Source: an uncultured Clostridia bacterium (lineage in GTDB: Bacteria; Bacillota; Clostridia; TANB77; CAG-508). Taken from it: a stretch of DNA of 53,790 bases. Location of the stretch: the NCBI GenBank assembly GCA_944386695.1, contig CALXCB010000003.1:1-53790 (forward strand). The letters run 5' to 3'. Within the stretch, counting starts at the first letter, position 1. Every line of letters starts with the position of its first letter. Under the pieces are notes generated by a model. It searched no databases. It was not told the DNA's origin and saw only the letters and a list, made by a program, of their open reading frames with translations. Shown here piece after piece: positions 1-53,790 of this stretch. A program made the translations under genes and the position numbers.

Positions 1-18
1 TTCTACTACTTTCTCTTT

Positions 19-99
19 TTAAATTACGACTCTCTCTCTCTCTCTCTCTCTTAGAGTATCAACGTTTTTACGGTTTACTTTTTTATTATTCTTTTGCAT
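19..99 (-). CDS. 26-codon ORF (MQKNNKKVNRKNVDTLRERERERVVI) containing an (AG)11 tract; probably the out-of-frame 5' end of a gene continuing past the left window edge
   Basis: Not in the ORF track (<60 aa). The minus strand reads AGGAGG (110..105), TTGGC, ATG (99..97), with stop TAA at 21..19. With one AG unit fewer, the frame stays open to position 1. Confidence 0.35.
   Translation of the reverse strand: MQKNNKKVNRKNVDTLRERERERVVI
30..51. repeat. (CT)11 / (AG)11 dinucleotide microsatellite
   Basis: Direct reading shows a perfect 22-nt CT repeat. Confidence 0.95.
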
Positions 100-255
100 G
101 CCAACCTCCTATATTACAAAAATATTTTTATTTATTTCATTACAAACTCTGTTTTTGTAGTTTTTTTGCTTTAATTTATATGATATAATCATATTTTATT
201 TATACAGTTCTATTATATATTACCTACTTTCGTTTTTCAATAGGTTTGTCGAATT

Positions 256-282
256 TGTAAAAAACTTGTAATATTTTTGTAA
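256..282 (+). promoter_or_regulatory. Three TGTAA boxes phased at 11 bp (256, 267, 278); candidate regulator-binding array
   Basis: The sequence is tTGTAAaaaactTGTAAtattttTGTAAtat. It lies about 160-180 nt upstream of the ATG at 99 (minus strand). A similar array occurs at 53357..53392. Confidence 0.3.
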
Positions 283-324
283 TATAAAAACATAAAAATA
301 ACATTAATTCTAAATTCCTTCTTT

Positions 325-1053
325 TTACTTTAAAATACCAATTAAAATATACCTAGCATCATCATATTCATAAGAACATGTAGATAGAGTTAATATTTTT
401 TCTTCATCTTCAAAATCAAGTTCACTTTTAAAAGTAGATTTATTTTTCGCATTTTCTAATATTTGTTTTTTATCATTATCTTTCGTTGGAATATCATAGA
501 TACTTGAATCTGAAGATTCTATATATCCAGCAATTAATTCGACCTCATATGTTTTTTCCTCTGTTAAATAATACATCGTTTTATGACTATCATAATATGA
601 TTGTTCTTTGTAGTTCATAAGTGTTCCGAACATGGTATCATTTTTCATATTATGACCATAAATGATTGTATTCCAATCACTCATATCTTTATTATTTCTA
701 TAATCCATAAATATTGTCCCTGCTCTGTTGTATGTTCCATCTATTAGTCTTCTTAAATAGTATTGATTGTCAATACTTTGAACTACAGGAAAATTTATGG
801 GAGAATTTTCTGAATAAATCCAACCAATTATATCTGTATTTTTTTGTTTTAACACTTCAAAATTTACTTGAATTGGCAGACTATTATTATCTAAATCTTC
901 AGTTTCTATCTCTGTTACTGCTGTATTAATTAAATTTTGGGTTAAATCTTTACTTGCTCTATCTTCTGATAAATAGTTATATATCTTATATCCAAAAAAA
1001 CACATACTACATAGACAGCCTATTAAAATTATTATTTTTATGTATTTTCTCAT
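325..1053 (-). CDS. srtB: Class B sortase
   Basis: N-terminal TM segment, GWIYSENSPINFPVVQSIDNQYYLRR, TIFMDYRNN, catalytic His (IYGHNM) and TLSTC Cys motif. Confidence 0.85.
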   Translation of the reverse strand: MRKYIKIIILIGCLCSMCFFGYKIYNYLSEDRASKDLTQNLINTAVTEIETEDLDNNSLPIQVNFEVLKQKNTDIIGWIYSENSPINFPVVQSIDNQYYLRRLIDGTYNRAGTIFMDYRNNKDMSDWNTIIYGHNMKNDTMFGTLMNYKEQSYYDSHKTMYYLTEEKTYEVELIAGYIESSDSSIYDIPTKDNDKKQILENAKNKSTFKSELDFEDEEKILTLSTCSYEYDDARYILIGILK

Positions 1054-1074
1054 TTCCTATCTTCCTTTTTTAAA

Positions 1075-1105
1075 TAAAGGACGGCTCTTTTTAGAACCGT
1101 CTCTT
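1075..1105 (-). terminator. Imperfect hairpin downstream of the wall-protein gene
   Basis: ggacggctct-tttt-agaaccgtctc. On the minus strand it is followed by tttattt. Confidence 0.45.
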
Positions 1106-1113
1106 ATTGTTAA

Positions 1114-4100
1114 TTAAAAATGTTTTGCTGTTTTGTTATTTCCTTTTCCATGCCATTTTAGTATTGTAATAAATAAAATTCCCGAAATCACTAATCCTAT
1201 AATCCATAATGTTATATTGCTATTATCTCCTGTTTCCACGGTTTCTTCATCTTTTATTTCACTTACTTTTACTTCTTTTTCTGATTCATCTGATGAAGAT
1301 ATTGTTTCATCTTTGTTTTCGTTTTCTGTTTCTTCTTCTGTTGTTACAGTTACTTCTTCTGGATTCTCACTATCATCATCACTTGTGTTTGATCTTGATA
1401 TTGTAAATTCTTTTCCAACTTCTCCATCGTCATATACAACTGACAATTTATATGTCCCAGCAGATAATGTTTTTACATATTCTGGATTTAGTGTAATAGT
1501 TGAATCTTCAGTTGCTATTGTGTAGTTAGATTCATCTATTTCTATATCATTTAATTTTACACCTACGAATTTGCTTGGTTCCCCATTTGCCTTTACTATT
1601 ACAGATCCATTTTGCTCACTTTTTATCTCTAATATTTCATAAACAATTTTATCTATTACTTTATGAACTCTACTAAGCTCTGTTCCACATTCTGTACAAT
1701 ATACTACTTCGTCATAACTTCCTTCTTGCTCTGTTGTTGCTTCGACTTTATTTTCTCTTACTGGCTCCCCTGGCTTATGTTCTAGTTTTTCTGTTGTTTT
1801 TGTCTCCCTACTGATTTCTACTCCACATTCTGTACAATATACTACTTCATCATATCTTCCTTCACTTGTGCATGTAGCTGCAACTTCATTTTCTATTACT
1901 GGAGTTCCTGGTTTATGTTCTAATTTTTCTATTGTTTTTGTCTCTCTACTGATTTCTACTCCACATTCTGTACAATATACTACTTCATCATATCTTCCTT
2001 CTTTTTGATCTGTTGGTTCGATTTCATTTTCTCTTACCGGAGCTCCTGGTTTATGTCCTAATTTCTCTATTTTTTCTGTTTTCCTACTAATTTCTGTTCC
2101 ACACTCTGTACAATACACTACTTCATCATAGCTTCCATCTTCTGTACATGTAGCTGCAACCTTGTTTTCTTGTACTGAGGCACCTGGTTTATGTTCTAAT
2201 TTTTCTATTGTTTTTGTTTCTCTACTAATTTCTGTTCCACATTCTGTACAATATACTACTTCGTCATAACTTCCTTCTTTTGAGCATGTAGCTGCAACTT
2301 CATTTTCTCTTACTGGCTCTCCTGCTTTATGTCCTGTTGCTTTATCTACTATATCTTTTGTTCTGCTTATTTCATATCCACATTCTGTACAATATACAAC
2401 ATCATCATGTTTTCCATCTTCTGTACATGTAGGTGCTACAACATTTTCTTTGATCGTTGTTCCTTTTTCATGTTCAGCTTTATTTATCATAGCTCCACAT
2501 TCACATACTTGCCAATGACTTGTTTCATCATTTATCCACTCTCCACTAGTAGTATGATCTTCTTTTTCTGTTGTTTCACCACATCTAGAACATTCTTTCC
2601 AATGCTGTTTATCATCACTATTATTTATTGAAAAATCATGTCCTAATTCTTCTGTTTTTTCATCTTCAACAGTTGTTTCTGTTATTCCATCTGCTTTAAG
2701 TATTTTTTCACAATCATCACATATATAATATTTATTGTTTCCTGTTTCTATACATGTTGCTTCTTTTTCTGGCACTTCTGTTTTATTTTTATGTGAACAT
2801 ATTACTTCTATTTCACATTTTGCTTCTATATTATTTGTTGTTGTTACTGTTATTGTAGCTTTTCCTTCTCCTACTGCTGTTACTTTTCCATCTTGTACTG
2901 TGGCTACACTTGTATCATTACTTGACCATTGGCTTATTGTATCTGTTGTATCCTCTGGTGTTAATTTAGCTGTTAGTGTTGTTTCATCTCCTATATCCAT
3001 TTTAAGTGTTGTTGGATCTACAGTTATTCCTGTTGCTGGTATTGGTGGTTCAGTTACATTTACGTCTTCTATGCCTACAATATATACTCCATATTTTGTG
3101 GCATAAGCATACATATCACTATAATATAGAGAAATATATGTTCCAGAATCGCTTAAATTATAAGAGTCTACATTAAACTCACATTTATCTTCTTCATGCG
3201 CAATTTTATCTTCAAAACGTAATATTGGTGTTGAATTTTCTTCTGTAGGTATCTGATATACTTCACATACCTTTGAATTACTCATACTACCAATTGTCCT
3301 ATACATTTTATTCATTTCAATTTTGCCTGAACTTCCAACTGTTGGATTATTATCTATGTTCATATTGCTATACCTTAGATAATTATCTACTATATATTCT
3401 ATTTTTATTGTTTTTAATTTTCCATCTGGATCATTCATATAGCTTGGTATATCACTACTATTTACTGTATTTGTCCAACATTTATTTTCCTCATCTAATA
3501 CCCATTCACCTTGTACTGGAAGAGTTGCTTTTCTTCCCATTTCTGTATTAACATCTATAGTTTTTGGTAATATTTTAGCTATTTTCTTTAATGTCTCTGT
3601 ATTATCGTTTTCTGGAGCAATATTTACTTTTTTCCATTGTCCATAAACTCCTGCTGCTGTTACTTTAGTATTATCTACATAATTTGTTACATCAAAGAAT
3701 TCTGTTGTATATGTCAAAGTTATATCTTTTCCTGATGATTCTTCTTTTAAACCTGTAACTTCTACTTTGTATTTATCTCCTTCTGAATATTCTATTTTTG
3801 TACCATCAGGTTGTTTAAATATAAGTGTATATCCGCCAGTTAATGTATCTAATCTTAAATTACCATTTGCTATTGTACAATCATATGATTCTCCAGAATT
3901 TAGATTTGTAACTATAATTTTAACATTTCCATAATCATTTAGTTTTTTTATAATATTTGTATTAAGTTCTATACTCCAAGCTGAACGTTTAGGATTAATT
4001 TCATTTAATGGCATATATCCTGGAGCTGGATATGCTGTATATGGCATATCTGTTGAATTGCTACTAGTATCTCCACCAATTGCAACACTTCCTGCATATC

Positions 4101-4737
4101 CAAATTTAAACTCTCCTACTTTCTGTCCGATTACAGTCATTCTATGTCCTATAGTATCAAATTGTCCCCAATTATATACATATCCTTCATCCATCCATCC
4201 TTCTATTGCTCCTTGTGGTGTATATCCTTGTGCTAAAACATTATGTTTACAAGCTACAGCTGTTTGCCACATCTCATCACTCATTCCATCTAGCTTTGTT
4301 TCACCACTGATATTATGATCAAAATATTCATTACGTACTAATGCACCTATTTGTAATTCATCTGAAGATGTAAGTTTTGTTTTTAAAGGTTCTAGTCCTA
4401 CTAAATATCTAAAATAATTGATTTTTGCTTCTACTGCATTTAATGTATCTTGTGTTAATTCTCCTCCATCGTATGGTGCTGTTAAAGATGGTGTTCTTGA
4501 ATAATATGTAGAGCTATCTGTATCTACATATGTTTCCCCTGCATTATATGCTACTGTATATTCATGTCCAATTTCGTCTTTTGTTCTATCTTTAAATACA
4601 TCCCACTGATTTGCATCATAGCCTTTATAGCTTGTTGCTTTTACTATACTTACAATACCTACTGTTGATAATAATATTATTGAAATTAATAGTATTATAA
4701 GTGGCTTAATAATTTTTGTTTTTCTTTCCTTTCTCAT
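1114..4737 (-). CDS. Large cell-surface protein: signal anchor, CAP/SCP-like region, Big_2-like Ig domain, Cys-rich repeats, acidic Ser/Glu stalk, C-terminal sorting-signal-like tail
   Basis: N-terminal TM. YFRYLVGLEPL region (CAP-like, tentative). ITVDPTTLKMDIGDETTLTAKL...SSNDTSVATV (Big_2-like). Six EVVYCTECGxEISR repeats. C-terminus TVETGDNSNITLWIIGLVISGILFITILKWHGKGNNK (motif, hydrophobic stretch, basic tail). Confidence 0.75.
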   Translation of the reverse strand: MRKERKTKIIKPLIILLISIILLSTVGIVSIVKATSYKGYDANQWDVFKDRTKDEIGHEYTVAYNAGETYVDTDSSTYYSRTPSLTAPYDGGELTQDTLNAVEAKINYFRYLVGLEPLKTKLTSSDELQIGALVRNEYFDHNISGETKLDGMSDEMWQTAVACKHNVLAQGYTPQGAIEGWMDEGYVYNWGQFDTIGHRMTVIGQKVGEFKFGYAGSVAIGGDTSSNSTDMPYTAYPAPGYMPLNEINPKRSAWSIELNTNIIKKLNDYGNVKIIVTNLNSGESYDCTIANGNLRLDTLTGGYTLIFKQPDGTKIEYSEGDKYKVEVTGLKEESSGKDITLTYTTEFFDVTNYVDNTKVTAAGVYGQWKKVNIAPENDNTETLKKIAKILPKTIDVNTEMGRKATLPVQGEWVLDEENKCWTNTVNSSDIPSYMNDPDGKLKTIKIEYIVDNYLRYSNMNIDNNPTVGSSGKIEMNKMYRTIGSMSNSKVCEVYQIPTEENSTPILRFEDKIAHEEDKCEFNVDSYNLSDSGTYISLYYSDMYAYATKYGVYIVGIEDVNVTEPPIPATGITVDPTTLKMDIGDETTLTAKLTPEDTTDTISQWSSNDTSVATVQDGKVTAVGEGKATITVTTTNNIEAKCEIEVICSHKNKTEVPEKEATCIETGNNKYYICDDCEKILKADGITETTVEDEKTEELGHDFSINNSDDKQHWKECSRCGETTEKEDHTTSGEWINDETSHWQVCECGAMINKAEHEKGTTIKENVVAPTCTEDGKHDDVVYCTECGYEISRTKDIVDKATGHKAGEPVRENEVAATCSKEGSYDEVVYCTECGTEISRETKTIEKLEHKPGASVQENKVAATCTEDGSYDEVVYCTECGTEISRKTEKIEKLGHKPGAPVRENEIEPTDQKEGRYDEVVYCTECGVEISRETKTIEKLEHKPGTPVIENEVAATCTSEGRYDEVVYCTECGVEISRETKTTEKLEHKPGEPVRENKVEATTEQEGSYDEVVYCTECGTELSRVHKVIDKIVYEILEIKSEQNGSVIVKANGEPSKFVGVKLNDIEIDESNYTIATEDSTITLNPEYVKTLSAGTYKLSVVYDDGEVGKEFTISRSNTSDDDSENPEEVTVTTEEETENENKDETISSSDESEKEVKVSEIKDEETVETGDNSNITLWIIGLVISGILFITILKWHGKGNNKTAKHF
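1655..2480. repeat. Six tandem 138-bp (46-aa) coding repeats inside the wall-protein gene
   Basis: tgtacaata(t/c)ac recurs at 1693, 1831, 1969, 2107, 2245 and 2386 (period 138, last 141). Peptide unit is KLEHKPGxPVxENxVxATCTxEGxYDEVVYCTECGxEISRETKTIE. Confidence 0.9.
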
Positions 4738-5024
4738 TATTGAGTCCCCCTTATTTTTTATAAAAATATTTTATTCTATATTTACTTAAATAAATCTTAT
4801 CATCTCCTTCCTGCTCTAACTTCTATCTCTTGTTTATTATAACTTTGACAAATGTTGTATTTCCATTTTTTGTTATTCATTTCATATTCTATCATAAATA
4901 AAAAAAATAATAAAGTGTTTTTTATATTTTTTCATAATATGTAGTTCTATTCTTACTGGCAGTAAGTTGTCACGCTTATTTCAAAAAGAAATGTGAATTC
5001 TTTGTGAATTTTAGCACTCTTCTA

Positions 5025-5052
5025 TTGACTTTGCTAAATTTAGTGATATAAT
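5025..5052 (+). promoter_or_regulatory. Sigma-A type promoter of the hsp20 gene (TTGACT, 16 nt, TGaTATAAT extended -10)
   Basis: TTGACT at 5025..5030 and TATAAT at 5047..5052 with TG at 5044..5045. It lies about 95 nt upstream of the ATG. Confidence 0.6.
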
Positions 5053-5147
5053 TACATTTGTAAAGAGTTAAAGAACTCTTACAAATATATATGTGTTAAC
5101 CTTACAAGATGGTATCAACACATAAAAAGAAAGGAAGTTGATTTATT

Positions 5148-5573
5148 ATGATGATGATGCCAAGAAGAAGAAATGAATTTGATTTATTGGAGGACATGTT
5201 TAGGATTGATCCATTCTTTTCAGAAGAGGGTAGCAAAATAATGAAAACAGATATAAAAGAAAAGAAAGACAAATATTTACTAGAGATTGATTTACCTGGA
5301 TATGAAAAAGAAGATATTAAAATTCATATTGAAGATGGATACCTAAATATTCATGCTAAAACAAATTCAAAAAATGATGAAAAAGAAGATGGAAAATTTG
5401 TAAGAAAAGAAAGATATTATGGTGAATGCTCAAGAAGCTTCTATATAGGAGACAATATTTCAGAAGATGAAATCCATGCATCTTTCAAAAACGGAACACT
5501 AAAATTGGAAATTCCTAAAAAGGACACAAAGAAAGAATTACCTGAAAAGAAATATATTGAAATTAGTGATTAG
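5148..5573 (+). CDS. Hsp20/alpha-crystallin family small heat-shock protein
   Basis: Alpha-crystallin core: DIKEKKDKYLLEIDLPGYEKEDIKIHIEDGYLNI...FVRKERYYGECSRSFYIG...ASFKNGTLKLEIPK. Confidence 0.9.
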   Translation: MMMMPRRRNEFDLLEDMFRIDPFFSEEGSKIMKTDIKEKKDKYLLEIDLPGYEKEDIKIHIEDGYLNIHAKTNSKNDEKEDGKFVRKERYYGECSRSFYIGDNISEDEIHASFKNGTLKLEIPKKDTKKELPEKKYIEISD

Positions 5574-5580
5574 TCCCAAA

Positions 5581-5616
5581 AATAGCAAGATCTTAAAAGA
5601 TACTTGCTATTTTTTA
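5581..5616. terminator. Hairpin plus T-run between the convergent hsp20 and receiver genes
   Basis: aatagcaag (5581..5589) pairs with cttgctatt (5603..5611), followed by ttttt. It overlaps the stop of the minus-strand gene. Confidence 0.7.
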
Positions 5617-6047
5617 TTTTCCAATTTTTCTTGATTTTCTTTCCATATAATTCTTTTAGCACATATTATTTTATATGCAAGTTCTGACCCGTTAATCTTA
5701 GGAAATTTATATACATAATCCGTAATATTTTTATATTTTGAAAAAAGTATAGGATCTGGGTTAAATGAAACTACTACAAACTTAGGACTATTGATTTGTT
5801 TACTATACTCAATTATTATATCTAATCCAGTAAATTTACGTTCCCTCATTAAATCTGTTACCACCACATCTGGTTTAAATTTTTCTATCATTTTAATTTC
5901 TTCGTTATCAGTATTCGCTATCCCTAATATTTTTATTTGATTATACCTGCTTAGACATGATCTTATTTCTTCACAAGTTTTTATTTCATCATCTGCAATT
6001 ATAATTTTTATGACATTTATATTTATATCATTATTAATATATTTCAT
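5607..6047 (-). CDS. Stand-alone response-regulator receiver (CheY-like) domain protein with no output domain
   Basis: IIIADDE...(acidic pocket), PDVVVTDLMRE (phospho-acceptor Asp context), and about 120-aa REC topology. Confidence 0.65.
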   Translation of the reverse strand: MKYINNDININVIKIIIADDEIKTCEEIRSCLSRYNQIKILGIANTDNEEIKMIEKFKPDVVVTDLMRERKFTGLDIIIEYSKQINSPKFVVVSFNPDPILFSKYKNITDYVYKFPKINGSELAYKIICAKRIIWKENQEKLENKK

Positions 6048-6237
6048 TTATTATTTTTTCTCCTTTAAACTAACAATTAATACTTAACATTTTTTATATT
6101 ATACTTTCTTTTATTTATATAGTCAATCCATACAGTAGTCAAAATAACTGTTTTATTGGTTATGTCATTACAATTCTCCATTAATTTTTCCCTTATTTAA
6201 CCAAAAAAAGAACTAGATGTTCTCTAGTTCCTTTTTT

Positions 6238-6573
6238 CTAACTATTTAAAGCATTATATATTGCTATGTTTGTTAGTTTATATATTGACAATCCATACTT
6301 ATTTTTTAATTCTTCTAATTTATTATATGATGTTTCTCTAATTGCAAAATTATGTGCTTCTACTATTTCGTTATCAGATCTTTCATACAATTTTACATTT
6401 TCAGTTTCTATCATTTCTATTATTGCTACATTTACCATCTTGTTAATTGATGCATCATAAATTTCTGCTAGTTCTGCAAGTTTTTCATATAGTGAATTAT
6501 CTATTTCAATCCTTCTTTTTAAAAGATTATCTTTTTTTAAAAAGTATTTGTCAAAAGTATTCAATTTAACCAC
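6238..6573 (-). CDS. Small DNA-binding protein with two tandem ribbon-helix-helix-like modules
   Basis: The two halves align: RRIEIDNSLYEKLAELAEIYDASINKMVNVAIIEMI and HNFAIRETSYNKLEELKNKYGLSIYKLTNIAIYNAL. The start is uncertain (GTG at 6573, or TTG about 9 nt downstream after GAGGTGG). Confidence 0.55.
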   Translation of the reverse strand: MVKLNTFDKYFLKKDNLLKRRIEIDNSLYEKLAELAEIYDASINKMVNVAIIEMIETENVKLYERSDNEIVEAHNFAIRETSYNKLEELKNKYGLSIYKLTNIAIYNALNS

Positions 6574-6622
6574 CTCACAATACTATTATAATGTCTAATT
6601 ACCTGCTTTTTAATTCCTATAC

Positions 6623-6641
6623 AGTAGTTATTTTAACTACT
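6623..6641. promoter_or_regulatory. Palindromic operator-like site AGTAGTTA-ttt-TAACTACT upstream of the RHH gene
   Basis: Perfect 8-bp arms at 6623..6630 and 6634..6641. It is embedded in the ATACAGTAGT box (6619..6628), which recurs at 6130..6139. Confidence 0.45.
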
Positions 6642-6875
6642 ATAATAGTATACATAAATTTTTAAAACTTATCTCAGTATTGTAATTCTATATCAAATTT
6701 ATTTATTCATAATGGTAATTTTGATAATATGACAATTTAATATCCTGTATTTTCTAGTGATTAAATATATTTAAAACAAATCTCTTAACTAAAAAGAAGT
6801 GTTGCCCATTTTATTTAGGTTACACTTCTTTAATTTTAAACTTATATAAATTTTTAATTCTCCTAAATGCAGGTG

Positions 6876-9629
6876 TTATGCATTCTTTCCATGACAGTTT
6901 TTATACTTTTTGCCACTTCCGCATGGGCAAGGATCATTTCTTCCAACTTTAGGGGTTTCTCTTACAACTGTCCTATTTACCTCAGGATTCTCAATTGCAG
7001 ATTGTCCACCATCAACACTATTTATTGATTGAAGAGCTGCTTTTGTTATTTTAGCTGTCTCGCTTCTTCTTAATTCCTTTTGTTCACGTAAATTCATAAG
7101 AAGTTTTACAACATCTATTTTTATTGCTTCTATCATTTCATCAAACATTTCTGTACCCACAATTCTATATTGAACTACAGGATCTTTTTGTCCCCAGCCT
7201 TGAAGACCTATTCCTTTCTTTAGTTCATCCATAGCATCTATGTGATCCATCCATTTTTGATCAACTACTTTAAGCATTACTATTCTTTCAATTTCGCGAA
7301 GTTGTTCTGGTTCTATTTCTTTCTCTTTTTCAGCATATTTGGCATGCGCTTTTTCTTTTAAACTTTCTATAATAGAATTTACATCTTTCTCTTTTAACTC
7401 ATCAAGCATATTGATACCAAATGTATTAAATATTTCAATAGATAATGATTCTACATTTAACTTAGCATGTCCTTTTTCATCTGCTTCATTAAAAGTTTCT
7501 ACTGTTGTTTCAGCTACCCAATCTATATAGTTTGAAATAACAGGACTTAGATCCATTCCATCAAGCACTTGTTTTCTTTGAGAATATATCTCTTCTCTTT
7601 GAACATTCATAACATCATCATATTTTAATACATTTTTACGAATACTAAAGTTTCTTCCTTCAACTTTCTTTTGAGCATTTTCAACAGCCTTTGAAATCAT
7701 TTTTACTTCTATTGGCATATTTTCATCAACATTTAGTGCAGAATATACTTTTGTTACTTTATCTCCACCAAATATTTTCATTAAATTATCATCTAATGCT
7801 ATATAGAATTTAGAATCTCCTGGGTCTCCTTGACGTCCACTACGTCCACGAAGCTGATTATCTATACGTCTTGATTCATGTCTTTCTGTACCAATTATTT
7901 TTAAACCACCAGCTGCAATTACTTTTTCTTTTTCTTCTTTTATTTGTTCTTGATATTTTGCTTCTAGTTTCTTAAACTGTTCTCTTGCTCTTAAAATATC
8001 TTGGTCATCTGTCTCATAATATGTGTTTGACTCTTCTATTAAGTTTGCTGGAACTTTATTTTGTTTCATTTCTTGCTTTGCTAAAAATTCACTATTTCCT
8101 CCAAGCATAATATCAGTACCACGACCAGCCATATTTGTTGCTATTGTTACTGCTCCATATTTTCCTGCTTGTGCTATAATTTCTGCCTCTTGCTCATGAT
8201 ATTTAGCATTTAATACTGTGTGCTTAATTCCTACTTCTTTTAATTTTTTGCTCAATAACTCTGATTTTTCGACAGAAACTGTACCAATTAGTATTGGTTG
8301 GCCTTTACTATGAGCTTCTTTTACACTTTCTACTATTGCGTTGAATTTCGCTTTTTCGTTTTTATATATAACGTCATTATAATCAATTCTTTTTACTGGT
8401 TTATTTGTTGGAATGGCTACAACGTCCAAATTATAGATTTCCTCAAATTCGCTTGATTCTGTCATAGCAGTACCTGTCATTCCTGAAAGTTTTCCATACA
8501 TTCTAAAGAAGTTTTGGAAAGTAATTGTTGCAAGTGTTTTTGATTCATCTGCTATTTTTACTCTTTCTTTAGCTTCTAATGCTTGGTGTAATCCATCATT
8601 ATATCTTCTTCCATACATGATACGTCCTGTAAATTCATCAACTATTAGTACTTGTCCATCTTTTACAATGTAATCTATATCTTTTTTCATAACACCATGT
8701 GCACGTAATGCTTGGTTTACATGGTGAACAAGCGTCGAATTTTCTATATCGTTAAAATTGTCTAGTCCAAATTCCCTTTCAGCTTTTTCTATACCTTTTT
8801 GTGTTAAAGATGCTGATTTTGCTTTTAAGTCAACTATATAATCATATTTTTCATTGTCTTCTTGTTGATCAAAATCTTTTACATCTTCTTCTACTATTAC
8901 TTTTGCTGATAATTTTCTAACAAAAGAATCTGCTCTTTTATAAAGATCTGATGAAGAATTTGCCCTTCCTGATATTATAAGTGGAGTTCTAGCTTCATCT
9001 ATTAAGATACTATCTATCTCATCTACAATTGCATAATTTAATCCTCTTTGCACTAATTGATTATTATATATTACCATGTTATCTCTTAGATAATCAAAAC
9101 CAAACTCATTATTTGTACCATAAGTTATATCAGCATTATATGCTTCTTGTTTTTGTTTTGGATTCTGTCCAGCTACAACTAAACCAACTGTTAATCCTAA
9201 AAATTTATATAATTTTCCCATCCATTCACTATCACGTTTTGCTAAGTAATCATTTACTGTAACTACATGTACTCCTTTTCCTTCTAGTGCATTTAAGTAT
9301 ACTGGAAGTGTAGCAACAAGTGTCTTTCCTTCACCAGTTTTCATTTCAGCTATTCTTCCTTGATGAAGAATTATACCTCCGATTAATTGAACATCAAAAT
9401 GCCTCATTCCCAATACTCTTTTTGAAGCTTCTCTCACAACAGCAAAAACTTCTGGAAGTATATCGTCTAAAGTTTTTCCGTTAGCTAATTGTTCTTTGAA
9501 ATATGGCGTTTTAGCAGTTAATTCCTTATCTGATAATTTGCTCATTTCTTCCTCTAAGCTATTGATTTTATCAACAATCGGCATTACTTTTTTAACTTCT
9601 TTTTCACTATATGACTTAAATAATTTCAT
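6876..9629 (-). CDS. secA: Preprotein translocase ATPase SecA
   Basis: [14 protein letters not shown] Walker [19 protein letters not shown]-type motif ([19 protein letters not shown]), and C-terminal Zn finger [14 protein letters not shown]. Confidence 0.98.
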
Positions 9630-9829
9630 TTTCCCTTCATCCTCTCAAAATTGATTTATGTAATTTCACTTGTTTAATATACCACTAAAATCATTTTTTA
9701 GCAAGTTTTTTTGTAATATTATTTAAATTTAAGAATAAATTTTTATTATAATTAGTTAATTGATTATACTAAACATAATCATCTAATACTAAATTATAAA
9801 ATATATCTAAAAGAAAGAGTTGGTTTTTT

Positions 9830-19352: not shown

Positions 19353-19994
19353 ATGAAAAAATTTGATACGATTTCTCTAGAGCACGATGTAGCACGGGAA
19401 TACTGCCTGCTTTCATATGGGGTAACCCGAAGAGAGCGGTCAGAGTTTACACTTCCTCTGGATGACTCTATTGCACGTATAAGTGCAATGAGGTTTGATG
19501 AGGATTTGTGGGAACATATAATGGTAGATTGTATGTTCTTACAAAGATGTGCAACCTACAAAGAGATGTCTTTTGTAAAAGATCTCTTCTGGACAGAGCA
19601 TGAGTTGGCTCTGCAGGTTCACCCTGCACAGTCAGAATATATTAACCACAACCCCTATGCTCTTCATCTATGGAGAGACAGGCTTATCACTCCAAGAGTC
19701 GAAAAGCGACTCACAGAAAAGATACATGAAGTTTCAAAGATCGCTTTGAAATATTATAAAAATATCAAAGACGATTTTATTCTTTCTGGAGTTGCCGAAA
19801 AACTCGTCGTCATCTTTGGTGGGGATGCTTGGCCAACATGGGAGGAGGTTTGTGGAATCAAACAAAAATATTGGGCACCAGAAGAAGTCGCTGTCCAATT
19901 TAATATATCATATAATCATGATATAAATAATGAACATATGATATTATTGTGGGATGCGGCAAATCTCCATTTGCCGTCCAAAGAATTAGTCTAA
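19353..19994 (+). CDS. Hypothetical protein made of two copies of one domain; compositionally foreign
   Basis: RBS AAAGGAGG. The halves align: TYKEMSFVKDLFWTEHELALQVHPAQSEYINHNPYALHLW and TWEEVCGIKQKYWAPEEVAVQFNISYNHDINNEHMILLW. Hand count at 19381..19440 is 32/60 G+C, against 10/60 at 19201..19260. Confidence 0.7.
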   Translation: MKKFDTISLEHDVAREYCLLSYGVTRRERSEFTLPLDDSIARISAMRFDEDLWEHIMVDCMFLQRCATYKEMSFVKDLFWTEHELALQVHPAQSEYINHNPYALHLWRDRLITPRVEKRLTEKIHEVSKIALKYYKNIKDDFILSGVAEKLVVIFGGDAWPTWEEVCGIKQKYWAPEEVAVQFNISYNHDINNEHMILLWDAANLHLPSKELV

Positions 19995-19999
19995 ACTTT

Positions 20000-20033
20000 A
20001 ACCCCATCCGCGTTCTGCTGATGGGGTTTTTCT
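20000..20033 (+). terminator. Rho-independent terminator
   Basis: aaccccatc (20000..20008) pairs with gatggggtt (20020..20028), followed by a T-run. Confidence 0.8.
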
Positions 20034-20038
20034 TATTC

Positions 20039-23000
20039 TTATTTTACAACTTGAACAAAAATATTCAAATTCTCTCCATTAATAGGTGTTTCTACATAAT
20101 TTTTGTCAGGCTCATTATATAAAATCTTCAAAGCTAAAGTATCATGTTTTATTATATCTTCATATTTCTTAACAACTTTTTCTAACATTTCATTTCCAGA
20201 AACATAGAGATTTATATTATCCATTACTTCAAAACCACTATCTTTTCTCATATTTTGAACTTTTGATAAAATTTCTCTTAAGTAACCTTCCTCTTTTAGC
20301 TCAGGCGTTATTGTTGTTTCTATTACTACACCAATTTCTCCTGCCCCGCTAAATGCAAAGCCTTCTTTTCCATGCATTGTAATTAGAAGATTTTCTTTTG
20401 ATAGAGGAATTTGAGTATCATCAATTTCAATATATTCTATTTTTCCTGCTTCTACTTTACTCGCTAATTCCATTTGGTTAAATTCTGCTATTTTTTGCCT
20501 TATTTTAGGAATTAGTTTTCCATATTCTTTTCCAAGTACAGGAAGGTTTGGCTTTATTTCAAAACTTACATAGTCCTTCATGTCAGCACCCAAAACAACT
20601 TTTTTGACATTTAGCTCCTCTTTTACAATATCACTATAATATTCTGGAAGTGTTTTTACTGATATTAACATTTCAGAAAGTGGTTGTCTGTTTTTAATAT
20701 TAACAGAGTTTCTTGCACTTCTTCCAAGTTTCACTATTGTGTATGCTAAGCCCATTTCTTCTTCTAATTTTTTGTCGATTTCTTCTTCATGGACTTCTGG
20801 CCAATTGCATAAATGTATACTTTCTGTAGCTTTTGCGTCTAATCCTACAACTAGATTTTGATAAATTTCTTCTGTTATAAATGGCACAAATGGTGCTGCC
20901 ACTTTACATAATTCTACTAATACTCTATATAAAGTTACATAAGCTCCTATTTTGTCATCTGAAAGCTCTGTTCCCCAAAATCTTTCGCGATTTCTACGTA
21001 CATACCAATTTGATAAACTATCTGTAAATTCTCCTATTTGTAAAGCTGCTCCTGTTATGTCATATTTTTCTAGTTTTTCGTCTATCTCTTTGATTAAGGT
21101 ATTTAATTTAGAAATTATCCATTTATCCATTATGTTGTTTGATTTAAAATCTGCATATTTTAATGGATTAAATTGATCTATTTCTGCGTATAAAACATAG
21201 AATGAATATACATTCCAAAGTGTTGCTAAAAATCCTCTTTGAGTTTCTTGCACATTTTCTAGAGAAAGTCTAGTTGGAAGCCATGGAGCAGAACATGTAT
21301 AAAAATGCCATCTAGTTGCATCTGCACCAACTGAATCTAGTAATAACAATGGGTCTACTCCATTTTTCTTAGATTTAGACATTTTTTGACCTTTTCCATC
21401 TAATACATGACCTAGCACTATACAATTTTCAAAAGGAGTTCTGCCAAATAATGCTGTTCCAATAGCTGTTAGTGTATAGAACCATCCTCTTGTTTGGTCA
21501 ACTGCTTCTGAAATGAATCCTGCTGGGAATTCTTTTTCAAATAAATCTTTATTTTCAAATGGATAATGTAGTTGTGCAAAAGGCATAGAACCAGAATCAA
21601 ACCAGCAATCAATTACTTCTTTATATCTTGTCATTTCCTTACCACATTCAGGACATTTTAGATGAACATTATCTATATATGGTTTATGAAGTTCAATATC
21701 TTCTGGACAGTTTACTGCTTTTTCTTTTAATTCTTGGATAGAACCAATACATTCTTGGTGTCCACATTCGCATTTCCAAACTGGAAGTGGAGTTCCCCAA
21801 TATCTGTCTCTTGAAATTCCCCAATCTATAACATTTTCCAAGAATTTTCCAAATCTTCCTGTACGAATGGTATCTGGGTACCAATGTACTTTATTATTGT
21901 TTTCAACTAATTCATCTCTTAAGCTTGACATTTTTACAAACCAACTTTCTTTTGGGTAATAAAGAAGTGGTGTGTCACATCTCCAGCAATGTGGGTATGA
22001 GTGCATATGTTTTTCTTTAGAGAATAATTTATTTTCCTTTGCTAGCCATTTGCAAATATCTTCATTACAATCTCTTACAAATCTTCCTGCCCAAGGCTCT
22101 ACTTCTGGTACAAATTTTCCGGCTTTATCAACTAAATTGATAAATGTAATTCCATTTTGTTTAGCAACTAAACTATCATCTTCACCATAAGCAGGGGCAA
22201 TATGAACAATTCCTGTACCATCTGTTAAAGTTACAAAATCTCCGTGGATTACTTCGAATGCTTTTCCTTCTACTGTTCCAAAAGGCATCAATCTTTCATA
22301 TTTTGTACCTAAAAGTTCTTCTCCTTTAAAAGTTTTTAAAATTTCATATGGAGTTTCTCTTAAAACTAATTCTAATAAATCTTTTGCTAAAATATAATTT
22401 TCATATTGTGGTTCTTCTTCTGTTCCAATATTAGCTTTTATTAAAACATACTCATATGATTTATTAACACAAAGTGCTAGGTTTGATGGAAGTGTCCAAG
22501 GTGTTGTTGTCCAAGCAAGAATATATGTATCTTTTTCCCATCCTTGATTTTCTTCTACTTTAAATTTTGCAATACAAGTTAAATCTTTTACATCTTTATA
22601 TCCTTGTGCAACTTCATGAGATGAAAGTGCTGTACCACATCTTGGGCAATATGGCATTACTTTATGACCTTCATATAATAAACCTTTTTTCCATAACTCC
22701 TTTAAAGCCCACCAAACAGACTCTATATAATCATTATGATAAGTAACATAAGGATGGTCCATATCTACCCAAAAACCTACTTGCTCTGTCATCTTCTCCC
22801 AGCTACTTACATATTTAAAAACACTATCTTTACATTCTTTAACAAACTTTTCTACTCCATAATCCTCAATCTGCTCTTTACCTGATATTCCTAACTTTTT
22901 TTCTATTTCAAGCTCAACTGGAAGACCATGTGTATCCCAACCAGCCTTACGAGGTACATAGTATCCTTTCATAACCTTATATCTTGGTATAATATCTTTC

Positions 23001-23197
23001 ATAACTCTAGTTTCAATATGACCAACATGAGGCATTCCATTAGCTGTAGGTGGTCCATCATAAAATGTGAAATATCTTTTTCCTTTGTTTTTATCTAAAT
23101 TCTTTTTTATTATATCTTTTTCTTTCCAATATTTAGCTACATTTTTCTCCATACCTACATATCCATCAGGTAATTCCACTTTTTTATACATAATCAA
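20039..23197 (-). CDS. ileS: Isoleucyl-tRNA synthetase (long, type 2 form)
   Basis: HIGH-type motif [17 protein letters not shown] ([11 protein letters not shown]), CP1 editing region; 1052 aa. Confidence 0.95.
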
Positions 23198-23220
23198 TCT
23201 CTCCTTTACATAATATTTTT

Positions 23221-23300
23221 CATTGGGGTCGTTTCCTTTTGAGAAATTTTTTTCATTGGGGACAGTTCCTTTTGCGAAAGGGTCGTTTCCTTTTGAAAAA
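23221..23300. repeat. Three direct copies of the GC-rich intergenic repeat unit
   Basis: cattggggtcgtttccttttgagaaa / cattggggacagttccttttgcgaaa / gggtcgtttccttttgaaaaaaa. Confidence 0.9.
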
Positions 23301-23304
23301 AATT

Positions 23305-23562
23305 TTATGATTTATAATTCCCTCCTTGCTTTTTTATCTCTTGTAATTCAAATCTATATTTTTGTTTTTCATTTGGATATTTCTTATGATCTACTTCTGA
23401 TAAAAACATCTCATAAGGCCTAATATACAGCTCTTCATCTCCATATAGACCTCTATAGACTACATATTTTTCCTTTGTTTCACTATGAGTTGCCACATCT
23501 TCTACTATGTAATAATCTCCTTTAAAATGTCTGTAAATTCCTTTAATTTTTAACTCATTCAT
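23305..23562 (-). CDS. DUF1653-like small protein
   Basis: [48 protein letters not shown] matches the remembered DUF1653 pattern. Confidence 0.7.
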
Positions 23563-23569
23563 TTTCTTT

Positions 23570-24322
23570 TCACTCCTCTTTATTTTTCATTAGGGTCGTT
23601 TCCTTTTGCGAAATTTTTTTCATTGGGGTCGTTTCTTTTCGCAAAAGGAACCGTCCCTTTTGAAAAAAATAAATATCTTCATATGTGGTAATTTTTAAAT
23701 TTGTATAATCACCTTTTATAATTTTTACATCGTACCCTGCTTTTTCAAGTAACATACAATCATCTGTTACATCTTCATTTTGATATTTTTCATGTAATTC
23801 TGTTAAGATCTTCCTATCAAAACATTGCGGTGTCTGTATAATCCATGTGTTACTTCTTTTAGTTGTATTTATTACTATATTATTGTTATCTGTTATTTTT
23901 ATTGTATCTTTTGACGGAACTCCTATAGTTACTCCTTTATAGTTATTCATATTTTCGATACATTCATTTATATATTCCTGTTTGATAGCAGGTCTTGCTC
24001 CATCATGTATAATTACTATATCTGAATCTGTTTTCTTTATACAGTTATACACTGACTCTTTTCTTGTATTGCCTCCTACTACTAATTGTATATTTTTACA
24101 AATATTACTAACATCTATTATGTTCTGTACCTGCTCTTTATCCTCTTCTCGCATTGCCACTATTATATTATCAATATATTTATTTTTATTAAATTCATTT
24201 AGACTATAGGATAATACTGGTTTTCCATTTAAATGCTCGAAATTTTTATTCTTTCCTGTTCCAAATCTTGTACTATTGCCTGCTGTTACAATTATTGCTG
24301 TAACTTTTTTCTCGCCTATCAT
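23570..24322 (-). CDS. ispD: 2-C-methyl-D-erythritol 4-phosphate cytidylyltransferase (IspD); last ~30 codons encoded by intergenic-repeat sequence
   Basis: [13 protein letters not shown] (P-loop-like) and VIIHDGARP. The tail [30 protein letters not shown] overlaps the repeat at 23588..23669. Confidence 0.88.
23588..23669. repeat. Intergenic-repeat cluster (two direct units plus one inverted half) overlapping the ispD 3' end
   Basis: cattagggtcgtttccttttgcgaaa ... cattggggtcgtttcttttcgcaaaaggaaccgtcccttttg. Confidence 0.9.
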
Positions 24323-25197
24323 TAAAATATCCTCCTTAATGAATTAAATGATGTACATATATATGTTTGATATGTATTTTTCAATTTTTTATATGCTGAT
24401 TTTGCTTTCTCTTTATTTTCAAATATTCCAAAAACACAGGATCCAGAACCCGCCATTAAACTTCCAATCGCTCCATTTTCTATTAGTTCCTTTTTCAAAT
24501 TTTGTATGAGCTTTTTTTCATCTACAACAGATTCAAATACATTGTATAAATTTTCAGCTATTAATTCTATTTTGTTTTCTTCTAATGCTTTTATAATTTC
24601 ATTTGTATTTTTTTCTTGTATGAGATTTTTTTGCTCATCTATTTTTTTATACATTTCTTTTGTATTGCAAGATATTTTCGGTTTTATAATAACTAAATAA
24701 TATTTAAAATTTGTATTAATTGGTGTTATTATTTCTCCAATTCCTTCTGCTTTTACTGCTTGATTGTATAGGCAAGGGACAACATCTGCTCCAAGTGATT
24801 TTCCAATATTTTCAATTTCTTTTTTTGATAATTTCAAATCAAATAGTTTATTCATTCCTAAAATGAAGCTCGCACAATCAGTACTTCCTCCAGCCAGACC
24901 TGCTTGCATAGGAATTCTTTTATTTACTTTTACTTGAACTCCAGATATATTTTTATATATTTCCCTCATTTTTATATATGCTTTACAAATAATGTTTTCC
25001 TCATTATTCAATTCTTCTATATTTGTTTGAAGATCCAATTTATTTGTTTTTGTCTTTTTTATATATAATTCATCATATAGATTGATTTTTTGGAAAACCG
25101 ATTCTATATTATGATATCCATTATCTCTTACTCCAGTTATTTCCAAATTCAGATTAACTTTTGCTCTAGCTTTTATATATATTTCTTCCATTAACAT
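24322..25197 (-). CDS. ispE: 4-diphosphocytidyl-2-C-methyl-D-erythritol kinase (IspE)
   Basis: KVNLNLEITGVRDNGYHNIESVFQKINLYDEL and GHMP motif PMQAGLAGGSTDCA. Confidence 0.88.
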   Translation of the reverse strand: MLMEEIYIKARAKVNLNLEITGVRDNGYHNIESVFQKINLYDELYIKKTKTNKLDLQTNIEELNNEENIICKAYIKMREIYKNISGVQVKVNKRIPMQAGLAGGSTDCASFILGMNKLFDLKLSKKEIENIGKSLGADVVPCLYNQAVKAEGIGEIITPINTNFKYYLVIIKPKISCNTKEMYKKIDEQKNLIQEKNTNEIIKALEENKIELIAENLYNVFESVVDEKKLIQNLKKELIENGAIGSLMAGSGSCVFGIFENKEKAKSAYKKLKNTYQTYICTSFNSLRRIF

Positions 25198-25213
25198 CTC
25201 CTTTTAAATAAAT

Positions 25214-25678
25214 TTATTCTGTTGTCATACAAACAAATACACTAATTCCATTGCCTTTTCCAAATTCTGTCAATCCTTCTCCAGAAGTTGCTGTGATTCC
25301 AACACTACTTTCATTTATATTTAAAATTCTAGCAATATTTTTTCTCATTTCTTCTATTTTAGGACTTATTTTTGGTACTTTGCATTCTATTGATATTGAT
25401 ATATGTACAATCTTTTCTTTTAAGTATTTTAAAGCTTCTTTTAAATATTCCTCACTATCAACTATTCCATTTTTACACATATCGTCTGAGATTTTTCCTA
25501 AAATATTTTTACAAGTAATTCCTGAAACTGCATTTGTAATTGCATGAAGTACTACATCTCCATCACTATTTGCTACTACAGAGAAATTTTCTTCAAATTT
25601 AATTCCTCCTAGCATTAAATCCTTATCTGGATTACCATAATTAATTCTATGACTATCTTGTCCTATCGAAACTTTCAT
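25214..25678 (-). CDS. ispF: 2-C-methyl-D-erythritol 2,4-cyclodiphosphate synthase (IspF), divergent
   Basis: IGQDSHRI (Asp/His metal ligands) and ANSDGDVVLHAITNAVSG, which matches the E. coli AHSDGDVALHALTDALLG region. Confidence 0.8.
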   Translation of the reverse strand: MKVSIGQDSHRINYGNPDKDLMLGGIKFEENFSVVANSDGDVVLHAITNAVSGITCKNILGKISDDMCKNGIVDSEEYLKEALKYLKEKIVHISISIECKVPKISPKIEEMRKNIARILNINESSVGITATSGEGLTEFGKGNGISVFVCMTTE

Positions 25679-25697
25679 TCTTCACCTCTTTCATTTT

Positions 25698-25740
25698 TCA
25701 TTAGGACCGTATCATTTTGCGAAAAGAAACGGTCCCAATG
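25698..25740. repeat. Inverted pair of the intergenic repeat unit
   Basis: cattaggaccgtatcattttgc / gaaaagaaacggtcccaatg. Confidence 0.85.
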
Positions 25741-25741
25741 A

Positions 25742-26015
25742 GAAAAAAACAATCCATCTCTCCTATTTTAGGACGAAATGGATTGTTCCGCGGTACCACC
25801 TAAGTTAGTAACCACATTTATTTTTTAAAATTAGTTACTCTCTTCATTTTCTTTTAACGCAAGATTTACGGCAAAGCTTACTTTTTTTCTGCTTTGCAAC
25901 TATTAAGGTGATAAAAAATAGTTTTTTCTTACTTTGCTCTCAGCTTTTGCAAAGCTCTCTGTTAGATATTATGCTATTTTTGTTGTCCTTAATTTTGTTT
26001 TTGCTTATTTTGATT
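25742..26015 (-). promoter_or_regulatory. T-box riboswitch leader (probable Ile, AUC specifier) with intrinsic terminator
   Basis: The minus strand shows AGAGAG bulge plus CTTTGC-aaaaGCTGAGA-GCAAAG (Stem I distal), GCGTTA (F-box-like), T-box AGGTGGTACCGCGG, and terminator CAATCCAT...ATGGATTG plus T7. Candidate specifier AUC-A is at 25912..25910. Confidence 0.8.
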
Positions 26016-26021
26016 TTTTAT

Positions 26022-26050
26022 ATATTATCATAAAAATTTGATTTATGCAA
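26022..26050 (-). promoter_or_regulatory. Promoter of the T-box leader (TTGCAT-17-TAATAT)
   Basis: The minus strand reads TTGCAT (26050..26045), a 17-nt spacer, then TAATAT (26027..26022). Confidence 0.55.
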
Positions 26051-26084
26051 TAGTTTTTTCAAATTCCGATTATTTTATGTAAAT

Positions 26085-28727
26085 TCATGCCATTTTTTCT
26101 TTTATTTTAACTAGTGTATTTAAAGCATCAATAGGAGTCAATTCGTCTAAATTTACCATGTCTAACTCATGTGCAATTTCTGCAAGTTTAAAATTAAACA
26201 TATCAAACTGACCTTCAACTTTTTTCTTGTCCTCTTTTTCTGGTTTTTTATCTTTTAAAATACTTTTTCTTTCTAGTGATTTTAAAATTTCATTTGCCCT
26301 TTTGGTTACTTCTTTTGGAACTCCGGCAAGTTTAGCAACATGGACTCCATAGCTTTCATCTGTTCCGCCTTTTACAATTTTTCTTAAGAAAATAATATCT
26401 TCTCCTTTTTCTTTTACGGCTACTGAATAATTTTTTATTCCGTTTTGCTCATCTTCTAATGTTGTCATTTCATGATAATGTGTTGCAAATAATGTTTTTG
26501 CTCCACATTTAGTTTTATCTGCTATATATTCTGCAACTGCCCATGCAATTGATAATCCATCATATGTTGATGTTCCTCTTCCTATTTCGTCTAATATTAT
26601 TAAACTATTTTTTGTTGCTTCTTTCAATATACTTGCAACTTCCATCATTTCTACCATAAAAGTGCTTTGTCCCATACTTAAATCATCTGATGCCCCAACT
26701 CTTGTAAAAATTTTATCTACTACTCCTATCGTTGCAGATGTTGCAGGAACAAAACTTCCAACTTGTGCCATTAATGTGATTAGTGCAACTTGTCTCATAT
26801 ATGTGGATTTTCCTGCCATATTTGGACCTGTAATTATTGCTAAACGATTAGTATCTGTATCTAAGTAAGTGTCATTTGGTATAAATTCACCACTTGATAA
26901 CATTTTTTCTATTACAGGATGTCTTCCTTCTTTTATGTCAATTGTTCCTTCTTTATTAATATTAGGTTTACAATAATTCATATCTTCTGCTACTTGTGCA
27001 AGTGAGCTTAGTACATCAAGTGTTGATATTTGTTCAGCTGTTTTTTGAAGCCTTTTTATATTTTTAGCTATCTCTTCTCTAATTTGTCGAAATGCTTCTA
27101 ACTCTAATTTTATTACCTTTTCTTCTGCTCCGAGTATTTGATTTTCAATACTTTTTAGTTCTTCTGTGATATATCTTTCTCCATTTGTTAAAGTCTGTTT
27201 TCTTATATAAGTGTCTGGCACCATATTTTTATAAGTATTTGTAACTTCTATATAATAGCCAAAAACCTTATTAAATCCCACTTTCAAAGATTTAATTCCT
27301 GTTTTTTCTTTTTCATCAGCTTCTAATTTCATAAGCCAAGACTTTCCATCTCTTGTCGCAAGTTTTAATTTGTCTATCTCTTCATCATATCCAATTTTTA
27401 TATAGCCGCCATCTTTTGTATTCATTGGCGGATCATCTACAATTGATTTATCTATTAAATCATATATATCTTGTAATTCATCTATGTTTTCATAGATTTC
27501 TTTTAAGTAATTTGATGTTGCATTTTCTAAAACTTTTTTTATTTCTGGTAATTTAAATAATGAATTCTTAAGTGTTATCATATCTCTTGGTGTACCATTT
27601 CCATATGCCATTTTCCCTGCTAATCTTTCTATATCATATACTTTTTTTAAATTTTCTATGATATCTCCTCTTAAAATAATATTGTTTTTTAGCTCTTCGA
27701 CTCCATCTAATCTTTTATTAATCTCCTCCACATCTATAAGAGGATCATTTAGCCATCGTCTCAAGGCTCTTGCACCCATTGATGTCGAAGTTTTATCTAA
27801 TACCCACAACAGTGTTCCTTTTTTAGACCTATCTCTTAATTTTTCTGTAATTTCTAAATTTCTTCTTGCATTTATGTCAAGTGACATATATTTTGAAACA
27901 GAATAAATTACTACTTTATTTATATGACTCAAATCTGTCATTTGAGTATTTTTTATATATTCTTTTAAAGCATTTATACTTGAAATTGCTAAAATTATAT
28001 TATCTAAATTCTCTATTTCATTTCCTTTATTATCTACTAGAAGAAAATCTTCTTTTACATTATAAATGTCTTCACTAAAGTATTTTTCTTCACAAGTTGT
28101 AATATATGTATCTGGAAATCTAGTTTTTATTTTAGCTATTTCTTCAGTTGAATTATTCATCATTTGATTTACTACAATTTCGGCTGGAGTATATCTTGAT
28201 ATTTCATCTAAAAGTAATGAAAAATTATTGTTTTCTTTTATTTGAGCAGCATAAAATTCACCTGTTGAAATATCACTTACTGCTATTCCAAAATATAGAC
28301 CAGCTTTATAAATAGACATTATATAATTATTTTTTCTTTCTTCAAGCATATTAGATTCTACAACTGTTCCAGGAGTTACTACTTTTATTACTCCTCTTTT
28401 TACAATACCTTTTGTTGTTTTTGGATCTTCTAACTGCTCACAAATTGCAACTTTATATCCCTTTGATACAAGTTTAGCTATATAACTGTCTGCTGCATGA
28501 TATGGTACTCCAGCCATTGGTGCACGTTCTTTTAACCCACAGTCTTTTCCTGTTAATGTTATTTCTAGTTCTCTTGATACTAGTGTAGCATCATCAAAAA
28601 ACATTTCGTAAAAATCGCCTAGTCTGTAAAATAAAATACAATCTTTATATTGTTCTTTAGTTTCTAAATACCTTTTCATCATTGGTGAACATTTTTCTTT
28701 ATCTACTACCATATTTTTACGCCACAC
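26085..28727 (-). CDS. mutS: DNA mismatch repair protein MutS
   Basis: TPMMKQY-type N-terminus (SPMMKRYLETKEQY), Walker A GPNMAGKSTYMRQ, DEIGRGTSTYDG and TLFATHYHE. The true start may be the internal Met (MVVDKEK). Confidence 0.96.
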   Translation of the reverse strand: MWRKNMVVDKEKCSPMMKRYLETKEQYKDCILFYRLGDFYEMFFDDATLVSRELEITLTGKDCGLKERAPMAGVPYHAADSYIAKLVSKGYKVAICEQLEDPKTTKGIVKRGVIKVVTPGTVVESNMLEERKNNYIMSIYKAGLYFGIAVSDISTGEFYAAQIKENNNFSLLLDEISRYTPAEIVVNQMMNNSTEEIAKIKTRFPDTYITTCEEKYFSEDIYNVKEDFLLVDNKGNEIENLDNIILAISSINALKEYIKNTQMTDLSHINKVVIYSVSKYMSLDINARRNLEITEKLRDRSKKGTLLWVLDKTSTSMGARALRRWLNDPLIDVEEINKRLDGVEELKNNIILRGDIIENLKKVYDIERLAGKMAYGNGTPRDMITLKNSLFKLPEIKKVLENATSNYLKEIYENIDELQDIYDLIDKSIVDDPPMNTKDGGYIKIGYDEEIDKLKLATRDGKSWLMKLEADEKEKTGIKSLKVGFNKVFGYYIEVTNTYKNMVPDTYIRKQTLTNGERYITEELKSIENQILGAEEKVIKLELEAFRQIREEIAKNIKRLQKTAEQISTLDVLSSLAQVAEDMNYCKPNINKEGTIDIKEGRHPVIEKMLSSGEFIPNDTYLDTDTNRLAIITGPNMAGKSTYMRQVALITLMAQVGSFVPATSATIGVVDKIFTRVGASDDLSMGQSTFMVEMMEVASILKEATKNSLIILDEIGRGTSTYDGLSIAWAVAEYIADKTKCGAKTLFATHYHEMTTLEDEQNGIKNYSVAVKEKGEDIIFLRKIVKGGTDESYGVHVAKLAGVPKEVTKRANEILKSLERKSILKDKKPEKEDKKKVEGQFDMFNFKLAEIAHELDMVNLDELTPIDALNTLVKIKEKMA

Positions 28728-28757
28728 TTTCTTATTTCTTTATTTCATAGTTTTATT

Positions 28758-30194
28758 TTACAATACCTTACCTTTAAAATACCACATATGATCTTCTATT
28801 ATCTCTACATCAATAATCGAATTAATCAAATCTTTATCTCCCTCAAATACAACAACTTTATTACTTTCAGTTCTGCCTGTAAGCATTTTTTCATTATTTT
28901 TACTTGGACCTTCAACTAATACTTTTTGGGCAGTTCCTAAATAAGATTTATTAGTCTTAGCAATTTGACTTTCAACTAAATCTTTTAATCTATCAAATCT
29001 CTTATGTTTTATTTCTTCTGGAATTTGGTTTGGCATTTTATCTCCAGGAGTTCCAACCCTTCTTGAGTAAATAAACATAAATACTTGTTCATAACCTACT
29101 TTTTTGACAACATCTAAAGTATCTTCAAAATCCTCTTCTGTCTCTCCTGCAAAGCCTACAATTATGTCTGTTGTAAATTTGATGTTTGGAATTTTTGTTT
29201 TCATTTTTTCTACCAGATTTAAATATTGCTCCTTGGTATATTTTCTATTCATTACTTTAAGCATATTTGTACTTCCTGATTGAAGTGGTAAATGAATGCA
29301 TTTACATACTTTTCCACAATCAGCAATTGCTTCTATTACGTCATCTGTAAAGTCTTTTGGATGAGGTGAAACAAATCTTATTCTTTCAATTCCTTCTATT
29401 TGATTAATAGCTCTTAATAATTTGGCAAAAGAATTTATTTCTTTATAATCTCCCGCTTCATCTTTCAATTTTCCTTGCTGTATTGCTTCCATTTCTGAAC
29501 GTAAATACGAATTTACATTTTGTCCAAGCAACATAATTTCTTTATATCCTTGAGATGCCAATTCTTTTACTTCATTTATAATGTCTTTTGGTTTTCTGCT
29601 TCTTTCTCTTCCTCTTACATAAGGTACTATACAATAACTACAAAAATTATTACAACCATACATTATAGTAACAGAACCTTGTGTTTTGCTATTTCTTTTT
29701 ATTGGTAGGTCTTCATATACATTACCATCTATATCTATTACATCTTTAATCTTTTTTTGGTCTTCTAATACTTTATATAAATCTTCTGGTAATTTATGTA
29801 GTGTATGTGTTCCAAATATTATATCGATATAAGAAAATGACTTTTTTATTTTATCTAATATATGCTGTTCTTGCATCATACATCCACCAACTGCAATAAT
29901 TAGATTATTTTTTTCTTTCAAATTTTTTAAATTTCCAATTTTTCCAAATAGTCTTTCTTCTGCATTTTCTCTAACACAACAGGTGTTGAAAACTGCAAGA
30001 TTAGCATCTTCTATATCTTCAGTTTTTCTATACCCCATTTCTTCTAGCATACCACAAATTTTCTCTGAATCATTTTCGTTTAATTGGCAGCCCATTGTCA
30101 AAATTGTGTATTTTAAGTCTTTATTTTCAATTAGTTTTGCTACCTTTTGCATATATTGTTTTTGAATCTCTATTTCTTGTATTTCTGTCATCAT
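28758..30194 (-). CDS. miaB: tRNA-i6A37 methylthiotransferase MiaB
   Basis: UPF0004 N-domain (TMGCQLNENDSE), radical-SAM CNNFCSYCIVP, and a TRAM-like C-terminus. Confidence 0.9.
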   Translation of the reverse strand: MMTEIQEIEIQKQYMQKVAKLIENKDLKYTILTMGCQLNENDSEKICGMLEEMGYRKTEDIEDANLAVFNTCCVRENAEERLFGKIGNLKNLKEKNNLIIAVGGCMMQEQHILDKIKKSFSYIDIIFGTHTLHKLPEDLYKVLEDQKKIKDVIDIDGNVYEDLPIKRNSKTQGSVTIMYGCNNFCSYCIVPYVRGRERSRKPKDIINEVKELASQGYKEIMLLGQNVNSYLRSEMEAIQQGKLKDEAGDYKEINSFAKLLRAINQIEGIERIRFVSPHPKDFTDDVIEAIADCGKVCKCIHLPLQSGSTNMLKVMNRKYTKEQYLNLVEKMKTKIPNIKFTTDIIVGFAGETEEDFEDTLDVVKKVGYEQVFMFIYSRRVGTPGDKMPNQIPEEIKHKRFDRLKDLVESQIAKTNKSYLGTAQKVLVEGPSKNNEKMLTGRTESNKVVVFEGDKDLINSIIDVEIIEDHMWYFKGKVL

Positions 30195-30227
30195 TATTCC
30201 CTTTCCTAAAATATTTGTTTTAATTTA

Positions 30228-33200
30228 TTAGTCAGATGTAGCAATATCGATTAATTCTTCATATGAATTTACTGTAACATATAAAATATCTTCATTACAT
30301 ATTTTAGCAAAAAGTTTTTTTGCACACTCTATTTTTGCATTTTCAATTGCTCTTAACTCTGATCTATTTGGACTTCCTTTAGTCTCCACAATAAAGTATT
30401 TATGTTTGAATTTTTTATTATTAAATATAACTATCCAATCAGGATTATAGTTTCCGACAGGTGTTGGAATTTTAAAATCTTTTGGTAATTTTGCATATAC
30501 TTCAACTTCTCCTGTTTCTAAGCAATTTGCAAAATTCTTTTCATTTGTCGAATCAGTAATTAAATAATCATATATATTTCTTTTTACTTCTATTACATTA
30601 TCACCAAGTCTACCTTTTACATTTTTTAAAGTAAATATATCGTCATCATAAACTTCATCTATAGTTTTATATTTTATACCATCTATAATAGTAAGTGCTT
30701 TTTCTTCATTAATTAGACGACAAGCCTTTCTAATAAACTCTTCTGAATTATCTTTATATTGTTCAAAAACTTTACTATCAATATTTTTCAATATATTAAT
30801 TGTAGTTCTTCTTGTTAATCCTGTATCTTGTGAAATATCACCTATTAAATCATATTTTGTAAAAACTTTTGCATAATTGTCATATATTTCTGTTTCTCTA
30901 GTTGTTTCATGCATTGATGTTTCTTCTCTTAATCCAGATGCTGTAATAACATCATTTTGCCCTCCAGTTGTTATTCTAACTCTCATTTTACTGATTTTTA
31001 ATTTTTCATTTAGAGCTTTTATTGAGTTTTTAATTAATTCTTCACTATCAAAATTCACTTCATAAATTGCTTTGATATTGATTTGCTTCCATAAATTTTG
31101 AAATTCTGCTTTTTCGAAATTTTCATTTGTCTCAATTATAGATGGAAGATTGTTTTTATTTTCATTTTCAACAGGAAAATCTCTATTTGAAAATAATTTA
31201 TTAATTAAGTTGATATAATCTTTTTCATATCCTTCTATAATTTCAGGTATTTTTATAGAGTTGTTTTCGATATCTTCTTTAAATTCTTGTGTTATATTTT
31301 TGTGTTTATCTATATAATTATTATCTCTGCAATCAAATAATATTTCTGAAAAAACATCTTCGTCAATAATTAAGATATCTTCAGGATTATTATTATTTCG
31401 TAATCTAGTACCTATAAATAAATCTTGCGATAATTTCTCATGGATTTTTCTAGATAAATCTTCTGCAATTTCTTTTTGAAGAGCTTTAGCAAATGATTCA
31501 TAACTTTCACTAGCAATAACAGTTAATGTGTTTATATCAAAAAAGTTCTCCTCTAGTACTGATTCATCCATTCTATCTCCATTTTGATTTACACATATAC
31601 GCAAACCTCTTCCTATCTCTTGTCTTTTACTAATTTCTGAATTGTTTTTTTTCAATGTACAAATTTGAAAAATATTAGGATTGTCCCATCCTTCTCTAAG
31701 TGCTGAATGTGAAAATATAAATCTTACTGGTTGGTCAAAAGAAAGTAACTTTTCTTTATCTCTCATTATTAAGTCATATGCATCTTCATCTGAACTTATT
31801 TTGTTAGACTTATCATCTATTTCTGAATCAATAAATATAGAATCTTCGTATGTTCTTCCTTTAGATGCTTTTTTATCAATTGAAAAATACCCACTATGTA
31901 CTTTTTTATTTTTTAAAGATTCTAAATATTTCTTATATTCATTATCTGCATTATTATAAACTTCATTATAAATATGACTATACTCTTCTTCAAATATTCT
32001 TGCGTATTCACCTTTATTATCTTTTCGATTGTAATCTTTATATTTTTTTACTTCATCTATAAAAAATAAAGATAATACTTTTATACCTTTTCTAAAATAT
32101 TCTTTTTCTTTTTCAAAATGGGCCTTTATTGTCTCTCTTATTTGAATTCTTGGCAAAAAGTTTTTATTTAAACTGCCTGCAACTTGCCCTGTTTTTATAG
32201 ATTCACCATTTGTAAAATATACTATATCAAAATTAGCATTTTGTGCATTTATTTCACTTACAACATAACCTTTATATTCTGCTAACTTGTCAGATAGCTT
32301 ATATAAGTCATCTCCCTTTTTTAAGGTTTTCATCATTCTTTTAGTTCCGTTAGTTGATTTGACTTCTATTTCCATCTTAGCAATTGGTGCTTTTTTGGTT
32401 ATTTCTACCCTTTCTAAATACAAATATGCACTTTCTGATTTATCATGTAAAATTTCAATACCTTTTACATTTATCTTCTTTACTAATCTTTGATTATAAG
32501 CATCAACTGCATCTAATCGATATATCATATTATATATATGATCTTTTTTGTGTGTAGCAGAATATCTTAATATAAATAATGGATTAAATATTTTTAAATA
32601 TTTTTCTGTTTTTCCCATTTTTTGTGGCTCATCAATTATTAATATTGGTCTTGTCGCTTTTAATACATCAATTGGTTTTCTAGTTTCTAATTTATCTATT
32701 ACTTCATATATTCTTCTTTTAGCCACTGATTTAGCATTTGGGTTAAAATTAAAAGCTTGATAATTCATTATTATTACTTGAATACTTGATTCTTCTGCAA
32801 AATCTTTTATATTATTTATATTTGAAGAATCACTTGAATCATATATAGAATATATTATATTTTTTTCATATATTCCTTTAAAATGCTCTTCTGTTACTTG
32901 AAATGATTTTAATACTCCTTCTCTTATTGCAACACTTGGAACTATTACTATAAATTTGCTCCAACCATATACTTTATTCAACTCATACATTGTTTTTATA
33001 TAGGTATATGTTTTTCCTGTACCTGTTTCCATCTCTATTGAATAATTTAGAATTCCTTGGTCATCAGTATAATCTAAATGATTTTCTTTTTGAACTTTTC
33101 TTATATTGCTTCTTATTTCGTTGTCTGACAATTCTATTTCCTTATTTCCAAAATATATTATATCTTCTTCATCACTTTCATTCCAGTTAGTAATATCTCT

Positions 33201-33320
33201 TTTTTTAGTTCTTTTTCCAATTAAATTAATTTGACTTCCTTTAGGCTGACCTGTAAAGCATTCTATTACAGCTTGGGTTGCATCTTCTTGATATTGCTGC
33301 TTTTTAAATTTTAATTTCAT
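30228..33320 (-). CDS. res: Type III restriction endonuclease Res subunit (SF2 helicase plus PD-(D/E)xK nuclease)
   Basis: METGTGKTYTYIKT (motif I), IIDEPQK (DEAH-like), SALREGWDNPN (motif VI-like), and C-terminal NPDWIVIF...YFIVETKG. Confidence 0.88.
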   Translation of the reverse strand: MKLKFKKQQYQEDATQAVIECFTGQPKGSQINLIGKRTKKRDITNWNESDEEDIIYFGNKEIELSDNEIRSNIRKVQKENHLDYTDDQGILNYSIEMETGTGKTYTYIKTMYELNKVYGWSKFIVIVPSVAIREGVLKSFQVTEEHFKGIYEKNIIYSIYDSSDSSNINNIKDFAEESSIQVIIMNYQAFNFNPNAKSVAKRRIYEVIDKLETRKPIDVLKATRPILIIDEPQKMGKTEKYLKIFNPLFILRYSATHKKDHIYNMIYRLDAVDAYNQRLVKKINVKGIEILHDKSESAYLYLERVEITKKAPIAKMEIEVKSTNGTKRMMKTLKKGDDLYKLSDKLAEYKGYVVSEINAQNANFDIVYFTNGESIKTGQVAGSLNKNFLPRIQIRETIKAHFEKEKEYFRKGIKVLSLFFIDEVKKYKDYNRKDNKGEYARIFEEEYSHIYNEVYNNADNEYKKYLESLKNKKVHSGYFSIDKKASKGRTYEDSIFIDSEIDDKSNKISSDEDAYDLIMRDKEKLLSFDQPVRFIFSHSALREGWDNPNIFQICTLKKNNSEISKRQEIGRGLRICVNQNGDRMDESVLEENFFDINTLTVIASESYESFAKALQKEIAEDLSRKIHEKLSQDLFIGTRLRNNNNPEDILIIDEDVFSEILFDCRDNNYIDKHKNITQEFKEDIENNSIKIPEIIEGYEKDYINLINKLFSNRDFPVENENKNNLPSIIETNENFEKAEFQNLWKQINIKAIYEVNFDSEELIKNSIKALNEKLKISKMRVRITTGGQNDVITASGLREETSMHETTRETEIYDNYAKVFTKYDLIGDISQDTGLTRRTTINILKNIDSKVFEQYKDNSEEFIRKACRLINEEKALTIIDGIKYKTIDEVYDDDIFTLKNVKGRLGDNVIEVKRNIYDYLITDSTNEKNFANCLETGEVEVYAKLPKDFKIPTPVGNYNPDWIVIFNNKKFKHKYFIVETKGSPNRSELRAIENAKIECAKKLFAKICNEDILYVTVNSYEELIDIATSD

Positions 33321-33332
33321 GTGTCTTTTCTC

Positions 33333-35393
33333 CTATATAATATTTAATACATCTTCTGGCTTTTCTTTCAATAATTTTTTTACTTTTTCATATAAATTTA
33401 CTTTATCACTATCTTTTTCAAATGACTTTTCTTTAAATACAATTTTTGATGGTTTAATTTCACATATTTTTTCAATCAGATTTTTATTAATTTTGTCATC
33501 AAAACATGCAACTAAAGAATTTTCATTTACAAAATAGACATTGTTGTTTAATATTTTCTTTTTTTCAATTTTTAAATCAAGAGTTAGTCCTAGATCTAAC
33601 ATGACTTGAATTAGTAGGTCTTCTCCACTTCTATCTTCTTTTATATTTGTTTCAAATAAATCTAGTTGTGCTTGATTTATTTTCTCTGGTTCATAATATA
33701 TATCTTTCATATTTGATGTATCTATTTTAAATACTCTAAATCCATAATCTATATCTGCTTTTGTTTCTTCTTTTATTTTTTTACCAGAACGAATTATTCT
33801 CTCTTCTCCTAATTCAGATAAATAATGCTTTCTATTACAACTATCTAAAAATTCTATTGTATCTTTTATTGTTTTTTTATTTTCTGGACCAGTTGCTATT
33901 TTATAACTTCTATCTAGATCTTCATCTATTTGTACCATTATATATTTTCTTCTTTTTAAATCTTTTGAATTCAACTCCATAACTGAATGCGCAGTTGATG
34001 CAGAACCAGCAAAGAAGTCCATTACAATATCATCATCTGCAGTTGTCATTTTAATTATTCTATTTAATAATTTTAAAGGTTTTTTACCATTGTTGTATTG
34101 AACTCCTCCTTCTTGTGCAATTCCTCCTGTTGTTTTTATATCTTGCCAAAAATCACATGGGTTTTTATATATATTTTCATCTGCAAATATAACTTGGAGA
34201 CGAGGTTGCTTAGTATTGTAATTAAAATCTGTTACATAGTAAAATAAGATATTTTCTTTTGATACAGAAGCACTTATTTCTTGACCTTCATCAATTCCTT
34301 GTTCTTTAACTAAATTTAATAAGCTTGTAGATCCTGCTGTTTTGATTATTGCGTATGCATGCTCAAAGCACCAATCTTGTGCCTTATCTTTATTTTTAAT
34401 ACCTATCTCATTTAGTTTTTCTTTTAAAGATTTTCTTTTAGCTTTACTTAATATTTTTTTAGCTTGATTTATATCCTCTTTAGACTTATATTCTTTTTCT
34501 TCTATTAATTTTAATTTTTCTCTATCTTCTATTGTAAAGTTTTCTAAAAATATATTATTTTCTTTATCCCATTCTTTAATCATATATGTATCGATTGCTT
34601 CAAATCCTTTAAATTTAGCTTTTTTGTAAAATAATATATATTCTTTTATTTTTGGAAATCTCTCGTTTTTATGTGCCATCTTTACTCCAGATGCTTCACT
34701 CATTTTTACTGCTATACAATTTACAAAATTGTTTTCTCCAAAAATTTCATCACACATTTTCTTTAAATTTGCCTGTTCATTATCATCTATACTTATAAAT
34801 ATACATCCATCATCTCTTAGTAAATTTTTTGCTATTCTTAATCTTTCATACATCATTGTTAGCCAATCACTATGATATCTTCCATTAGATTCCAAATTTG
34901 AAACCAGTTTTCTATTGTTTTCATCAATCTGATCAGAATTTTTTAATTCATCATCAACTGTATGTCCATAATCATCTTTATAGATTAAATCTGACCCTCT
35001 ATTATATGGAGGATCTATATAAATACATTTGATTTTATTTAAATATGATTCTTGTAATATTTTTAAGGCCTCTATATTATCTCCTTCAATATAAATATTT
35101 TGAGTTGTATCAAAATTAATTGATTTTTCTCTCAATGGTCTTAATGTTTTTGTTGTAGGTGTATTCGATACTACCATTGCTTCTTTCTTTCCTGGCCAAT
35201 TTAGTTGATATTTTTCAGTATTTCCTTGTATGATTTCATATGATAGCTCTTGCCTTAATAGATCAAAGTCTATACGTTTCCCATTTTTGCTTTCTACTAC
35301 ACAGTTTGGAAATAATTTTCCTATGTTTTCTATATTTAAACTCACTATATCTTTCGATTTCATATCTAGTTGTTTTATTTGTTTATTGTTCAT
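33333..35393 (-). CDS. mod: Type III N6-adenine DNA methyltransferase Mod subunit
   Basis: IYIDPPYNRGSD (motif IV DPPY) precedes VMDFFAGSASTAHS (motif I FxGxG), which is beta-class order. It lies 12 bp upstream of res. Confidence 0.9.
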   Translation of the reverse strand: MNNKQIKQLDMKSKDIVSLNIENIGKLFPNCVVESKNGKRIDFDLLRQELSYEIIQGNTEKYQLNWPGKKEAMVVSNTPTTKTLRPLREKSINFDTTQNIYIEGDNIEALKILQESYLNKIKCIYIDPPYNRGSDLIYKDDYGHTVDDELKNSDQIDENNRKLVSNLESNGRYHSDWLTMMYERLRIAKNLLRDDGCIFISIDDNEQANLKKMCDEIFGENNFVNCIAVKMSEASGVKMAHKNERFPKIKEYILFYKKAKFKGFEAIDTYMIKEWDKENNIFLENFTIEDREKLKLIEEKEYKSKEDINQAKKILSKAKRKSLKEKLNEIGIKNKDKAQDWCFEHAYAIIKTAGSTSLLNLVKEQGIDEGQEISASVSKENILFYYVTDFNYNTKQPRLQVIFADENIYKNPCDFWQDIKTTGGIAQEGGVQYNNGKKPLKLLNRIIKMTTADDDIVMDFFAGSASTAHSVMELNSKDLKRRKYIMVQIDEDLDRSYKIATGPENKKTIKDTIEFLDSCNRKHYLSELGEERIIRSGKKIKEETKADIDYGFRVFKIDTSNMKDIYYEPEKINQAQLDLFETNIKEDRSGEDLLIQVMLDLGLTLDLKIEKKKILNNNVYFVNENSLVACFDDKINKNLIEKICEIKPSKIVFKEKSFEKDSDKVNLYEKVKKLLKEKPEDVLNII

Positions 35394-35500
35394 AAAATTC
35401 TCCCATTCTTTTTGATTTCTATACCTTTACATTTATACCACATTCTCAAAAATTTTTCAATTAGAGACAGACCTTTTTTGTAAATTTTCAATTGGGTGAC

Positions 35501-36019
35501 CATTTGGTATCGAGTCTTTTTTGTCATTGCACATTTGGAACCAGGTCCTTTTTGTACATCCCCCTCCTGGGGCTTGGCAATGTATATATCAAAACTCAAT
35601 GAATACTTATCATTACATTCAATAAAAATTTCTAAATATAGAAAATGAGCCTCTTTCACTCAACCTCGTAAAATTATAGATTTAAATTTTAAATAAATTA
35701 CGAATGTGATTGGAGAAATATTAGAAAATCTTAAATCATTTTATGGAAAGAGTTCATGCTTGCCATGGAAGGGTGCCATAAAATGATTTTAGATTTTCTT
35801 ATTTTTCGTATTGAGCCGAGGAATTTATGAAAAATTTAAATCTATAATTTTTCGTGCGTGAACATTACTCATTTTCTATATATAAGAAATTTTATATTTC
35901 ATTTCAATCTAACGTATTCATTGAGTTTTGATATATACATTGCCAAGCCCCAGGAGGGGGATGTACAAAAAGAACCTGGTTCCAAATGTGCAATGACAAA
36001 AAAGACCTGGTCCCAAATG
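35501..36019. repeat. ~520-bp imperfect palindrome: 93-bp near-identical inverted arms (35514..35606 / 35914..36006) around a diverged palindromic 307-bp core
   Basis: Manual reverse-complement alignment gives one mismatch in the arms (35547 c vs t). Inner matching blocks are atatagaaaatgag, aaaattatagatttaaatttt and agaaaatct(t/a)aaatcattttatgg. The apex loop is 35747..35775. Confidence 0.9.
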
Positions 36020-36031
36020 TACAAATAGTGA

Positions 36032-36733
36032 CTAACTATGTTTCCTACCTTTATGTGAGTATAGCCAAAAAACACCCGCTCCAATGGCAACTATCAATAA
36101 TATAGCTGCATATATTAATATACTCATTTTCCAATCTCCAACAGCAAGTTGCGAACCAGCAAGAGTTGATGTTACCACTGAAGGAAATCTTGCAAATGTC
36201 GAAATCAAAATAAACATATGTGGTTTTATAGGTAACAATCCTGATACATATACTAGTAAATCTTTAGGTGTGCCGGGTATAAAAAATAATACAAACATTA
36301 TTATTTCTATTCCAGCAGGATTTTGAAATAATTTACTATTATCGATTTTGGCAATTTTTTCTTTATCACAAAAATCATATACGAACCTTCTCCCAAATTT
36401 TCTAACTAATAAAAATATCATTGTAGATATTATAAAGGCTGATATCATTATAAATACAGTTCCCCACAATGCTCCATAGCACATCCCTGCCAAAATTTCT
36501 ATTGGTTCTCCTGGTACAATAATTAAAAATATTTGTGCAACTTGCAGACCAAATAGTGATAATAATCCATATATTCCAGAATCATCTACCTTTTTTTTAA
36601 AAGCTATTTGTCCTTCTGTTGTTGATAAATTTTTCATCACAGGAAATAAATATGCAATAATTCCTATAATTAATACTAAAACTACTATTGCTAATATTAT
36701 TTTAAATATTTTTATTTTATGTTTTCTACTCAT
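36032..36733 (-). CDS. TVP38/TMEM64 (DedA-related, SNARE-associated) family membrane protein
   Basis: Multi-TM protein. The VPGEPIEILAGMCYG motif is typical of the family. Confidence 0.7.
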   Translation of the reverse strand: MSRKHKIKIFKIILAIVVLVLIIGIIAYLFPVMKNLSTTEGQIAFKKKVDDSGIYGLLSLFGLQVAQIFLIIVPGEPIEILAGMCYGALWGTVFIMISAFIISTMIFLLVRKFGRRFVYDFCDKEKIAKIDNSKLFQNPAGIEIIMFVLFFIPGTPKDLLVYVSGLLPIKPHMFILISTFARFPSVVTSTLAGSQLAVGDWKMSILIYAAILLIVAIGAGVFWLYSHKGRKHS

Positions 36734-37323
36734 ATAATCCCTTCTTTTTTTGGTTTATATATTAATAAATTATTTTTTAATATATCTGCTACATTTATTT
36801 TTGGAGATTTATATTTTCTTAAAAGTCCTGTATATATTTCTTGAAGTTCTGCTACATTTTTAAAATCCTCTGGTCTTACTACAGTTGGCAAATTCATGTC
36901 TATATCTGCTTGTTCTATTATGTATTTAACAAATTCGGCACAATAAAATGAGTATTCTTTTCCTATCTTTTTATGAAATCCTGCTGCAAATAAGCCAAAA
37001 ATATTAAATTTATATTTATCTTTTTCTATTTGAATTTGATCAATATTATTTTGCATAATTTGGTACTGCTCTTCAGTTACTCTTAAAGAATAAACTTTTG
37101 CTCTGGTTCTTTTAAATCTTTTGAATGTTCCTTTATCTATATGTTCATGTACAAATCCACCCCAAAAAGGATTGTATGGATTTAGTCTTCCAAAACTATA
37201 CATTTCGTTTAATTCTATATCAAGTGATATAGAAATATGGGAGAATTCATCTTTTGTAAAACTTTTTATAATTCTTGATAACAGTGTTCCTGTGTGTGTT
37301 AATACTATATATATTTCTTTCAT
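36730..37323 (-). CDS. Hypothetical protein, YiiX/permuted-papain (NlpC/P60 superfamily)-like
   Basis: His before Cys (EFSHISISLD ... SFYCAEFVKY), as in permuted papain-fold amidases. It overlaps the downstream gene by 4 nt. Confidence 0.45.
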   Translation of the reverse strand: MKEIYIVLTHTGTLLSRIIKSFTKDEFSHISISLDIELNEMYSFGRLNPYNPFWGGFVHEHIDKGTFKRFKRTRAKVYSLRVTEEQYQIMQNNIDQIQIEKDKYKFNIFGLFAAGFHKKIGKEYSFYCAEFVKYIIEQADIDMNLPTVVRPEDFKNVAELQEIYTGLLRKYKSPKINVADILKNNLLIYKPKKEGII

Positions 37324-37330
37324 AAATCAA

Positions 37331-39031
37331 TTACCTACTTCCATTTATATTTCTATCAAATTGTACATCTGTTGCTATAAAATAAATTCCATATACTAAA
37401 ATAAGCATTCCTAATATAATTGCTATATTTCTCCATATTTCTTGTAAAGTTACTGCTACTTTAAATATTTGACTAACACTTATAATTGCTGGAATACTAA
37501 CTATTATTGGTACTAACATTGGAATTGCGAAATAGAAAAATAATTGTTTAAATATAGTTCTATTCATTTGTAGTTCGTCCATTCCTAATTTTTTCAATAG
37601 TTCGTATCTATACTTATATTTCTCTGAATCACTTAATTGTTGTATAGCAAGAAGTGTTGCTGTTGCCATAATAAATATTAATGCAATGTAAAATGCTAAA
37701 ATTTTAACTTTTGTTCCCAACATTTCAATTTCGTTATTATCTTTTATATATTCTGTAAATACTTCTTTAGCTGTTTTCATACAATTGATAATTATTTCAT
37801 TATTTTGTAAATCTACTTTTTCATATCCTAAGATTTCTCTTAGTTTATTATAATCTGTAAGGCTCATTACATATTCTATTCCGTCCATACTTCCAGAATT
37901 AAATGCGGTTCCTTCTAAAGCTTTTGATATTCCTATAGATTTTATACAATATAATCTATATTCATACATATCTGTCACTTTTGTGTTTTTTTCTATATAT
38001 TCTTTATATTCCGAAAAGTCCCCATCTACTGTACTTACCATAATTTCAAACGGATAACCCATTTCTATCTCATTATTTAGTAAATTGTTCATAAGTAAAG
38101 CTACATTTCCTCCTATTAATATAATTGTAAACATTACTGCTATTGTTCCCATACTCAAGCTCATTGTATTGATTTTTGACGTCAAATTTCTGTATAAAAA
38201 CATATTGTCTTTTTTATATTTTCTTGATTTATTTTCTATATATCTCTTTACTATAAAACTTGATATACTAATATAAAATAAATAAATTCCTAATATAAGC
38301 ATTATTATCGAAATTAATATATTTAAGCCTTTCATATTATTCGCATCTGCAAATTCTTTATGGTTAATATATAATGCTGCTATTAATAATACTACAGATA
38401 CTATAAAAATTGCAATATTTCCCTTTGAATTTTTTATAATATTATTTTCATTTTTCTTATCTGCATATAACAAATCATATACTTTTGTCTTTTTTATTTT
38501 TCTTCTACAATTTAGCAATACTAATAAAAATATTCCAAAAAAGTAAATTGCTGTTATTCCTACTGCTTTCAAATTGAATTCTATTTCTATTTTATAGGCT
38601 TGTTCAAATAAGTTCATAATGATCGAAGTGAAAATTTGGTATAAAAAAGTACCTACTACTATTCCAAATATAAATGCTACCCCACCTATTAAAATATTTT
38701 CTAATGTAAACATTTTACTAATTGATTTTTTTTCTATTCCTAATATTTCATATGTTCCGAATTCTTTGCTTCTCTTTTCTAGCATAAAACGCATTGTGTA
38801 ATTAATAAGCCATGCCATAACTAAAATAATAATAATGCTTATTCCTGTTATAGATTTTGAAAAATATTTCATCCAAGAAGCAAGCTCACTTATATCTTTT
38901 GAAACAGCAATTGAGTTAAAACTAAACATTAATGCAACTGATATAATTACTGTTAAAAAATAAATACAATAGTCTTTTGCTTGCCTTTTAGCATTTCTAA
39001 AAGATAATTTACCTAACATCTCTTGCGTCAC
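37331..39031 (-). CDS. FtsX-family ABC transporter permease, BceB-like (10 TM, short extracellular domain)
   Basis: N-terminal LSFRNAKRQAKDY, TM clusters, and a central soluble segment of about 130 aa. It overlaps the ATPase gene. Confidence 0.75.
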   Translation of the reverse strand: MTQEMLGKLSFRNAKRQAKDYCIYFLTVIISVALMFSFNSIAVSKDISELASWMKYFSKSITGISIIIILVMAWLINYTMRFMLEKRSKEFGTYEILGIEKKSISKMFTLENILIGGVAFIFGIVVGTFLYQIFTSIIMNLFEQAYKIEIEFNLKAVGITAIYFFGIFLLVLLNCRRKIKKTKVYDLLYADKKNENNIIKNSKGNIAIFIVSVVLLIAALYINHKEFADANNMKGLNILISIIMLILGIYLFYISISSFIVKRYIENKSRKYKKDNMFLYRNLTSKINTMSLSMGTIAVMFTIILIGGNVALLMNNLLNNEIEMGYPFEIMVSTVDGDFSEYKEYIEKNTKVTDMYEYRLYCIKSIGISKALEGTAFNSGSMDGIEYVMSLTDYNKLREILGYEKVDLQNNEIIINCMKTAKEVFTEYIKDNNEIEMLGTKVKILAFYIALIFIMATATLLAIQQLSDSEKYKYRYELLKKLGMDELQMNRTIFKQLFFYFAIPMLVPIIVSIPAIISVSQIFKVAVTLQEIWRNIAIILGMLILVYGIYFIATDVQFDRNINGSR

Positions 39032-39785
39032 CTCCTAGAAGTGCTAATACATCTAATATTTCATTATAAAAGTCTTTTCTTTGTTTTTCGCCTTTTTCTA
39101 TTTTATTAAAAATTTTACCATCTTTTAAAAATAATATCTTATCACAATAGCTAGCTGATAATGGATCATGTGTTACCATTAATATAGTTGCTTTCATCTT
39201 TTTGTTCATTTCTTCCATTATTTCTAACAGTTGTCTAGCTGATTTACTATCTAAACTTCCTGTTGGCTCATCTGCTAATATTATTTTTGGATTATTTACA
39301 ATTGCTCTTGCCGAAGCACATCTTTGTTTTTGACCTCCTGATACTTGATATGGATATTTGTTTAAAATGTCTTCTATTCCTAGTTTTTTTGAAATTTCTA
39401 ATATCTTTTTATCTATTTCTTTTTCTGCTACTTTGTTTATTGTTAAAATTAATGCAATATTTTCTTCTATTGTTAAAGTGTCTAACAAATTAAAATCTTG
39501 GAAAATAAATCCTAAATTTTCTCTCCTAAATTTCGCTATGTTTTCTTCTTTTATTTCTGTTATGTCTTGATTTTCTAAATAAATATGTCCTGAACTTACT
39601 GTATCTATTGTTGAGATACAATTTAAAAGTGTTGTTTTACCACTTCCACTTGCTCCCATTATTCCTATGAATTCTCCCTCTTCTACATCGAAACTAATTC
39701 CATCTATAGCTTTTGTTATATTATCTTTATTACCATAGTATTTTTGTATATTTTCTACTTTTAATATCTTTTTCAAGATTACCAC
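39009..39785 (-). CDS. ABC transporter ATP-binding protein (BceA/MacB-type)
   Basis: Walker A GASGSGKTTLLN, signature VSGGQKQR, Walker B ILADEPTGSLD. Confidence 0.92.
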   Translation of the reverse strand: MVILKKILKVENIQKYYGNKDNITKAIDGISFDVEEGEFIGIMGASGSGKTTLLNCISTIDTVSSGHIYLENQDITEIKEENIAKFRRENLGFIFQDFNLLDTLTIEENIALILTINKVAEKEIDKKILEISKKLGIEDILNKYPYQVSGGQKQRCASARAIVNNPKIILADEPTGSLDSKSARQLLEIMEEMNKKMKATILMVTHDPLSASYCDKILFLKDGKIFNKIEKGEKQRKDFYNEILDVLALLGGDARDVR

Positions 39786-39879
39786 TCCCTTTTCTTTTAA
39801 CTATGTTAATTATACTCTGTTTTTTTCTAGTTTCATATAGAAGTAGTTTAAAATAATCTTACAATTTTGTAAGATTTTT

Positions 39880-39967
39880 CAAAAGGGTCGTTTCTTTTCG
39901 CAAAAGGGTCGGTTCCTTTTGCAAAAGGAACCGACCCCAATGGTACCTATCGCCCCAATCGTCATCA
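39880..39967. repeat. Intergenic-repeat cluster with a perfect 32-bp palindrome (39906..39937)
   Basis: caaaagggtcgtttcttttcg, then GGGTCGGTTCCTTTTG/CAAAAGGAACCGACCC, then ccccaatgg...cgccccaatcg. Confidence 0.92.
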
Positions 39968-39976
39968 ACTTAGTAC

Positions 39977-40858
39977 CTATTGCATTATTAATTCATATTC
40001 TCTTGTTCCAAATCCTAATTCTGCTGCTGCATCTATTGTATGTGTGCCATTTCTTGAATTAACTCTTTCTAAGAAATGTTCTTTTCCTTCATCATTTGAG
40101 TTCTTTACCAAATCTATGCATGCTTGATCTATTGCAACTGGATCTAAAGATGCTAATATTCCTATATCTTTCATACAAGGATCTTCTGCCACTGCACAAC
40201 AATCACAATCAACTGACATATTACACATAATATTTATAAATATCATATTTCCTTTAAAATAATCCACCACTGATGATGCTGCATCTGCCATTGATTCTAG
40301 GAATAGGTTTTGCTCTGGCAAATTATCCCATACTATTGTTTGATCTTTTGTTTTTCCTGCTGAATGTATCCAAGCTTTTCCTTCTGATGAAGCACATCCT
40401 ATTGATAATTGTTTTAATGCTCCTCCATATCCTCCCATTGGATGCCCTTTAAAATGTGATAATACTAACATTGAATCATAATTTACTATATTCTTTCCTA
40501 AATAGTTTTCTTTTATAACTTTTCCATTTGGTATTTTAAGTTCTAAATCTGGTCCTTCTGCGTCCATAAGATCAACATCAAAATATTTGTTCCAACCATG
40601 AGCTTCTATTAATTTTTTATGCTTTTGGGTACTATTTCTTTCTCCTTCATATGCTGTATTACATTCTACCACTGTTCCTTTTACATATTCTACTATCTTT
40701 TTTACCATTTCAGGTCTTATATAGTTCTGATTTCCTTGCTCTCCTGAATGTAGCTTTACTGCAACTTTTCCTGGTAATTTTTTTCCTACAACATCATACA
40801 TCTTGACAATGTTTTCTGGAGTAATTTCTTTGCAAAAATATACTTTTGATTTTTCCAT
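39977..40858 (-). CDS. DUF362 domain protein
   Basis: VAVKLHSGEQGNQNYIRPEMV and VLSHFKGHPMGGYGGALKQLSIGCAS match the remembered DUF362 pattern. Confidence 0.65.
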   Translation of the reverse strand: MEKSKVYFCKEITPENIVKMYDVVGKKLPGKVAVKLHSGEQGNQNYIRPEMVKKIVEYVKGTVVECNTAYEGERNSTQKHKKLIEAHGWNKYFDVDLMDAEGPDLELKIPNGKVIKENYLGKNIVNYDSMLVLSHFKGHPMGGYGGALKQLSIGCASSEGKAWIHSAGKTKDQTIVWDNLPEQNLFLESMADAASSVVDYFKGNMIFINIMCNMSVDCDCCAVAEDPCMKDIGILASLDPVAIDQACIDLVKNSNDEGKEHFLERVNSRNGTHTIDAAAELGFGTREYELIMQ

Positions 40859-40949
40859 TTAAAATCATCCCTTTCTTAAAATACATTTTTTGTATTATAT
40901 CATACCACAATTAAAACTGCAAACATATATCATATAAATGAAATAGCTG

Positions 40950-40980
40950 AAAGAGAATTCCCCAATAAGAAATTCTCTTT
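40950..40980 (-). terminator. Hairpin downstream of the 232-aa gene
   Basis: aaagagaatt (40950..40959) pairs with aattctcttt (40971..40980). The flanks are only moderately T-rich. Confidence 0.4.
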
Positions 40981-40992
40981 TCTTTGTAAATA

Positions 40993-41691
40993 TTATTGTA
41001 ACTCTTCAATTAATTGATCATATTGACTAGATAAACTCTCATTACTGAACAGAATTGTACCATCTTCCACTTCCCAATTATCTGCATTTGCTATAAGAAA
41101 ATCAATTACTCCTTCAGAAATATTTAAAATTTCAATTATATCATCAATTGAATCTGTTACTGTTTGATCTTCGTTTCCACTTTCTATATCTCCTACTAGC
41201 TCTTGCTTATATAAATCTGTATAGTAACTATCTAATCCTTTATCATTTATATATGACATTGCTTTCTCTTCTGTAAAGAATTCTGAATAATCTGCTTTAC
41301 ATCTCTCTAATTCTTCTCTTGTTGAAGCAATATACTCTTTAGTTTTTGTAAATTCTTTTCCATCTTCAATGTAATTTTCAGGTGTCACAATATTTACAAG
41401 CCTCTCATCATTTAGTATTTCAGCTATTTTAATAGTAGTGTCAAAATTGTCTTTTAAATATTCTTTAAATGATTGTTCAACTATTGCATAATCTCCTTTT
41501 GTAACTGTTTGTTCTAATTTTACATTTATTGCATTCATATCTATATTTTCAGAATTTGCTAGCTGATTTAATTCATCTAATTCTATTTTTAATTTTTCTT
41601 CTTGCTGTATATCTGTATATACTAAATATCCAAAAATGCTAAGTAATACAACTATTAGTACAGCAACAATAATTAATATTTTCTTTTTCAT
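40993..41691 (-). CDS. Membrane-anchored hypothetical protein (acidic, helical)
   Basis: Single N-terminal TM (ILIIVAVLIVVLLSIFGYLVY). RBS agaggagga. No recognisable catalytic motif. Confidence 0.6.
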   Translation of the reverse strand: MKKKILIIVAVLIVVLLSIFGYLVYTDIQQEEKLKIELDELNQLANSENIDMNAINVKLEQTVTKGDYAIVEQSFKEYLKDNFDTTIKIAEILNDERLVNIVTPENYIEDGKEFTKTKEYIASTREELERCKADYSEFFTEEKAMSYINDKGLDSYYTDLYKQELVGDIESGNEDQTVTDSIDDIIEILNISEGVIDFLIANADNWEVEDGTILFSNESLSSQYDQLIEELQ

Positions 41692-41715
41692 TTTAAACTA
41701 TCCTCCTCTTATTTT

Positions 41716-41800
41716 CATTGGGACCATTTGGACCGGTTCTTTTTGGTTCCGGAACCAAAAAGAACCGGTCCAAATGGCTCCCTGGCTCCTTGGCTCCTTA
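41716..41800. repeat. Intergenic-repeat cluster with a perfect 52-bp palindrome (41725..41776) and GGCTCC short repeats
   Basis: CATTTGGACCGGTTCTTTTTGGTTCC/GGAACCAAAAAGAACCGGTCCAAATG, followed by gctccctggctccttggctcc. Confidence 0.92.
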
Positions 41801-41809
41801 ACTCCTAAA

Positions 41810-42538
41810 TCAATTTAAATTTTCAACTTTTACTCTCTCTGCTTTTACAATATATCTTTGAGTATTTACTCTATAAGGGTGACAAGTAATTAATGTAACA
41901 ATATCTTTAGCAGGTTGGATCGCTAATTCATCAATTGCATCTGGAGTCACTAATTTTATTTCATATACTACATATAGCAGTTCTTCTCTAAAATTTTGTA
42001 TATATATTTTATCTCCATTTTCTAATTTATCTATATGCCTAAACAGTTGAGCCCCTCCATATCCTCTATGTGCTGCAATTACAGAATTTGTATTGTTTCC
42101 ACCTATAGGGTATGAAGTTTCTGTAAGATGAACTGCTCCTTTTCGCATATTTGTTGAATTTGCTCCAAGTATAATTGGAAGCTCTATTCCCATTTTAGGT
42201 ATTTTTATATAACCTATAGTGTTATCTTGTATTCCATATTCACTTAAATCTATTGTTGGTTGTTCATAAGAAAATGGATCTACTAAGTTTGATTGTTCAC
42301 TTTTGTATAACCATTCATTTCTTTCTTGTAAGTCTTTATATAGCTTATCTAAAAGACTTTCTTCTTGTTGGTCTTCTGATACTTTTTTTATAAAATCTTC
42401 TTTGTCTTTTTCTACGTTTTTTTCAAATAAAAAGTTGCTTATAGCTGGAAAACATATTAACCCTATTCCTATAAGAATTAATAATATAGCTAAAATCATT
42501 AATATATTTTTACTTCTTTTTTTCTTCATGTTTCCCAC
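41810..42538 (-). CDS. Class C (pilus-assembly) sortase
   Basis: N-terminal TM, lid-like DPF (LVDPFSYE), AAHRG His motif and TLITCHP Cys motif. Confidence 0.8.
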   Translation of the reverse strand: MGNMKKKRSKNILMILAILLILIGIGLICFPAISNFLFEKNVEKDKEDFIKKVSEDQQEESLLDKLYKDLQERNEWLYKSEQSNLVDPFSYEQPTIDLSEYGIQDNTIGYIKIPKMGIELPIILGANSTNMRKGAVHLTETSYPIGGNNTNSVIAAHRGYGGAQLFRHIDKLENGDKIYIQNFREELLYVVYEIKLVTPDAIDELAIQPAKDIVTLITCHPYRVNTQRYIVKAERVKVENLN

Positions 42539-43400
42539 CTCTTTTATTTCCTACAACTTTTATTATTATACCTAATATAATTATTGTTATTATAAATATT
42601 GTTATTCCTATTAATATTCCTCTTAAATAATAGTTTTTATGTTTAGGTGTTGTATCGCCTTGAGAGTTTTCTGTAAGACCTATTTTAGTATATTCCATAT
42701 ATTCTGATCTTTTTGCTTTCACAAGTAATCTATGTGTATTTACACCATATGGAGTACATGTTACAAGTGTTATATAATCTTCCCCGTTTGTAATTTGTAA
42801 TTCATCTATTTCATCAGGCAATATTACTTTTGTTTCATATATTACATATGTTAAAAGTTGATCTAATACATGTATATAGAAAAAGTCTCCTACAACAAGT
42901 TCGTCAATTTTGGTAAATAATTCAGCACTTGGCAGACCTGTATGCCCTGTAAGTACTGAGTGAGTTGACGTTCCTCCTATTGGCAATGATGTAGATTCTA
43001 TATGTCCAACCCCTTTTTGTAGAACTTCTTCGCTTGTACCATGATAAATTGGTAAATATACTGATATTTTTGGTATCTCTATATATGCCATTATTCCATC
43101 ATCAGTTATATTTAATACCTCTTTATAATTTTCAGGCAACGCATATCCACTACCTTCCACAAATGGGTCATGAACTGGATCTCCTGCTAAATTCTCATTA
43201 TATTCTTGTGCTTTTTCTAATTCTGCTTTCATTTCTTCTTCATTAGTTTGCTCTATTTTTTCATCATATGTTCTAATTGCTGTTGTTTGATTTTTAGTGG
43301 CAAAATAATTACTTACTGTAGGATAAAGAAATATTCCTACCCCTACTAGCATGAATAAAAAAGAAACTATTAACAAAATTTTGTCTGTTTTGCTTTTCAT
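42510..43400 (-). CDS. Class C (pilus-assembly) sortase with C-terminal membrane anchor
   Basis: DPF lid (VHDPFVEG), LTGHTG, TLVTCTPYGVNTHRLLV and a C-terminal TM (ILIGITIFIITIIILGIII). Confidence 0.85.
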   Translation of the reverse strand: MKSKTDKILLIVSFLFMLVGVGIFLYPTVSNYFATKNQTTAIRTYDEKIEQTNEEEMKAELEKAQEYNENLAGDPVHDPFVEGSGYALPENYKEVLNITDDGIMAYIEIPKISVYLPIYHGTSEEVLQKGVGHIESTSLPIGGTSTHSVLTGHTGLPSAELFTKIDELVVGDFFYIHVLDQLLTYVIYETKVILPDEIDELQITNGEDYITLVTCTPYGVNTHRLLVKAKRSEYMEYTKIGLTENSQGDTTPKHKNYYLRGILIGITIFIITIIILGIIIKVVGNKRGGKHEEKKK

Positions 43401-43479
43401 TTATTGGCTCCTTGCTTTATATATTTAAAAGGTGGAGTATTAATGAACTTACCCCACCGTTTTATTATATCATATTAAT

Positions 43480-45051
43480 TTATTTTGTTGCACGATTTTT
43501 TTTGAATATTACCATTAATAATGTTATTCCAAGTCCAGCTACTACTATACCTGTTGCAACAAATATTACTGTTCCCATACCACCTGTTACAGGTAATTGG
43601 AATCCTTCGCTGTTTTCAAAATTAGTTGTATATACTCCTGTGTCACCGTCATCAAGTATTCCATTTAAATCATCATCTGTTATTACTATAGGTATTGGTT
43701 CTGTAGCAAGGTTATATCCATCTGGTGCTTTTGTTTCTTTTAAACTATATGTTCCTGCATCCAAACCTATTATTGTTAATTTACCTTGGCTATCTACAAC
43801 TAATGTTTGTGTTGCACCACTACCTTGGTTTGCTAAGCAATATACTCCATCTGATATTCTTACAAAGTATTGAACATCTGAACCTATTGAAAGGTTGAAT
43901 TCTGCTCCTGGCAATTTAGTAGCAGGTGCACCTTTTTTGATTTTTGTAATTTCTGCAGCATATGTGTATACTTTATCTGAACTTTCTTGTGTTTGATAAC
44001 TTCCTGTAACATAAGGGTTATTACTATAATCTAAATATGCATTGTTTTCATTTCCTGTACTTCCTATTGTTACAGAAGCATCTTTGTTTAATGTTGCAGT
44101 ATATGTTACTTTTATTTGGTCATAACCTTTAATTTCATCATAATTAAAATCTAATAAGAAATCTACATCTTTTTCTGTACCTGTTGGTCTTTGAGCATCT
44201 TCTGTTGTTATTTCATATTCATCTTGTTCTGTTAAGTCAAAGTCAGTTGGATTTGAACCATTCATACCATAAACTTTAATTGAAGATGTATCTATTGTAC
44301 CATTTGCAAATTTATCACTTATGTAATAATTTTTTGCTAAAGCATCTTCTAAATAATTTGGTACATCTGCTACTACTGTAAATGTCATTGAATCTTTTGT
44401 ACTATAATTGTCTTTTGTTTTTGTATCGTCTGTTATTGTTTTTGTTATTGTAGGTGTTTCTGATTTTGACTCAACACTTTGTGTTGTTTCATTTAATACC
44501 CACTCACTTCCAGAAAATTCAGGTAATAAGTTTACTGCTGCAGGTGAATATACTCTATAACCATTTTCTACTAAGATTAGGTATGTACCCATTGCATAGC
44601 CAGTAAATTTAACTGTCTCATTTGGATCTGTTACTGGATAACTTGCTGTACCTGGTACTGTTTTTGTCTCTATAGCTGTAAAGTCTGCTATTTCTCCTCC
44701 TTTTATAGCAGCTGCTAAGTCACTATAAAATTTTTTTGCTTCTGTAGAATCTGATTTTACAGCACCTGCAAAATCTTCTACTGAATTATAAGCTGAGTAA
44801 TTAGTATTTACCCAATCTGCTATTTCTGTAACCCATGTATATGGTGTTGATGTTGGTTGACCGTTATCTGCAATATGTACATCTGTTAATCTGTAAATTG
44901 ATACGTTAACTCCTGCCTCTAGTTCTGAGACTGTAATTGTTCCTGTTGTACTTCCTGTAACTGCTGCATATGAATATGTACCAAATGTCATAGCTAGTAA
45001 CATTAATACTATACCCATTGCTAAAATTTTGAAAAATGTTTTTGTTTTCAT
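43480..45051 (-). CDS. LPXTG-anchored pilin (probable shaft subunit)
   Basis: Signal peptide, E-box-like YSLKETKAPDGYNL, and sorting signal QLPVTGG plus hydrophobic stretch plus KKNRATK. Confidence 0.8.
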   Translation of the reverse strand: MKTKTFFKILAMGIVLMLLAMTFGTYSYAAVTGSTTGTITVSELEAGVNVSIYRLTDVHIADNGQPTSTPYTWVTEIADWVNTNYSAYNSVEDFAGAVKSDSTEAKKFYSDLAAAIKGGEIADFTAIETKTVPGTASYPVTDPNETVKFTGYAMGTYLILVENGYRVYSPAAVNLLPEFSGSEWVLNETTQSVESKSETPTITKTITDDTKTKDNYSTKDSMTFTVVADVPNYLEDALAKNYYISDKFANGTIDTSSIKVYGMNGSNPTDFDLTEQDEYEITTEDAQRPTGTEKDVDFLLDFNYDEIKGYDQIKVTYTATLNKDASVTIGSTGNENNAYLDYSNNPYVTGSYQTQESSDKVYTYAAEITKIKKGAPATKLPGAEFNLSIGSDVQYFVRISDGVYCLANQGSGATQTLVVDSQGKLTIIGLDAGTYSLKETKAPDGYNLATEPIPIVITDDDLNGILDDGDTGVYTTNFENSEGFQLPVTGGMGTVIFVATGIVVAGLGITLLMVIFKKNRATK

Positions 45052-45263
45052 TTTTTCACTCTTCCTTTCTTTTTTTATTTTTATAAATTTATAATTTTAA
45101 AATTTTAATAACTTAATCCAACGTGCTTTTTACAACTGCTTAAATTTTTCTATTTTGCTGCACGATTTTTGTATTATTATTAATTTTATATTTTGTAACT
45201 TTTTCAGATCTTCTTGGTGCTATTACAGCACCAAGGTTTTCTGAATTTTACATTATAGTTTTA

Positions 45264-48200
45264 TTAATGTTTACCTTTTCTTCTAGATCTTCTTGCATGT
45301 CTTTTGCCCTTACTGCTTAAATTCATGCCTTTTGCTAAAAGGAATTTTCTACCTACAAATACTGTAGCTCCTAATAATGCTATTACCAATCCTATTTGAT
45401 AGATTGTATCTATTCCTAGACCACCACTTGAAGGAATTTGATAAAGCTCTCTATTTGGAAGATCTAAACTACCATCTTCAGCTATTGCAATTGCTGGTGG
45501 ATTTCCTATTGCTGTTATTCTTACTTTAGTTCCGTTTACGTCTGTTATTGTTTCATCATTTTCATCATATTGTCCATAAACAAACTCTATTTTCCATTGT
45601 CCATCTGCAAGTAGTCTTCCATCTGATGCTTTTGTTTCTACAAGTCTATATTCTGATGTGATTGGTAAGTTTTGTAATCTTAGTAATCCTGTATCAGGTG
45701 TTGTATAATTTCCAACAACTTCCCAATTGTCACCTGGTGCATCTGTATCAATTAAGTCGTTATTTCCTGCTGTTTTAGCCTTGTATAATGTAAACTCTGT
45801 TCCTCCTAATGTTACATCATGATCTTCTTCTGCTACTTTAGTAATTGTAATATTACCTTTCTTGATATCATAATAATATGTCACTACTGTATCTTCTTCT
45901 ATTGTACCTTTAGCATTTTCTGGTGTACCTACAAGTTCATAAATATCATAATCTATTTTATCTTCACTTGCTTGAGTAGTCTCATATGAAGTACCTTTCT
46001 TGTATCCTTCTGTAAATTCATCTGGTACTGTACTTCCGTCATCTGTTCCTTTTAATGGTACTGATGTTTCTGTTCCTGCTAGATAATGGTGTACTGTTAA
46101 TGTGTATGTTTTTTCTTTATAATAGTAATTTACAATTTCTTTGTGTCCAGATACATATGTGCCTGTACTATTGTCTGGAACATAGTAATCTGTTGCAACT
46201 AATCCTTCTGGAACATTTCCTTCTCCATAGTAATCTTCATTTGTTATTACTACATATTCTATATCTGTTTTTGGTGATGTTGTATATGTCTTGCCTACAT
46301 CGTCTATATAAGACTCACTATCTGCTACTTTTTCTGTTGTTGTTCCACTTTCTTCTGTCCATAAGTAGTGATTTACTTCAACTGTTGCTTTTGTATTACT
46401 AAATTCTACAACTATATGTTTATCTTCTAATACATTTTCAAATATTGGTAATGTTACAATACCATTTTCATCTGATGCGAAATCTGTGTATTTTTCCCCA
46501 TTTATTGTTATAGATGCTACTGTATATCCTGGATCTGGTGTTATTTTTATTTCGTTTACTGAATCTTCTCCATATTTAACAGTTTCCACATAACGTATTC
46601 CGTCTTTTGAATATGTTACACCATCTACTGTGATATCAACTTGTCCGTCAATATCTCCTCCTGCAACTTCTACACCATCTTCTAAGTGTTTTTTAACTTC
46701 TGTTGTGACTTTAAATGTTTTTACTTTATTTTCTACTTCTAGACTCTGTAATGTTGGTACTTCTGCTGCTGCAATTCCTTCTACTGCTACAAATCCATCA
46801 AAGTTTCCTTTAACATTAGTGCTTAAAGTTGTTTCTGTTCCTGATTGTGCCTTTGCTTTATTACTTGATGCTGTCAATGTTGATGAACTAAAGAATCCTG
46901 CTGTAACATAACTTCCATTTGGTGTTTCTCCAACTGCTAGAACACCATCATATCCATCACCATAATATCTTGTTGATGCTTCAACTTGATCATCTGCATT
47001 TAGTTTTACTAAAAATCCGTCTGATGTGTATGAACCTGATACAGTTGTAAAGTCAAATATTCCTGTTGTTGCCCCATCTCTATCTATATCTAGTCCACTC
47101 GAAGAGTAATACCATCCACCAAGTAGTATTCCACCATCTGATGTTACTTTTACATCTGCTATATAATCATCATAGTTACTGCTGCTACTTTCTAGTCCTG
47201 CTATTGTGTATATAATTTCATTATATGTTCCATCATTTGAGAAATCTATTAGAGCTGAATCATATACTGAATTTTTTGGATTTGAACTAACAATTGTTGT
47301 TGCTGTTCCTCCATCTTTGCTTGTTGAGACTGTAGATGCATACTCTACTGCTGCTACTATATGATCATTTTCATCTGTTGTAAGTGCTGATATTTCTAAG
47401 TTATACGATGAACTTGGTTTTAATAAATTATTCCAAGAATATGTTCCATCTAGTGTGTATCCTACAAGGAATCCACTTGTATAAGATGAAGACGCTGCTG
47501 CTATTGATGCTGATCTATCTGTATTCAAATACATTGTACTCATTCCATCGCCTGCAACTACAATTCCTGCTGTTGTTTCTGTAATTGCTGTTGCTTCATC
47601 ATCATAACTTCCTCCAATGCTTTGACTCCATTTATATTGACCACTTGAAGAATATGCTGCTACAAAACCGCTCATTTTTCCTGGGTTTGTAAATGAGTCT
47701 GCAACTGTTGTACTGCCAGTACTATAGAAATTGAATGTATCACTATAATATTTACCTACTACTACTATATCTTGTGCACTTGTTTGAATTACAGACATTA
47801 TTTCTTCATCTGCTAATCCTCCAAATCTTGCACCCCATACGTAATTTCCACTAGAATCAAGTTTTATTATAACTGCATCTTTATGTGCTAAATTTGCTTC
47901 TTTTCCAGTTTTTGAAAGTGCTGCAACTACATTGCCGTCATATTTTACTGTTGAACTTGATACATAACCAACTACTGCATAACCACCATCTTGTGTTTGA
48001 ACAAGCTTTGTTAATGCATCATCATCTGAACCTCCAAAGCTTTTAGCCCAAGTATAATTTCCATCTGAGTCATATGCAACTATTAATCCGTCGTCTCCAC
48101 CTTCTGATGTTTTATCTATTGTTCCATCTTTGTTTATGTCTATTCCTTCCACTGTATTAGCATTTACATCTGTTGAATATTTAGAGAATGAACCTACTCC

Positions 48201-53790: not shown

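Follow-up and report, generated by a model that had tools for sequence, protein, structure and literature searches.

The window, that is, the whole 53.8-kb stretch of DNA analysed here, has a GC content of about 26% and contains a palindrome of about 520 bp located between the gene of a TVP38/VTT-domain membrane protein and the mod gene of a Type III R-M system. The palindrome is separated from the TVP38 stop codon by 12 nt and from the mod ATG by about 108 nt; the positions that the initial annotation had assigned to these two codons (36032 and 35393, respectively) are both correct. The neighbouring genes are housekeeping genes, all on the minus strand (secA, relA, recJ, ileS, ispDEF, mutS and miaB). 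A Pfam scan of 28 window ORFs, each 150 aa or longer (32 are listed for the 53.8 kb), found no recombinase gene, as had already been remarked from the sequence alone. Beyond TVP38, the FtsX-type permease gene at 37331-39031 encodes 566 aa, compared with 688 aa in four of the related contigs described below (L007, L008, L011 and L012), the window carrying an in-frame 378-nt deletion. The features of the locus are as follows; those listed with no strand were not assigned one.

30228..33320, minus strand: Type III res (ResIII helicase and RE_endonuc domain; Pfam)
33333..35393, minus strand: Type III mod (N6_N4_Mtase; Pfam), the downstream neighbour of the palindrome
35501..35606: left arm, proximal to mod (93-nt near-perfect part at 35514-35606)
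35559..35606: unique stretch of about 48 nt on the inner side of the arm, mirrored at 35914-35961 (three alleles among strains)
35607..35913: invertible core, 307 bp (both orientations among contigs)
35607..35746: half-core H1, facing mod in the window
35747..35775: apex, with two promoter-like matches that straddle it, overlapping and divergent
35776..35913: half-core H2, inverted relative to its diverged paralogue H1, facing TVP38 in the window
35914..36019: right arm, proximal to TVP38 (inverted-repeat comparison)
36032..36733, minus strand: TVP38/VTT-domain membrane protein gene (Pfam)

Direct comparison of 35514-35606 with 35914-36006 gave near-perfect inverted arms of 93 nt whose sole mismatch is at 35547, exactly as first described. 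The repeat finder extended these arms to 106 nt (35501-35606 and 35914-36019) with 95% complementarity and a spacer of 307 nt. This 307-bp core is itself about 72% identical to its own reverse complement, and its halves align as an inverted duplication whose previously listed blocks are perfect or near-perfect; the initial annotation had seen in it an older inverted duplication, roughly two-thirds conserved, and this view is borne out. The apex (35747-35775) is non-palindromic and, as stated there, includes a CCATGG, at position 35763. The small ORFs carried by the two arms are mirror images of each other, again in line with the earlier description, and no noteworthy ORF is present in the palindrome. 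Folded as a single strand, the sequence reaches −281.6 kcal/mol as RNA (z = −24 against shuffles) and −177.8 kcal/mol as DNA (z = −27 against shuffles).

The outer ends of the palindrome are made of a short repeat, CATTTGG..TTTTTG, present in two copies per arm, with a degenerate copy at 35458. The initial annotation had spoken of two to three dispersed units at the ends; the unit is dispersed only under a looser consensus, CAAAARG..ACC.GGT.CC(A)AATG, which has nine copies in the window, all intergenic, when 0.2 are expected by chance.

23221..23274, minus strand: two tandem REP-like units upstream of ileS (motif search)
35458..35485, minus strand: degenerate REP-like unit a, outside the palindrome (repeat family D2)
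35501..35523, minus strand: REP-like unit c (motif search)
35532..35554, minus strand: REP-like unit d, CAAAAAGGACCTGGTTCCAAATG on the minus strand (repeat and motif search)
35966..35988, plus strand: REP-like unit d2 (motif search)
35997..36019, plus strand: REP-like unit c2 (motif search)
39922..39942, plus strand: single intergenic REP-like unit (motif search)
41725..41776, no strand: REP-like pair, two inverted units forming a perfect hairpin (motif search)

These outer units behave like REP/REPIN elements: they are short, partly palindromic, intergenic and often arranged as inverted pairs. Hairpins of three units of the same family follow genes in two GTDB MAGs (uncultured Clostridia, Hadza gut samples); the contigs bearing such hairpins in GTDB 'uncultured Clostridia' MAGs are L003, L005 and L006, and a 3-unit hairpin is found in L008 too. 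To our knowledge, no described family corresponds to this intergenic repeat, and no RAYT-type (Y1) transposase is encoded in the window. In Firmicutes, ileS is usually preceded by a T-box leader; Rfam detected none upstream of the ileS of the window (20039-23197; gap 23198-23569), where the tandem REP-like units are found instead. At 41777-41805, between the sortase gene and the next gene, short GGCTCC-type repeats (ggctccctggctccttggctcc) adjoin the REP hairpin.

The window forms part of an ENA metagenome scaffold, and contig L001 is identical to it. The locus was compared with same-species metagenome contigs (L numbers) whose TVP38 and Mod proteins are identical to those of the window or almost so. 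We call orientation A that of the window, in which H1 faces mod, and orientation B the flipped one. With TVP38 and full-length mod as flanks, A was found in five contigs (the window, which is L029, together with L031, L032, L033 and L026) and B in three (L036, L037 and L038), L036 spanning the region from TVP38 to mod. In each of these same-flank contigs the core matched at 99–100% in one orientation and at about 72–77% in the other. Orientation B was present in five further contigs in other contexts (L007, L009, L011, L012 and L013). The eight same-flank contigs come from eight samples and, as inferred from their names, from at least two assemblers. All orientation calls rest on short-read metagenome assemblies, and among the assembled contigs no single sample had both orientations of the same context. 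When the 56-aa ORF of the arm was searched against 5.8 billion proteins, its sole match was the mirror ORF on L026, which gives independent support for orientation A.

The haplotypes around the start of mod allowed us to count events. L026 (orientation A) shares a three-SNP haplotype with L036-L038 (orientation B), and L031-L033 (orientation A) have one further SNP in this region. Orientation is thus not tied to the mod-start haplotype, and at least two inversion events are required. That orientation might be fixed by lineage or context was considered, and this was overturned by L036-L038, which are flipped in spite of having the same flanks and haplotype. The flanks of L036, including the arm SNP at 35547, are identical to those of the window; since this SNP stays with the flanks, the crossover between the window and L036 is placed within the innermost 59 nt of the arm (35548-35606). 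A crossover or conversion outside the inner arm is suggested by one contig only (L026), and the argument for variable crossover points along the arm would be a thin one. Altogether, these contigs show, at the level of assembled sequence, that inversion between the arms is recurrent in nature.

A segment flanked by inverted repeats may be traversed either way during assembly, and the difference in orientation could be an artefact of this kind. The arms are longer than common k-mer sizes, and many contigs do end inside them (L002, L009, L013-L015, L028, L030, L034, L035 and L039); such ends are the effect of an inverted repeat on a de Bruijn graph and are therefore no evidence of heterogeneity. 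On the other hand, the longest exact repeat does not exceed 59 nt owing to the arm SNP and, in L031-L033, to an additional indel, which is below ordinary reads and below k = 87 (a value inferred from the contig name of L038) and makes an artefact unlikely; in the lineage with 93% TVP38 identity the arms are shorter still. Moreover, the distribution of A and B over the same-flank contigs (five and three) and over the five others (all B) is consistent within haplotypes and not random. We regard an assembly artefact as extremely improbable.

We then looked at how arms and core vary among lineages. In the 93%-TVP38 lineage (L011-L013 and L041), the inner arm differs from that of the window at 8–9 of its 48 positions. 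In L012 one arm nevertheless complements the other without a mismatch; the identity of its arms to the window arms is 81%, and RNAalifold counted eight mirrored, compensatory pairs between the two sequences. L042 has the same core between heterologous arms, one of type 3 and one of type 1, that are only about 65–70% alike; it tolerates about 18 broken arm pairs. The distal arm of L013 also begins as type 3. A sub-block of the arm, GGGCTTGGCA.TGTATATATCAAA, is kept between types 1 and 2. The arms, which are the least conserved part of the element, evolve in concert, as these mirrored changes show. The initial annotation had proposed that the segment was recombination-prone, and this part of its first hypothesis stands, with both orientations of 35607-35913 between identical flanks and arms that vary together.

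The core is far more constant: corrected for orientation, its identity across lineages is 99.3–99.7% (about 72% uncorrected), when that of the TVP38 gene beside it is only 92.3–96.7%. Among its seven variable columns, three are unpaired and the other four make up two compensatory pairs (RNAalifold), one of them with a U-G intermediate in three sequences. Of 168 pairs, 10 have undergone compensatory double changes. The pattern seen in the core would follow equally from selection that maintains pairing and from templated correction of a quasi-palindrome, and its conservation and unbroken pairs hint at a function beyond that of a mere recombination-prone repeat. One flipped strain (L036, at about 2060-2120) has a 30-bp tandem duplication (CTTAAATCATTTTATGGAAAGAGTTCATGC) beside the apex, a change that suggests local replication slippage at the tip of the hairpin.

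Such a function might be structural. The palindrome could act as a long hairpin ending the TVP38 operon, that is, as a transcript-end stabiliser, an RNase III target, an insulator or a cruciform, its flipping being incidental. The extreme folding energy, the compensatory changes and the fact that every variable core column is unpaired or compensatory are all in favour of this reading, as are the codirectional genes, since read-through from TVP38 would transcribe the palindrome, and the REP-like units that fill similar intergenic gaps elsewhere in the window. However, gene conversion, or template switching in a quasi-palindrome, would produce mirrored changes just as readily, L042 tolerates its broken arm pairs, and L008 and L010 do without the element. 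Nor is there a terminator-like stem followed by a U-run: no intrinsic terminator was predicted in 35000-36500, and none in L036 and L031. Rfam reported nothing at the gathering threshold over the whole window, and a permissive Rfam search of 35300-36200 gave only spurious matches to eukaryotic miRNA and snoRNA hairpins, far below threshold. Of the hairpin insulator or terminator initially suggested, what remains is a very stable hairpin whose pairs are kept by compensatory change, without the U-run of a terminator, and we consider a primarily structural role distinctly unlikely.

Another possibility was that the core carries a promoter whose direction matters. The promoter scan found promoter-like matches in the palindrome no more frequently than in shuffled sequences. 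At the apex, two mirror-equivalent matches with 9 of 12 consensus positions apiece point outwards, ATGGCA-17-TAAAAT through H1 and TTGCCA-16-AATGAT through H2. A perfect TATAAT, read by eye, belongs to a block kept in both halves and thus faces both ways. Outside the palindrome we noticed a further candidate:

35432..35460, minus strand: candidate own promoter of mod (TTGAAA, 17 nt, TGG-TATAAA; by eye)

Its −10 hexamer is without the final T and it was not flagged by the promoter scanner; mod may plausibly have its own promoter there. In L007, L041, L042 and L043 the start codon of a regulator gene is located only about 25–30 nt beyond the arm, so that its transcription in these contigs requires either upstream read-through or a promoter within the palindrome. 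What a flip swaps may be two leaders that are alike and both face outwards; these signals do not point to an ON/OFF effect, and an effect of orientation on mod-res expression is possible but probably small. As for the switch controlling mod-res that had been proposed initially, no orientation-specific promoter emerges, and the scanned ORFs of the window include no recombinase.

These observations bear directly on the main rival reading, in which the core is a programmed inverton flipped by a site-specific recombinase encoded elsewhere, each flip turning mod-res or, in other strains, the response-regulator/ABC cassette up or down. Both orientations do occur in the same context, 307 bp is a typical inverton size, the core is highly conserved, and the element in every case lies directly against an operon's 5' end, with the response-regulator start close to the arm as described above. 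The sub-block shared by arm types 1 and 2 could be read in the same sense, and Clostridioides difficile has recombinases that work in trans (RecV). Against this, no recombinase was found among the scanned ORFs of the 53.8 kb, arms of 93–106 nt are far beyond the usual recombinase sites and show up to 19% divergence between lineages and about 30–35% in L042, and the promoter-like matches are at shuffle level, the apex pair being symmetric (9/12 each way). We hold this reading to be possible but rather unlikely.

The gap between TVP38 and mod varies in content as well as in orientation. In L008 and L010 the inner part of about 430 bp is missing and only a 3-unit REP hairpin is kept, after which come shortened mod (235 aa) and res (276 aa) genes. 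In L007 the order is palindrome (orientation B), a response-regulator/ABC/histidine-kinase cassette, the same 3-unit REP hairpin and the truncated R-M genes. The palindrome and the RR/ABC/ABC-2/HK cassette of this contig (8703-13128) are bounded by 37-nt direct repeats of the REP unit, and recombination between these repeats would give exactly the arrangement of L008. No recombinase gene is present in the L007 cassette, whose histidine kinase is split into two fragments. The truncated genes are located as follows.

L007 13129-14663: truncated Type III R-M (Mod 235 aa, Res 276 aa)
L008 4014-5548: the same
L010 1241-2775: the same

The Mod protein cluster has many fragments, among them ones of 238, 307 and 416 aa, and the Type III R-M system is decaying in part of the population. 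As in L007, H2 faces the regulator gene in L041 and L043. In L042 (1-1095) H1 faces the regulator cassette, and a BofC_C-like gene that is absent from the window lies on the other side; L042 may represent another copy in the genome or, alternatively, a large rearrangement that broke within the palindrome. L040 has the cassette and no palindrome. In the 89%-TVP38 lineage (L027) unrelated genes come directly after TVP38, and species with about 80% TVP38 identity have other, unrelated genes in this position and no palindrome. L027 shares a 13-mer, ATTACATTCAATA, in place with H1; the idea that H1 is the ancestral sequence downstream of TVP38 was tried and rejected, the local alignment being no better than shuffles. 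As far as the assembled arrangements go, they show the locus to be a rearrangement hot spot, where the R-M system is intact or truncated, the RR/ABC cassette is inserted, or the palindrome is absent.

Such a distribution could also result from transposition, the element being MITE-like and non-autonomous, inserted into a REP hairpin, and its two orientations reflecting independent insertions. It has terminal inverted repeats and a length under 600 bp, L008 and L010 with their 3-unit REP hairpin resemble an empty site, and the core of L042 is in a second genomic context, next to the BofC-like gene. Unlike what is expected of a MITE, though, there is no target-site duplication: filled (window) and empty (L008) sites share at most 2 nt, 'CA', at the junction. 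The arms, which would be the sites of the transposase, are the least conserved part, and the A and B junctions are identical down to the arm SNPs, which fits inversion in situ and not re-insertion. Copies elsewhere were not found either. The palindrome is single-copy in the window and in every contig examined; the arm motif had no match in GTDB genomes (exact or gapped pattern scan), the core blocks and the conserved arm block had none in JGI metagenomes or IMG/VR (pattern scans), and a blastn search of phages and plasmids with 35440-36030 found nothing. The REP/MITE-like composite elements of the initial annotation are thus upheld for the dispersed REP-like outer units and for the hot-spot location, but not for the inner 400 bp, which was not found as a multi-copy element in the window, the fetched contigs or the pattern scans. 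A MITE-like origin of the two orientations appears to us highly doubtful.

The reading that we favour, and consider probable if by no means assured, is that of a recombinationally active quasi-palindrome: an old inverted duplication with homogenised outer parts, flipped through its own repeats with no neighbouring invertase. It would have arisen by inverted duplication of a module of about 250 bp made up of about 50 nt of arm, about 150 nt of half-core and one or more REP-like units. The two copies would have diverged by about 30% throughout, and in some strains they are still about 65–70% alike along their full length. In the lineage of the window, gene conversion between the outer parts would have produced the near-perfect inverted repeats of 93–106 nt, and exchange between these arms flips the 307-bp core, presumably by general homologous recombination or by a RecA-independent proximity mechanism rather than by a dedicated invertase next door. 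The hairpin-prone geometry would keep the halves complementary through mirrored changes. The element sits at the 5' edge of exchangeable cassettes, either the Type III R-M system or the response-regulator/ABC module, with the REP-like repeats of the locus mediating insertions and deletions, and each flip swaps the half-core, H1 or H2, that faces mod.

One may go further and suppose that the quasi-palindrome is a symmetric, recombinase-independent flip-flop module, in which two paralogous promoter/leader halves are set back to back in a self-correcting palindrome that serves as a portable 5' junction for defence or immunity cassettes exchanged at a REP-guided hot spot, each flip picking the leader. 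We think this extension unlikely; if it were true, it would represent a new coupling of cassette exchange with expression switching in gut Clostridia. Likewise, should expression turn out to be orientation dependent, the locus would be the first case known to us of a Type III R-M system under control by inversion. Under the favoured reading, long inverted repeats would recurrently flip a non-coding segment in an uncultured gut Clostridia lineage with no invertase gene nearby, and pipelines built to seek short repeats with a recombinase close by would be prone to overlook or reject such cases. The natural variants would form a series of stages, from heterologous arms to homogenised arms, to flipped cores and finally to loss of the palindrome, and they would illustrate how REP-like repeats make one intergenic gap a hot spot for the gain, loss and decay of R-M genes.

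REP, REPIN and BIME elements are short, partly palindromic intergenic repeats of Proteobacteria. The units described here, of 21–23 nt, are likewise partly palindromic, intergenic only, arranged singly, in tandem, in inverted pairs or in 3-unit hairpins, and common to related genomes. In contrast to the proteobacterial elements, they have another sequence and a low-GC Clostridia host, no RAYT-type transposase is seen, and they form only the outer ends of the palindrome and not its 400-bp interior. Type III R-M systems normally phase-vary through simple repeats inside mod; unlike in such phasevarions, Tandem Repeats Finder detected no homopolymer or short tandem tract in or near this mod (30000-36800), including upstream of it. 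The mirrored substitutions that keep the halves complementary and the 30-bp apex duplication of L036 resemble the products of template switching in quasi-palindromes.

Invertible promoters are well known from E. coli fimS, Salmonella hin, the polysaccharide promoters of Bacteroides and the cwpV, flgB and cmrRST switches of C. difficile, and known invertons have repeats of about 10–40 bp, a dedicated tyrosine or serine recombinase and one directional promoter. As with these, a segment of a few hundred bp lies here between inverted repeats in an intergenic region, just upstream of an operon, and is found in both orientations. The differences are the length of the arms (93–106 nt) and their three diverged alleles, with no short conserved repeats of the recombinase-site kind, and the nearly symmetric core, from which no directional promoter stands out, in a window whose scanned ORFs include no recombinase. 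More than 75% of invertons are under 300 bases (PMC11602134); the invertons of Jiang et al. 2019 are taken here as they are cited in PMC11741434 and PMC11602134.

The two isomers of our locus are the same but for the direction of the segment that the repeats enclose, as in the flip-flop inversion between large inverted repeats of chloroplast genomes and of the yeast 2-micron plasmid. There the repeats are kilobase-sized or a dedicated recombinase (FLP) is at work, whereas here the scale is about 100 nt and the mechanism presumably repeat driven. The closest precedent is the pneumococcal spnIII (ivr) locus, a Type I R-M system, where inversion takes place on repeats of 85 bp and 333 bp without the recombinase of the locus and without RecA (PMC6620402). 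In both cases a segment in or beside an R-M system flips between long inverted repeats; our locus has long arms and no recombinase gene nearby, and at spnIII inversion persists when the locus recombinase is absent. The two differ in what is flipped and in how the flipping is known: spnIII flips the coding target-recognition domains of hsdS, thereby changing specificity, and its switching has been proven in clones, whereas the DNA flipped here is non-coding, quasi-palindromic and upstream of a Type III mod gene, and its two orientations are known from contigs of different samples.
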